A stretch of 55,700 nt of DNA from Patescibacteria group bacterium (GTDB lineage Bacteria > Patescibacteriota > Minisyncoccia > 2-02-FULL-40-12 > IGHO2-01-FULL-4-A), in assembly GCA_038064915.1 (NCBI GenBank), contig JBBTSB010000002.1:1-55700 (forward strand), given 5' to 3'. Of the stretch, positions 1 to 55,700 are shown one piece after another; positions within the stretch are counted from its first letter, which is position 1, and each line of letters starts with the position of its first letter. The notes below the pieces were generated by a model. It was not told the origin of the DNA, ran no database searches, and was given only the letters and a program-made list of their open reading frames with translations. Made by a program: the position numbers and the translations under genes.

Positions 1-2
1 TT

Positions 3-338
3 GAACGCGGGAGAAACAATTGGGTCGAACCCTTGCGGAATTGGATTTTAGATACGAAACAAGCCGATTTTTTGTCTCATTCTGACAATCTCTACGAGAT
101 TAAAGCGTTTGTGCAAAAAATCGGAACGAACCCTGTGGTTCGTGACAAGTCCGCCCGCTTCGCCGTACCCTCCCCGTTCGGATTCACGGCCAGCCATCGA
201 GCCCGATTGCATCCGTTCGGATCCGTCACGCGCGCGCCCGATTCGCTTTCGGATTCCGAAGTTTCGATTTGCGGAGAGGGTGGGATTCGAACCCACGACG
301 GGCTTGCGCCCGGACGGTTTTCGAAACCGTTGGAATGA
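3..338 (+). CDS. 3' fragment of a gene entering from the left edge; probable C-terminal tail of a site-specific (serine) recombinase family protein, reading antisense into tRNA-Ser(CGA)
   Basis: Frame is open from nt 3 (ERGRNNWVEPLRNWILDTKQADFL...VQKIGTNP) to TGA at 336-338. The tail resembles tRNA-adjacent CPR recombinases from memory only; the catalytic domain is outside the window. Confidence 0.5.
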   Translation, partial: ERGRNNWVEPLRNWILDTKQADFLSHSDNLYEIKAFVQKIGTNPVVRDKSARFAVPSPFGFTASHRARLHPFGSVTRAPDSLSDSEVSICGEGGIRTHDGLAPGRFSKPLE

Positions 339-357
339 ACCACTATCCGACCTCTCC
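272..357 (-). tRNA. tRNA-Ser(CGA)
   Basis: GGAGAGG/CCTCTCC acceptor stem, anticodon arm ACGGT-TT-CGA-AA-ACCGT, long variable arm, GGTTCGAATCC T-arm, discriminator G; no encoded CCA. Confidence 0.96.
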
Positions 358-366
358 AGTATACCG

Positions 367-438
367 TATCCCCGAGAGGATTTGAACCTCTGACCTCTTC
401 CTTCGGAGGGAAGCGCTCTTCCGCTGAGCTACGAGGAC
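367..438 (-). tRNA. tRNA-Arg(CCG)
   Basis: GTCCTCG...CGGGGAT acceptor, anticodon arm CTTCC-CT-CCG-AA-GGAAG, GGTTCAAATCC T-arm. Confidence 0.94.
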
Positions 439-449
439 CTAGTGCTTGC

Positions 450-473
450 ACTGCGAAGCCTTGGCGAAGCAGT
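450..473 (-). repeat. Short palindromic element (ACTGCTTCGCCAAGGCTTCGCAGT) in the tRNA-Leu/tRNA-Arg spacer
   Basis: ACTGC/GCAGT terminal inverted repeat; core CTTCGCYAARGCTTCG is shared with 45615-45630 inside pyrF. Confidence 0.65.
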
Positions 474-556
474 GCTCGGAGTGGGATTTGAACCCACAAT
501 CCCTTGCGGGAGCGACATTTTAAGTGTCGTGCGTATGCCAGTTCCGCCATCCGAGC
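473..556 (-). tRNA. tRNA-Leu(TAA)
   Basis: GCTCGGA/TCCGAGC acceptor, anticodon arm CGACA-CT-TAA-AA-TGTCG, long variable arm, discriminator A. Confidence 0.95.
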
Positions 557-562
557 ATTTTG

Positions 563-635
563 AGGTGGCAGCGGGAATCGAACCCGCGCAATCGCGGTTT
601 TGCAGACCGCAGCGTTTCCACTTCGCCATGCCACC
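563..635 (-). tRNA. tRNA-Cys(GCA)
   Basis: GGTGGCA/TGCCACC acceptor, anticodon arm GCGGT-CT-GCA-AA-ACCGC, discriminator U. Confidence 0.95.
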
Positions 636-646
636 GACATCTTACT

Positions 647-970
647 TTACTCAGTTTCTAAGAGTTTTTCAATCCTCGCCGCTCGTTCTTCCGTCGAGTC
701 AATTTCAAACCGAATTTTCGGCACCGGACGCATGACGAGGGATTTGTTTACCATCTGCTGGAGATCGTAGATGCGATGATGGAGTTCTTTGAGAACCACA
801 TCGCTGCGTTCCGGAGGAAGCACGGAAATTTTGACAAGCGCATGTTCTCCGGTAGGCGAAACTTCTGCGCCCATTACCGTGACCAGGGGTGTGCCCTCGA
901 CGTCGAGTTCTTCTTCAACAATCTTTGCGACAACATCACGCAACAGATCGTTTAATTTTTTGTTCCTCAT
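647..970 (-). CDS. rbfA: Ribosome-binding factor A
   Basis: 107 aa KH-like protein with VTV..AEVSP..EHA.VKISV and MRPVPKIRFEID motifs, directly downstream of infB. Confidence 0.9.
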   Translation of the reverse strand: MRNKKLNDLLRDVVAKIVEEELDVEGTPLVTVMGAEVSPTGEHALVKISVLPPERSDVVLKELHHRIYDLQQMVNKSLVMRPVPKIRFEIDSTEERAARIEKLLETE

Positions 971-2435
971 AAATTTCTAGAACATCTCCCTCTTTAATCA
1001 ATAATGGTATGCCGAGTTCGGAGGGATTTACATCAATGCGTAATCCACATTCTAGGCCTTCGGCAACCTCCGACACGTCTGCTTTTTTTTGCTGGAGCTG
1101 GACGATTTTGCCGGTAGCAAAAAGCTTCGTTCCGCGCATGACGGTCACAAGCGCTCCACGCACTGCTTTGCCAGAAGTAACTTTGCCACCAACAATCTGC
1201 GTCTTTCCTTGCGTACCAAAGAGTGCGAGAATTTTTAATTTACCAAGGTCATTGCGCTTGATTTCGGGATCAAGCAAGTCAGACATGATGTCGCGAACGA
1301 GCTCAACGAGCTTGTAAATGATATCAAAAGTCTCCACGCGAACTTGCTCGCGTTCCGCCGCGCGCTTGGCCGAACTCTCGGTATCCACGTGAAAACCTAT
1401 TACTGCCGCGTGGGTGGCACTAGCAGACTTGATGTCGTTGTCGTTGATTTTGCCTACCCCAAATCCCACGACTTTGTAATCTACTTCTTCAGACTTGATG
1501 GTGCGAAGCACCTGATCAATTGCCTCCAGTGAACTTTGCACATCAGCTTTGATGATGAGATTCGCCGTGCGCTTGTCCGGCATGTTTTCGTGGGCGAAGA
1601 GTGCAACCGGCGCAAGCGCCGTGTTGACCTGAGCTTGTCGAAGGCCCTCATCACGACTCGCAACTTGGAACGTCGCTCCCAGTGGGGGAACACTCTCCCA
1701 GCCAAGAACCACACAGGGCTGTGACGGCCCGACTGATTTGGTCACTTTCCCCAAAAAATCTTCGAGTGATTTTACTTTTGCGATCGCCGTACCAGCCACC
1801 AGAGTATCGCCGATGTTCAGTGTTCCGGATTGTACGAGTAGCGTGGCTACAGTACCGCGCTTGCTATCCATGTGCGACTCCAGCACATAGCCATGTGCTG
1901 GTCCGGTCGCATGACCGGACAACTCTTCAAGTTCTGCCACCAATAGAATAGTCTCCAATAAGTGGTCGACACCTTGGCCAGTCTGACCGGAAATTTCCAC
2001 GACCGGCACCTGGCCACCGTAGTCTTCTACCATGACTTCCGCTTCGGCAAGCTCCTGGCGCACGCGCTGCGGATTGGCTCCATCTTTATCAATTTTATTA
2101 ATCGCCACGATAAAGGGCGTTTCTGATTCCTTGATAATCTTGATTGCTTCCTTGGTTTGCGGCTTGAGTCCCTCTTCGGCGGCGATCACGAGAATCGCAA
2201 TGTCCGCCACTTTTGCCCCTCGAGAGCGAATCGCACTAAATGCCTCATGGCCAGGAGTATCCAAAAACGTTATTCGTTTATCGTTGATCGTCGCAACGTA
2301 CGCACCGATATGCTGTGTAATCCCACCAGCTTCTTTTGCGGCGACGCGCGACTTGCGCACAAAATCGAGCAAGGTTGTCTTGCCGTGGTCTACATGGCCA
2401 AGTATGACGACGATAGGCGGGCGAATAGTGTCCAT
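936..2435 (-). CDS. infB: Translation initiation factor IF-2 (short form, no N-terminal domain)
   Basis: [51 protein letters not shown]; start reassigned to ATG 2435 (499 aa). Confidence 0.97.
1629..1643 (-). repeat. CTTCGACAAGCTCAG motif in frame in infB (encodes LRQAQ)
   Basis: Exact 15-mer seen. I recognise it from memory as a dispersed short repeat in environmental genomes; only one copy is in this window. Confidence 0.35.
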
Positions 2436-2446
2436 AAAGCTCAATA

Positions 2447-2475
2447 AGTCTACAATAAAATATGAAAAAAGTCTA
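2447..2475 (-). promoter_or_regulatory. Putative sigma70 promoter of infB (TAGACT-N17-TAGACT)
   Basis: Two TAGACT hexamers 17 nt apart; the -10 lies 11 nt upstream of the ATG. Confidence 0.55.
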
Positions 2476-2488
2476 CTAAAACGATACG

Positions 2489-2537
2489 CCCCCGACGATG
2501 TGAATCCAGGGTGACTGGAAGGCACGATCGTCGGGGG
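2489..2537 (-). terminator. GC-rich hairpin downstream of orphan 2550-3296
   Basis: Perfect 11-bp inverted repeat CCCCCGACGAT/ATCGTCGGGGG enclosing a second TCCAG/CTGGA stem; weak T-tract follows on the minus strand. Confidence 0.55.
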
Positions 2538-2549
2538 TGAAGAACGGTT

Positions 2550-3296
2550 CTAGTAGTTGTCCGACCTCTGCGGCCGGACTTGCGGGAGGCGCTTGGGCGA
2601 CCGCTCCGGAAGGAACGGGGGTGGAGTTGGAGTGGCGCGGAGACGACTGTCCCGCACCAAATCCTCGATCTTCCACTTGAGATTCCGCACCTCTCGCTGG
2701 ACGTCGCGAAGGGGGTCGGGCGTCGGGGTGGCGAAAGCACGGCGGGTGGGCTTCTTGGCCTTCGCCTTCGCCATGGCCGGCTTCGCAGGCACGGGCCCAG
2801 AGACGGTGGGCGTGGACTCCGGCGTGATGGCTGGGGCGGAAGCCACCCGGGCCGCCATCATCACCTGGGCCACCTGCTTTGCCCAGGGGCTCGTCGCGTA
2901 GTGGTAGCCCCGAAGGTTGGTCAGAACCGAGATCGCCCGCTGGCGCTTGGTTTCCAGCGATGCGTCCGCCTTCTCCGTCCAGTCCATGACCTCGCCAGCG
3001 AGTCTCGCGTACTCGACCTCCTCGAAGTTGTGGCTCATGTTCCATACATCCGAGGATTGCCCGAGATACCAGTTGAGCCGGTCCGCAATATTGCCAGCGA
3101 GGAGCTTTGCTTCAGGGGTTCCAAGACGGGCCTGCCACTGGTAGGCCTGCTCGAGCCGGGCGATATCCTCGTCGTCCTTCCAGTGTGAAGCGAGTTCGGG
3201 AAGCGCCGGCGGGACCGTGCTCTGATCCCGGAAGATGAGCAGCCCGAGGAGGAGGACGTTGATCGCGACGAGACCACCGATAAGCCACTTGGTCAT
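2550..3296 (-). CDS. Hypothetical membrane-anchored protein, GC-rich orphan
   Basis: 248 aa, N-terminal hydrophobic helix, Pro/Thr/Lys-rich linker, GGAGG SD 4 nt before ATG, own promoter. Confidence 0.75.
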   Translation of the reverse strand: MTKWLIGGLVAINVLLLGLLIFRDQSTVPPALPELASHWKDDEDIARLEQAYQWQARLGTPEAKLLAGNIADRLNWYLGQSSDVWNMSHNFEEVEYARLAGEVMDWTEKADASLETKRQRAISVLTNLRGYHYATSPWAKQVAQVMMAARVASAPAITPESTPTVSGPVPAKPAMAKAKAKKPTRRAFATPTPDPLRDVQREVRNLKWKIEDLVRDSRLRATPTPPPFLPERSPKRLPQVRPQRSDNY

Positions 3297-3371
3297 AACA
3301 CCTCCGAAAAGAGAAAAACGGAAACTGTCGTGGGGGCGGGATTGCCTTCCACGTGAATCTAAACCTGCTAT

Positions 3372-3399
3372 ATTATAACAGAAAATAAAGTATTGTCAA
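3372..3399 (-). promoter_or_regulatory. Consensus sigma70 promoter TTGACA-N16-TATAAT with extended -10 (TGn)
   Basis: Perfect -35 and -10 hexamers on the minus strand upstream of orphan 2550-3296. Confidence 0.75.
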
Positions 3400-3442
3400 A
3401 TGCCACGTAGACTTTTTCGAGATTTTGCGGTACGGTATACAG

Positions 3443-4828
3443 ATGCCAAAGCGTTTTACCATCGTCAACGCCATACCGTACGTCAACGCCAACGCTCACA
3501 TTGGTTTTGCTTTAGAATTGATTTTGTCTGATACTCTAGCGCGATATCATCGCCTGCAGGGTGAAGAAGTGCGATACACCACCGGCACCGATGAAAATTC
3601 CCTCAAAAATGTCCAAGCCGCAGAAAAGGCTGGCAAGCCGGTAGCGGATTTTGTAGCCGAGCATGCGGAGGTATTCAGGAAATTAAATACAACACTCAAT
3701 ATTTCCGCTGATGAGTTTATTCGTACTACCGAAGAGCGCCACATCATCGGCGTTCACAAAATCTGGAAGGCCTGTGATGCTACTGGGGATATTTACAAAA
3801 AGAAATACCAGGGACTCTACTGTGTGGGCTGTGAGGTGTTTTATACACAAAAAGATTTAGTCGATGGCCTCTGCCCGGAACACAAAACTAAACCCGAGCT
3901 TATCGAAGAAGAAAACTATTTTTTCAGACTCTCTAACTATCAAGATTGGTTGTTGCAAATTATTGAATCTGATGAGCTCAAAATCACACCAAGCTCACGC
4001 AAAAGCGAACTGACCGAATTTATAAAATCCGGTCTTGAGGATTTCAGTATCTCCCGGTCGAATGACCGGGCAAAAAATTGGGGAATTACGGTGCCTGGCG
4101 ATGACGAGCAAAAAATTTACGTCTGGTTTGATGCGCTGACAAATTATGTAAATGCAGTAGGGGTTGTGTGGTGGAATGATAGTTATCGCGCACACATGAT
4201 TGGAAAGGGCATTAGCAGGTTTCATGCGATCTACTGGCCCGCGATACTCAAATCCGCCGGACTTGCGACTCCCAACGAAATCTTTATTCACGGCTACGTG
4301 ACGGTAGACGGCGAGAAAATTTCAAAGTCGCTGGGCAATGTCGTGGACCCCTTTGAAGTGGTAGAAAAATATGGCGTTGATGCAGTGCGGTATTTTTTAC
4401 TTCGCGAAATCCCTTCGACAGGGGATGGAGATTTTTCCATTGCCAAACTCGAAGCTCGCTACAACGGCGATCTAGCAAATAACTTGGGAAATCTGGTAAG
4501 CCGCGTGGGAAAACTTTCAGAAAAACTCATATCGAAGGAAATTGATCCGGCCATTACGAAACAACTTGAAACGACCACTACCAAATATCACGAAGCTATC
4601 AAGACCTTTAAACTCCATGAAGCACTAGCGCATCTTTGGGAACTCTATACGTTTGCGAATGTGTACATGAATGAGAAGGCACCGTGGAAAACAGGTGATG
4701 CCCAGGCAGTTGCCAGTATTTCCCATCTTCTCCAGGAAAGCACCGCGCTCCTTGAACCCTTCCTTCCGGAAACCGCCCAAAAGATCCGAAGCAATACTCC
4801 GGGACCTCTCTTTCCCAAACTTCTCTAA
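3443..4828 (+). CDS. metG: Methionyl-tRNA synthetase (short form)
   Basis: AIPYVNANAHIGF (HIGH), TGTDENSLK, CVGCE..CPEH knuckle, IYVWFDALTNY, KISKSLGN (KMSKS); 461 aa. Confidence 0.97.
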   Translation: MPKRFTIVNAIPYVNANAHIGFALELILSDTLARYHRLQGEEVRYTTGTDENSLKNVQAAEKAGKPVADFVAEHAEVFRKLNTTLNISADEFIRTTEERHIIGVHKIWKACDATGDIYKKKYQGLYCVGCEVFYTQKDLVDGLCPEHKTKPELIEEENYFFRLSNYQDWLLQIIESDELKITPSSRKSELTEFIKSGLEDFSISRSNDRAKNWGITVPGDDEQKIYVWFDALTNYVNAVGVVWWNDSYRAHMIGKGISRFHAIYWPAILKSAGLATPNEIFIHGYVTVDGEKISKSLGNVVDPFEVVEKYGVDAVRYFLLREIPSTGDGDFSIAKLEARYNGDLANNLGNLVSRVGKLSEKLISKEIDPAITKQLETTTTKYHEAIKTFKLHEALAHLWELYTFANVYMNEKAPWKTGDAQAVASISHLLQESTALLEPFLPETAQKIRSNTPGPLFPKLL

Positions 4829-5748
4829 TGGAACCCAACAGCACACTGTTTGCCATATTTTGTATCGTCGTGGTTGGATTTTTGGTCGCTGATCTGGGCT
4901 ACTTCAACCGCAAGGCCCACAAGATATCGCTCTCCTCGGCCGTCATACAAACGGTTTTTTGGATCGCCGTATCACTTATCTTTGCCGCGCTGATCTTTTT
5001 TTGGATCGACCAGAAAACTGCCACGGAATTCCTTACCGCCTACGTCACCGAAAAAATGCTTTCCGTCGACAATCTGTTTGTCATCCTCCTGATTTTCAAC
5101 TTTTTCCGCATATCGGAACGCTACTACCACCGGGTTCTTTTTTGGGGCATCATGGGAGCCATTGTTTTTCGTGGCATATTCATAGGAGCCGGCGCGATTC
5201 TCGTAAGCAACTTCCACTGGATCCTCTACATCTTCGGGGCGATCCTCATCTACACGGGAATCAAATTGCTTTTTGACAAAAAAGAGGAACATGCGGATTT
5301 TAGCGATCATGGCGTCCTGCGGTTTGCAAAAAAGTTTTTTTCTTTCACTACCGACGACCACGGAGGAAAGTTTTTTGTCCGTAAACAAGGAAAGATTCAC
5401 GCCACCTTACTGTTCATGGTCATTTTGCTTGTCGAGGCGACGGACATCGTATTTGCTGTGGACTCCATACCGGCTGCGTTTGCAATCTCGCAGGATCCGT
5501 TTGTCGTTTTTACCTCAAATATTTTTGCTATCATGGGATTGCGGGCACTGTTTTTTGTCATCGAAAAAGTCGTCCACCGCTTCCACCACTTACAAAAGGG
5601 TTTGTCGTTTATCTTGGTGTTCATTGGGGTCAAGATGCTCGCGGGAATATTTGATATCCACCTTTCTTCGATGATTTCGTTTGCCATCATCATGTCCGCT
5701 TTAGCCATCTCGCTTATTATGTCTATTCTATTACCGAAAAAAATATAA
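4828..5748 (+). CDS. TerC/Alx family membrane protein
   Basis: EKMLSVDNLFV, RVLFWGIMGAIVFR, DIVFAVDSIPAAFAI, FTSNIFAIMGLRALFF. Confidence 0.92.
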   Translation: MEPNSTLFAIFCIVVVGFLVADLGYFNRKAHKISLSSAVIQTVFWIAVSLIFAALIFFWIDQKTATEFLTAYVTEKMLSVDNLFVILLIFNFFRISERYYHRVLFWGIMGAIVFRGIFIGAGAILVSNFHWILYIFGAILIYTGIKLLFDKKEEHADFSDHGVLRFAKKFFSFTTDDHGGKFFVRKQGKIHATLLFMVILLVEATDIVFAVDSIPAAFAISQDPFVVFTSNIFAIMGLRALFFVIEKVVHRFHHLQKGLSFILVFIGVKMLAGIFDIHLSSMISFAIIMSALAISLIMSILLPKKI

Positions 5749-5749
5749 C

Positions 5750-6556
5750 ATGCAATTTATCGACATCCATTCACACGTCCAGTTCGTAGCGTACGAAGCT
5801 GACCGCGACGCGGTAATACTGCGTGCAAAAGAGGGGAACACCAAGATGATCAACGTCGGCACGCAAAAAGATACCTCAAAAGCTGCCGTGGAGCTCGCGC
5901 ACCAATATCCTGACATCGCATGGGCGACGATTGGGCTTCATCCCATACACACGAGCAAAAGCTTTCATGACAAAAAAGAGTTAGGCGATGAAGGCGAAGA
6001 TTTCACGTCACGTGGCGAAGTGTTTGATTATGATTATTACCTTGAATTAGGAAAAGATCCGAGAGTGGTAGGCATAGGGGAGTGCGGCTTGGATTACTAT
6101 CGACTAAATCACGAAACACGCAACATACAACATGAAACATTCAAAAAACATATAGAACTAGCACTGGAACTAGACAAGCCCCTAATGATCCATTGTCGTG
6201 ATGCATATGACGATTTGCTTGCAATGCTAGATTCGCGATCACGGGGAAACATTCATTTTTTTGCTGGAAGTTGGGATGTTGCCAGGCGTTTTCTCGATCT
6301 CGGCTTTACGCTTTCATTTACCGGGGTAATCACCTTTGCCGATCAGTACGATGAAGTTGTAAAAAACACACCGCTTGATATGATTCTCACAGAAACGGAT
6401 TCGCCCTACATCACTCCAGCGCCCCTCCGAGGCAAGCGCAATGAACCGGTGAATGTACAATACGTCGTCGCTCGCATTGCGGAATTAAAAGGCCTGCCGG
6501 TCGAACAAGTCAGCGAGCAAATTATGCAAAACGCAAAACGAGTTTTTGGAATATGA
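5750..6556 (+). CDS. tatD: TatD family hydrolase/DNase
   Basis: DIHSH, GLHP, VGIGECGLDY, IHCRDA, ETDSPYITP..RGKRNEP. Confidence 0.93.
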   Translation: MQFIDIHSHVQFVAYEADRDAVILRAKEGNTKMINVGTQKDTSKAAVELAHQYPDIAWATIGLHPIHTSKSFHDKKELGDEGEDFTSRGEVFDYDYYLELGKDPRVVGIGECGLDYYRLNHETRNIQHETFKKHIELALELDKPLMIHCRDAYDDLLAMLDSRSRGNIHFFAGSWDVARRFLDLGFTLSFTGVITFADQYDEVVKNTPLDMILTETDSPYITPAPLRGKRNEPVNVQYVVARIAELKGLPVEQVSEQIMQNAKRVFGI

Positions 6557-6900
6557 AAAAAATTCTGAAAATAATTCTTACCATATTCATAATAGCGCCA
6601 ATAAGTTGGGTTATCTATGTGCTTGCATTTCAAGGCTTTCCTGATAATTATGATTTTTATCGTGATTGCAAAAAGGTTAAAGAGGGCATGACAAAACAAG
6701 AGATACAGATAATCTTGCAAAAATATATCAATGATTCAGAATTTGAAATAGAAGAGAAAAAACCAATAATAAATTATGGAGGGAAAATTATCTACGAGGA
6801 AGAGTGGGAATTGAGTACAGAAGGATTTGCAGATCGGTTGTTCTGTGGAGGATTTTTCAATGATAACATCCTCGTGAAAAAAACAATGACTTTTGATTAA
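6553..6900 (+). CDS. Hypothetical protein with N-terminal TM/signal segment (AT-rich)
   Basis: 115 aa ORF overlapping the tatD stop (ATGA); hydrophobic N-terminus. Confidence 0.7.
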   Translation: MKKILKIILTIFIIAPISWVIYVLAFQGFPDNYDFYRDCKKVKEGMTKQEIQIILQKYINDSEFEIEEKKPIINYGGKIIYEEEWELSTEGFADRLFCGGFFNDNILVKKTMTFD

Positions 6901-6903
6901 CAA

Positions 6904-7431
6904 ATGAAAAAATATTCCCTTCGAAAAATTAAAAAAGAAGTCAATTATGCGTTTATAGACAGCCAGAATTTGAACCTAAGCATTAGAGAACTGGGGTGGC
7001 GGTTGGATTACAGACGATTTCGAATATATCTGAAAGAAAAATACGGCGTCAGCAAAGCGTATCTTTTCATAGGATATGTTGAAGGAAATCAGTGGCTCTA
7101 CACATCTCTTCAAGACGCTGGATTTATTTGCATCTTCAAGCCCACGTTGCAATACAAAGATGGCACCACAAAAGGAAACTGCGATGCTGAACTAGTATTG
7201 CACGCTATGATTGAGTATCCTATCTATAACCAAGCAGTAATTGTAACGGGGGATGGTGATTTTTACTGTCTCGTGGAACACTTGATTGGGCAAAAGAAGC
7301 TAAAGGCAATTCTGATACCAAACAGGTTCAAATTTTCGGCGCTTCTGAAGCTATCATTGGTACGACCCTTTTTGAGATATATGAATGATTTAAAGGAAAA
7401 ATTGGCCCATAAAAAAGAAAAGGCCCCATAA
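6904..7431 (+). CDS. NYN domain (LabA/DUF88, PIN-like) ribonuclease
   Basis: AFIDSQNL, KGNCDAELV, VTGDGDF: the acidic active-site motifs are intact. Confidence 0.88.
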   Translation: MKKYSLRKIKKEVNYAFIDSQNLNLSIRELGWRLDYRRFRIYLKEKYGVSKAYLFIGYVEGNQWLYTSLQDAGFICIFKPTLQYKDGTTKGNCDAELVLHAMIEYPIYNQAVIVTGDGDFYCLVEHLIGQKKLKAILIPNRFKFSALLKLSLVRPFLRYMNDLKEKLAHKKEKAP

Positions 7432-7469
7432 GGACGAAACCTTAAGGGGTGATCTTTTCCGTTGGTGAT
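7411..7469 (-). ncRNA. Predicted ~60-nt antisense small RNA overlapping the NYN 3' end
   Basis: Downstream of a near-consensus minus-strand promoter; hairpin GAAAAG..CCCC.TAAGG-TTTCGT-CCTTA.GGGG.CTTTTC followed by a T-tract. Prediction only. Confidence 0.5.
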
Positions 7470-7475
7470 GATGCT

Positions 7476-7503
7476 AGTATAGACGAATAATCGGTAAAGT
7501 CAA
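7476..7503 (-). promoter_or_regulatory. Antisense sigma70 promoter TTGACT-N16-TATACT
   Basis: 5/6 match at both -35 and -10; no plausible minus-strand gene lies downstream. Confidence 0.62.
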
Positions 7504-7509
7504 TACATT

Positions 7510-7818
7510 ATGGAAACAAGACATCTCAAAGCAGCAGTCATATTGACGGGGATTATCTCACTGGTGGCAATCGTGAGCGCTTTTTATACGCAGTGGAGAG
7601 CCGAGCAAACGTTGACGCCAAAGTGCAGTTACCTGGACCCCATCCTCGTTGACTTGCTTGCTTTTTCCGCTGGACTGTTTCTTGTCCTGGAAGGATTGTA
7701 TCGTATCATCGAGCATCAGGAAATCAAAACTACCAAAGATCGACTTTTTTTGGCAATCCGCATAGCATTCGGGTGTGCCATTATCACACTCCACGTGATG
7801 CAATTTATTCATAAATAA
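7510..7818 (+). CDS. Hypothetical small membrane protein (about 3 TM)
   Basis: 102 aa with three hydrophobic stretches. Confidence 0.7.
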   Translation: METRHLKAAVILTGIISLVAIVSAFYTQWRAEQTLTPKCSYLDPILVDLLAFSAGLFLVLEGLYRIIEHQEIKTTKDRLFLAIRIAFGCAIITLHVMQFIHK

Positions 7819-7830
7819 TCGAAGTATCAC

Positions 7831-8088
7831 ATGATTTCAGAAATCTTAGCATATGTAGGGACAGGGCTGGTCATTATTGCATACTTTCCGCAAATTTTTC
7901 ATTTGATTCGTGAAAAGCGCTCTGCCGGTATCAGTCTCAACGCCTATTATCTATGGGGCACGGCGACTATACTTTTTTTGATCCACGCGATAGTGATCAA
8001 CGACTGGCCCTTCATCATCGTTCAATGCGTAGCTCTCGTGCTAGATGCCATTATCATTTTTTACACGATAAAGTACCAAGACGCATAA
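7831..8088 (+). CDS. PQ-loop / SemiSWEET-like small transporter
   Basis: 85 aa, 3 TM, AYFPQIFHLIREKRSAGIS motif. Confidence 0.8.
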   Translation: MISEILAYVGTGLVIIAYFPQIFHLIREKRSAGISLNAYYLWGTATILFLIHAIVINDWPFIIVQCVALVLDAIIIFYTIKYQDA

Positions 8089-8090
8089 CG

Positions 8091-9905
8091 ATGAAAAAGT
8101 ATTCTCCTCAAACAATCGAAAAGAAGTGGCAGAAGAAATGGAAAGCCCAAAAACTCTATGAGACTGCGGATGCGGTTTCGGGGAAAGAAAATTTTTACAA
8201 GCTCGTAGAGTTTCCATATCCGTCAGGGAATTTGCATATGGGACACTGGTACTCATTTGCAGTGCCGGATATTTTTGCAAGGTACAAGCGGATGAAAGGA
8301 TACAATGTGCTTTATCCGATGGGCTTTGACGCGTTTGGATTACCGGCAGAAAATGCGGCGATCAAAAATAACCTCCAGCCAGGCGAGTGGACCAAACAAA
8401 ACATCAAGACCATGACCAAGCAGATGGAGTCAATGGGTGCGATGTTTGATTGGTCGCGGATGGTGAGCACAATTGATCCTGACTATTACCGCTGGACGCA
8501 GTGGATATTCATACAATTTTACAAAGCCGGTCTGGCCTATCGAGCGAAGACGCTCGTGAACTGGTGCCCAAAGGACAAGACCGTCCTTGCCAATGAGCAA
8601 GTCGTGGATGGCAAATGCGAGCGTTGCGGGAGCGACGTGGAGCAGCGCGAGCGTGAACAGTGGATGTATCGTATTACCAAGTACGCCGATGCACTCGTTG
8701 ATGGTCTCGAAAAAGTCGACTGGCCGGAGGTCACTAAAACCGCACAACGAAATTGGGTATGGGACGTAGAGACAGGAGCGCTTCGCCTTCACGATTGGAT
8801 TTTATCGCGACAGCGGTATTGGGGCACGCCCATACCTATGATTATCTGTAAAGATTGCGGATATCATCCGGTGCCGGAAGAAAAATTGCCGGTGAAATTG
8901 CCTAAGTTGGAAAATTATCTACCAGTTGATGATGGATCTTCGCCGCTCGCGCGTGCCGAAAAGTGGGTCAATGCGAAGTGCCCAAATTGCGGCAAGAATG
9001 CAAAGCGCGAGACTGATACAATGGACACCTTTGTGGACTCAAGCTGGTACTACCTCGCGTATGCAACGCGAGGAATTTCCAATTTCCAATTTCCAATTTC
9101 CAACGATGCCTGGAATCCAGTGGATCTCTACACGGGTGGAGCGGAACATAACACGATGCACTTGCTTTACTCGCGGTTTTTCATCAAAGCACTGCATGAT
9201 TTGAAATTGGTAGACTTTGATGAACCGTTCACTATACGCCGCAACCACGGCACTGTGCTGGGGCCTGATGGTGCGAAGATGTCAAAGTCCAAAGGAAATA
9301 TTATCGACCCCGACAAAGAAGTCGCGCAGTTTGGTGCCGATGCAGTGAGAATGTACCTGGCGTTTCTGGGACCCTACGATACGTTCAATGGTCCGTGGAC
9401 ACCACAGGGGATCACGGGGATTTCGCGATTTTTAAACAAAGTTTGGAAATTGGCTCACGAGGAACAACAAGAAACAAATCAACAGAGACTTCACCAGGCG
9501 ATCAAAAAAGTTAGCGAAGACATCGAAGCCCTGCACTTTAACACTGCTATTTCTGAATTAATGAAGCTCTTGAATGAACGAGAAGTGATAGATGAGGCAT
9601 TTCTAAAATTGCTTGCACCATTTGCGCCGCACTTGGCCGAAGAACTTTGGAGTCGAAATCACAGCACGTCTATCCATCTCGAATTATTCCCTGTGTACGA
9701 TCCTCGCATGATCCAAGAATCTATGGTGGATTTTGTGATCCAGGTAAACGGCAAAACCCGGGGAGTCATTCAACTGCCAGTGGATAGTGATGAATCAGCA
9801 GTGCGTAGTGCGGCAGAAAAAGATGACAGGATAAAGCGCCATCTCACCAGTACGGTTAAAAAGGTAATTTTTGTAAAAGGTCGTCTGTGCAACTTTATTC
9901 TCTAA
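8091..9905 (+). CDS. leuS: Leucyl-tRNA synthetase lacking the CP1 editing domain
   Basis: FPYPSGNLHMGH, MGFDAFGLPAENAA, DW.LSRQRYWGTPIP, DTMDTFVDSSWY, YTGGAEH, KMSKSKGN; only 604 aa. Confidence 0.96.
   Translation: MKKYSPQTIEKKWQKKWKAQKLYETADAVSGKENFYKLVEFPYPSGNLHMGHWYSFAVPDIFARYKRMKGYNVLYPMGFDAFGLPAENAAIKNNLQPGEWTKQNIKTMTKQMESMGAMFDWSRMVSTIDPDYYRWTQWIFIQFYKAGLAYRAKTLVNWCPKDKTVLANEQVVDGKCERCGSDVEQREREQWMYRITKYADALVDGLEKVDWPEVTKTAQRNWVWDVETGALRLHDWILSRQRYWGTPIPMIICKDCGYHPVPEEKLPVKLPKLENYLPVDDGSSPLARAEKWVNAKCPNCGKNAKRETDTMDTFVDSSWYYLAYATRGISNFQFPISNDAWNPVDLYTGGAEHNTMHLLYSRFFIKALHDLKLVDFDEPFTIRRNHGTVLGPDGAKMSKSKGNIIDPDKEVAQFGADAVRMYLAFLGPYDTFNGPWTPQGITGISRFLNKVWKLAHEEQQETNQQRLHQAIKKVSEDIEALHFNTAISELMKLLNEREVIDEAFLKLLAPFAPHLAEELWSRNHSTSIHLELFPVYDPRMIQESMVDFVIQVNGKTRGVIQLPVDSDESAVRSAAEKDDRIKRHLTSTVKKVIFVKGRLCNFIL
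9074..9103 (+). repeat. Tandem heptamer (AATTTCC)x4 inside leuS
   Basis: Four perfect copies at 9074-9101, encoding ISNFQFPISN. Confidence 0.9.
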
Positions 9906-9959
9906 AGTCGCGTCGTACTAGGTATTGCGACAGTTGTGCTGCCAGCTTATACTTATCCT

Positions 9960-10505
9960 ATGAGGCTCAAACTGCTTGGACAATTCGAGAAGCTGGTTGA
10001 GCAATATCAGCGGGATATCGTCAATTTTCACTACCGACTGGTGGGGAATAGGCCCGACGCTGAGGATTTGGCGCAGGAAACATTTCTGAAGGTGTACCAC
10101 AAGCTCGATTCGCTCAAGGATCAGGAAAAAGTGAAAAGTTGGATGTATAGCGTCGCACGCAATGTGACGATAGATTTTTTTAGGAGAAACAAGAACAAAA
10201 GCATCCCGCTTGACAATCTTCTCCTGGAAAACTATGCGAGAGCGACCGCCGTAGATTACCGCGACGAAATTTCATCAAAAGAAATTTCTCAAGAATTGCA
10301 AAAAACGGTCGCACAGTTGAGCACGGAGGATCAGACGATCGTGAAACTGCTTTACTACGAAGGATTTTCGTACAGGGAAATCTGCGACCTTCTCCATATC
10401 AACCAAAATACCCTTAAAAGCCGACTTCATCGTGCACGCAAGGTCTTGTTGGCCGCGATCCAGGCAAACGACCTTCTGCGAGAAGTTGCCATTGAATATC
10501 AATAA
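9960..10505 (+). CDS. ECF-type RNA polymerase sigma factor
   Basis: Region 2 DAEDLAQETFLKVY..VKSWMYSVARN; region 4 YYEGFSYREICDLL..TLKSRLHRAR. Start 9960 is preferred over 9936. Confidence 0.92.
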   Translation: MRLKLLGQFEKLVEQYQRDIVNFHYRLVGNRPDAEDLAQETFLKVYHKLDSLKDQEKVKSWMYSVARNVTIDFFRRNKNKSIPLDNLLLENYARATAVDYRDEISSKEISQELQKTVAQLSTEDQTIVKLLYYEGFSYREICDLLHINQNTLKSRLHRARKVLLAAIQANDLLREVAIEYQ

Positions 10506-10863
10506 CGTCGATCAGTTTATTAGAACAAAAGTGGCTCATTTTTCATCACAACCGTATATTATTGAGCCTTCTACCGGCTTTGTCCGTCGCGTGGTAAACC
10601 ATGCTACCATGGTTGAAAAACAGCGTCGCGCGCGCATCAATATTTGGTTTGCTCTCGTTGCTTTGACACCATATGCGTTGCGGGCACTGTGGTCGCTCAT
10701 CAGGAGCGATTTTGTTTCTGTACTAAGCCTTCCTTTTGGAAATACTGTAAGTCAAGCTTATGGCGTTTTCATGTCATCAATCACTGCGTATGCAATGCTC
10801 GGAGCTGGAATTGTGCTTGCAGTTTATATAGTGGGTCTCCCACGATGGCGCAAGGTATGGTAG
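10492..10863 (+). CDS. Membrane protein, candidate anti-sigma factor
   Basis: Overlaps the sigma stop; short soluble N-terminus then 2 TM segments; TTG start inferred. Confidence 0.55.
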   Translation: MNINNVDQFIRTKVAHFSSQPYIIEPSTGFVRRVVNHATMVEKQRRARINIWFALVALTPYALRALWSLIRSDFVSVLSLPFGNTVSQAYGVFMSSITAYAMLGAGIVLAVYIVGLPRWRKVW

Positions 10864-10872
10864 GATAGGTCC

Positions 10873-11253
10873 ATGGCTGAAGGAGAAACGCCGGCAAAGC
10901 TCGAACAGGAAATCGCAAGCATTGAACGTGAACTCGCTGAAAAGCGAGAAGTTTTGCGGCGTGAATCTCTTCACGAAGTGATCAGACAAAAAATCGCTGA
11001 TGCGCCAACCCCTCAACCTCAAGTGCAACCATCTCCTGCCCCTACGCCAGCTTCTGACGGAACTTCGGTTCCTCCACAACTGTTCCACAAAGTGCAGGCA
11101 CTCGTGAATACAGCTTTTCTCAAGTCAATCGATGAAGCCATCAAAGAGGCAAAAGCAACCAACAATGCCGCCCTCATCGACGCGTTTCATGATCTATTAG
11201 TCGACGAACTCTACAACCACCTCATCGAGAGGGGAAAACTAAAGCAAATGTGA
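10873..11253 (+). CDS. Hypothetical protein (coiled coil plus Pro-rich linker)
   Basis: 126 aa; overlaps the next gene's start. Confidence 0.75.
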   Translation: MAEGETPAKLEQEIASIERELAEKREVLRRESLHEVIRQKIADAPTPQPQVQPSPAPTPASDGTSVPPQLFHKVQALVNTAFLKSIDEAIKEAKATNNAALIDAFHDLLVDELYNHLIERGKLKQM

Positions 11254-13706
11254 TGAATCTTTTAGTTCCTATTCTTTTGCTTCTCGTACTCGGAATTCTC
11301 TTTCTTGCCGCGTTTGTTGTCGTCGGGGGAGTGCGGACGAAGGGTCGTTTGCAACGCGCACTCAACATGACGCTCTTTTTGATTCAGGTTCCCAAGGAAC
11401 ACCCCAAGAATCAAGACAGCACCAATCAAAAGCAACTGGAAAAAGAAATGATCGCGATCGGCGAACAGCTTTTGACGAGCTTCAGCAATATCCACGACAA
11501 GGGATGGAACAAGTTCTTATACGGCGAGCCATATCTCGCTCTGGAAATGTCCGTCCACCACATTGGCGAGGAAACGAATCTTTACCTTGCTGTCCCCAAA
11601 AATTCAGCCGACATTATCGAAAAACAAATCCACAGCTACTACCCGACGGCGGATGTCTCGCGTGTTAAAGACTACAACATTTTTAATCCCGAAGGTGCGA
11701 CGGCGGGAGCATCCATTCGTCTGGAAAAATCAAAGGTGTTGCCCATTCGCACCTACCAGACCCTAGAGTCCGACCCCGTCAGTGCGCTATTGACAGCACT
11801 CTCCAAACTCGAGGCGGAGGGTGAAGGTGCGGCGGTACAAATCCTCATACGCCCCACCCATGCACGACGCCTCAAAGACCTCATGACAAGAGTCGCGAGG
11901 CAAATGCAATCCGGCTACGAGTTTGAGGTGGCCCTAAGGCGTGCTAAGCATCCGCCGAGCAAAGAAAAAGAGCGCAAATATGCGGAAAACGAACGCCTGC
12001 CCGAACATACAAAGATCGTCACCCCCACGGAAGATGCCATCATCAAAGCCATCACTTCAAAAATCGGAAAACAGATGTTTGATGTCAACATTCGTTTCCT
12101 CGCATCCGCCCCATCAGAACCTTTGGCCGACCAAATTCTCAAAGAACTGGAAGGATCGCTCGTGCAATTTGCCGGACCGGGACTCAACGGACTTACCATG
12201 AGCCGCCTGACCGGCAACGCCCTGCAAAAACTAATTTATAACTTTTCGTTCCGGCTTTTCAATGAACGGGAAAAAATGATTCTCTCCACCGAGGAGCTCA
12301 ACAGCCTCTACCACTTTCCCACCGCCGCCACGGCCGCACCCAAGGTAAAATTCCTCAAGTCCAAGGCATCTGAACCGCCTGCAGAGCTCCCGCGCGAGGG
12401 TGTGGTGATCGGACTCAACAAGTTCCGCGGTATCGAAAACCAGGTTCGCATATCGCCAAAGGATCGCAGGCGCCACCTGTACATCATAGGACAGACGGGC
12501 ACGGGCAAATCCAGCTTTATGAAACATATGATTGAGCAGGATCTTGCCAACGGCGAGGGGCTGTGTGTTATTGAGCCTCACGGAGATTTTGCCGAACACG
12601 CTCTGTCGGTCATCCCGCAAGAGCGTATCAACGATGTCGTCTACTTCAATCCTTCTGACCTGGAAATGCCGTTTGGTCTCAATATGCTGGAATTTGATCC
12701 TGCTCATCCGGAACAGAAAACACTTCTGATCAACGAACTCTTGAGCATCATCGACAAACTCTACAATTTAAAAGAAACGGGCGGTCCACTCTTCGAAAAA
12801 TATTTCAAAAACGCCTGTTTGCTCCTGATGAACGACTACCAGTACGACCCGACCAATGAGAGCAAGATTCCCGTGTTGGCCGACATCTCGCGAATTCTTG
12901 TGGATACTGATTTTCGCCTCGATAAACTTTCTCGCGAACAGGATCCGCTTGTACGCCAGTTTTGGGAACTGGAGGCTGCAAAGGCGGGAGGAGAGTCAAG
13001 TCTTGCCAACATGGCACCCTACATTTCCAGCAAAATCGACACCTTTGTGTCCAATGACTACCTACGCGTAATCATCAACCAAAAGCGCAGTACGATCAAC
13101 TTCCGGGAAATCATGGACCAGGGAAAGATTTTGATCTTGAGCCTTTCCAAGGGGAGAATCGGTGAGGTCAACGCACAGCTGTTGGGTATGATGGTGGTGG
13201 GCAAATTGCTCATTTCGGCTCTCTCGCGTGTCGATATACCGGAAGATCAGCGGAGAGATTTTTTCCTCTACATTGATGAATTTCAAAACGTGACCACCGA
13301 CAGTATCGCTACTATATTATCGGAAGCAAGAAAATATAGATTGAACCTTACCATCGCGCACCAGTTTATCAAACAGCTCAAGGAACCGATCCGCGATGCG
13401 GTATTTGGCAATGCCGGATCGTTTGTCGTCTTTCGTATCGGTCCCGATGACGCCGAATTTCTCAAAAACTTTTTCGATCCCTATTTTACACCGCAAGACC
13501 TGGTCAACATTGACAACTTCAACGCCTATGTAAAACTACTTATGAACGACAAGACAACTAAACCCTTCAACATCCAGACTATACGGGAAGGGGTTGGGTC
13601 CCCGGAAATGTTTGAGTTCATTCGTGAACATTCGCGAAGCGTGTACGGCCGGCCGCGCGCGCTCGTGGAAGAAGAGATTCGTCGTGGATTTGAAAACGCA
13701 CTATGA
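11250..13706 (+). CDS. VirD4/TraG-like coupling protein / HerA-FtsK family ATPase with N-terminal TM anchor
   Basis: RRRHLYIIGQTGTGKS (Walker A), LYIDEFQN (Walker B), ILSEARKYRL.LTIAHQF..QL. Confidence 0.85.
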   Translation: MMNLLVPILLLLVLGILFLAAFVVVGGVRTKGRLQRALNMTLFLIQVPKEHPKNQDSTNQKQLEKEMIAIGEQLLTSFSNIHDKGWNKFLYGEPYLALEMSVHHIGEETNLYLAVPKNSADIIEKQIHSYYPTADVSRVKDYNIFNPEGATAGASIRLEKSKVLPIRTYQTLESDPVSALLTALSKLEAEGEGAAVQILIRPTHARRLKDLMTRVARQMQSGYEFEVALRRAKHPPSKEKERKYAENERLPEHTKIVTPTEDAIIKAITSKIGKQMFDVNIRFLASAPSEPLADQILKELEGSLVQFAGPGLNGLTMSRLTGNALQKLIYNFSFRLFNEREKMILSTEELNSLYHFPTAATAAPKVKFLKSKASEPPAELPREGVVIGLNKFRGIENQVRISPKDRRRHLYIIGQTGTGKSSFMKHMIEQDLANGEGLCVIEPHGDFAEHALSVIPQERINDVVYFNPSDLEMPFGLNMLEFDPAHPEQKTLLINELLSIIDKLYNLKETGGPLFEKYFKNACLLLMNDYQYDPTNESKIPVLADISRILVDTDFRLDKLSREQDPLVRQFWELEAAKAGGESSLANMAPYISSKIDTFVSNDYLRVIINQKRSTINFREIMDQGKILILSLSKGRIGEVNAQLLGMMVVGKLLISALSRVDIPEDQRRDFFLYIDEFQNVTTDSIATILSEARKYRLNLTIAHQFIKQLKEPIRDAVFGNAGSFVVFRIGPDDAEFLKNFFDPYFTPQDLVNIDNFNAYVKLLMNDKTTKPFNIQTIREGVGSPEMFEFIREHSRSVYGRPRALVEEEIRRGFENAL

Positions 13707-14302
13707 CTGTTGTTTCACGTAAAGATTTTACCAATGCGATCATCACCGGACTCACCGCTGGACTGTTGGCATGGGCGGTGCTCACGTACCTTCAAAAATC
13801 GCTACCGTACGGCTTTGCCGCCGCATGGCTGGTACTGATCATCCCCATTCTCTGGATCGCCGGCGTACAGTTGGGATACATTTTGGGACGATGGTTTGGT
13901 TTTTTTAATCAGTTTGGCAAATATGCGGCCACGGGATTTACCAATTTTGCCGTAGACGCGGGAGTATTGAACCTTTTATTTTCTTTGACGCATATTGCCG
14001 AGGGACCCATCTATTCTCTTGAAAAAGGGGCCTCGTTTTTGGTTGCTGTGACCCACAGCTACTACTGGAACAGACGCTGGGCGTTTCAATCTGATCAATT
14101 GATGACCCGAAAGGAATTCACAAAGTTTATGATCGTAAACATCATCGGCCTCATCATCAACAACAGCGTCGCTTCCGCCATCGTCCACTTCATCCCGCAT
14201 ACCGCGTCACCCGAAGTGTGGGGCAACGTGGGTGCAATCGGCGGTGCCGCAGTAGCCTTGATCTTTAACTTCATCGGATTTAGGATACTCGTATTCAAAT
14301 GA
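13703..14302 (+). CDS. GtrA family membrane protein
   Basis: QFGKYAATGFTNFAVDAGVLNLL, SYYWNRRWAF, EFTKFMIVNIIGLIIN. Confidence 0.85.
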   Translation: MTVVSRKDFTNAIITGLTAGLLAWAVLTYLQKSLPYGFAAAWLVLIIPILWIAGVQLGYILGRWFGFFNQFGKYAATGFTNFAVDAGVLNLLFSLTHIAEGPIYSLEKGASFLVAVTHSYYWNRRWAFQSDQLMTRKEFTKFMIVNIIGLIINNSVASAIVHFIPHTASPEVWGNVGAIGGAAVALIFNFIGFRILVFK

Positions 14303-15306
14303 CACTCTATCGCACGTATCGCCCAAAAACCTTTGGTGAGCTGGAAGGGCAGGAACATGTCGTGCAAACCTTGCAAGGAGCGCTTTCTTCGGGTCGCATC
14401 GGACATGCGTATTTGTTTTGTGGTCCTCGGGGTACGGGGAAAACGACCATGGCTAGACTTTTGGCCAAAGCGCTAAACTGTGAAAAGCGCGATACCGAGC
14501 CTTGCAACAAATGTTTTTCCTGCACCGAAATCAACGCCGGAAAGTCTATGGATTTGATTGAGATCGATGCTGCATCGAATAGGGGAATCGATGAAATCCG
14601 CAATGTAAAAGAGTCGGCTCAAGTCGCCGCCACGTCCTCGAGATTCAAAGTGTTTATCGTGGATGAAGTGCATATGCTCACCACGCCGGCATTCAACGCA
14701 CTTCTGAAAACACTCGAAGAACCACCCTCTCATACGCTCTTCATTCTTGCCACGACCGAACCGCATAAAGTCCCCGAGACGATTCTTTCGCGCGTCCAGC
14801 GGTTTGATTTCAAAAAGCTCAATCATGATCAGATCATCGCCAAACTCCGCACCGTTGCAAAGGCGGAAAACCTCACCATGGACGATGAATCGTTTAGGGC
14901 GATTGCGACTGCCGCTTCCGGTTCACTACGAGATGCGGAATCCGCACTAGCAAAGGTGATTTCCTATACCGGAACCACCATCAATGGCGAGGAAACATCA
15001 AAAATCCTGGGCATCATCCCGCTCAAAGTCCACGAAGAACTGCTGTCACTCATTGCACAAAAACAAACCGCACAAGCGATAGCAAAAATAGCGGACCTCC
15101 ACGAGTCCGGGGTGCATCTGGATCACTTTGCAAAACAGTTTATTGACTATCTCCGAGCGGAACTCCTCGCCCAGCTTCCCAATGCATCCTTGGTTCCCGT
15201 CGTCCAGCGTTTCATGCAAGCCCGCCAGGATTTGCGCCACAGCCCTATTCCTCAACTTCCCCTGGAGCTTGCGATCATTGATCTCACCACCCATGCATCC
15301 CGCTAG
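14299..15306 (+). CDS. dnaX: DNA polymerase III subunit gamma/tau (short, 335 aa)
   Basis: LYRTYRPKTF, GPRGTGKTT, C-rich Zn motif, EIDAASNRGIDEIR, DEVHML, LLKTLEEPP, SRVQRF. Confidence 0.95.
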   Translation: MTLYRTYRPKTFGELEGQEHVVQTLQGALSSGRIGHAYLFCGPRGTGKTTMARLLAKALNCEKRDTEPCNKCFSCTEINAGKSMDLIEIDAASNRGIDEIRNVKESAQVAATSSRFKVFIVDEVHMLTTPAFNALLKTLEEPPSHTLFILATTEPHKVPETILSRVQRFDFKKLNHDQIIAKLRTVAKAENLTMDDESFRAIATAASGSLRDAESALAKVISYTGTTINGEETSKILGIIPLKVHEELLSLIAQKQTAQAIAKIADLHESGVHLDHFAKQFIDYLRAELLAQLPNASLVPVVQRFMQARQDLRHSPIPQLPLELAIIDLTTHASR

Positions 15307-16366
15307 AAGCAACCGTGGCAGACTCGTTTTTTATGCGATTACCATCGCGGCGATCATTATCGTCTTTCTTAAATTTTCGGAGCTTCGCTACATCGGAGAT
15401 TTGTTCCGCAAATCCAACTGGCACTACCTCGGTATCGTGCTGGTAGTCGAGTTTTTTTCCTACCTGGCTCAAGCGCTCAATTTTCAGGCAGTTCTCAAAA
15501 TCAAACAACACCACGTCGGCGTGTGGGAACTGTTTCCCATAAGCTATGTGGTACAGTTCATCAGCCAGGCAATCCCGACCGGGGGGCTATCCGGTCAAGT
15601 GTTTTTTATCTACTATTTGCGAAGATACGGTATCACATTTGCCGAGGGATTTGGCCGAGCCATTTTGGAAGTTGCGTCGCTATATACCGCCTATGCGCTT
15701 TACTTTATCACTGCCGCCATTTTGCTGGTGCGCGCCGATGCGTTCCAAAACGAACCGCGGTTGGTGGTCTTTATCTATGCGGTAGTGATATTTTTCGGCA
15801 TTTGCAGCTTCGTCATTTTTTTGAGCCAAAAACGCAAACGTGATTCGCGCATTCACTGGCTGTTTGATCGCGCCGCACGCTATGTGAAAAAAAGTTCCCT
15901 CATGCAAATGCCCGGGTTGCGCGCCATCAACGATCACAGCGACCACCTGGCCATGATCAAAGACCAGTTTAATGCGACTCTGGGGTGGGAACATTTCAAA
16001 AAAAATATTCGCCTGTTTGCCCTCGCGTCGTTCTGGCAGGTTGTCCACCTGATGACGCATGTGGTGACTCTTTTTGTCATTTCCCACGCGCTTGGTACTC
16101 CCATAGCGTTTTGGATTTGTTTCATTGCGTTTACATTTTCAAAGTTTATTTCCATGATTTCTATCGTTCCCGGTGCCCCCGGAGTTTTTGAGGGTGTTAT
16201 GACGCTAGTGCTTTTGGCATTTGGCGTCGATGCGCACATAGCTCTCGCGGCGACCATTCTTACCCGTGCGTTTACCTTCTGGCTCCCCATGCCAATCGGC
16301 TGGATTCTCTACCATCGCTACATGAGGCAATTTGAAAAGATGAATGACAACCTCGTCGTTTCGTGA
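15293..16366 (+). CDS. Lysylphosphatidylglycerol synthase TM / flippase-like (UPF0104) membrane protein
   Basis: Multi-TM; ISQAIPTGGLSG, VPGAPGVFEG, RAFTFWLP motifs. Confidence 0.82.
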   Translation: MHPARSNRGRLVFYAITIAAIIIVFLKFSELRYIGDLFRKSNWHYLGIVLVVEFFSYLAQALNFQAVLKIKQHHVGVWELFPISYVVQFISQAIPTGGLSGQVFFIYYLRRYGITFAEGFGRAILEVASLYTAYALYFITAAILLVRADAFQNEPRLVVFIYAVVIFFGICSFVIFLSQKRKRDSRIHWLFDRAARYVKKSSLMQMPGLRAINDHSDHLAMIKDQFNATLGWEHFKKNIRLFALASFWQVVHLMTHVVTLFVISHALGTPIAFWICFIAFTFSKFISMISIVPGAPGVFEGVMTLVLLAFGVDAHIALAATILTRAFTFWLPMPIGWILYHRYMRQFEKMNDNLVVS

Positions 16367-16382
16367 TATAAAGTAACAACAT

Positions 16383-16453
16383 TCCCGGGTCGTCTAATGG
16401 TAGGACAGTAGCCTTTGAAGCTATTAATTGGGGTTCGAATCCCTGCCCGGGAG
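16383..16453 (+). tRNA. tRNA-Gln(TTG)
   Basis: TCCCGGG/CCCGGGA acceptor, anticodon arm GTAGC-CT-TTG-AA-GCTAT, GGTTCGAATCC T-arm. Confidence 0.94.
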
Positions 16454-16456
16454 CAA

Positions 16457-17110
16457 CTATTTTTTCAGTCCTTCCACTTCTTTTTGAGATAGCCTTCGAT
16501 ACGCTCCTGGCTTGAGATTACCGAGTTTGATACTACCGATCCTCCATCGCTTCAGACTGACAACCGTCAAATGCATCGCGTCGCACATGCGGCGGATTTG
16601 ATGGTTGCGGCCTTCACGTAGGAGAATGCGGAAGCTTGAATCTCCCAACGATTTCGTTTGCGCTGGAAGAGTCATTCCATCTTCCAAACGGATGCCCGAG
16701 GCCATTTTTTTGAGTTTTGATTCCGTTACACGCTCGCGAACTTTGACCTCGTATTCTTTTTCTATGGTATGTTCATCACTCGTCACGGACGCGGTGAGAG
16801 CGCCATCATTTGAAAACAGCAACAACCCCTCACTTTCCTTGTCGAGTCGCCCCACGCTGTTTAGGCCTTGATATTCTTTGGGAAGAAACGTGGGTTCTGA
16901 AATCACTCCGCGTGGTTTATTGGCGGCAATCGTGATTTTTTCCTGCTTGTCTTGACCAAACAGTTCAATCTTGTCTTTCGCAGAGTCAATTTGCGTAGCA
17001 AGATTTGTGACCACAATGCCATTCACTTTCACCAAGCCCTGCGTGATATACCGCTCCGCTTCACGGCGTGAGCAAATTTTTTGTTCTGATAGGTATTTCT
17101 GAATCCGCAT
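16457..17110 (-). CDS. rRNA pseudouridine synthase (RsuA/RluB/RluF family)
   Basis: S4 domain MRIQKYLS..CSRREAE, VGRLDKESEGLLL, EKEYEV, EGRNHQIRRM. Confidence 0.93.
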   Translation of the reverse strand: MRIQKYLSEQKICSRREAERYITQGLVKVNGIVVTNLATQIDSAKDKIELFGQDKQEKITIAANKPRGVISEPTFLPKEYQGLNSVGRLDKESEGLLLFSNDGALTASVTSDEHTIEKEYEVKVRERVTESKLKKMASGIRLEDGMTLPAQTKSLGDSSFRILLREGRNHQIRRMCDAMHLTVVSLKRWRIGSIKLGNLKPGAYRRLSQKEVEGLKK

Positions 17111-17116
17111 GTATTT

Positions 17117-17126
17117 TGGTATACTA
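17117..17126. promoter_or_regulatory. Overlapping divergent -10 elements in a 23-bp gap
   Basis: TGGTATACT on plus, 8 nt before ATG 17134; TATACC/TAGTAT on minus, 7-10 nt before ATG 17110. Confidence 0.55.
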
Positions 17127-17133
17127 GCATGAA

Positions 17134-18738
17134 ATGTCTCTTGAACAAGAACTCCGAAATTTGATCAAAGGCGGAGTCAGCACAGATCCCAAAACTCTGG
17201 ATCACTATTCGCGCGACTGGAGTTTGTTTCAGGTAATACCAAAACTCGTTGTATTCCCAAAGGATACCGAAGATATACAGGCCCTCGTGAAGTGGGGGAA
17301 GCTTTCGCTCACCGCTCGCGCTGCTGGTACTGATATGAGTGGCGGACCGCTTGGAGAAGGGGTGATTATGGATTTCACCAAGTATATCAACAAGCTCAAG
17401 GAAGTCGGGTCAGACTTTGCCATTGTGGAGCCAGGGATGTACTATCGAGATTTTGAAAAAGAAGTTGCAAGGTATGGACTTTTGTTTCCTTCCTATACTG
17501 CATCCAAGAGCCTTTGCGCGATTGGTGGCATGGTGGCAAACAACGCCGGCGGCGAGAAATCACTGACGTATGGAAAGACCGAGCGGTGGGTCAAAGAAAT
17601 CAAGATGGTGTGCGCAGACGGCGAAGAACATACGTTCTCTGCCGAACACCATGATGACCCGTACTCAAAGCAAATCTACGCACTATGCACTAACAACTAC
17701 GCACTTCTTCAATCCGCAAAGCCGAAAGTTTCCAAAAACTCGGCCGGCTACGCTCTCTGGAATGTTATCGACAAGGAAAAAAATATTTTCGACATGACGC
17801 AACTCATCACCGGTTCTCAAGGAACTCTTGGTATCATCACTGAAGTCACGCTAAAGCTGGTTCGCCCCAAGGAGCATTCTGCGCTCCTCGTGCTGATGAT
17901 CGATCAAAAACACTTTGGCGATCTGGGAAAGATTATTCTCAAAACGCTTGAGTTCAAACCGGAGAGCCTTGAGTCCTACGATGACCATACGTTTAAAATC
18001 GCCGTAAAATACCTGCCAAGTATGATCAGATCCATGGGAGCGGGAAATCTCATCTCACTGGGTCTCCAGTTTCTCCCCGAGGTCTGGATGGCTATGACCG
18101 GAGGAATACCTAAGATCATTCTCGTAGCTGAATTCACAGGAGACTCTGAAGAAGAAATTTACCAAAAAGCTCGCGCGGCCGAATCCGATATCAAACCATT
18201 TGGCATCCGCACCCACATCGCCAAAAACGACCAAGAAGAAAGCAAGTACTGGACGATCCGTCGCCAGAGCTTCAAGCTTTTGACCGATCACTCCCATGGC
18301 CAGCGAACTCTGCCCTTTATCGATGACATCGTGGTCAATCCCGAGCACCTGCCGGAATTTTTACCCCGGCTCCAGGAAATCATGTCACACTATGATCTGA
18401 CCTTTACTATCGCGGGCCACGCAGGGGATGGCAATTTTCATATCATACCCCTGGACAAGATCGGTGATCAAAAACTTAAAACCATCGTTCCCGAGCTTTC
18501 TGAAAAAGTTTTCGATCTGGTCGCAGAGTACAAAGGTTCTCTGACCGGAGAGCACAACGACGGACTTGTACGCACGCCGTATCTCAACAAAATGTTCAGT
18601 CCCGAAGTGTTACAGCTCTTTGCTGAAGTAAAAAAAATCTTTGATCCCAAGAATATCTTCAACCCTGGCAAAAAAACAGGCGAAACCCTGGACTATGAGG
18701 TCAAACACATTGACCTTGATCCCACTCGGCATTGGTAG
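17134..18738 (+). CDS. FAD-linked oxidoreductase (GlcD / D-lactate dehydrogenase-like)
   Basis: ARAAGTDMSG, AIGGMVANNAGG, GSQGTLGIITE, GHAGDGNFH, LTGEHNDGLVR, DPKNIFNPGK. Confidence 0.88.
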   Translation: MSLEQELRNLIKGGVSTDPKTLDHYSRDWSLFQVIPKLVVFPKDTEDIQALVKWGKLSLTARAAGTDMSGGPLGEGVIMDFTKYINKLKEVGSDFAIVEPGMYYRDFEKEVARYGLLFPSYTASKSLCAIGGMVANNAGGEKSLTYGKTERWVKEIKMVCADGEEHTFSAEHHDDPYSKQIYALCTNNYALLQSAKPKVSKNSAGYALWNVIDKEKNIFDMTQLITGSQGTLGIITEVTLKLVRPKEHSALLVLMIDQKHFGDLGKIILKTLEFKPESLESYDDHTFKIAVKYLPSMIRSMGAGNLISLGLQFLPEVWMAMTGGIPKIILVAEFTGDSEEEIYQKARAAESDIKPFGIRTHIAKNDQEESKYWTIRRQSFKLLTDHSHGQRTLPFIDDIVVNPEHLPEFLPRLQEIMSHYDLTFTIAGHAGDGNFHIIPLDKIGDQKLKTIVPELSEKVFDLVAEYKGSLTGEHNDGLVRTPYLNKMFSPEVLQLFAEVKKIFDPKNIFNPGKKTGETLDYEVKHIDLDPTRHW

Positions 18739-18753
18739 TATACTGCGTCCATT

Positions 18754-19308
18754 ATGTCACCACTCATTATTATTCTCATAGTTGCAGGGTTGGTTGCGGT
18801 ATGGCTTATTGCCACATTCAATGGCCTCGTTCGGGCTCGGAATCGAGTCAAAGAAGCCTGGTCGGACATCGATGTCCAACTCAAACGTCGGTATGACCTT
18901 ATTCCAAATTTGGTAGAAACCGTCAAAGGCTACGCCAAGCATGAATCTGGAGTTTTTGAAAATGTCACGAAGGCACGCGCGGCGGCCATGGGCGCCCAAA
19001 CAGTCGCCGAGCATGGCCAAGCCGAAAACATGCTCGCCGGAGCGCTCAAGAGTTTGTTTGCGGTTTCGGAAGCCTATCCGGACCTCAAGGCAAACATGAA
19101 TTTTGGCAAACTCCAAGACGAACTATCGGATACTGAAAACAAAATCCAAGCCGCCCGACGGTTTTATAATTCCAATGTGCTGAATCTGAATACCAAGATC
19201 GAAACCTTCCCGACCAATATGATCGCAGGAATGTTTGGATTTGCAAAGGAAGCGTTTTTCGAAATTGAAAACCCAGCGGAAAAAGAAAATGTCAAAGTAA
19301 GTTTCTAA
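18754..19308 (+). CDS. lemA: LemA family protein
   Basis: [45 protein letters not shown]. Confidence 0.95.
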
Positions 19309-20934
19309 ATGCCAAAAACAAAATTTATCTTCATAGTCGGAGGTGTCATGTCCGGAATCGGCAAGGGCATCACCACCAGCTCGATCGGCCGTGTCCTCAA
19401 GGACTACGGCTTTTCGGTTACGGCCTGTAAAATTGATCCATACTTCAACGTAGATGCCGGGACGCTCAACCCCATCGTACATGGTGAAGTTTTTGTGACG
19501 GATGACGGAACGGAAGCAGATCAAGATTTAGGAAACTACGAGCGATTCCTGGAACAGGACATGGGGAAAGATAACATCATGACCTCCGGCCTCGTGTACC
19601 GCACGGTCATCGAACGCGAACGCAATCTTGAGTACGGTGGCAAGGATGTGCAAATGATGAGCGATGTACCAGATGAGGTGATCCGCCGCATCAAGCATAC
19701 CGCTGAAAGAACGAAATCAGAGTTTATCATCGTCGAAATCGGTGGCACAGCAGGGGACAACGAAAATCTCGTATTCCTCGAAGCGGCGCGTGTAATGAAG
19801 CTCAACAATCCAAGCGATGTTCTGTTTGTTCTGGTGAGTTACCTTCCGGTCCTTCACAGCGTAGGTGAAATGAAATCTAAACCCACTCAACATGCTGTGC
19901 GCGCACTTAACTCTGTTGGTATTCAGACGGATATCTTGATCGCCCGATCTCGCGTACCCATGGATCAGCCTCGAAAAGAAAAGATTTCGCGCATCTGCAA
20001 CATGCACGCGGATGATATCATTTCTGCTCCTGACGTTGCGTCCATCTACGAAGTACCGCTCAATTTTGAGCGTGATCACATCGGCAAGCGAATTTTGGAA
20101 AAATTAGATTTGAAAGTAAAGAAACACGACAGCAGTCAGTGGCAAAAACTTGTCGATTCCATCGGTAAAGCAAGAAATTCAGTCAAAATTGGCATTGTGG
20201 GAAAGTACTTCGTTAGCGGAGATTTTTCTCTCACCGATGCATACCTCTCCGTGATCGAAGCGATCAAACACGCCTCCTGGGCGCATGGACGCAAGCCCGA
20301 AATTACTTGGATTGATGCGGCCACGTACGAAAGAGATAAGGAAAAGATCAAGGAGCTTTCAGATTATAGCGGCATAATTGTACCGGGAGGGTTTGGGGAG
20401 CGAGGAATTGAAGGCAAAATCCTCGCCGTAGAATACACACGGAAGAACAACATCCCGTACCTTGGACTCTGCTATGGACTTCAGATGGCAGTGATTGAAT
20501 ATGCGCGCAATGTGGTTGGTCTCCAAGGTGCACATACTACCGAGATTGATCCCAAAACTCCGCATCCGGTTGTTCATACCCTGCCGGATCAAATCAAAAA
20601 GATAGCACTCAAACAGATGGGGGGAACGATGCGTCTTGGCGCATATGACTGCAATCTGAAAAAGGGAAGTCTCGCCGAAAAACTCTATGGCACCAAAAAA
20701 ATATCCGAACGCCACCGCCATCGCTATGAAGTCAACAACGAATACAAAGAACAAATAGAGAAGGCTGGTCTCATGATCTCCGGCACCAATCCACAATCCA
20801 ATCTCGCCGAAATCATCGAGCTACCTGGACACAAGTTTTTTATGGGATCGCAATTTCATCCAGAACTGAAAAGCAGACCGTTGCACCCACATCCTCTGTT
20901 TCTAGGTTTTATTGAAGCGGCAATACGATCCTAA
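19309..20934 (+). CDS. pyrG: CTP synthase
   Basis: GGVMSGIGKG, DPYFNVDAGT, HGEVFVTDDG, PGGFG, GLCYGLQ, ERHRHRYE, QFHPE. Confidence 0.97.
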   Translation: MPKTKFIFIVGGVMSGIGKGITTSSIGRVLKDYGFSVTACKIDPYFNVDAGTLNPIVHGEVFVTDDGTEADQDLGNYERFLEQDMGKDNIMTSGLVYRTVIERERNLEYGGKDVQMMSDVPDEVIRRIKHTAERTKSEFIIVEIGGTAGDNENLVFLEAARVMKLNNPSDVLFVLVSYLPVLHSVGEMKSKPTQHAVRALNSVGIQTDILIARSRVPMDQPRKEKISRICNMHADDIISAPDVASIYEVPLNFERDHIGKRILEKLDLKVKKHDSSQWQKLVDSIGKARNSVKIGIVGKYFVSGDFSLTDAYLSVIEAIKHASWAHGRKPEITWIDAATYERDKEKIKELSDYSGIIVPGGFGERGIEGKILAVEYTRKNNIPYLGLCYGLQMAVIEYARNVVGLQGAHTTEIDPKTPHPVVHTLPDQIKKIALKQMGGTMRLGAYDCNLKKGSLAEKLYGTKKISERHRHRYEVNNEYKEQIEKAGLMISGTNPQSNLAEIIELPGHKFFMGSQFHPELKSRPLHPHPLFLGFIEAAIRS

Positions 20935-21016
20935 TTTTCAATTTGCAATTTCCAATTTTCAATCAATTCTTAAATTTAAATATTGAAAATTCACTGAAAA
21001 TTGATAATTGAAAATT
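20933..21016. repeat. Palindromic array of AATTTTC-type heptamers between pyrG and htpX
   Basis: Left arm AATTTTC AATTTGC AATTTCC AATTTTC; right arm GAAAATT x3 plus GATAATT (reverse complement). Confidence 0.8.
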
Positions 21017-21023
21017 CTAAATT

Positions 21024-21926
21024 ATGCCCAACCTATATACCAACAAAAGCTCCAATATCCGTAAAACTGTTTTATTGATGACAGTCTTTTTGGTACTGCT
21101 CATCGCCGTCGGCTATGCGCTCTCGATGTATTTTGGTGACGTAAACATCCTTTATATCGCCATCATCTTGAGTATCGTGATGAACTTTGCCGCCTACTGG
21201 TGGTCGGACAAAATCGCGCTCTCTATGTCGAGAGCTCATGCTGTTTCCCGCACTGAAGCAGTTGAGTTATACCGAATCGTAGAAAATCTCTGCATCACCG
21301 CCGGCCTTCCTCTACCAAAAATCTATATTATGCAAGCCGCGCAGATCAATGCCTTTGCCACGGGCCGCAATCCCGAGCATGCGGCTATCGCGGTCACTAC
21401 AGGCGCTTTGCAAAAATTAAATAACGAGGAACTCGAAGGCGTCCTCGCCCATGAGATGTCTCACATCGGCAACAGAGATATTTTGATTTCATCGGTTGTA
21501 GTTGTCTTGGCTGGTGTGATTGCCATCGTAGCCGATATAGGCCTTCGTATGTCTTTCTTTGGAGGACGCCGCCGAAGCAATGACAATGGTGGGGGAGGCA
21601 TCGGCCTCATCATCGGACTTGCCGCCATGATCATCGCACCCATTGCCGCCACCATGATCCGCCTCGCCGTCTCTCGCCAACGCGAATATCTTGCCGATAC
21701 CTCCGGTGCATTGCTGACCCGCTACCCCGATGGCCTAGCCTCTGCCCTTGAAAAAATCCGTGCCGATCACACCGTCATGCCCCACACCCACACCGCCACC
21801 GCGCACCTCTTCATCGGCAATCCTCTGAACGAAGACGACACCGAAGAACCCAGTTTCCTGGCAAAGCTTTTCATGACGCATCCACCTTTGTCGGATAGGA
21901 TAAAAAGATTAAGAGAGACAAGATAA
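21024..21926 (+). CDS. htpX: HtpX-like M48 zinc metalloprotease
   Basis: NAFATGRNPEHA, ELEGVLAHEMSHI, SRQREYLAD, LASALEKI, THPPLSDRI. Confidence 0.94.
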   Translation: MPNLYTNKSSNIRKTVLLMTVFLVLLIAVGYALSMYFGDVNILYIAIILSIVMNFAAYWWSDKIALSMSRAHAVSRTEAVELYRIVENLCITAGLPLPKIYIMQAAQINAFATGRNPEHAAIAVTTGALQKLNNEELEGVLAHEMSHIGNRDILISSVVVVLAGVIAIVADIGLRMSFFGGRRRSNDNGGGGIGLIIGLAAMIIAPIAATMIRLAVSRQREYLADTSGALLTRYPDGLASALEKIRADHTVMPHTHTATAHLFIGNPLNEDDTEEPSFLAKLFMTHPPLSDRIKRLRETR

Positions 21927-21928
21927 AA

Positions 21929-22717
21929 ATGGCCAGAGAAAAACCCAAAATCAAAGCCGGAACCGTGGAACTCGGAGAAATGCTTGGTCATGGTCTTGAA
22001 AAAGCAGTATATGAAAACAAAAATAACCCTGATCAAATAATCGGGATTTATCTGAAAGGATGGAAACGAAAACCTGAAGTTACTAAAGCTCGATACTATC
22101 TGACGAACATACTTCATATGCTCTATCCTAAGTGGTTTTATACGATCCATCAGGTAGGGCATGAACAATTGTATAAGAAAGGTACGCAAAAAACTGCAAA
22201 TTATTTTATCGCAGATAAGATGGTGCTCGGGGAAGATCATAAAAGAATGGAGGAACTTGGGTATTTGGGAGATGAAAATGAAAAAAAAGAAATCGACAAA
22301 CGCTTACGTTCAGATCCTCAATATCTTGATTTCATTCAGGAAATGGAACGCATCGGAATGATGGTAGGCCATACGACACCAGGAGGAGTTGAATCAACCA
22401 CCGGAAATTTTTCAAAAGATCCTGAAGGAAACCTTCAGTATGTTGACACCATCGATCCTTTTTTTGATCACGGCCGCTTGGTATGGGATGAGTTAGAGCT
22501 TGCATTCAGCCCAATCAAGCTCAAAACTCGCATCATGGAAAAACTTTCAGGCCATGAGCAAGTTCAAGCCTTGGCATATCTCGATAGAATTCTTGTTCTA
22601 AAAAATGAACTGCAAGAAAAATTAATTCAAGAAAAGCAAAAACAAGAAATAGAGGTTAATCGTAGAAATCAAAAAAATCTGGAAGAAGTACGAAAAATGC
22701 GAAAACCAAAAAAGTGA
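21929..22717 (+). CDS. Hypothetical protein with weak kinase-like motifs
   Basis: 262 aa; LGHGLEKAVY and GNF.KD..GNLQYVD. Confidence 0.6.
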   Translation: MAREKPKIKAGTVELGEMLGHGLEKAVYENKNNPDQIIGIYLKGWKRKPEVTKARYYLTNILHMLYPKWFYTIHQVGHEQLYKKGTQKTANYFIADKMVLGEDHKRMEELGYLGDENEKKEIDKRLRSDPQYLDFIQEMERIGMMVGHTTPGGVESTTGNFSKDPEGNLQYVDTIDPFFDHGRLVWDELELAFSPIKLKTRIMEKLSGHEQVQALAYLDRILVLKNELQEKLIQEKQKQEIEVNRRNQKNLEEVRKMRKPKK

Positions 22718-22797
22718 TCAACCGCGATTTGGCAGAATCCTACAAAACCTGGTTCCGGCTGATTTGGGATTTCTTGCCGGAAAAGAAAAAATAACTC

Positions 22798-22846
22798 TTG
22801 ACTCCATTTTCCCGTCTTGGTAGTATATATAAGATACATATATAAT
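22798..22846 (+). promoter_or_regulatory. TA promoter TTGACT-N17-TAGTAT with operator-like inverted repeat TATATAT-N7-ATATATA
   Basis: Hexamers at 22798-22803 and 22821-22826; inverted repeat at 22824-22844 overlaps the -10 and start site. Confidence 0.62.
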
Positions 22847-22859
22847 CCATATACATACC

Positions 22860-23117
22860 ATGGCTATAGTAAATTTTACGATTCCAAAAGAGCTTGAGCG
22901 GCAGGTAACCGCCGTGATTAAAAAGCGTGGTTTTGCGAGCAAAGCAGAGTTTTTCCGCTTCAGCGCGATGCGCTTTGTAATGGAAGAGTCTCGAAAACCA
23001 TTTGCCACCCAGGATGAGCGCCGAGCGTACTTAGTCCAGGAGATTGAACGAGAAATTGCACACCGATTCAAGGGGAAAAAATTTCCATCGCTGGAGAAAG
23101 TACTGGCCAATGTATAA
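22860..23117 (+). CDS. Ribbon-helix-helix (CopG-like) antitoxin candidate
   Basis: N-terminal VNFTIPKELERQV...GFASKAEFFR pattern; upstream of and overlapping the toxin-like ORF. Confidence 0.72.
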   Translation: MAIVNFTIPKELERQVTAVIKKRGFASKAEFFRFSAMRFVMEESRKPFATQDERRAYLVQEIEREIAHRFKGKKFPSLEKVLANV

Positions 23118-23454
23118 ACCGCTCTGGCTCCCGCATTTTGGTCGTCAGCTCAAGCAACTGAGCAAGAAATATGTTCATCTCCAAGAAGTCATCACGAAGG
23201 CTTTGCATCGTTTCCGAAAAGATCAAACTGTTTCTCTTGGCGACAATCTGTATAAACTCCGCTTAGCATCGAAAAAGGACATTCCACGCGGCAAAAATAA
23301 ATCATTTCGCCTGGTCTTGCTGGTGTTGGAAACAAAATCCGCCCTGGTACCCGTCACAATCTATTTCAAAGGAGACCGGCGGGACATGTCTGTTCGAGAA
23401 CTCAATGATCACCTTGAAGTTATTCTCACAGAATTACGATCATATGAAAACTAA
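23110..23454 (+). CDS. RelE/HigB-like toxin candidate
   Basis: 114 aa basic protein: F.RQLKQL.KKY, LYKLRL, GKNKSFRLV, IYFKGDR. Confidence 0.68.
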   Translation: MYKPLWLPHFGRQLKQLSKKYVHLQEVITKALHRFRKDQTVSLGDNLYKLRLASKKDIPRGKNKSFRLVLLVLETKSALVPVTIYFKGDRRDMSVRELNDHLEVILTELRSYEN

Positions 23455-24811
23455 CAAAACACAACCGTTTCGCAACAAAAAAGTCCTCATTTTTGGGCTT
23501 GGCCTGCTTGGGGGTGGGGTTGCGACGGCGAATTGGTTTATCAAGCAGGGAGCCAAGGTCACGATTACGGATCTGAAGAATGCAAAGCAGCTTGCGCCAT
23601 CGATCAAACAGCTCAAAGGCAAATACAAGCTCGCGCTTGGCAAGCATAAAGTTTCGGACATCAAAACAGCCGATATTGTTGTTTTGAATCCCGGTGTTCC
23701 GGCAAATCATCCACTGCTGAAGAAAGCAAAACAAGTGGTCAACGAAGCTACTATTTTTTATAATTCTTTCCCCGGAAAAATTGTTGGCGTAACGGGTACC
23801 CGCGGAAAGACAACTACCGCAAACTGGATTGCGCACTTGATTGGCAAAGAAGTAATCTTAGCGGGAAATAATCCGGAGCATGCATTTCTGAAAGCTATCG
23901 AAGCTAAAGCAGCTAATGAAGCTAGCGAAGCTGTTACTGAAATGTCTTCTTTCTCTCTTGAATTATTCACCCCCGAAACTCGAAAGCCTGATATCGCCGT
24001 CATCACCAATATCTACCAAGATCACTTTAATCGATACAAAAACTACCGTGACTATGTTGCCACCAAGGCAAATTTGTTTATCAATCAAAAAGCCGATCAA
24101 CATGTCATATTGAACTACGACAACTCCTGGACGTCGCATCTCTTGAGTCTGCCACACAAGTCTAATGAGTGGTTTTTTTCGCTTACCAAGCTTCCGGAAA
24201 AGTTTGATGGTCTCCATTATGAAAATGGTCGGGGATATTTTTTGGGCAAGCCGGTGTTGGAACTTGCAAAGTTTTCTGCCACATGGGGTAATCACAATGT
24301 AGAAAATCTTCTGGCCGCCGCTCTTGCGGCACATCTGAGTGGTGTCTCGTGGACTGATATACAATCAAAACTTTCCACAATGCCAAACGTTCCGTTTAGA
24401 CAGGAAGTTGTTTTTCAGAACAACCATCTCACTATCATCAATGACACCACGGCAACATCACCTGAAGGCACGATTGCCGCCGTAAAGCGCTTCGGCTCAC
24501 CAACGACAGTCCTGATCACGGGTGGAACGGATCGTATGCTGGAATACAAAACCTGGGCAAAGATTATTCTCAATTACATCGTGCCTGAGCATATTGTCCT
24601 TCTTGATGGTAGCGCGACAAAAAAAATGTTGCATGCGCTAAACAAAAAACTTCACACGTATCCGACGCTCAAGATCTGCCTGGAAGCCGCTTTGGCTATG
24701 GGGCCGCACGTAATACTGTTTTCCCCGGGATCCAAGAGTTTTGAAAAATTTACCAACGAATACGACCGGGGAGAACAGTTTAATGCTCTCGTCAAACGTC
24801 TCATAAAGTGA
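23444..24811 (+). CDS. murD: UDP-N-acetylmuramoyl-L-alanine--D-glutamate ligase
   Basis: VLIFGLGLLGGG, LNPGVP, GVTGTRGKTTT, EMSSFSLE, NIYQDHFNRY, NDTTATSP, LFSPGSKSFEKF.NEYDRG. Confidence 0.93.
   Translation: MKTNKTQPFRNKKVLIFGLGLLGGGVATANWFIKQGAKVTITDLKNAKQLAPSIKQLKGKYKLALGKHKVSDIKTADIVVLNPGVPANHPLLKKAKQVVNEATIFYNSFPGKIVGVTGTRGKTTTANWIAHLIGKEVILAGNNPEHAFLKAIEAKAANEASEAVTEMSSFSLELFTPETRKPDIAVITNIYQDHFNRYKNYRDYVATKANLFINQKADQHVILNYDNSWTSHLLSLPHKSNEWFFSLTKLPEKFDGLHYENGRGYFLGKPVLELAKFSATWGNHNVENLLAAALAAHLSGVSWTDIQSKLSTMPNVPFRQEVVFQNNHLTIINDTTATSPEGTIAAVKRFGSPTTVLITGGTDRMLEYKTWAKIILNYIVPEHIVLLDGSATKKMLHALNKKLHTYPTLKICLEAALAMGPHVILFSPGSKSFEKFTNEYDRGEQFNALVKRLIK
23891..23935 (+). repeat. Degenerate 9-nt tandem repeat (core AGCT) x5 in frame in murD
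   Basis: AAAGCTATC GAAGCTAAA GCAGCTAAT GAAGCTAGC GAAGCTGTT = KAIEAKAANEASEAV. Confidence 0.7.
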
Positions 24812-24844
24812 TATAACAAACGATAGGAAAGTTGATAGTGTTCA

Positions 24845-24873
24845 TTTACACGAATCAATAAGCACGCTATAAT
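24845..24873 (+). promoter_or_regulatory. Promoter TTTACA-N17-TATAAT (predicted leaderless) with palindrome ACGCTA-TAA-TAGCGT over the -10
   Basis: The -10 ends 7 nt before ATG 24881. Confidence 0.7.
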
Positions 24874-24880
24874 AGCGTAC

Positions 24881-25306
24881 ATGGATAGAAAAACATTAAC
24901 TATCCTTGGGGCATCGTTATATGCTTGCGTGGGTACCAAAGCACGGAGAGATTTTCGATCAAAAAATCGATATATTTATTCGATGGAGTTAACAAATTCA
25001 GATCCAAACATAATCAGAAGTTTCTCGACTTTCATGAAAGAGATCATCAGAGCCGACTGGAAGCGAGTAAGAGGACAGTTATTTTTTTATCCTGACTTGG
25101 ACGAGAATAAGCTAAAAGCGATTTGGTCTGAAGCGTCTGGTATTCCTATGGATCAGTTTCAAAAATCGATTTGTTTGAAACAAAAAACAGGAAAGTTTAA
25201 AGCAAATCCTTTAGGAACATTTAAAATTAGATATTCCTGTAAAGAGCATTTCTTAAAGCTACAGGAAATGATTGATAATTTGTGGAGAGGTCGCATAGTG
25301 GCCTAG
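24881..25306 (+). CDS. LAGLIDADG-like (homing endonuclease fold) protein of the CPR tRNA-associated type
   Basis: LGASLYACVGTK helix, ELTNSDPNIIRSF..F, KAIWSEASGIP, GTFKIRY; the last codons are encoded by the tRNA 5' end. Confidence 0.6.
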   Translation: MDRKTLTILGASLYACVGTKARRDFRSKNRYIYSMELTNSDPNIIRSFSTFMKEIIRADWKRVRGQLFFYPDLDENKLKAIWSEASGIPMDQFQKSICLKQKTGKFKANPLGTFKIRYSCKEHFLKLQEMIDNLWRGRIVA

Positions 25307-25373
25307 TGCGCCGCCTTGGAAAGGCGGTATACTCGAAAGGGTATCGAGGGTTCAAATCCCTCCCTCTCCGCCA
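25284..25373 (+). tRNA. tRNA-Ser(GGA)
   Basis: GGAGAGG/CCTCTCC acceptor, anticodon arm CCGCC-TT-GGA-AA-GGCGG, long variable arm, encoded CCA. Confidence 0.96.
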
Positions 25374-25416
25374 AAAATTGTAATAAACAAACTTATTGAC
25401 AAAATATTTTTAAGTT

Positions 25417-25980
25417 ATGGAAAAAGAAAATCTTAAAAACTCATTGTCTAAAAAACGAAGGGTAAGCCTAATGGTTTTGTTTTTGCTGGTAGTAATCATT
25501 TCCACTTCTTATATTACATCCTATGTAATAAAACAGGGTCATAAGTTTGATCTACTTTATCAGTACGAAGTCATACCCGACATTGAACTAAAAAATACCC
25601 TACTTGAAACACAAAATGGCCTAATCGGGGAGATACGCGGTTTTGTAAAATTTGATAATGTTGCAGATCAGCCATCAAATTCGCGACAATATTATATTCT
25701 TCAGACGCTCAACAAATTTGACGAGAATTCACATCAGCATTTCTCACTGGAGGAAGTAATAAAGATGCAATATCTTTCGCCAAGAAGTTTGGGTGTCTCG
25801 GAATTAGTTGAAGTAAGTAAAACTGGCAACACTATAACGTTGGAAGATGAAAACGGAAATAAGTTTTTTATTGATAAATTAACCAAATACGTCTCGATGC
25901 GAGATACTAACGGAGACAGTGCTTCATTGATTACAGATGATGGTGGCTACAGAGATTTCGTTGAAGGATGGTTAAAATAA
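25417..25980 (+). CDS. Hypothetical single-TM protein (AT-rich) at the tRNA 3' end
   Basis: 187 aa; basic N-terminus then a hydrophobic helix. Confidence 0.72.
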   Translation: MEKENLKNSLSKKRRVSLMVLFLLVVIISTSYITSYVIKQGHKFDLLYQYEVIPDIELKNTLLETQNGLIGEIRGFVKFDNVADQPSNSRQYYILQTLNKFDENSHQHFSLEEVIKMQYLSPRSLGVSELVEVSKTGNTITLEDENGNKFFIDKLTKYVSMRDTNGDSASLITDDGGYRDFVEGWLK

Positions 25981-26005
25981 TCTTAGGTTGTCTTTGTTTC
26001 TATAT

Positions 26006-26914
26006 ATGAAAAACATACTTGTCACCGGTGCGTTTGGACAAATCGGATCGGAGTTGGTTCCTGCACTCCAAAAAAAGAAAGGAGTGGAAACGGTCGTTGC
26101 CAGCGATATACGCGATGGCTTACGCGTCGATGTGACTGATGTCAGCTCTCTAGAAAAGGCAATTCGAGATAATAAGATTGATACAATCTTTCATCTTGCG
26201 GGCCTTCTGTCTGCCGCAGGTGAACGCAATCCTGAACTCGCGTGGCAGGTCAATCTCATTGGCCTCAAAAATGTTCTTGATCTTGCACTTCAATACAAAC
26301 TCCGGGTTTTTTGGCCAAGCTCTATCGCAGCATTTGGGCCCACAACCCCTCGCGAAAAAACACCACAACATACTATCCTCGAACCTACGACAATGTACGG
26401 AATGAACAAAGTCGCGGGTGAATTGCTTTGTCAGTATTATTTTTTAAAGTACGGTTTGGATGTGCGCAGCATCCGGTATCCAGGATTGATTACCTACAAA
26501 ACTGAGCCCTCCGATGGAACAACAGAGTATTCTATTGCCATGTTTTTTGAGGCACTGCGGAAAGGAAACTATCAGTGTTTTCTTTCCAAGGATACAATAT
26601 TGCCCATGATGTACATAGACGATGCGATCCGTGGCACCATTGACCTTATGGAAGCTCCCGCAAAAAAGATCAGTATTCGCACGAGTTACAATTTCAGTGC
26701 CATGAGTTTTTCACCCGAAGAATTGGCACAAGAAATCAACAAGCACATTCCGCTCAAGATAACCTACAAGCCCGACTTTCACCAAGCCATCGCCGACTCC
26801 TGGCCCCAATCAATCGACGATTCGCAAGCGCGCAACGACTGGGGATGGAAGCATGAATTTGATCTTGTAAAAATGACAAAAGAAATGATCAAGAACCTCA
26901 AACATGTTCACTAA
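26006..26914 (+). CDS. tdh: SDR-type L-threonine 3-dehydrogenase (NAD-dependent epimerase family)
   Basis: LVTGAFGQIGSEL, HLAGLLSAAGE, PSSIAAFG, YGMNK, RYPGLI, PMMYIDDA, ADSWPQSIDDS; overlaps kbl. Confidence 0.85.
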   Translation: MKNILVTGAFGQIGSELVPALQKKKGVETVVASDIRDGLRVDVTDVSSLEKAIRDNKIDTIFHLAGLLSAAGERNPELAWQVNLIGLKNVLDLALQYKLRVFWPSSIAAFGPTTPREKTPQHTILEPTTMYGMNKVAGELLCQYYFLKYGLDVRSIRYPGLITYKTEPSDGTTEYSIAMFFEALRKGNYQCFLSKDTILPMMYIDDAIRGTIDLMEAPAKKISIRTSYNFSAMSFSPEELAQEINKHIPLKITYKPDFHQAIADSWPQSIDDSQARNDWGWKHEFDLVKMTKEMIKNLKHVH

Positions 26915-28091
26915 CATCAAGGAGCAATTTAAAAAGGATCTTGCGGAGATGCGCGAGAATGGCACCTACAAAGAAGAGGGTGTAATTATCGGCAAGCAGG
27001 GAACAGAAATACAAGTCGGCGACAAGAAACTTTTAAATTTTTGTGCAAACAACTATCTCGGCTTGGCTTCCAGCAAAGAGCTCGAAGAAGCTGCTATAGA
27101 GGGTGTAAAAAAATACGGCTACGGCATGGCCAGTGTGCGATTTATCTGTGGAACTTCTACGATTCACAAAGACCTCGAAAAAGAAATATCGAAGTTTTTT
27201 GGCACCGAAGATGCGATTCTCTACACATCATGTTTTGATGCAAATACGGGTTTATTTGAAACTATATTGCAGGAAGGTGATGCACTGTTTAGCGATGAGC
27301 TAAATCACGCCTCAATTATAGACGGTGTGCGTCTCTGCAAAGCAGAGCGATTTCGGTACAAGCATTCGGATATGTCTGATCTAGAACGACAACTTGTCGA
27401 GGCCGGGCCTCGGCGAAGAATGCTAATCTGCACCGACGGCGTATTTTCCATGGACGGCGACACAGCAAAGATTTCAGAAATTTGCGACTTGGCGGAAAAA
27501 TATGGCGCACTGGTTATGATAGATGACTCTCACGGAAGTGGCGTGTTGGGTAAAAACGGCAGGGGAAGCATCGAGGGTCTCATGGATAGAGTAGACATCC
27601 TCACTTCTACGTTTGGCAAAGCCCTGGGCGGCGCAGGCGGAGGATTTACCACTGGACGCAAAGAAATCATCGAGTACCTGCACCAGCGCAGCCGCACGAC
27701 GCTTTTTTCAAACAGCCTGCCACCCATGATTGCTGCGGCAGCTTTGTATGTATTACAAAACTTTGATAGCACACTTGCGAAACGTCGGAAACAACTTTCC
27801 GAAAACACGGCATATTTCCGCACCGAAATCTCGAAGCTGGGCTTTACGCTGGGCGGTGATGGTAAACATCCCATCAATCCGGTCATGCTCTTTGAGGAAA
27901 AACTCGCCTCTGATATGGCACGTAAGCTTTTTACCGAAGGCATCTACGTGCGCGGGTTTACCTATCCCGTGGTCCCCAAAGGCAAAGCCCGCATCCGTGT
28001 GCAAATTTCCGCCGCCCACACCAAATCCCAAATCGACCGCACCGTAGCCGCGTTTGCAAAGATCGGTGAGGAAATGGGAATAATCAAATGA
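26904..28091 (+). CDS. kbl: Glycine C-acetyltransferase (2-amino-3-ketobutyrate CoA ligase)
   Basis: NFCANNYLGLA, ASVRFICGT, LNHASIIDGVRLCKA, TFGKALGGAGGG, YPVVPKGKARIRVQ. Confidence 0.94.
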   Translation: MFTNIKEQFKKDLAEMRENGTYKEEGVIIGKQGTEIQVGDKKLLNFCANNYLGLASSKELEEAAIEGVKKYGYGMASVRFICGTSTIHKDLEKEISKFFGTEDAILYTSCFDANTGLFETILQEGDALFSDELNHASIIDGVRLCKAERFRYKHSDMSDLERQLVEAGPRRRMLICTDGVFSMDGDTAKISEICDLAEKYGALVMIDDSHGSGVLGKNGRGSIEGLMDRVDILTSTFGKALGGAGGGFTTGRKEIIEYLHQRSRTTLFSNSLPPMIAAAALYVLQNFDSTLAKRRKQLSENTAYFRTEISKLGFTLGGDGKHPINPVMLFEEKLASDMARKLFTEGIYVRGFTYPVVPKGKARIRVQISAAHTKSQIDRTVAAFAKIGEEMGIIK

Positions 28092-28396
28092 GTATTCCAC
28101 CAGACGACGCGGTTACCATCGCTCCTGATATTCACAAACTCGTTTATGATGACGAAGAGCTTCGCATACTTGATGTGCACGTAAAGCCAGGCGAAAAAGC
28201 CGGCATGCACCGCCACCCGAGAAATATCACATACATTCTCAAGGGTGGGATGCTACGCTTTACCGACGAAACGTGGAAAACAAAAGACGTCACTTTTGCT
28301 GACGGCCACACCGCCCACATGCCTGAAACGCTCCATGCCGTCGAAAACACCGGCCAATCCGAAATCCACGCAATACAGATTGAATTTAAGAAATGA
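28088..28396 (+). CDS. Cupin domain protein
   Basis: PGEKAGMHRHP, HAVENTG.SEIHAIQIEFK. Confidence 0.8.
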   Translation: MSIPPDDAVTIAPDIHKLVYDDEELRILDVHVKPGEKAGMHRHPRNITYILKGGMLRFTDETWKTKDVTFADGHTAHMPETLHAVENTGQSEIHAIQIEFKK

Positions 28397-29190
28397 AACT
28401 CATTTCTTGGAACATCAACGGCATTCGGGCGGTGCATAAGAAGGGGCTTTTTGTGCCGTTCGTAGAGAAGTACCATCCCGATATTTTGTGTTTGCAAGAA
28501 ACCAAAGCCCATCAGCATCAAAGTGAAGTGGATCTGCCCGACTATGAGGAATACTGGAATTCGGCCGAGCGGCCGGGATATTCGGGTACAGCGATCTTTT
28601 CTAACACGAAGCCTTTGTCAGTCACGCTTGGACTCCCTGATTTGATCAAGAAGCAATTTGATATGTCTGGCGATGGCTACGGCGACCCCAATAGTGAAGG
28701 CCGCGTGACGGCGTTGGAGTTTGATGACTACTATGTGGTGACGGTCTATACGCCAAATGCCAAAGATGATCTCTCGCGCATTCCGCTCCGCCATAAGCAC
28801 TGGGATCCGGCGTTTCTCGCGTACATGAAAGAATTAGAGAAAACCAAACCGGTAATTTTTTGCGGAGATCTGAACGTCGCGCATACGCCTGATGATCTTG
28901 CGCGACCCAAAGAAAATGAAGGCAAAAAAGGATACACCGTGGAAGAACGGGAAGGGATCGATAAGATAGTCAACGCCGGCTTTGTGGACACCTTTCGCAT
29001 CCTTACCAAAGGCAAGGGACACTACACCTGGTGGTCTCATTTTGCAAACGCCCGCGAGCGCAACATCGGCTGGAGAATTGACTATGTTTTTGTAAGTGAG
29101 AAATTGAAATCAAAAGTTAAAACAGCCTCCATCCACGCATCAGTCCTCGGCTCCGATCATTGCCCGGTGGAGATTGAGATTGCGTTATAA
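28393..29190 (+). CDS. xth: Exodeoxyribonuclease III
   Basis: SWNINGIRA, LCLQETK, VYTPN, CGDLNVAH, YTWWS, GWRIDY, SDHCPV. Confidence 0.95.
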   Translation: MKLISWNINGIRAVHKKGLFVPFVEKYHPDILCLQETKAHQHQSEVDLPDYEEYWNSAERPGYSGTAIFSNTKPLSVTLGLPDLIKKQFDMSGDGYGDPNSEGRVTALEFDDYYVVTVYTPNAKDDLSRIPLRHKHWDPAFLAYMKELEKTKPVIFCGDLNVAHTPDDLARPKENEGKKGYTVEEREGIDKIVNAGFVDTFRILTKGKGHYTWWSHFANARERNIGWRIDYVFVSEKLKSKVKTASIHASVLGSDHCPVEIEIAL

Positions 29191-29957
29191 TGCCAACTGA
29201 TCCAAAAACAATCAAAGCATACGATGACTACGCGGCCCGATGGGCGAATCGGCTCGACGAAAAAGAAAACCTCGCGCACGAGTACCTCGAAAAACCCGCC
29301 ATGTATGCAAAGCTTCCGGATTTGAAAGGCAAGGACGTCTTGTGTTTAGGGTGCGGGGCAGGACAGGAGTGCCTCCAACTTGCCGGGCGGGGCGCGCGGG
29401 TGATCGGCACCGACATCTCATCGGGCCTCATCGATCTTGCCAAGCAAAAATATCCGCACTTGGATTTTCGTGTCATGGATATGGAAAAGCTGGACTTTCC
29501 GGATGATGCATTTGACTATGTTTACTCAAGTCTCGTGATGCACTACGTAAAAAATTGGGGTAAAACTCTGCATGAAGTCTACAGGGTTTTAAAAAACAAC
29601 GGCACATTTCTCTTTTCCACGCATCATCCTGTCAGGTGGGGAATGGAATCGATCAAAGATGAAGACAAACACGTTAATCAACTTTCATATATCAAGCATA
29701 AAAGCGGCAAAGCCGAAATCCACGGTGATTATTTGAATACACGGAAAGTGAATGATTTGTGGTTTGGAGATTTTCAGGTAACGTATTACCATAAGCCGTT
29801 GTCGGAAATCATGAAAGAAATTCGTGAAGCCGGTTTTGAAATAGTGGATTTTCTGGAACCCAAAGCCACCGAAGGCGCCAAGAAACTCAAGCCGTCCTTC
29901 TACGAAATCCACCAAAAAATCCCGATGTTTATGATTTTTGAATTGAAAAAATCATGA
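29190..29957 (+). CDS. Class I SAM-dependent methyltransferase
   Basis: VLCLGCGAG, GTDISSGLI, FDYVYSSLVMHY, LFSTHHP. Confidence 0.88.
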   Translation: MPTDPKTIKAYDDYAARWANRLDEKENLAHEYLEKPAMYAKLPDLKGKDVLCLGCGAGQECLQLAGRGARVIGTDISSGLIDLAKQKYPHLDFRVMDMEKLDFPDDAFDYVYSSLVMHYVKNWGKTLHEVYRVLKNNGTFLFSTHHPVRWGMESIKDEDKHVNQLSYIKHKSGKAEIHGDYLNTRKVNDLWFGDFQVTYYHKPLSEIMKEIREAGFEIVDFLEPKATEGAKKLKPSFYEIHQKIPMFMIFELKKS

Positions 29958-30466
29958 CACTCGTACCGATCGTAGACGAACACGACAACATCATCGATCA
30001 CATGGAGCGTGAGGACGTTGATGGCTCGGGGCAGCTACGTCGTATCGCATCGCTGTGGCTAACGAATTCTCATGGTGAGATTTTGCTAGCCAAACGCTCT
30101 TCTCACAAAAAACATCATCCCAATAAATGGGGCTTTGCCGTCGCAGGGGCAGTCGAGAAAGAAGAGTCGTACGAAGAAACTATTCGGCGTGAATTAGGAG
30201 AGGAATTAGGGATATATGATCTTGCGATGACCTTGGGACCAAAATTTATTACCAGAGAATCGGATCGTGAGCGATTCTATTGTCAGTACTTTTTTGCAAC
30301 TAAAGATATTCCGCGACAAGAATTCCATCTCGATCCACTCGAAGTTGCCGAAGTTCGATGGTTTACAGTGTCTGGTCTTCTGACGGAGCTCGAAAAAGTT
30401 CCAGATGGTTTTCTCAACAATAGCGCCGGCTGGAAAGAGTGGATCACCAATAATCATCCGTTTTAA
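29954..30466 (+). CDS. Nudix hydrolase (IDI-like)
   Basis: GAVEKEESYEETIRRELGEELGI Nudix box. Confidence 0.85.
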   Translation: MTLVPIVDEHDNIIDHMEREDVDGSGQLRRIASLWLTNSHGEILLAKRSSHKKHHPNKWGFAVAGAVEKEESYEETIRRELGEELGIYDLAMTLGPKFITRESDRERFYCQYFFATKDIPRQEFHLDPLEVAEVRWFTVSGLLTELEKVPDGFLNNSAGWKEWITNNHPF

Positions 30467-30510
30467 GGCCTGTTCAAAGTTTTGGATTCACGCTAGGATC
30501 TGACTAGACT

Positions 30511-30888
30511 ATGGGTACGCAATTTACTCACAACGATTCACTCCAAATCACGCGCGAGCAGGGGTTTCCGGCAGAGCTCGTATATGAGGAGCATCTGAAA
30601 AAGAATCTCAAGGCCGAAGACTTTGCTGATCGAGTGTTTGAATTTCACGACAAGAAGGGCCTGCGTTTTTATCACGCGCCGCCCACACGGAATTTTTTGA
30701 TCGAAAATCGCGACGGCAAGTTGCTCTACTGGGGCCTGGTACATATCCTTGAATTGCATCTCGACTATGTAAATCAAATCGCCTCCGGTAAATTTAAAAT
30801 CATCTACATCAACACGCCGGAGGAAATGAAACAGGCGTATCAGCTTATGGATCAGCGCGAGGGAATGAATTTTTTTGAAGAACAATGA
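30511..30888 (+). CDS. Conserved-looking hypothetical protein
   Basis: 125 aa; overlaps the next start (ATGA). Confidence 0.72.
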   Translation: MGTQFTHNDSLQITREQGFPAELVYEEHLKKNLKAEDFADRVFEFHDKKGLRFYHAPPTRNFLIENRDGKLLYWGLVHILELHLDYVNQIASGKFKIIYINTPEEMKQAYQLMDQREGMNFFEEQ

Positions 30889-31793
30889 AAAATGCGCTTT
30901 TAGTCGATATCATCATAGAAATTCCTAAGCCCTATCTTGATCGAATCACGCGTAGATTTAGTATTCAACGCGTGAAATCCGACAGTCCTGATTTTAACAA
31001 AGCCCTCGCGGGTGCTGATGCAATTTTCTGCAATATATCTACAAAAGTTTCCAAAAAAGTTATAGATGCGGCACCGAAACTCAAATACATCGGTACGCTC
31101 TCAACGGCCTATGATGGTGTCGACGCAGCATATGCTCACAAGAAAGGTATCGTAGTTTGCAATCTGGGCGGGTACAGTACCGAAGCTGTGGCCGAGTGGA
31201 CGATCGCGGTTTTGTTTGAGCATATGCGAGAACTGGAGCGTGCAAAAGTCCAAGCACGGACAGGAGACTATTCCTTTGCTTCTTTCGTAGGTACCGAATT
31301 GGCAGGCAAAACACTCGGAGTAGTCGGTACAGGAAAGATCGGAAGCCGCGTGGCGGAAATCGGCCACGGCATCGGCATGAAGGTGCTATACTTTTCCCGC
31401 CACCGAAAGAATGCTTCGTTGGAAAAACTCCTTAAGGCAAGCGACGTGATCTCTCTCAACGTAATCCAGAATGAGAGTACCGATGGTATGATAGGAAAAA
31501 AACAGATCGGACTCATGAAGCAAGGGGTAATTTTTATAAATACAGCAGGATCGCGTCCGATTGATTGGAATGCCATGCGATCAGTGGTGAAAAGCGGAAA
31601 AGTACATTTGCTTTTCCACAATGCGCACGGTCTCGATCCAGCTATCATCAAAGAATTGTCTCCGCTCAAGAACGTGGAATTTTATCCAGGCATTGCCTTC
31701 CGTACCAAAGAATCGATGCAAAATATGTTTGAAACTTTTACTTCCAACATCGAACAGTTTTTGAAAGGTAAACCACAAAACGTGGTGAATTAA
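30885..31793 (+). CDS. D-2-hydroxyacid dehydrogenase-fold protein with degenerate catalytic triad
   Basis: STAYDGVD, STEAVAE, GKTLGVVGTGKIG; NTAGS and YPGIA replace NTARG and TPHIA. Confidence 0.82.
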   Translation: MKNALLVDIIIEIPKPYLDRITRRFSIQRVKSDSPDFNKALAGADAIFCNISTKVSKKVIDAAPKLKYIGTLSTAYDGVDAAYAHKKGIVVCNLGGYSTEAVAEWTIAVLFEHMRELERAKVQARTGDYSFASFVGTELAGKTLGVVGTGKIGSRVAEIGHGIGMKVLYFSRHRKNASLEKLLKASDVISLNVIQNESTDGMIGKKQIGLMKQGVIFINTAGSRPIDWNAMRSVVKSGKVHLLFHNAHGLDPAIIKELSPLKNVEFYPGIAFRTKESMQNMFETFTSNIEQFLKGKPQNVVN

Positions 31794-31794
31794 T

Positions 31795-32244
31795 ATGCCT
31801 GACCCTAAAGACCTATACTACATAGCAGTAAAACTATTTCTGGTTGACGGCCCGCCTGGCGGCGAGGCAAGTAAGCTTTTTATTTTTAAAGACAAATTCG
31901 GCGATTGGGATTTGCCCGGCGGGAGGATTCGCAAGGATGAATTCGATACGCCGCTGGAGGAGGTGATCAAACGCAAAATATTGGAGGAGTTGGGAGATGA
32001 CGTGCGGTACGAGATTGGCAAACCCGTAGTGTTTTTCAGACATGAGCGAATCGAAAACTCATCGGGCCAATCTGTGCGGATTTTTGCCGTAGGCTACGAA
32101 GCAAAGTTTTTGGGAGGGAAAATCAAGCTTTCAGAACTGCATACACAAAGCGAATGGGTAGACATCGCCACGTTCAAACCCGAAGACTACTTCACCGGTG
32201 GTTGGCTCAAAGGGGTCAAGGAATATCTAGACAGGCACTCCTGA
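31795..32244 (+). CDS. Nudix hydrolase
   Basis: WDLPGGRIRKDE..LEEVIKRKILEELG (variant box), LSELHTQSEWV. Confidence 0.82.
   Translation: MPDPKDLYYIAVKLFLVDGPPGGEASKLFIFKDKFGDWDLPGGRIRKDEFDTPLEEVIKRKILEELGDDVRYEIGKPVVFFRHERIENSSGQSVRIFAVGYEAKFLGGKIKLSELHTQSEWVDIATFKPEDYFTGGWLKGVKEYLDRHS
31849..31872 (+). repeat. GC-rich imperfect palindrome in frame in the Nudix gene (GPPGGEAS)
   Basis: GGCCCGCCTGGCGGCGAGGCAAGT sits in a predicted turn between two beta-strands. Confidence 0.5.
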
Positions 32245-32263
32245 CCATCATATAATACGTTAC

Positions 32264-33964
32264 ATGCATCCGCACAAACGAATTTCACTCTTACTTTGCA
32301 TTCTGTTTTCTTTTCTTGCAATCAGCGCAGTCATCACCTGGTGGGCGCGGACACACGAGGTGGCGCTCGAATTTTCCGAAAGTGAAGCCTCAACGGCATC
32401 GTTGACGCCGACATTCACCTGGACTACCATCCAGGGCGCTGCAAAGTACGATTTTTGGATCAGCAAAAAAGAGACCCCCAACAATCCATACTACCGCAAC
32501 CAAGAAATAACCACCACGTCATTTACGATTCCATCAGACTTTTTGGAACCAAACACCACCTACACCTGGTGGGTGAGAAACGCCGCCGGAGGCGCATGGT
32601 CAAAGGGCATCGATTTCACAACTGCATCTGTTGTCCGACCCGATCACTACACCATTGTTGTTCTGCCAGACACTCAGCACTACGTAGATGACGCGGGTCG
32701 TGCGGGAATTTTTACCAAACAGACACAATGGATACGGGATACTAAAGCAAAAGAGAATATTGCCTTTGTTTTCCATGTGGGAGACATCGTAGAAAACGGA
32801 ACAAATACTATCGAGTGGTCTCGCGCAAAAAAAAGCATGGGGCTTCTCGACGGCATAGTTCCCTACGCTTTTTCCTTGGCCGCACATGATTGGGGAATTA
32901 GTCCCGTCAACGACAGCCTCTACAATAAGAACTTCCCAGCCAGTGTTTTCCCCAATTTGAGCGGCGTATACGACAAAGAACCAACGAAAACAAACAATAC
33001 CTACCACACGTTTCAGGTCGGAGGTACTCAATGGCTGGTTCTTGCTCTCCAGGAACATCCTACCGACGATATGCTCCGCTGGGGAAACGAGGTGATCACA
33101 AGCCATCCCAATCATAAAACCATCGTTCTCAACCATAGCTATCTTTTAGCAAGCGGGAAGCGATCTCTGGAAGGAGAAAATATTTGGAATAAGCTGGTAC
33201 GCAAGCATAAAAATATCGCATTCACCATTCATGGCCATGAGTGGGATTGGAGTTATCTCGCAAGCACGGGCGATAATGGCAATCGCATTCATCAAATCAT
33301 GGCAAATTTTCAGGGTTTGTATCAATGCGGATATTCGACAAACTACGTCGGCGGCACATCATGTCCCTTCAACGGAGCATCAGTAGATGGAGATAAAGGT
33401 GGAGGGTACGTTCCGCCATCCGAGTACCCACATTCTTTCGAAGGCGGCAGTGGATATCTGCGCATTATGAGGTTTTATCCAGCGACGGGTACGGCAACGG
33501 TTCGCACCTTTTCTCCGCATCTGGACGCATACGTAGCTGATTCGGGCAATGTGAAAAATGCTTTACGAAATCATTTCGATATTTCGGGTCTCTCCCTATC
33601 GACTTCGCAGCCTTCGCCAACGCCTACAAACGGCAACCAAGCACCTATCGGGTGGCTTGATTCTGTTGATAACGGAGAAGCCCGGGGATGGGCATTGGAT
33701 CCCAATGATACCTCCTCGCCCATCAATGTTCATTTTTATATAGACGGCCCCGCCGGAACAGGAACACTGGCAGCAGGAGTAACCGCCAACCAATTCCGTT
33801 CCGACGTAGGTAATCATGGTTTTATGTGGAAGATTCCAACAATATATCGAGACGGTAAATCTCATACACTCTATGTGTACGGTATTGACGCGCAAGGAGG
33901 CACAAATCCTTCTCTTTCCGGCGTTCCGAAAACATTTCTCATCCAAAAGGGAAATAGGAAATAG
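32264..33964 (+). CDS. Membrane-anchored/secreted protein: FN3-like + calcineurin-like metallophosphoesterase + Ig-like domain
   Basis: N-terminal TM; LPDTQHY, HVGDIV, AAHDW, NHSY, HGH; C-terminal APIGWLD...GWALDP...HGF domain. Confidence 0.82.
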   Translation: MHPHKRISLLLCILFSFLAISAVITWWARTHEVALEFSESEASTASLTPTFTWTTIQGAAKYDFWISKKETPNNPYYRNQEITTTSFTIPSDFLEPNTTYTWWVRNAAGGAWSKGIDFTTASVVRPDHYTIVVLPDTQHYVDDAGRAGIFTKQTQWIRDTKAKENIAFVFHVGDIVENGTNTIEWSRAKKSMGLLDGIVPYAFSLAAHDWGISPVNDSLYNKNFPASVFPNLSGVYDKEPTKTNNTYHTFQVGGTQWLVLALQEHPTDDMLRWGNEVITSHPNHKTIVLNHSYLLASGKRSLEGENIWNKLVRKHKNIAFTIHGHEWDWSYLASTGDNGNRIHQIMANFQGLYQCGYSTNYVGGTSCPFNGASVDGDKGGGYVPPSEYPHSFEGGSGYLRIMRFYPATGTATVRTFSPHLDAYVADSGNVKNALRNHFDISGLSLSTSQPSPTPTNGNQAPIGWLDSVDNGEARGWALDPNDTSSPINVHFYIDGPAGTGTLAAGVTANQFRSDVGNHGFMWKIPTIYRDGKSHTLYVYGIDAQGGTNPSLSGVPKTFLIQKGNRK

Positions 33965-33965
33965 G

Positions 33966-36900
33966 TCAACCAATAATTTCTTGCCAACTTCGCGGTTGTA
34001 GTTTTTTCAGGTCCACTTCTGCAAGACAACGCATGAGAAGCGCTCCTATGTTTGCGTTGGTGATGAGCGGAATATGATTGTCGATAGCGAGACGACGAAT
34101 AGTTTTTGCATCACCAATGCCATCGCCCGGGGAAGGGACATTGATCACGAGATCTACGCCACTTTCTCTGATAATCTTCTCAATCGTCGGTTCACGCTCA
34201 CCTAAACGGTTCAGGAGAACAGACGAAATACCATGCTGTTTGAGAAAATCGTGCGTGCCCTTAGTAGTGAATAATGTGTAGTGGTTAGTGGATAGTAATC
34301 TAATACTAGAAAGCATTTTTTGTTTTGCTTCATCGGCGATACTCAAGAGAATCCGCTTGCCATCAACAGACTGATCGGTCGAAAGCCACGAGCGATAAAA
34401 AGCCTCGAGTAAATCTCCGCCCAGGCACGCAACTTCCCCAGTAGAAGCCATCTCCACGCCCGCCACCGGATCAGCACCCTTGAGACGTCCATAGGAAAAC
34501 TGAGGGCTTTTTACGCCGACATAGTCCAAATCCAGCGTACGGAAATGTACGTCGTGTTTAATCCCCAGCATCGCTTCGGTTGCAAGCTCAATAAAATTTC
34601 GATTGATCACCTTGGAAACAAACGGGAAGGAGCGCGAAGCACGGACATTGCACTCGATGACCTTGATTTCGTTATCCTTGGCGATGAATTGAATATTAAA
34701 TGGACCGGTAATCTTGAGAGTGGCGGCGATTTTTTTTGCTACACGCTTAGCTCGACGGACCGTTTCGAGGTAAAGCCGCTGCGGAGGAAGTACTACGGTG
34801 GCGTCGCCCGAATGCACGCCAGCGTTTTCGATATGCTCGGAAATCGCAAATATCACCATCTCTCCTTTGTGTGCGACTGCGTCAATTTCAAACTCTTTTG
34901 CCCCAGTGATAAATTTTGAAATCACCACCGGATGATCAGGGGAAAGCTGGGTTGCGGCAGTGAGATATTCTTTGAGCTGACGCTCATCGGTAACCACATT
35001 CATGGCGCCACCGGAGAGCACATAGGAAGGGCGGATTAGGACGGGATACCCGAAATGTTTAGCAAATGCTTTGGCTTTGGCAAGGGTCGTGACTTGAGTC
35101 CAGGCGGGTTGATCGATACCGAGGTCACCAAGCATCGCAGAAAATTTGTTGCGATCCTCGGCCCGGTCGATGTCTTTGGCGGAAGTACCAAGAAGTGCAT
35201 AGCCACTAGTACTTAATGGCAGAGCAAGATTGTTTGCAATTTGTCCGCCCACCGAGACTACGATAGAGGGATCGTTTTCAAAATCGGCAATATCACGAAC
35301 ACGCTCAAGCGTGAGCTCTTCAAAATACAATCGATCTGATATGTCAAAATCGGTTGAGACAGTTTCGGGATTGGAGTTTACGACGATCGTTTTCTTGCCA
35401 TGCTTGCGAAGCGTTTTGACCGTATTCACTGCTGACCAATCAAATTCCACTGACGAGCCAATACAGTACGACCCGGAACCAAGCACAATCATGGGCTTCT
35501 TGAGGGGTTCTACATCGTGCTCGGTTCCATGATAGGTCGTGTAGAGATAATTTGTCTCCGAATCAAACTCTCCGGCAAGTGTGTCAATTTGTTTCACGAT
35601 CGGCACAATGCCTTGCTTGATTCGCCGCTGGCGAATTTTCTCTTCTGTCGTTCGTAGCTTTTTTGCTATGTCTCTATCAGAAAAGCCAAGTTGTTTTGCT
35701 TCGCGAAGATTATCTTTTTTGATTTTAAACGTTGCAATTGTCTTGATATGCTCCAAAAACCACGGCGTGATTTGGGAAAGTTGATGGGCTTTTTTGACCG
35801 TCATGCCTTGGCGAAATGCTTCTAACAAGGCAAACAATCTTCTATCAGTAGGGTGTTTGATTTCGTCGAGGTAATTCAGTCCGCCGGAGGCGGATCCTCC
35901 TCCGGAGGACATCCGTATGGCTTTCTGCAGAGCTTCTGGGAACGATCTCCCCAGAGCCATGACTTCGCCCACACTTTTCATTTCAGAACCAATATGGTGA
36001 TCACTGGATTTCATCTTCTGCAAATCCCATCGCGGAATCTTTACTGCCAGGTAATCCAGTGCCGGCTCAAAAAAAGCAGATGTGCTTTTGGTCACCGCAT
36101 TCTTGAGTTCGTGAAGGCGATAGCCAAGCGCGAGCTTTGCGGCGACATAGGCAAGAGGATAGCCGGTGGCCTTTGAGGCCAGGGCACTGGAGCGGGAAAG
36201 ACGCGCATTCACCTCGATCACTCTATAATCTCCCGAGGTAGGATGGAGCGCATATTGAATATTGCACTCACCGACAATGCCAAGATGATTGATGGTTTTT
36301 ATCGCGATTTCGCGGAGCATGTGGTACTCGTGATTGTTGAGCGTCTGGCTCGGGGCAACCACTATACTTTCTCCCGTGTGAATGCCCATCGGATCGAGGT
36401 TTTCCATGTTGCATACCGTGATCGTATTTCCATCGCGATCGCGGACAACTTCGTATTCAATTTCCTTCCAGCCCGTAAGGTACTCTTCAATGAGCATTTG
36501 CTTTTCTAACACACGACTCTTAAGCTCCGCTTCGCTATTTATTCGTCCGGATCCAAGGCCTCCCAAAGAGTATCCCGATCGAATCATTACCGGATAGCCA
36601 ATTTCTCTTGCGGCCGCCACAGCTTCTGTCATTGAGTATACGGCAATACTGCGTGGCGTTTTGACAGAGATTTTTCCCAGTTCCTTTTTAAAAAGATCGC
36701 GATCTTCGGTGATTTTTATTGTTTTGACGGGTGTACCAAGGATTCGTACTCCCTCCAGTTGTAGTCCCAAATTCAATGCAGTCTGCCCACCAAAACTCAC
36801 CAGTACTCCATCCGGTTTTTCGCGCTTGATAATCTTCTGTACGATATCCAACTGCAGAGGCTGGAAATACACTTTGTCAGCCATATCTCCATCTGTTTGG

Positions 36901-37049
36901 ACGGTGGCAATATTGGGATTGATAAGTACAGTTTGAATGCCTTCTTCTTTAAGCGCTTTGATCGCCTGTGAACCGGAATAATCAAACTCCCCGGCCTGTC
37001 CGATGCGTAACCCCCCGGAACCTAATATAAGTACTTTTGAAAGTTTCAA
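33966..37049 (-). CDS. carB: Carbamoyl-phosphate synthase large subunit
   Basis: [69 protein letters not shown]; TTG start. Confidence 0.97.
   Translation of the reverse strand: [1027 protein letters not shown]
35880..35909. repeat. Double mini-hairpin TCCGCC-GGA-GGCGGA / TCCTCC-TCC-GGAGGA in frame in carB ([10 protein letters not shown])
   Basis: Two adjacent perfect 6-bp inverted repeats. Confidence 0.7.
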
Positions 37050-37072
37050 GTTTAAGAGTTTAAAAGTTTAAG
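37041..37072. repeat. 7-8 nt tandem repeat (core AGTTT) x4 at the carA/carB junction
   Basis: AAGTTTC AAGTTTA AGAGTTTA AAAGTTTA AG spans the carA stop and carB start. Confidence 0.7.
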
Positions 37073-38032
37073 GAAATGATCAAATAGCCATCTTGTGTCT
37101 GTCGGGCCTGGGTGGGATTCGGGATGGAACTGAACCGAGAAGAATGGCTTTGTTTTGTGAGCAACACCCTCTACAGAACTATCATTGAGATTTCTAAAAT
37201 TCACGTACCAGTCACTGGGAAGTGTTTTCTCATCTACCGCATATCCATGATTCTGCGATGTGATAAAACATTTTCCATCATCCATTTGAACAGGTTGGTT
37301 ATGCCCGCGATGGCCGAATTTCAACTTGTACGTCTTCGCCTCTGCTGCAAGACCCATAATCTGGCTTCCCAAACAAATGCCCATCACTGGGATATTTTTC
37401 TTGAAAACCTTCTTTAATATTGCAATGGTCTCTGTGTAATCCGCAGGATCGCCAGGACCGTTTGAAAGAAACACGCCCGCAAAATCTTCTTGAGAGTAGT
37501 CATAATCTCTCGGCACGCGCTTAATCTGAAACGGCAATTTCATCAACTCGCGCAAAATATTCATCTTCATCCCGCAGTCTACTAAGATAATTGTTTTTTT
37601 AAATTGCGTATTATATGAAATAGGCTTTGGAATAGAAACAAAAGGAATATCTCCCGAACTTCCTTTTACTAACATAGTTCCTTTGGACCGGAGGTATTTT
37701 GTCAGCGCTCTCGTGTCGACTCCGGTCATGAGTGGTACGTTTTGATCTTGAAGCCACTTCGCAAACGATTCACTCGCTGTGCTGGTCACAACTCCAGTTG
37801 CATGAATTTTCGTGGACTCCCAAGTTTCTTTTGGCGAAACACCGTAATTACCGATCAGCGGATAGGTAAACACCAAAATCTGCCCGGAGTAACTTGGATC
37901 CGTGAGCGACTCCACATATCCCGTCATGCCTGTGCTAAAGACAACTTCACCAAAAAAAATGCCCCTATTGGGGCGAGGAGTCTCTCCTTGAAATCTAGTT
38001 CCATCTTCGAGAATGAGGTTGGATGTATGCAA
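37052..38032 (-). CDS. carA: Carbamoyl-phosphate synthase small subunit
   Basis: LILEDG, GEVVFSTGMTGYVESLTDPSY, SNGPGDP, GICLGSQ, TSQNHGYAV, QFHPESHPGP; TTG start inferred. Confidence 0.95.
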   Translation of the reverse strand: MHTSNLILEDGTRFQGETPRPNRGIFFGEVVFSTGMTGYVESLTDPSYSGQILVFTYPLIGNYGVSPKETWESTKIHATGVVTSTASESFAKWLQDQNVPLMTGVDTRALTKYLRSKGTMLVKGSSGDIPFVSIPKPISYNTQFKKTIILVDCGMKMNILRELMKLPFQIKRVPRDYDYSQEDFAGVFLSNGPGDPADYTETIAILKKVFKKNIPVMGICLGSQIMGLAAEAKTYKLKFGHRGHNQPVQMDDGKCFITSQNHGYAVDEKTLPSDWYVNFRNLNDSSVEGVAHKTKPFFSVQFHPESHPGPTDTRWLFDHFLKLLNS

Positions 38033-38124
38033 ACTTACAGAAGGATACCAAATTGCTATCCGCAAGGCAAGCAAGTCTTGCGAAGAAAGAAGCAGGTGAG
38101 GTATGGTATTGGTGGAGGTGCCAC

Positions 38125-38511
38125 ATGGCCGAGATGATGTCGCAACAGGCAAGAGGTCCGGGAACAGCCAACTACTGGAGCTTCATGGCCAGTGCGATGG
38201 CTCAACAGCTCCAAACGGCTGTGCATCACAAACGGATTGATGCCAACCAGTTTCCTTCGGGCATCCTCCGGGATGCGATCTGGTTCTGCGCAATCACGCT
38301 CGAATCGGATTCCGAGAGAAGACTCCAGCTCGAAGGTGCCACGGAGCTGGGCGAACGCGTCCTGGAGTCAGTCCATGGTGTTCGTGATCAGGTGGTTGCC
38401 CTCAAGGAGCTCCTGTCTAGTTGCTCCTCGCCTCGCATGCTGACCGCTCAAGAAGTCGAGGTGGCGATGTTCGGCTGCTGCTTTTTCAACGCACTCCGTG
38501 AAATGGAGTAG
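38125..38511 (+). CDS. Hypothetical GC-rich orphan between carA and pyrB
   Basis: 128 aa from the ATG preceded by GGAGGT; followed by hairpins. Confidence 0.65.
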   Translation: MAEMMSQQARGPGTANYWSFMASAMAQQLQTAVHHKRIDANQFPSGILRDAIWFCAITLESDSERRLQLEGATELGERVLESVHGVRDQVVALKELLSSCSSPRMLTAQEVEVAMFGCCFFNALREME

Positions 38512-38561
38512 CATGTACCTACCCGACAACGGCCGCTCTCCGTGAAAACGGATGGAGCACA

Positions 38562-38595
38562 GACGACCCGCCTAGAGGTCGTCGTTGCATTTTTA
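38562..38595 (+). terminator. Hairpin GACGACC/GGTCGTC plus T-rich tail
   Basis: 7-bp perfect stem followed by GTTGCATTTTT. Confidence 0.5.
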
Positions 38596-38613
38596 TGAGG
38601 TTCGCATTACACT
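38585..38613 (+). promoter_or_regulatory. pyrB promoter TTGCAT-N17-TACACT (predicted leaderless)
   Basis: The -10 ends 7 nt before ATG 38621. Confidence 0.62.
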
Positions 38614-38620
38614 TTCGATA

Positions 38621-39547
38621 ATGAAGCTACGTCATATCGTGACCGCAGAACAGTTTTTAGATAGGAAATTTCTGGACAAACTTTTCGTGTTGGCTCGCAA
38701 AATGGAAAAAACCGACATGCGAGGATACACCAACGCACTCAGGGGAAAAATTCTCGCCACAGTCTTTTATGAACCGAGTACTCGAACTCGGTTTTCTTTT
38801 GAATCAGCCATGATGAAACTCGGTGGGCAGGTGCTCACTACCGAAAGTGCGGGGCAATTTTCATCGGCCGTCAAAGGCGAAACATTGGAAGATAGCATCC
38901 GAATAATCGAGGGCTACGCCGACGCTATCGTCCTGCGCCATCCGCAAACCGGCGCTGCACGGATTGCTTCTGATATCGCATCAGTACCTGTTATTAACGC
39001 GGGTGACGGAAGCGGGGAACATCCAACACAAGCCTTGCTCGATTTGTACACCATCCACAAAGAAAAAGGTTCGCTTGATAACTTACATATCTCTTTAGTG
39101 GGAGATCTACTCTACGGTCGCACGATCCACTCACTTCTCAAATTTTTTCCGCTGTATAAAAATCTCACCGTGTCTTGCGTCTCACCCAAAAAACTAAAAC
39201 TTCCCGACGAACATTTGCAGTATTTAAAAAACAACAACGTTGGAGTGGAAATGCAGCAGAACATGAAACCGGTACTTGCTCGATCTGACGTGCTGTATAT
39301 GACGCGGGTACAAAAGGAACGTTTTTCTTCTCTAAAGGAATACGAATCTGTGAAAGGAACATATGTGCTCGACCAACCGATGCTTACCTCGTTTAAAAAA
39401 GATGGAATCGTCATGCACCCTCTTCCACGCGTCAACGAAATCGCCGCGATCGTAGACCAAGATCCACGGGCACTGTATTTCAAACAAGCAAAAAATGGCC
39501 TTTATATCCGTGCGGCACTGCTGCATTGGGTATTTAAAGGGAAATAA
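38621..39547 (+). CDS. pyrB: Aspartate carbamoyltransferase
   Basis: FYEPSTRTRFSFESA, KGETLEDS, NAGDGSGEHPTQALLD, GRTIHSL, YMTRVQKERF, HPLPR. Confidence 0.97.
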   Translation: MKLRHIVTAEQFLDRKFLDKLFVLARKMEKTDMRGYTNALRGKILATVFYEPSTRTRFSFESAMMKLGGQVLTTESAGQFSSAVKGETLEDSIRIIEGYADAIVLRHPQTGAARIASDIASVPVINAGDGSGEHPTQALLDLYTIHKEKGSLDNLHISLVGDLLYGRTIHSLLKFFPLYKNLTVSCVSPKKLKLPDEHLQYLKNNNVGVEMQQNMKPVLARSDVLYMTRVQKERFSSLKEYESVKGTYVLDQPMLTSFKKDGIVMHPLPRVNEIAAIVDQDPRALYFKQAKNGLYIRAALLHWVFKGK

Positions 39548-40573
39548 ATGCCTATCACCAAACTCCCAGGACTTATTGATGTCCATGTCCACCTCCGCGA
39601 AACCGGAGCGATTCATAAAGAAGATTTTGTCACGGGCAGTCGCGCAGCTATCAAGGGCGGCTTTACCTATATTCTGGATATGCCCAACAATCCGCAACCC
39701 ACCTTCACGCGTGAGCGAATGGAGGAAAAAATTTCTCTTTCAAAGAAAGGATTATGCGATATCGGATTTTATGCAGGTACGGACGGGAAAAATCTTTCAG
39801 AATTTTTGTGGTTTGCAAACAACCCGCACGTCTTTGGCTTAAAAGTGTACTGCAATCACACAACAGGAGAGTTATTAATCGAGGATAAAAAAAGTATAGA
39901 AAAAATATTCAAGGCATGGGAATCAAAGAAGCTCCTCCTCGTCCACGCGGAAATGGAGAAACTGGAACTCGCTCTTCATATGGCAAAAAAGTACAAACGC
40001 CGACTACACCTCTGTCATATCGCCCGCAAAGAGGAAGTAGAAATGATTCGAAAAGCGAAACAAAAAGGTCAGGATGTGACGACGGGCGTCACGCCACATC
40101 ACCTCTACCTCACGAACCTCCACGTAAATGTCATGAAAGGCTACGCATTTATGAAGCCGGAACTCGGAGAGTTGCCGGATCAAGAAGCTTTGTGGGAGGG
40201 ACTACTCGACCATACGATTGATCTGGTAGAAAGTGATCACGCTCCCCACACCAAAGAGGAAAAAGAAAAAAATCCTCCGGTTTCTGGCGTGCCAGGACTT
40301 GAAACGACACTCGGACTCCTGGGGCGAGCGGTCATGCGCAAGCGTATCAAGCTATCTGACATCAAACGGCTATTGTATATAAACCCAAAAAGGATTTTCA
40401 ACGTTCCCTCACAGCCTAATACCTACATTGAAGTAGATTTTTCTAAGAGCTACACTGTAGGTAGCGACGGATATGAGACCAAGTGCAACTGGTCACCGTT
40501 TGATGGCTGGGAAGTCTATGGGAAAGTTTTAAAAACTGTCATACGTGGAAACACCGTTTTTCGATCCAAATAA
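39548..40573 (+). CDS. pyrC: Dihydroorotase
   Basis: PGLIDVHVHLRE, DMPNNPQP, VHAE, HLCH, TPHHL, SDHAPH, GVPGLET. Confidence 0.92.
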   Translation: MPITKLPGLIDVHVHLRETGAIHKEDFVTGSRAAIKGGFTYILDMPNNPQPTFTRERMEEKISLSKKGLCDIGFYAGTDGKNLSEFLWFANNPHVFGLKVYCNHTTGELLIEDKKSIEKIFKAWESKKLLLVHAEMEKLELALHMAKKYKRRLHLCHIARKEEVEMIRKAKQKGQDVTTGVTPHHLYLTNLHVNVMKGYAFMKPELGELPDQEALWEGLLDHTIDLVESDHAPHTKEEKEKNPPVSGVPGLETTLGLLGRAVMRKRIKLSDIKRLLYINPKRIFNVPSQPNTYIEVDFSKSYTVGSDGYETKCNWSPFDGWEVYGKVLKTVIRGNTVFRSK

Positions 40574-41597
40574 AACATACTACGAGAACTGGGAGCAGGG
40601 CCCTTTTGGGGCTTTCATAGATCCAAAAGATTCACTCGGGAAATATCCCGCAATTCCTTTTGGTATCGCAGCGGGACCGCTTCTCAATGCACGCTTTATG
40701 AAGGCAGCGATGCTGATGGGCTTTGATCACGTGGTATACAAAACGGTCCGCACGCGTGAGAAAAAATCAAACCAGTGGCCCAACGTTGTCTCTGTCGATA
40801 TCAAAGGAGATCTTTCTATAGAGCAGGCCAAAAAAGGAGTTACGACAAAAGAAGGATTTGCAGAGCCACTTGCCATCACCAACTCCTTTGGCAATCCCTG
40901 CTATCCGGTAGACGTTTGGCAGCAAGATATCGCAGAACTCGTCGAATGGGCAAAAGATCGCAAAGGTCAGCGGGTCAGCGCAATGATCGAAGGCACACGT
41001 TGGGATGAGACATATACTGACAAAAAATTCCTCGAAGACTGGGTCTTGGCCGCGCAACTGATGCAGGAAACAAAAGTTCCTGAAATCGAAGCAAACTTTA
41101 GTTGCCCCAACGAAGGCAACTTGGTAAAAACCTTGCTGTGCTATGATACCTCTTCATCTCGCCGCATTGCCGAGGCAATCAAAAACAAAATCGGCAACGT
41201 GCCGTTGATAATAAAAATTTCGTATTTTGAAGATCAAAATGAGCTTGAGTATTTTGTAAAAGAGCTTGGCACGGTAGTAGACGGCTTTTCAGCGATTAAT
41301 ACTATTCAGACCCCGGTATACAATGCAAAAGGCAAGCAAGCTCTCCCAGGCGGAGATTGGAGATTAAAATCCGGCATCTGCGGCACACCGATCAAATGGG
41401 CGGGGCTCGATATGGTCCAACGCTTGAAATCTCTCCGAGAAAAGCTCAAGATGAACTACCAGATCATCGGCGTAGGCGGGGTCATGAGTTCGGACGATTA
41501 CCACGAATACCGCTCCGCCGGAGCCGACGTCGTCATGTCCGCCACGGGAAGTATGTGGAACCCGCATCTGGCAGTAGATATTAAAAAAACATTATGA
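40545..41597 (+). CDS. pyrD: Dihydroorotate dehydrogenase (class 1-like)
   Basis: PFGIAAGP, YKTVRT, TNSFG, NFSCPN, INT, SGICG, IGVGGV; in the pyr operon. Confidence 0.85.
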   Translation: METPFFDPNKTYYENWEQGPFGAFIDPKDSLGKYPAIPFGIAAGPLLNARFMKAAMLMGFDHVVYKTVRTREKKSNQWPNVVSVDIKGDLSIEQAKKGVTTKEGFAEPLAITNSFGNPCYPVDVWQQDIAELVEWAKDRKGQRVSAMIEGTRWDETYTDKKFLEDWVLAAQLMQETKVPEIEANFSCPNEGNLVKTLLCYDTSSSRRIAEAIKNKIGNVPLIIKISYFEDQNELEYFVKELGTVVDGFSAINTIQTPVYNAKGKQALPGGDWRLKSGICGTPIKWAGLDMVQRLKSLREKLKMNYQIIGVGGVMSSDDYHEYRSAGADVVMSATGSMWNPHLAVDIKKTL

Positions 41598-42226
41598 ACC
41601 AAGAAGTCAACGATATTTTGCAAAAAACAGGAGCGGTACTGCGTGATAGCCATTTTGTGTATGTGTCAGGTAAGCACTCTTCTATCTATGTGAACAAAGA
41701 CTATGTGTATCCACATATTAAGCATACTTCTCGTATCGCCGAAATCATCGCTGAAAAATATAAAGACAAACCCATTGACGTTGTGGTTGGTCCTTCCATC
41801 GGAGGAATTATTTTATCCCAATGGGTTGCCTATCATTTATCAAAAATGAAGGGGCAAGAAATATTGAGCGTGTACACCGAAAAGCAACCGGACAAGGATC
41901 AGATTTTCACTCGAGGATACGATCAGTTCGTAAAAGATAAAAATGTTTTGGTAGTGGAAGATATTGTAACTACGGGTGGTTCAGTGAAAAAAGTCATTCA
42001 CAGCGTAGAAAAAGCTGGTGGCAAAACACTCGCTGCATGCTGCATCGTGAACAAAGATCCTGAACATATCAATCCTGCATTTATTGGGGTGCCGTTTGAT
42101 TACCTCACGATCGTGGGTGTTGATGTATACAATCCTGAAAATTGCCCGCTCTGCAAATCCGGCGTTCCCATCAACACCAAAATCGGCCACGGTAAAAAGT
42201 TTTTGGAAGAACAAAAGAAAAAATAA
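41594..42226 (+). CDS. pyrE: Orotate phosphoribosyltransferase
   Basis: HFVYVSGKHS.YVNK, VLVVEDIVTTGGS PRPP loop. Confidence 0.9.
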   Translation: MNQEVNDILQKTGAVLRDSHFVYVSGKHSSIYVNKDYVYPHIKHTSRIAEIIAEKYKDKPIDVVVGPSIGGIILSQWVAYHLSKMKGQEILSVYTEKQPDKDQIFTRGYDQFVKDKNVLVVEDIVTTGGSVKKVIHSVEKAGGKTLAACCIVNKDPEHINPAFIGVPFDYLTIVGVDVYNPENCPLCKSGVPINTKIGHGKKFLEEQKKK

Positions 42227-42227
42227 T

Positions 42228-42656
42228 ATGGACTGGAAAATTATCGCAATCTTCGCTCCAACATTTTTCGTAGCCTACCAGGCCCTTTCGAAGTTACTAC
42301 CAAAAGATATCTCGGTATTCTTGGTCAATGCCTATGCGTCACTTATTGGTGCGGTGGTAATGATCATCTTGCACTTTTTATTTTCTGCACAAAAGGGTTT
42401 TGCGATCACCTCGAAATCCCTCTCAATAGCATTAGGTATCGGTCTCTTGATCAGCGGTGGAAATTTCATGATCATCAAAGCCTACTCGCTTGGTGCTCCG
42501 CAGACGCTATTCACTGCTATCTTCTATCCAGCACTCATCATTTATGCAACGCTGGTGGGACTTCTAATCTGGCATGAGAAATTGAATTTTCTTCAAGGCA
42601 TAGGGGTAGTACTATCAATCGTTGGGATTTTGATGATTTTCTATTTTAAAAAATAA
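42228..42656 (+). CDS. EamA/DMT family small transporter
   Basis: 142 aa, about 5 TM segments, GIGVVLSIVGI. Confidence 0.75.
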   Translation: MDWKIIAIFAPTFFVAYQALSKLLPKDISVFLVNAYASLIGAVVMIILHFLFSAQKGFAITSKSLSIALGIGLLISGGNFMIIKAYSLGAPQTLFTAIFYPALIIYATLVGLLIWHEKLNFLQGIGVVLSIVGILMIFYFKK

Positions 42657-42658
42657 GT

Positions 42659-43081
42659 ATGGACATTAAACTTTTCGTTGCGACTAAAGGATTCATCAAT
42701 TACAAAGGCAAAGTTTTGATTGTGCGGGAATCGGTGAAATACAAAGACGCTACAAACGTAGCGAAGTTCGATATAGTGGGCGGACGTATGGAAGTTGGGC
42801 AACGATTTGATGAGAGCCTGCTTCGTGAAGTCAAAGAGGAAACAGGATTGGAAGTAAAAATCGGCAAACCGTTTTTTGTAAACGAATGGCGACCGGTGGT
42901 GCGCGGCGAGCAGTGGCAAATTGTTGGCATCTTTTTTGAATGCACTACGGCTTCAGAAACGGTGACGTTGAGTCAGGATCATGACAAATTCGAATGGATC
43001 GATCCCAAAAAATACCAAGACTACCCCGTGATAGAAAATCTCTATCCGGCTTTTGAAGCATACCTCAATGGAATATCTTGA
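42659..43081 (+). CDS. Nudix hydrolase (MutT-like)
   Basis: GGRMEVGQRFDESLLREVKEETGL; LSQDHDKFEWI. Confidence 0.88.
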   Translation: MDIKLFVATKGFINYKGKVLIVRESVKYKDATNVAKFDIVGGRMEVGQRFDESLLREVKEETGLEVKIGKPFFVNEWRPVVRGEQWQIVGIFFECTTASETVTLSQDHDKFEWIDPKKYQDYPVIENLYPAFEAYLNGIS

Positions 43082-43568
43082 TGTTATTGATCAGCATAAC
43101 AAGGTCGTAGGCAAGGCTGCTAAGAATGAGATTTATGAAAAAAAGCTCCCCCACCGGATCGTGCACGTGTGGCTTTTTAATGATAGGGGGGAATTGGCCG
43201 TAGCAATGCGAGCTGCAGGAGTTTCATATAAACCCTTGCATTGGTGTTCCACAGCTGCTGGCCATGTTTCTGCAGGCGAATCCTTTCTCGATGCCGGATA
43301 CCGCGAACTCATGGAAGAGTGCAAAATCAAAACAGATCTCAAACTCAAAGATTCAGTCTGGTACGAGGGCGCCGATGCACCAGGCCTCAAAAAAATTCTC
43401 GGCCTCTGTGAGGGCTCTTACCAAACACCTATTGCCATTCGTAACGCAGAAGTTGACCGAGTAGAGTTTCTTTCAATCAATAAAATACAGAATCTTATCA
43501 AACACGGTGAGCCCATCCATCCGGAATTTTTATTTCTCTTCAATAAGCACTACCCCTCAATAACCTAA
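43068..43568 (+). CDS. Nudix hydrolase (IDI/YfcD-like)
   Basis: LPHRIVHVWLFN, AAGHVSAGES..AGYRELMEE. Confidence 0.85.
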   Translation: MEYLDVIDQHNKVVGKAAKNEIYEKKLPHRIVHVWLFNDRGELAVAMRAAGVSYKPLHWCSTAAGHVSAGESFLDAGYRELMEECKIKTDLKLKDSVWYEGADAPGLKKILGLCEGSYQTPIAIRNAEVDRVEFLSINKIQNLIKHGEPIHPEFLFLFNKHYPSIT

Positions 43569-43569
43569 A

Positions 43570-43600
43570 GCGCCCCGAGAAGCAGGATGCTCTAGGGCGC
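43570..43600. terminator. GC hairpin between convergent genes
   Basis: GCGCCC/GGGCGC outer stem with inner GAG/CTC and AGCA/TGCT pairing. Confidence 0.45.
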
Positions 43601-43623
43601 ACGGGAACTGCAGCAAAGCATGA

Positions 43624-43812
43624 TCACTTTTTCCTCCGTTTCGTTTTGATCGAGATCTTCTTACGCGGCTTTTTGCGATCAAGCCTCTTCACAGAAGACT
43701 CGAACTTCTTGATCTCGGTGAGTGTCGTGCAGAGACAGTCATTGAGGAAACCACCGCACTTTCCACACTCCCCGATGACGAGCTCCATGATATCCTGGCG
43801 ACTTTCGGGCAT
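43624..43812 (-). CDS. Small Cys-containing basic orphan
   Basis: 62 aa, CGKC..CLC, Lys/Arg tail; GGAGG SD and TTGATC-N17-TAGGGT promoter upstream. Confidence 0.6.
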   Translation of the reverse strand: MPESRQDIMELVIGECGKCGGFLNDCLCTTLTEIKKFESSVKRLDRKKPRKKISIKTKRRKK

Positions 43813-43868
43813 CGTTCCTCCCTCTCTTTCGGCTTTACCCTAGCACCAAAAGTCGTTATGATCAATTG

Positions 43869-44705
43869 GTGGTCAGAACTACTGAAACCCCCGCATTGTT
43901 CGAGCAAACTCCTATCCGGCGAGTTTGGGATGAAAAAGAGGAGAAGTGGTGGTTTTCGGTTGTGGATGTGGTAGGGATTTTGGCAGAAAGTGCCGATGCG
44001 AGAAAATACTGGAATAAGCTAGCCCAAAGACTACGAGAAGAAGGGAGTGAAGTGGTGACAAAATGTCACCAGTTGAAATTATTAGCAGCGGATGGGAAAA
44101 TGCGCCTTACTGACGTAGCAGAAACACAAACCCTCTTCCGAATTATCCAAAGCATACCATCTCCCAAAGCCGAACCTTTTAAGCTTTGGCTGGCCAAAGT
44201 CGGGTACGAGCGGATCAAGGAAACTGCCGATCCCCAAATAGCAGTTGACCGTGCGCGAAAACACTGGAAAAAGATGGGTAGATCGGAAAAATGGATTGAG
44301 ATGCGGATGCGTGGAATCGAATTGCGCAATAAACTCACTGATTATTGGAATGAGAGTGGCGTCAAAGAAGGTAAAGAATATGCCATACTGACAGACATCA
44401 TCCACCAGGAATGGAGCGAACTGACTACGAAGCAACATAAACATCTCAAAGGGTTGCAGGCTCAAAATCTTCGAGACCATATGGATGATGCCGAGTTGAT
44501 CTTTACTGCGTTGGCAGAACTTTCGACAAATCAAATTGCTAAAAGCGACGAGGCAAAGGGTTTTGATGAAAACACCATGTCAGCCCACAAAGGCGGCCGT
44601 ATTTCCGGCAATGCCCGCAAAGCTCTGGAGAACCAAACCGGCAAAAAAGTCGTGAGCGGAGAAAATTTCCTACCTCCAAAGAAGAAGATTAAACGTCTTA
44701 CTTGA
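43869..44705 (+). CDS. Bro-N domain (phage antirepressor-like) protein
   Basis: IRRVWDE..EKWWFSVVDVV, RIIQSIPSPKAEPFKLWLA.VG.ERI.E; TTTACC-N17-TATGAT just upstream of the GTG. Confidence 0.88.
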   Translation: MVRTTETPALFEQTPIRRVWDEKEEKWWFSVVDVVGILAESADARKYWNKLAQRLREEGSEVVTKCHQLKLLAADGKMRLTDVAETQTLFRIIQSIPSPKAEPFKLWLAKVGYERIKETADPQIAVDRARKHWKKMGRSEKWIEMRMRGIELRNKLTDYWNESGVKEGKEYAILTDIIHQEWSELTTKQHKHLKGLQAQNLRDHMDDAELIFTALAELSTNQIAKSDEAKGFDENTMSAHKGGRISGNARKALENQTGKKVVSGENFLPPKKKIKRLT

Positions 44706-44707
44706 AT

Positions 44708-45520
44708 ATGCAACAACAAACAAAAACAATCATTCGGTGGATCTTGGCGCCTATTATAGGTTACGGGATCGCGTTTATCGTGGCTGTTGGTTTTGTTTTT
44801 GGTAGTATTTTTGGTGTCATTCCCATGTTGGATTCCGTCAACGGATTATTTTTGATCTTGGCTTTCGCGAGCACCTTTGCTTCGGTGATCGTGGGCTCAC
44901 TCATTGCGCCATCACATAAAACACAGACTGCTCTTGCGCTTTCCCTAGGTCTACCTCTGGTCAGTTTTCTGATTAACCGAGACTTTCAATCAATGTTTTG
45001 GGTAAACGCAGGCGGGATGGTAGCGGGGGGACTATTCGCAACACTTCTGACTTGGCTTTGGACAAAACCTAATCGTACACAACAAACGCACAAAGTTATA
45101 GTCATAGTTTGTACACTTGTTTTTGTTGCGGGCGGTGGGATACTTTTTGCACGCCTCATGGATTACCCGGCAAAACCAGACTCTACGCCCGGGACCTTGT
45201 CATGGTACCCAGTCTCTGCTTTCTATTCATATCGATTGGCCGGTTTTATCGATGAAACCAATTTCTGGCGCTTCGAGGCAAACAAAGAAACTATACAAAA
45301 AATTGCAGTAGACTCCCGCTTTGAACAAACGACTGATGTACCAGATGATTTCTTTTACTATCGACCTTACTGGTGGCCCAAGAAATTGCCACAAAACTAT
45401 CTAGCATTCAAATCTCCCGAATTTTCTTTTGATGTTCGTCCTGGAGACGGCGATTACTATTTCCTCGTCTACGATCAAGATCTCCAACGAGCTTATGTTT
45501 GGGTAGATGATAATTTCTAG
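44708..45520 (+). CDS. Hypothetical multi-TM protein with C-terminal soluble domain
   Basis: About 5 TM segments followed by an aromatic-rich domain. Confidence 0.72.
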   Translation: MQQQTKTIIRWILAPIIGYGIAFIVAVGFVFGSIFGVIPMLDSVNGLFLILAFASTFASVIVGSLIAPSHKTQTALALSLGLPLVSFLINRDFQSMFWVNAGGMVAGGLFATLLTWLWTKPNRTQQTHKVIVIVCTLVFVAGGGILFARLMDYPAKPDSTPGTLSWYPVSAFYSYRLAGFIDETNFWRFEANKETIQKIAVDSRFEQTTDVPDDFFYYRPYWWPKKLPQNYLAFKSPEFSFDVRPGDGDYYFLVYDQDLQRAYVWVDDNF

Positions 45521-45522
45521 TT

Positions 45523-46326
45523 ATGTCCATCATTGATAAATACAATTCCAGGGCTGAAAAAGTAAACTCACTCGTGTGCGTAGGGCTTGACAGTGAATAT
45601 GAAAAGCTTCCCTCCTTCGCTAAAGCTTCGGCGGGCGAGGGGCGGCAGTTTGAGTTTAATAAAAAAATTATAGATCAAACGCATGAGTATGTGGCAAGCT
45701 ACAAGGCAAATATTGCTTTTTATGAGGCGAGGGGGGATGAGGGATTGAGGGAACTCAAAAAAACGATGGACTACTTGCGTGAGAAGCATCCGGATATATT
45801 TTTGATCTGCGATGCGAAGCGCGGAGATATTGGCAATACGAATCGAGGATACATTGCAGAAATCTTTGACTGGCTTGGCTTTGACGCCATGACATTGCAT
45901 CCCTATTTTGGTCGTGAATCAATCATGCCATTCCTCGAACGAAAAGATAAGTGCTCTATTATTCTTTGTCGATCTTCAAATCCAGGGGCAGGAGAGCTAC
46001 AGGACTTAACGGTAGATGAAAAACCTCTGTGGCGTGTGGTAGCAGAAAAGGTCCACAAGGAATGGAACTTCAACAACAACTGCATGCTCATGGCGGGGGC
46101 GACCTATCCAGAGGAAATGAAAAAAATCCGCGAGCTTGTCGACGATATGACATTTTTGGTTCCCGGCATTGGTGCACAGGGAGGAAACGTAAAAGAAACC
46201 GTTGAAGCAGGACTCAATAGTCAGAAGAAGGGTCTGATTATCCACAGCGCGCGTGGAATTATCTTTTCCGATGATCCAAAACGTGAGACAATACGGCTAT
46301 ATGAAGAAATTAATCGTCACCGGTAG
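45523..46326 (+). CDS. pyrF: Orotidine-5'-phosphate decarboxylase
   Basis: [50 protein letters not shown]. Confidence 0.95.
45611..45640 (+). repeat. Palindromic element in frame in pyrF ([10 protein letters not shown])
   Basis: CCTCCTTCGCTAAAGCTTCGGCGGGCGAGG; same core as the tRNA spacer element at 450-473. Confidence 0.7.
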
Positions 46327-47191
46327 TCTCGCAGCGCTCGCTGCTTTATTTTTTGTTGGTGGGACTAATGCAAGTAGTAGTTTGTTTAGTGATGGATTTG
46401 AGTCAGATGATTTTTCAAACTGGACGTCGTCGGAAGTACCATGGACAGTCAATGGCACTAGCAGTATTAGTGCGCATATGGGCATAAAGCGGGCAACGGC
46501 AGAGGGCTTGACGGCAGAAGGTTCAGAAATTGGCTCCATCACCAAAATGCTGTCAACGGCTGGCTTTGAAAACATCTCACTATCTTACTGGTATCGAATA
46601 AAAGAAAATATGGAAACTGGTGATCATGTATGGGTCCAGTGGAGTACCGATGGAAATACATGGAACCAAATTGCAGATCACACTGGAACAGCAACGACTT
46701 CATTTCAATTTGCCAGCTTGGCGCTTCCTTCAGATGCAAATAACCTTGTTGATTTTCAATTCCGGTTTTATGCAAGCTTGGGAAATTCCGGCGATGACTT
46801 CTGGCTCGATGATGTGGAGCTAACGGGCGATGCGATTGCGACTCCGACGCCAACATCGACCCCGACGCCCACTCCGACTCTGGAACCAACTCCTACGCCT
46901 ACCTTGGAGCCAATCCCGACAGTAACTCCAACACCAGAGCCCAGTATCGAGCCCACCCCAACGCCTTCACCTACTCCTGAAATTACTCCAACACCTGAAC
47001 CGACTCCCACTCCAACTCCAGAGCCTACTCCGACTCCAACACCTACCCCGGAACCAACTCTAGAGCCCACTCCCGAGCCGACTGCTCATCTTGATCCTGA
47101 TCCGATCCTCGACGAATCAAATCCCGCCAATGAAAATGCTCTGACACATATCCTCCGCAACATTGCACGGTGGATTGAAAAACATGTATAA
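46301..47191 (+). CDS. Secreted protein: jelly-roll/lectin-like beta domain plus Pro-Thr stalk
   Basis: Signal peptide MKKLIV...[24 protein letters not shown], long PT/PE repeat. Confidence 0.78.
46841..47082 (+). repeat. Low-complexity (Pro-Thr/Glu) coding repeats
   Basis: [20 protein letters not shown]...; codons are diverged between units. Confidence 0.9.
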
Positions 47192-47200
47192 TAGCATCAT

Positions 47201-47707
47201 ATGAGGAACACTCTTGCTCACGCATTACTTGCACTGTTTGTTGTCACTCTTGCCGCATCGAATATGCTCCTTGCCGACAAGTTTGTTGACGCTCAATCGC
47301 AGATTCCGGCGCTCGCCGGACGCTTGGCGGTTTTAGAAACTACTCACCTGCCTATTCCCAGCCCCACGTCGACTCCACTTCCCATCCCCACAAATGCTCC
47401 GCTCATAGAATCGTTGACACCAGCGATTGGCAGAGCTGGGACGACCGTGACGGTAAAAGGAATTGATTTTCTCCCTACGGGAAATGAGGTCATCATTGGC
47501 ACCACCTGGGTGGGAAGCTTTATCAGCCGTGATGGCAACACGATTCGATTTACCGTACCGCAACGCATGGTGACGTGCATGGGTGAGGGTGACCGAGAAA
47601 TATGCAAAATCACGTCCACGAGTACTTTTGTCGGAAAATCGCCACTCGTATGGATTCGCAACGCTTACGGCCAAAGCAATCGTGTTCCTTTCTTCATAAA
47701 GAAATAG
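47201..47707 (+). CDS. IPT/TIG domain protein with N-terminal TM
   Basis: PLIESLTPAIGRAGTTVTVKGIDF..GNEV; TIRFTVP; NAYGQSN.V.F. Confidence 0.8.
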   Translation: MRNTLAHALLALFVVTLAASNMLLADKFVDAQSQIPALAGRLAVLETTHLPIPSPTSTPLPIPTNAPLIESLTPAIGRAGTTVTVKGIDFLPTGNEVIIGTTWVGSFISRDGNTIRFTVPQRMVTCMGEGDREICKITSTSTFVGKSPLVWIRNAYGQSNRVPFFIKK

Positions 47708-47708
47708 T

Positions 47709-50700
47709 CTACACCAGTGCGGTAACCGACTTCACATCATCACACAAAAGTTTGGGGACTCCATCGCGGTCGTTGAGTTTGCCGCTCACCACGACGATGT
47801 TGTTTTCCACAAAGGCATTCGGATACTGATCGAGTACCGTAGGGAAGACCACAAGCTCAATTTTTGATGTTATGTCTTCAATCCAGGTAAACAACATCGG
47901 CTTGCCGGTTTTGGTGACGATTTTTTGAACCTTGATAACCAGTCCGCTTACATGGACGGATGAAGTCGATTTCTTTTGTACGACATCACGAATAGATGAC
48001 GTGCCGTTTGCGTAATCTCGCAACGGATGGTCCGTAATGAAAAGGCCAAGAAGCTCCTTTTCCCAGAGGAGTTTTTCAAAGCGCCGTGCCGGAGAGACTT
48101 CCTTGAGTCGAAGTGCGGGAAGAACAACAACATCCCCTCCAAACAAACTTGATTGCCCCATACTAGACTGTCGTTGATGTTCGCGGGCATGAGTGAGCAA
48201 CTCATCTACGCTTGCCAGAAGCGCCGTTCGTTCACCACACACATCCAGGGCACCACATTTAATGAGACTTTCGAGAGATTTTTTGTTGAGATCCTTGCTT
48301 TGCACTCGCTGAACGACATTTTCCGCCGTAGTAAAAGGACCATTGGCCAGACGCTCTTTGATAATCGCATCGACAACATTGATGCCAACATTTTTTATGG
48401 CAGCTAGCCCGAATCGAATCTTATTCTCTCCGGGTATAACAGTAAATCCAGCCATACTCTCATTGATTTGTGGTGGTAGCACTTCGATATCCATCGTCCG
48501 ACATTCATCAATCAAAAATGCCACGCGCTCAATATCACCGGAATCAGAATTCATAAGCGCCGCCATGAATTCAATCGGATAATTGCCTTTCAAGTATGCC
48601 GTCTGATACGCAAGCATCGCATAGCATGCCGCATGGGAACGATTAAATGCATAGCGATTGAATGGTTCTACGAGTTCCCAAAATTTATCGGCGATAGCCT
48701 TGGGAGTTCCCACCTTTTCTGCTCCCGATTTAAATTTCTCTTCCTGCTCATCAAGTAGTTTTTTGATTTTTTTACCTACGGCTCTTCGCAAAACATCCGC
48801 TTCCGAAGGAGTAAAGCCCGCCAATACCTGAACAGCTTGGATCAGCTGTTCCTGGTAGACCATAATGCCATAGGTGTTTTTGAGTACCGGTTCTAGGTTC
48901 GGATGGAGATAGGTGATAGCTTTCTTGCCGTGTTTGCGATCTATATACTCGGGAATGAGCTCCATCGGACCTGGACGGTACAAGGAGACCATGGCGATAA
49001 TGTCTTCTATCTCCGTGGGCTTGAGATTTTTGAGGTAGCGTTTCATGCCGCTGGATTCAAGCTGGAATACACCCGTCGTCTGTGCTTTTTTGAAAACCTG
49101 AAAAGCTTTTTTGTCATCCAGAGGAATTTCATCAATATTGATTTTTATGCCGTGGTTTTGCTCGATGATTTTGAGAGCATTTTGAATGATCGTAAGGTTG
49201 GCAAGTCCCAAAAAATCCATTTTTAAAAGACCGAGATCTTCAATGGCATGCATTTCATACTGGGTGATTATGTCATTCTCTTTTGTGCCACGCTGGAGGG
49301 GAACATACTCGGTCAGCGGTTTTGGCGTGATCACCACGGCACAAGCATGCGTTGAGGAGTGTCGTGCCACGCCTTCCAGTGACATGGCCGCGTCGATGAG
49401 TTTCCTGACGTCTTGATTCGTATGGTAGAGTTGTTTGAGCTCATCAACATCCTCAATGCAGCGTTTCAGGTAGCCAGATTTTTCTCCTTGTTGAGGATTG
49501 ACGGGAATAAGCTTTGCCACACGATCACAAAGGTCATAGGAATATCCAAGAGCGCGCCCCGCATCGCGAATGCCTCCACGGGCTGCCATGGTACCAAAGG
49601 TAATAATTTGCGCAAAATGATCTTTTCCGTATTTTTCACGAACATACTGAAACACTTCATCGCGGCGTGCATCGTCAAAGTCGATATCGATATCTGGCTG
49701 ACTCACCCGAGCAGGATTGAGAAAACGTTCAAAGAGGAGATTATATTTAATGGGGTCGACGTTGGTAATGTTCAAGAGGTAGGTAATCAAACTTCCCGCA
49801 GCTGAACCTCGGCCTGGACCCACAATGATGCCTTGCTGCTTCGCCCAATTTACAAAATCTTGCACAATCAAGAAGTATGATGCAAATCCGGTGGTTTTGA
49901 TGACATCGAGCTCGTAATTCAGACGTGTGCGAATCTCATCACTGATATCCGTTCCATATCGACGCACCAAGCCTTGTGAAGCAAGTTCGGTGAGATAGCT
50001 ATTGGCATCGTGTCCGGACGGAAGGGGAAATTCTGGAAGCTGGATAGTTCCCAACGGGATTTCCACATTGCAACGATCAGCAATGCGAGCAGTATTTTCT
50101 ATTGCTTCGGGAACATCAGAAAATTTTTCTTCTATCTGCTGAGCTGAGGAAATAGAGAAATCCCCCTGTCGCATAGAGAAACGATCTTTTTCATCAAGGT
50201 TATTTCCCGTCTGGACTGCAAGGAGCACTTCATGCGCATGTCCGTCTTCAGTACGCAAATAATGCGCATCCGCCGTTACAACCAGCGGAATCCCCGTATC
50301 CCGAGCGAGGGCGATCAATTTTGGAGTTACGGTATTTTGATCTTCGATATTTTGGTGACGTTGCAACTCTATAAAAAAATTCCCTTTCCCAAACATTTCC
50401 TGGTACTGCATAGCAATCTGTCTGGCTTTCCCGTCGTTTCCAGACAGCAATGCTCGGGAGATTTCTCCTCCCAAACATGCCGAGAGAGCAATGAGTCCTT
50501 CTGTATGCCGTGCTAAAAGATTTTTATCGATGCGCGGCTTGTAGTAAAACCCGTCCAGATGTGCCGCCGTGGTGAGCTTAATGAGGTTTTTGTATCCTGT
50601 TGTGTTTTCGGCAAGAAGAATGAGATGATAGTAGTTCTTTCCATCAGCACCGGGGCGTTTATCATACATGTTGTCCGCCACGTACGCTTCAATACCAATG

Positions 50701-50885
50701 ATCGGCTTGATGCCGGCCTTTATGGCCTTCTGATAAAACTCGATCGCACCATACAGTACTCCATGATCCGTGATCGCGATCGCATCCATGCCGAGTTCTT
50801 TGGTACGTGCGATCAGGTCATCAATTTTTGAGAGCCCATCGAGGAGGGAATAGTGAGTATGGTTGTGGAGATGCACAAAACGCAT
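47709..50885 (-). CDS. dnaE: DNA polymerase III alpha subunit
   Basis: FVHLHNHTHYSLLDG, GPGRGSAAGS, PDIDIDFD, KMDFLGL, GVFQLES, YAFNRSHA; no intein. Confidence 0.98.
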   Translation of the reverse strand: MRFVHLHNHTHYSLLDGLSKIDDLIARTKELGMDAIAITDHGVLYGAIEFYQKAIKAGIKPIIGIEAYVADNMYDKRPGADGKNYYHLILLAENTTGYKNLIKLTTAAHLDGFYYKPRIDKNLLARHTEGLIALSACLGGEISRALLSGNDGKARQIAMQYQEMFGKGNFFIELQRHQNIEDQNTVTPKLIALARDTGIPLVVTADAHYLRTEDGHAHEVLLAVQTGNNLDEKDRFSMRQGDFSISSAQQIEEKFSDVPEAIENTARIADRCNVEIPLGTIQLPEFPLPSGHDANSYLTELASQGLVRRYGTDISDEIRTRLNYELDVIKTTGFASYFLIVQDFVNWAKQQGIIVGPGRGSAAGSLITYLLNITNVDPIKYNLLFERFLNPARVSQPDIDIDFDDARRDEVFQYVREKYGKDHFAQIITFGTMAARGGIRDAGRALGYSYDLCDRVAKLIPVNPQQGEKSGYLKRCIEDVDELKQLYHTNQDVRKLIDAAMSLEGVARHSSTHACAVVITPKPLTEYVPLQRGTKENDIITQYEMHAIEDLGLLKMDFLGLANLTIIQNALKIIEQNHGIKINIDEIPLDDKKAFQVFKKAQTTGVFQLESSGMKRYLKNLKPTEIEDIIAMVSLYRPGPMELIPEYIDRKHGKKAITYLHPNLEPVLKNTYGIMVYQEQLIQAVQVLAGFTPSEADVLRRAVGKKIKKLLDEQEEKFKSGAEKVGTPKAIADKFWELVEPFNRYAFNRSHAACYAMLAYQTAYLKGNYPIEFMAALMNSDSGDIERVAFLIDECRTMDIEVLPPQINESMAGFTVIPGENKIRFGLAAIKNVGINVVDAIIKERLANGPFTTAENVVQRVQSKDLNKKSLESLIKCGALDVCGERTALLASVDELLTHAREHQRQSSMGQSSLFGGDVVVLPALRLKEVSPARRFEKLLWEKELLGLFITDHPLRDYANGTSSIRDVVQKKSTSSVHVSGLVIKVQKIVTKTGKPMLFTWIEDITSKIELVVFPTVLDQYPNAFVENNIVVVSGKLNDRDGVPKLLCDDVKSVTALV

Positions 50886-50992
50886 GCATCATCTTAGCAC
50901 TGTAAGAATTGATCAGCAACTTCGTTAATTACAAACTGTGCTGTAATGTTTGTCAATCTCTTTTCGTCTTATATAGCCAGAGGGAGGAATTC

Positions 50993-51097
50993 ATGAGAAG
51001 AATCCGCCAAGCCATTCAGCTCCTCCGTACCCAGCGCAACACGCCCGCGATTCGCCGCAGAGTCGCCCTGCTGTACCTCGAGGCAAAGCGCAAGTAG
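50993..51097 (+). CDS. Small basic orphan peptide (34 aa)
   Basis: GAGGGAGG SD 5 nt before ATG; MRRIRQAIQLLRTQRNTPAIRRRVALLYLEAKRK; hairpin follows. Confidence 0.5.
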   Translation: MRRIRQAIQLLRTQRNTPAIRRRVALLYLEAKRK

Positions 51098-51103
51098 CAC
51101 CCC

Positions 51104-51130
51104 GAGCCACCGCCTCCCCAGGCGTGGCTC
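51104..51130 (+). terminator. GC hairpin GAGCCAC..GCCT/AGGC..GTGGCTC
   Basis: Immediately after the 34-aa ORF; no strong T-tract. Confidence 0.4.
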
Positions 51131-51184
51131 AAGCATGCGTACATGTGGTATAGTAAGAAAAATAATGATTTTGCGTCTAGTTCT

Positions 51185-51685
51185 ATGGTTATCGACACAG
51201 CGACATTTGAAAAGATATACGATGATTTTGCCCCGAAAATCTTCAAGTTTTGCTACTTTCGGGTAAGCTCCAAAGAGGAGGCAGAGGACATCGCTTCGCT
51301 GGTATTTATCCGGGCATGGGATCATATTGCTGTCGGCAAAGAAGTGACCAATGTTCAGGGATTCCTCTATCGAATCGCGAACAACCTGGTCATCGATTTT
51401 TACCGGAAGAACAAAGATAAGCGCGAGCTGTCTATAGATGATCCCGTCAACCCCATCGATGTTCCCGATAAAGCAGATTTTGTCGAACAGCTTGATCAGC
51501 GCATGCTTGTTCAAGAGATTCAAGGAAAACTCGAACGTCTACAGGACAATTACCGTGACGTCATTGTCATGAAGTACATCAACGATCTTTCAATAAAAGA
51601 AATTGCCGAAGTATTGGAGACGTCTGAAAATAACATATCTGTCCGTCTCCATCGAGCCATAGAAAAATTAAAAACACTGACATGA
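51185..51685 (+). CDS. ECF-type sigma factor (second)
   Basis: FEKIYDDFAPKIFKFCYFRV..EEAEDIAS.VF; FLYRIANNLVIDFYR; LSIKEIAEVL..SVRLHRA. Confidence 0.92.
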   Translation: MVIDTATFEKIYDDFAPKIFKFCYFRVSSKEEAEDIASLVFIRAWDHIAVGKEVTNVQGFLYRIANNLVIDFYRKNKDKRELSIDDPVNPIDVPDKADFVEQLDQRMLVQEIQGKLERLQDNYRDVIVMKYINDLSIKEIAEVLETSENNISVRLHRAIEKLKTLT

Positions 51686-52737
51686 ACAAGGACATCACAA
51701 AACAATTAGAAAAACTTTCACGATACTCCATCGTAGATAAAAAATGGATTACCTCCAACAAGCGGCGTTTGGTTGCCTACATGGATCAGCATCCAAAGAG
51801 TCCTCATCTCATACGATCTCGATATTTGTTCCGTCTCGCACCGGCATTTCTTGTAGCTCTGCTTATCGTGGTAACAAGCGGCGTGACGTTTGCTTCTCAA
51901 TACAGCATCCCCGGTGATTTTCTCTACGCATGGAAAGTGGGAGTTGTTGAAAATGTTGAATCGATGTTTGTCATCGGCGTACAGAGCCGTGCGAATTTTG
52001 AAGTTGAACTCACCACGAAACGATTGCAAGAAATGACTGAATTGACGGTGAGTAAGACGGCAAACCCTGTGATTGTGCAAAAAGCCCGTGAACGACTCCA
52101 AAATCAAATTACAGTTGCATCTACAACTATTGCAGCAGCGGCTTCTCAAGATACCGGGAAAGCTCTGGAAACAGCGGTGAAACTGGAAGCTGCACTGAAT
52201 GCCCACCAAAATGTTTTGACTACGATTCAGGAAAAAGTGAGCGAGGAAGCACATTCACAAGTTCAAGACACACTTTCGACGCTCCAAGACACAGCAGATG
52301 ACATTCACGATGCAATTGAAACCCTGAAGGTACAAAATGAACAATCTTGGGTCTTGACCAAAACAGAAGCTGACCTCAAAATTGAAGCGGAAAATAAGCT
52401 TAAGTCTACCCAAGAACAGCTGGATGCCATGTGGAACACCATGGTCACTATTGAGCATACAAGCGATTTGAGCCTTGAAGCCGAACAAAATCTCGAGGCA
52501 GCACAAGAAGCGCTAACGAATGCAGAGCTCCTTCTCGAAGCTGAAGTTTATAGTGATGCATTGCTAGAAATACAAAGCGCCACACAACTCATTTCAAAAA
52601 CCAAAGCTCTTTTTACGGCGACCCAGGAATCAGGAACTATTGTAAAAGAAATCTTAGATGTGACTCCAACGCCTTCCCCAACTATTAATCCAACGCCGAC
52701 TCCTCCGGCAACTAATTCCTTGCCAATTAATATGTAA
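51682..52737 (+). CDS. DUF5667-like membrane-anchored helical protein, candidate anti-sigma
   Basis: TM segment then SIPGDFLYAWK..VENV...KRLQEM; long helical region; overlaps the sigma stop. Confidence 0.72.
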   Translation: MNKDITKQLEKLSRYSIVDKKWITSNKRRLVAYMDQHPKSPHLIRSRYLFRLAPAFLVALLIVVTSGVTFASQYSIPGDFLYAWKVGVVENVESMFVIGVQSRANFEVELTTKRLQEMTELTVSKTANPVIVQKARERLQNQITVASTTIAAAASQDTGKALETAVKLEAALNAHQNVLTTIQEKVSEEAHSQVQDTLSTLQDTADDIHDAIETLKVQNEQSWVLTKTEADLKIEAENKLKSTQEQLDAMWNTMVTIEHTSDLSLEAEQNLEAAQEALTNAELLLEAEVYSDALLEIQSATQLISKTKALFTATQESGTIVKEILDVTPTPSPTINPTPTPPATNSLPINM

Positions 52738-52755
52738 CATGGTAGGTTAGGAACC

Positions 52756-52980
52756 ATGGGCGTTCCACGAGCACATTCAACACGAGGGCAAAAAGGACGA
52801 AGACGAAGCCACCTCTCACTGAAGCCAGGGGTGTTTTCAGTTTGTAGCCACTGCAAAAAACCTACCCTTCCCCACACTGTCTGCCGATACTGCGGATTCT
52901 ATGAGGGAAAGGAAGTCGTCAATGTCCTTGCTCGTGAATTGAAAAAACAAGAAAAGCAAAAGAAACGAGCTACTTCATAA
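52756..52980 (+). CDS. rpmF: 50S ribosomal protein L32
   Basis: [19 protein letters not shown]; [14 protein letters not shown]. Confidence 0.95.
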
Positions 52981-53444
52981 TGGCCTCGCGACATCTTTCA
53001 CGTTCGATTGCCATGCAATCTCTCTATGAGTGGGATTTCAAAGGACGGGATCCGGTGATCCTGGATGAGATCGTAACTCACAATGTCAAAGAATTCGCAC
53101 CCGGCATGGACAGCACCAAGTTCATCAAAAACCTGGTGGATGGTGCGGTGAGTCGTCTAAGAGAAATTGATACTATCATAGAAAAAGCCGCTCCTCAGTG
53201 GGCCATTGATCAGATCGCCCCCGTAGATCGCGCAGTGTTGCGACTTGGCATATACGAACTTCTCTTTGGAAATCAAGATGAGGTACCTCCAAAAGTCGCC
53301 ATAAACGAGGCTATTGAACTAGCAAAAACGTTTGGCGGCGACTCCTCGGGAAAATTCGTCAACGGCGTACTGGGCACGATCTACCGAGAAATCGGCGAGC
53401 CAAGAAAATTTGAAACATCAAAGAAAAAAAATGAACAATCTTGA
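52980..53444 (+). CDS. nusB: Transcription antitermination factor NusB
   Basis: [49 protein letters not shown]. Confidence 0.96.
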
Positions 53445-54096
53445 AGCACTATTCAAAAATAAAGATCTTCTGCGAACGGCACTGACGCATCGATCTTACT
53501 TGAATGAGAATCCATCATGGAACTACGAACACAACGAACGCCTGGAATTTTTGGGGGACGCGGTCTTGGAGCTGGTGGTGACCGAATATCTTTATTTAAA
53601 CTACTCCAATCCAGAGGGGGAGATGACCAACTGGCGAGCTGCGTTAGTAAACTCTGTGATGCTTTCGAAAGTCGCCGGCAAAATAGGACTTAATGAGCAT
53701 CTGTTGCTTTCTCGCGGAGAAGCCAAAGACACTGGACGTGCCCGCCAATATATTTTGGCAAACGCCGTTGAAGCGGTCATCGGAGCGCTCTACCTCGATC
53801 AGGGGTACGAAGCGGCAAAGAAATTGATTATGGAATTTATCATGGATGAGCTTGCTTCTATTTTACAAGAAAAAACCTACCGAGATGCAAAAAGCCGTTT
53901 CCAGGAAGAAGCGCAGGAACGCCTAAGTATCACCCCGAATTATCAGGTATTGGAGGAATGGGGACCGGATCATGCGAGAAATTTCAAAGTCGGAGTCTAC
54001 TTGGAAAAAGATCTTGTAGGCGAAGGAAGTGGCCCCTCGAAGCAAGAAGCCCAGCAATCTGCCGCCGAAGATGCACTTGCAAAAAAGGGCTGGTGA
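53431..54096 (+). CDS. rnc: Ribonuclease III
   Basis: [33 protein letters not shown], dsRBD KSRFQE...[11 protein letters not shown]. Confidence 0.96.
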
Positions 54097-54112
54097 TGGT
54101 ATTCTCACATCC

Positions 54113-54403
54113 ATGTTAAAGATGCGATTACAACGAATTGGCAAGCCTGGTCATGCATACTTTCGCCTGGCTGTTCTTGAACATACAACCAAAGCACAAG
54201 GAAAATACCTGGAACTTTTGGGTTCCTATGATCCGCACAAGAAACAGCTACAGGCAAAAAAAGAGAGGATTCGGTATTGGATGAGCAAGGGGGTTCAACT
54301 TACGCCATCAGTAAACAACCTTCTTATTACCCATAACGTCATACAAGGAGAAAAGGTAAAAGCGTGGAAGCCAAAAATAAATAAAGCGGCACCAGCGGCA
54401 TAA
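54113..54403 (+). CDS. rpsP: 30S ribosomal protein S16
   Basis: MLKMRLQRIGK, ELLGSYDP, YWMSKGVQLT. Confidence 0.93.
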   Translation: MLKMRLQRIGKPGHAYFRLAVLEHTTKAQGKYLELLGSYDPHKKQLQAKKERIRYWMSKGVQLTPSVNNLLITHNVIQGEKVKAWKPKINKAAPAA

Positions 54404-54407
54404 TACT

Positions 54408-54767
54408 ATGACAGACCAGCACGGAGACAAGGATTTCGTCGAATACATCATTAAGAACATCGTCAACCATCCTGAAGAAGTTGTAGTAAGCAGAAAAACG
54501 GATGAGATGGGTGTGTTGCTCGAAGTAAAAGTAAATCCCGAGGACATGGGGCTTTTGATAGGACGATCTGGAGCAACCGCAAAAGCAATCCGCATTCTCG
54601 CTCGTATCATCGGTATGCGCAACAACGCCCGCGTAAACCTACGCATTTTGGAACCCGAGGGCAGTACTCACGGACAGCAAATGCCCCCAATTCAAGAACC
54701 CAAAAAACCAAGCGAACCTCAAATGCGAGATCTCGATGATGTCGTCGGAGACATCGGAAAATTCTAA
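54408..54767 (+). CDS. khpA: KH-domain RNA-binding protein
   Basis: DMGLLIGRSGATAKAIR; position between rpsP and trmD. Confidence 0.88.
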   Translation: MTDQHGDKDFVEYIIKNIVNHPEEVVVSRKTDEMGVLLEVKVNPEDMGLLIGRSGATAKAIRILARIIGMRNNARVNLRILEPEGSTHGQQMPPIQEPKKPSEPQMRDLDDVVGDIGKF

Positions 54768-55420
54768 TGCGCTTTGATATTCTGACGATCTTCCCGGACC
54801 TGTTTAAGAGCTTCTCCCAAGAAGCTCTTATTGCACGTGCCCAGGCAAAAAATATTATCTCTATCAATACGCACTTCTTGCGCGATTCAGGCGAAGGCCC
54901 GCATCGCAAAGTAGACGATCGACCCTATGGCGGGGGGGCTGGAATGGTCTTAATGCCAGGTCCGATTGCATCGGAACTGGCTAAAATCAAAATTAAAAAA
55001 TCAAAATGCAAAATAGTCGTATTTTCTGCTAAAGGAAAAAAGTTCAATCAGGCTATGGCAAGAAAATACGCAAAGCTCGATCAGCTCATCATGATCTGCG
55101 GGCGCTACGAAGGCATCGATGAACGCGTGGCGCAATACCTAGCTGACGAAGAAATTTCAATCGGCGACTATGTCCTCTTTGGCGGTGAAGTCCCCGCCAT
55201 GGTGGTCATGGAAGCGGTGACCCGATTGCTTCCCGAAAGTTTAGGCAATCCAGGATCTTTACACGAGGAAAGCTTTTCCAAACATATTCAAAAAGAATAT
55301 CCGTGGTATACACGACCCGAAGTCTGGCAAGGCCACCGCGTCCCTCCGGTGTTGCTTTCGGGTAATCACAAAAAGATTGAGGAGTGGCGAAGGAAAAAGA
55401 CTAGAATAAAGGCCTCTTGA
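54767..55420 (+). CDS. trmD: tRNA (guanine-N1)-methyltransferase
   Basis: VDDRPYGGGAGMV, CGRYEGIDERV, SIGDYVLFGGE, YTRPE, VLLSGNH. Confidence 0.97.
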   Translation: MRFDILTIFPDLFKSFSQEALIARAQAKNIISINTHFLRDSGEGPHRKVDDRPYGGGAGMVLMPGPIASELAKIKIKKSKCKIVVFSAKGKKFNQAMARKYAKLDQLIMICGRYEGIDERVAQYLADEEISIGDYVLFGGEVPAMVVMEAVTRLLPESLGNPGSLHEESFSKHIQKEYPWYTRPEVWQGHRVPPVLLSGNHKKIEEWRRKKTRIKAS

Positions 55421-55445
55421 CGTTGATAAGTTGCTCTGCTAAACT
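55417..55445 (+). promoter_or_regulatory. Putative rRNA operon promoter TTGACG-N17-TAAACT
   Basis: About 200 nt upstream of the 16S start. Confidence 0.55.
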
Positions 55446-55651
55446 ACCAACACGATGAGATAAAACCCTTACAAACACTGCATTTATTGAATGCTCGGGA
55501 TTGTCTCTTTATAGGGTCAGTCCCGAGTGTTTTTTACGGAAAGAACGTTGACAATTTTGATAGTGAGCAACGATACAAAAGATCCACCTACGTTATTTTG
55601 TATCGTTAACCAGATTAAGTAGTATAAGCGAAAGCTTAACTATTCTTTAAG

Positions 55652-55700
55652 AGAGTTTGATCCTAGCTCAGGATGAACGCTGGCGGCGTGGATAAGGCAT
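55652..55700 (+). rRNA. rrs: 16S rRNA, 5' end (truncated by the window)
   Basis: AGAGTTTGATCCTAGCTCAGGATGAACGCTGGCGGCGTGGATAAGGCAT. Confidence 0.97.

Follow-up and report, generated by a model that had tools for sequence, protein, structure and literature searches.

Free-standing homing endonucleases of T4-like phages carry out 'intronless homing', and one of them, SegB, is encoded in the tRNA gene cluster of T4 (PMC2330249; reviewed in PMC2988022). According to a passage in the same review, I-TevI represses its own expression at an operator that resembles its homing site and overlaps its own promoter (PMC2988022, citing Edgell et al. 2004). HEG-containing group I introns occur in the anticodon loops of bacterial tRNAs (reviewed in PMC3984707), and LAGLIDADG homing endonucleases are known in rRNA insertion sequences of CPR bacteria (PMC11270868). 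Here we describe a small unit at a patescibacterial tRNA-Ser(GGA) gene that is probably an intron-less, free-standing homing-nuclease cassette, living at this tRNA and bringing a replacement tRNA 5' half with it. The features of the locus in the window (the whole stretch of DNA that was analyzed, 55.7 kb) are as follows.

24826-24844, + strand: probable decayed tRNA-Ser 5'-half remnant (GGAAAGTTGATAGTGTTCA), abutting the -35 hexamer
24845-24873, + strand: cassette promoter TTTACA-17 nt-TATAAT (-35 at 24845-24850, -10 at 24868-24873), 11/12 consensus matches
24864-24878: perfect 15-bp palindrome ACGCTA-TAA-TAGCGT (ACGCTATAATAGCGT) covering the -10 box, candidate operator
24881-25306, + strand: ORF of the 'NSDP' family, 141 aa, ending in WRGRIVA and the stop codon, with motifs LYxCEGTK...ELTNSDP...GTFKIRY
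24929-24931, + strand: codon 17 of the ORF, GTG (Val), at the position of a family-conserved Glu (LYACEG to LYACVG)
25284-25373, + strand: tRNA-Ser(GGA), intact, CCA encoded (ARAGORN; Rfam tRNA 57.4 bits)
25284-25306, + strand: 23-nt overlap of ORF and tRNA, in which the last 7 codons and the stop codon are the tRNA acceptor stem and D arm
25311-25327, + strand: anticodon arm CCGCC-TTGGAAA-GGCGG of the resident tRNA, without the C(A/T)CGC arms of the presumed target

The stop codon of the ORF (TAG, 25304-25306) lies within the tRNA D-loop, and the overlap with its WRGRIVA ending is present in the sequence as an earlier note on this DNA had described it. The ORF tail encoded by the overlap was modeled with low confidence (pLDDT about 39). 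According to ARAGORN, the tRNA gene is uninterrupted. Neither a ribozyme nor a group I intron was found at the locus, where Rfam at E <= 1 gave the tRNA plus sub-threshold, chance-level unrelated matches, and no further copies of NSDP or related nuclease genes were found elsewhere in the 55.7-kb window. A weak GIY-YIG-like tblastn match at 10353-10448 falls inside a sigma-factor-like ORF.

That the ORF is spurious was ruled out by its 126 homologues (58-88% identity) and by a pN (0.087) far below the pS (0.83) between the window ORF and its nearest DNA relative; the median omega was 0.20, and intact copies are under purifying selection. The window protein had no match in Pfam (even at E <= 10), NCBIfam, or PDB sequences, matches in PHROGs were confined to the HTH modules of longer relatives, and no relatives were found in viral contigs. 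The NSDP family is unnamed and unannotated ('hypothetical protein', without a Pfam family), and a full-text literature search found no description of it or of the cassette architecture. The superfamily comprises at least 391 clusters at 50% identity.

Of 73 distinct loci that could be evaluated, in Patescibacteria, Omnitrophota, and Margulisiibacteriota, 70 have the ORF just 5' of tRNA-Ser(GGA), with the tRNA on the same strand and -69 to +26 nt from the stop codon. The ORF overlaps the tRNA in 39 distinct loci, in 32 of them by exactly 23 nt, and stops before it in 31 of the 70 (about 44%). Homologues at 36-38% identity are still found at tRNA-Ser(GGA), and all six of the more distant superfamily members that were examined lie within 40 nt of a tRNA, two at Ser(GGA) and the others at Tyr, Lys, and Glu. 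Relatives with an HTH fusion either overlap tRNA-Tyr(GTA) or tRNA-Lys(CTT) by 10 nt or lie 3' of tRNA-Glu(TTC). The neighborhood survey that the earlier note had proposed thus found homologues enriched at tRNA-Ser(GGA), and its statement that NSDP-motif LAGLIDADG-like proteins are frequent beside CPR tRNAs agrees with both the homologous loci and the distant members. Across CPR bacteria, Omnitrophota, and Margulisiibacteriota, these data link a hitherto unannotated superfamily to tRNA genes in a systematic way, and for genome annotation they mean that ORFs running into tRNA genes in these three groups are real genes rather than artefacts.

The sole credible promoter-like site 5' of the window tRNA is TTTACA-17-TATAAT, whose -10 box ends 7 nt before the ATG. 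A TTG/TTT-type -35 hexamer exactly 17 nt upstream of TATAAT was found in 46 distinct loci, and in 40 of these 46 the -10 box ends 7-8 nt before the ATG, which suggests that the mRNA is leaderless. The window transcript should accordingly start at or beside the ATG and run through the ORF into the tRNA, so that ORF 24881-25306 and tRNA-Ser(GGA) should share one transcript from the cassette promoter. The palindrome ACGCTATAATAGCGT occurs once in the 55.7-kb window, and its core, CGCTA(T/C)A(A/C)TAGCG, is kept in 46 distinct promoter regions. An intrinsic terminator at this site was ruled out, as no T-run follows the palindrome on the + strand; a terminator-like call was obtained on the - strand only. 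The promoter and the palindrome over its -10 box, both previously pointed out in the window, are in the sequence and recur in 46 distinct loci, and their conservation fits an operator. Because adjacency, promoter, and palindrome recur at dozens of independent loci, the arrangement is more than chance.

Upstream of the cassettes, a tRNA-Ser 5' half was detected in 13 of 70 distinct left flanks at p <= 0.01, where 0.7 were expected, and nhmmer placed tRNA model positions 1-34, 1-35, or 1-43 directly before the cassette. The junctions fall at tRNA positions 33-36, in the anticodon loop, in eight loci (L003, L033, L036, L051, L083, L023, L088, and L108), and that of L114 also lies within positions 33-36, in tRNA-Lys. 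A search downstream of the resident tRNA in 82 loci turned up no 3' tRNA remnants. The displaced halves indicate repeated insertion. In the window, the stretch 24826-24844 is a probable decayed half of this kind: GGAAAGTTGATAGTGTTCA occupies the spot where L003, L033, L036, L051, and others carry clear remnants, and this spacer is homologous to the matching spacer of a syntenic relative, L105 (p = 0.013). The target remnant suspected here before is therefore backed by its position and by this homology, although its own likeness to tRNA-Ser 5' halves is marginal and not significant alone (Smith-Waterman p = 0.05-0.18).

The displaced halves also differ from the resident tRNAs. CGC precedes the loop in 7 of 8 displaced halves versus 8 of 66 resident tRNAs (Fisher p = 2.6e-5; p = 1e-3 with related loci collapsed), and the window anticodon arm at 25311-25327 may represent a resistant version of the target. 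Counting against a homing reading, the resident tRNAs of four cassette-bearing loci (L004, L010, L024, and L083) have the 'sensitive' CGC-TT arm. The palindrome and the anticodon arm of the displaced halves share a 5+7+5 geometry and C(A/T)CGC arms, and the operator-like C(A/T)CGC-TATAATA-GCG(T/A)G equals the presumed target at 13 of 17 positions in a comparison made after the fact.

The murD-tRNA-Ser site was compared with those of three distant relatives (MurD 59-64% identical), a comparison of empty and filled sites between relatives and not within a species. In L102 (MurD 59%), the site is empty and keeps its native promoter, and the tRNA there is nearly identical to the window tRNA-Ser(GGA). 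The same site contains a tRNA 5' fragment, a GIY-YIG ORF (50.4 bits), and a full tRNA in L103, and a canonical LAGLIDADG_3 gene (28.5 bits, cutoff 22.5) with a 23-nt tRNA overlap in L105. An empty allele, for which the earlier note had wanted relatives compared, is thus present in L102, while other nuclease families occupy the site in L103 and L105, and the 5' part of tRNA-Ser(GGA) emerges as a landing site common to at least three nuclease families. N-terminally truncated, frameshifted, or prematurely stopped copies of the NSDP gene (L092, L093, L094, L029/L096, L077, and L041) stand beside intact tRNAs. The cassette was found at 29 loci among 185,579 species genomes, the genes flanking it differ between loci, and the best homologue identity was 64% for MurD versus 88% for the ORF. 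Judged from sequence, the cassette has two class features of a free-standing homing endonuclease gene, namely presence or absence at one specific site and degenerate copies beside intact ones. Even the closest copies have saturated synonymous sites, and copies from different labelled lineages share at most about 70% identity, so there is no sign of recent cross-lineage transfer. Purifying selection this strong and persistent would be compatible with a host function too, which we count against the homing reading.

We examined whether the protein is a LAGLIDADG enzyme, as the earlier note had proposed while naming the lack of a fold match as grounds for giving the idea up. An AlphaFold model of the window protein reached a pLDDT of 91.9 and a second model 94.6. 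Neither of these confident models had a Foldseek match in the PDB at E <= 0.001, and no LAGLIDADG structure was among the best 50 of either; the top matches (OmpA-like, YfiB, MotB-C, and IspF) were rejected as meaningless (TM <= 0.43). Foldseek against BFVD likewise gave nothing significant, with weak LAGLIDADG matches at TM 0.37-0.45 and E >= 0.1. The predicted order of secondary structure is a-b-b-a-b-a-b-a, versus alpha-beta-beta-alpha-beta-beta-alpha in LAGLIDADG proteins. The LYxCEG motif, in which the window copy has V, is only loosely LAGLIDADG-like; in the model, E/V17-G18 lies at the end of helix 3-17 and is followed by a strand. Neither the window protein nor its relatives matched a curated LAGLIDADG_1/2/3 profile above threshold. 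Sub-threshold LAGLIDADG_3 matches were obtained in 8 of 68 distant relatives (best E 2.9e-4). Scans to place these matches gave none in one batch of ten relatives and three in a second batch; in P0145, for example, residues 20-68 align to profile positions 11-55, scoring 16.1 bits where the cutoff is 22.5. These alignments are in register with the LYxxEG..NSDP region and place its motif on the LAGLIDADG motif. A profile of 68 superfamily members searched against PDB sequences matched HTH proteins only. A comparison by hhalign with the canonical LAGLIDADG_3 family of L105 was dominated by HTH in a first run and reached a best probability of 14.5% after trimming, with FTNSDP..helix..strand as the best region; hhalign is insensitive here, because it also missed the control, in which the two domains of the canonical family (1 and 2) were compared with each other. 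The LAGLIDADG assignment of the NSDP family is thus not proven, and the signals in its favor are the sub-threshold profile matches in relatives and the weak BFVD matches. For the double-strand cut with 4-nt 3' overhangs that marks LAGLIDADG enzymes, the sole hint is the ending of the remnants at tRNA positions 33-36.

Of 92 full-length members, 91 have Glu at residue 17; the one exception is the window copy, and Glu stands at this position in every other locus, so the missing acidic residue of LYACVG to which the earlier note had drawn attention is real and unique to this copy. In I-CreI, the D20N mutant is catalytically inactive (PMC2655683). Because it alone has E17V, the window copy is probably nuclease-dead. 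Nothing specific was found in favor of the further suggestion that it had been domesticated as an autoregulator; a single substitution that no other copy shares would more simply be a first step of decay.

The cassette is a unit of about 0.5 kb, made up of a sigma-70 promoter, a leaderless ORF of 141 aa, and the 5' portion of the tRNA-Ser(GGA) gene into which the ORF reads. We envisage the following course of events. The protein would probably act as a homodimer whose N-terminal half is related to LAGLIDADG. It would recognize the nearly palindromic anticodon-arm DNA of a cassette-free tRNA-Ser(GGA), C(A/T)CGC-TTGGAAA-GCG(T/A)G, and cleave it in the anticodon loop. Repair would then copy the cassette from a filled allele, leaving the old tRNA 5' half, up to position 33-36, stranded upstream to decay. 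Because the cassette supplies a new 5' half, an intact tRNA would be restored, now under the cassette promoter and perhaps immune to further cutting. The palindrome over the -10 box would most likely be an operator: by binding there, the protein would hold down its own expression, which could be toxic, in the manner shown for I-TevI. In the window, the cassette is complete apart from the change of Glu17 to Val; it probably no longer cuts, binding to the operator may persist, and the tRNA would still depend on the cassette promoter. Of the homing cassette first proposed for this locus, the tRNA linkage, the insertion scars, and the empty and filled alleles speak for the intron-less, tRNA-targeting element, while its LAGLIDADG fold remained unmatched and its domestication unsupported.

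The alternative that survives best, although we consider it unlikely, is that the ORF product benefits the host, is inherited vertically, and regulates tRNA-Ser(GGA) transcription by binding DNA; it would be a domesticated LAGLIDADG-like protein that binds the palindrome, tunes itself and the tRNA, and is not mobile now. WhiA is a domesticated LAGLIDADG-like protein. Strong purifying selection with saturated dS, an operator-like palindrome conserved on the only promoter of the ORF-tRNA unit, obligatory co-transcription of the ORF with the tRNA, and the lack of detectable recent horizontal transfer would all suit such a regulator. However, the gene is rare (29 loci in 185,579 species genomes), the site is empty or taken by unrelated nuclease genes in the nearest syntenic relatives, truncated and frameshifted copies stand beside intact tRNAs, and the displaced tRNA 5' halves point to repeated insertion. 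Moreover, the putative catalytic Glu of 91 of 92 members would be needless for a pure repressor.

That the protein works at the RNA level seems to us very improbable: it would then be a maturase-like or processing factor for the ORF-tRNA precursor, helping for instance in tRNA 5' maturation, and would be encoded in cis to meet its substrate. Maturases do occur among LAGLIDADG proteins, and with the ORF and the tRNA on one transcript the RNase P cut would fall inside the ORF. Nevertheless, the locus has no intron or ribozyme and Rfam gives the tRNA only, the ORF ends before the tRNA in 31 of 70 loci (about 44%), most tRNA-Ser(GGA) genes lack such an ORF, and both the DNA palindrome and the insertion scars indicate action on DNA. 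Although tRNA genes are classic integration sites and integrated islands are flanked by partial tRNA duplications, a leftover cassette of another mobile element (an integrase-type island or a transposon), with the ORF as a passenger or accessory DNA-binding protein, is hardly credible for an entire insert of about 0.5 kb with one ORF, no integrase or transposase in the window or related loci, a duplicated 5' half instead of a 3' end (no 3' remnants in 82 loci), and no terminal inverted repeats seen.

Returning to the homing-nuclease cassette, a broader generalization is conceivable, toward which we remain somewhat more doubtful than confident. NSDP proteins could form an unnamed class of homing endonucleases without a solved-structure counterpart, in which the superfamily attacks the dyad-symmetric anticodon-arm DNA of tRNA genes and subfamilies each address one tRNA (Ser-GGA, Tyr-GTA, Lys-CTT, and Glu-TTC), spreading without introns by '5'-half replacement', with the tRNA placed under the cassette promoter and self-repression at a target-mimicking operator. 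The homing cassette itself, if it works as envisaged, would be a new route by which a selfish nuclease gene enters an essential, intron-free RNA gene: the spare 5' half would rebuild the gene at the DNA level instead of by splicing, and transcription would be taken over. It would also offer small (141 aa), probably dimeric proteins, putatively binding or cutting specific DNA sequences, whose palindromic targets can be predicted, and a natural operator/target pair useful for separating binding from cleavage.

Among the described systems, SegB and the other T4-type free-standing enzymes share with the NSDP cassette a nuclease gene without an intron or intein that adjoins conserved genes (tRNA genes in the case of SegB), preferential inheritance together with flanking DNA, and sporadic occurrence among relatives. 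SegB, however, is a GIY-YIG enzyme of a phage; its gene has tRNA genes on either side and produces no partial copy of them. The NSDP cassette, by contrast, belongs to the chromosome, is joined to a single, specific tRNA gene, and would bring a replacement 5' half and capture tRNA transcription, and its protein has no recognized nuclease fold. As far as the review passage on I-TevI goes, the likeness to that system lies in a promoter-overlapping site that resembles the homing site (15/20 positions for I-TevI and 13/17 here, with a presumed homing site) and in operator/target differences at positions where cutting would occur. I-TevI is a monomeric GIY-YIG enzyme in a group I intron with proven binding and repression, which are conjectural here; the NSDP site, unlike that of I-TevI, is a perfect palindrome centered on the -10 box of a leaderless gene.

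The NSDP proteins loosely resemble LAGLIDADG enzymes such as the I-CreI homodimer and the LAGLIDADG_3 family: a helix closes with an acidic residue and Gly (LYxCEG), two strands come next, and an 'xTNSD' strand end is followed by a further helix. In relatives, these elements align in register with Pfam LAGLIDADG_3 positions 3-55. Single-domain size and a palindromic presumed target are further likenesses to the homodimeric enzymes, and CPR hosts are shared. They differ in having no Pfam match at threshold, no Foldseek match to solved structures, and a helix plus a roughly 26-residue loop between the third and fourth strands. Unlike the LAGLIDADG enzymes in rRNA of CPR bacteria, their target would be a tRNA gene, and there is no intron. 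Islands and prophages of tyrosine integrases also insert in a tRNA gene, carry a part that rebuilds it, and leave a partial duplicate, but what they duplicate is the 3' end, and they span kilobases that include an integrase gene; the NSDP cassette is 0.5 kb long, duplicates the 5' half, and has no recombinase in the unit or nearby. Finally, HEG-containing group I introns in tRNAs have the same insertion point in the anticodon loop and likewise leave the tRNA functional, although they do so through a ribozyme and splicing, both of which are absent here. With the 5' half supplied a second time by the NSDP cassette, function would instead be restored at the DNA level, and an uninterrupted tRNA follows the ORF.

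The ORF that runs into tRNA-Ser(GGA) in the window is, judging from its sequence relatives, a real and conserved gene without a name. It belongs to what we call the NSDP family, putative homing endonucleases or DNA-binding proteins, and it lies in a cassette with the following elements.

24845-24873: promoter-like site TTTACA-17-TATAAT, with 11/12 consensus matches
24864-24878: perfect palindrome ACGCTATAATAGCGT enclosing the -10 box, unique in the window
24881-25306, + strand: ORF of 141 aa with an ATG start, NSDP family
25284-25373: tRNA-Ser(GGA), Rfam tRNA score 57.4 bits

Everything that the earlier note stated about the sequence is correct, including the overlap and the palindrome-covered promoter: the first 23 nt of the tRNA are the final 23 nt of the ORF (...WRGRIVA stop), and 7 nt separate the -10 box from the ATG. 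The protein had no match in Pfam, NCBIfam, or PDB sequence searches. A large protein collection contained 126 homologues (58-88% identity), nearly all of about 141 aa, all annotated as hypothetical and originating from Patescibacteria, and an exhaustive profile-free search gave 391 clusters at E <= 1e-3, many of which are proteins of 210-240 aa with an N-terminal HTH preceding the NSDP domain. The common motifs are LYW/CxEGxK … NSDP..I..F..FLR … WS..TGIP..QF.K … LPxGT..IR. Against its closest DNA relative the window ORF showed pN = 0.087 and pS = 0.83, and the median omega was 0.20 in comparisons with unsaturated dS, indicating strong purifying selection and old divergences.

The association of such ORFs with tRNA genes of CPR bacteria, which the earlier note had mentioned, was confirmed by a neighbourhood survey. 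We collected 29 loci from species-representative genomes of Patescibacteria (several classes), Peregrinibacteria, WS2, Saccharibacteria, Omnitrophota, and Margulisiibacteriota, and 67 more from metagenomes; 73 distinct loci had enough sequence after the ORF. A same-strand tRNA-Ser(GGA) lay -69 to +26 nt from the ORF stop in 70 of these 73. ORF and tRNA overlapped in 39 loci (by exactly 23 nt in 32), and the stop fell 0-10 nt before the tRNA in 16. The exceptions were L013:318-743, an intact ORF with no tRNA nearby whose C-terminus is a decayed tRNA-like tail (WEDVGII*), L082:370-886, where the tRNA-Ser(GGA) follows the ORF immediately on the opposite strand, and L094, an ORF fragment whose tRNA lay beyond the search range, about 145 nt past the stop of the frame. 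When translated, a second kind of tRNA-Ser 5' end yields the frequent C-termini WRDAGVV and WRDARVV. Flanking genes vary from locus to locus. Members with 36-38% identity still adjoin tRNA-Ser(GGA), and all six distant members examined had a tRNA within 40 nt. The HTH-fused relatives sit at other tRNAs, overlapping tRNA-Tyr(GTA) or tRNA-Lys(CTT) by 10 nt or starting 5-38 nt after tRNA-Glu(TTC).

L111:1501-2209, L114:93-864, L106:535-1307, L110:460-1271: HTH-fused relatives at other tRNAs

Elsewhere in the window, a four-tRNA cluster on the - strand at 271-635 (Ser-CGA, Arg-CCG, Leu-TAA, Cys-GCA), downstream of rbfA/infB-like ORFs, has no attached nuclease-like ORF. Just upstream of murD, two small overlapping + strand ORFs (85 and 136 aa; 22860-23454) are laid out like a toxin-antitoxin pair.

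We then compared what lies to the left of the cassettes. A tRNA-Ser 5' half was found immediately to the left at p <= 0.01 in 13 of 70 distinct flanks, against 0.7 expected; nhmmer with a tRNA-Ser(GGA) model gave partial matches to positions 1-34, 1-35, or 1-43 that stop 0-43 nt short of the ATG. At the preserved junctions the fragment breaks off within the anticodon loop. In L003, L033, L036, and L051 the remnant ends in …C(A/T)CGCTTG and is followed by the -35 hexamer, in L083 and L023 it ends in …CGCTT or …CGATT and is followed by the ATG, in L108 …CGCTT is separated from the ATG by 8 nt, and in L088 the end is …GCGCTTGGA. A decayed tRNA-Lys 5' half at L114, of the tRNA-Lys subfamily, likewise ends in the anticodon loop (…GGCTCT), 3 nt before the ATG (p = 0.008). 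In 82 loci, no 3' tRNA fragment was found beyond the resident tRNA on its downstream side. Together with the junctions, this gives the structure [old 5' half to position 33-36] – [ORF with or without its own promoter] – [complete tRNA], which a break in the anticodon loop, repaired from a donor carrying the ORF just 5' of its tRNA, would produce. At L007 (Berkelbacteria) the remnant acceptor is GGTGGG, typical of other Berkelbacteria loci, and the resident acceptor is GGAGAG; thus the incoming unit replaced the tRNA. For the window itself, the decayed 5' remnant suggested earlier at 24826-24844 is marginal when taken alone (p = 0.05-0.18), although it abuts the -35 hexamer as clear remnants elsewhere do and is homologous to the equivalent spacer of the syntenic locus L105 (p = 0.013).

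Some junctions carry further irregularities. At L003 (about 45-55 nt before the ATG) CGCTTG, the anticodon stem end plus loop start, is tandemly duplicated between remnant and -35. In L103:5783-6118 and in L051, there about 100 nt ahead of the ATG, 29-35 nt of GC-rich sequence able to form two hairpins interrupt the stranded fragment after GCATA (D-loop, position 14); past this insert, the L103 fragment resumes (GTGGTCTA…) and leads into the beginning of a GIY-YIG ORF.

Close relatives of the window are unavailable, since its MurD has no homologue above 64% identity, but the nearest ones retain the murD to tRNA-Ser(GGA) synteny. An empty allele is represented by L102, with the caveat that its MurD is only 59% identical: a native promoter lies directly before the tRNA, which is almost identical to the window's, and there is no nuclease gene. 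In L103/L104 (MurD 60%) the same promoter is followed by a tRNA 5' fragment and then a GIY-YIG ORF (Pfam 50.4 bits) ending inside the full tRNA. The slot in L105 (MurD 64%) holds a 343-aa gene with an HTH and a double LAGLIDADG_3 (2507-3601; 28.5 bits, above the cutoff), which overlaps the tRNA by 23 nt, as the window ORF does. Thus, at least three nuclease families share the 5' part of tRNA-Ser(GGA) as a landing site. Many of the 776 relatives of this canonical LAGLIDADG_3 family have C-termini resembling tRNA 5' ends (…GGRVV, …GAGAV, …DAGVV, …GEVA, …GGVA, …RGRIVV), so reading into a tRNA seems to be common among CPR homing-endonuclease genes. Degenerate NSDP copies, lacking the N-terminus, frameshifted, or prematurely stopped, also occur beside intact tRNAs.

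Across 46 distinct upstream regions of Patescibacteria-type loci we found the palindrome core CGCTA(T/C)A(A/C)TAGCG, with a TTG/TTT-type -35 preceding TATAAT by exactly 17 nt (T in 40/46 and 41/46 at its first and second positions), an unconserved spacer, and 7-8 nt from the -10 end to the ATG in 40/46. Given the conserved core and distances, the site is a true promoter whose mRNA has no leader, and the dyad-symmetric site has its centre at the -10 box. In the window it is the sole credible promoter ahead of the tRNA, which has no other evident one, as only 14 nt separate the end of murD from the remnant. Neither promoter nor palindrome is present in the Omnitrophota and Margulisiibacteriota loci, where the ORF directly follows the tRNA fragment; in L083 and L023 the ATG occupies exactly the former anticodon place (…CGCTT|ATG). 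In such Omnitrophota-type loci (L083, L023/L084) a single RNA spanning 5' half, ORF, and tRNA would be made from the native tRNA promoter. In the empty allele (L102:5700-5745), the native promoter around the -10 box reads ACGCTACAGTAAGAGCT and has the left arm ACGCTA in common with the cassette palindrome, which may be chance or a hint to the source of the cassette promoter.

The displaced halves also point to a target. …CGC directly precedes the loop in 7/8 displaced halves versus 8/66 resident tRNAs (Fisher p = 2.6e-5; p = 1e-3 with the four palindrome-type loci counted once), suggesting C(A/T)CGC-TTGGAAA-GCG(T/A)G as the target arm, a 17-bp near-palindrome that would suit a homodimer. The candidate operator C(A/T)CGC-TATAATA-GCG(T/A)G shares these arms and their spacing, agreeing with the target arm at 13/17 positions in a post hoc comparison. 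Most cassette-linked tRNAs have other arms, e.g. CAGAC-CTGGAAA-GTCTG, or CCGCC…GGCGG in the window; this would account for immunity, though four filled loci keep the CGC-TT arms.

Two AlphaFold models, one for the window protein (pLDDT 91.9) and one for an HTH-fused relative (94.6), have their elements in a common order, helix–strand–strand–helix–strand–helix–(loop)–strand–helix. With neither model did Foldseek against PDB give a significant match or place a LAGLIDADG structure among its 50 best hits. A BFVD search gave weak matches only, of which those with the best TM (0.37-0.45) were mostly LAGLIDADG enzymes, and 8 of 68 distant relatives had sub-threshold Pfam LAGLIDADG_3 matches; in three of them profile positions 3-55 align in register with the LYxCEG…NSDP…helix region. 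The N-terminal half is thus probably LAGLIDADG-related, short of established membership, and the fold may be substantially remodelled. The missing acidic residue (LYACVG) is real: codon 17 is GTG (Val) through a single A-to-T change, where 91/92 members and every other locus have Glu. I-CreI D20N is inactive (PMC2655683), and the window copy would be catalytically dead if Glu17 is the metal-binding acidic residue of the LAGLIDADG motif. It deviates at 4 highly conserved columns (family median 1) and is otherwise intact in ORF, promoter, and operator, a state that fits early decay after fixation. The protein could still serve as a repressor. RNase P cleavage at 25284 would leave the mRNA without its stop codon, and translation to full length would then depend on unprocessed precursor; the 7-residue C-terminal tail is predicted to be disordered in the AlphaFold model.

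Full-text searches of the openly accessible literature turned up no description of the NSDP family, of homing into tRNA genes by CPR elements, or of a 5'-half replacement architecture. Among known systems the cassette comes closest to T4 SegB and intronless homing, I-TevI autorepression, the LAGLIDADG enzymes of CPR rRNA insertions, tRNA group I introns with homing endonuclease genes, and integrase islands at tRNA genes. The likeness to I-TevI lies in the candidate operator, which covers the -10 box of the cassette's own promoter and resembles the putative target (13/17), as the I-TevI operator overlaps its own promoter and matches the homing site at 15/20 positions (PMC2988022). From each of these systems the cassette is set apart in defined ways.
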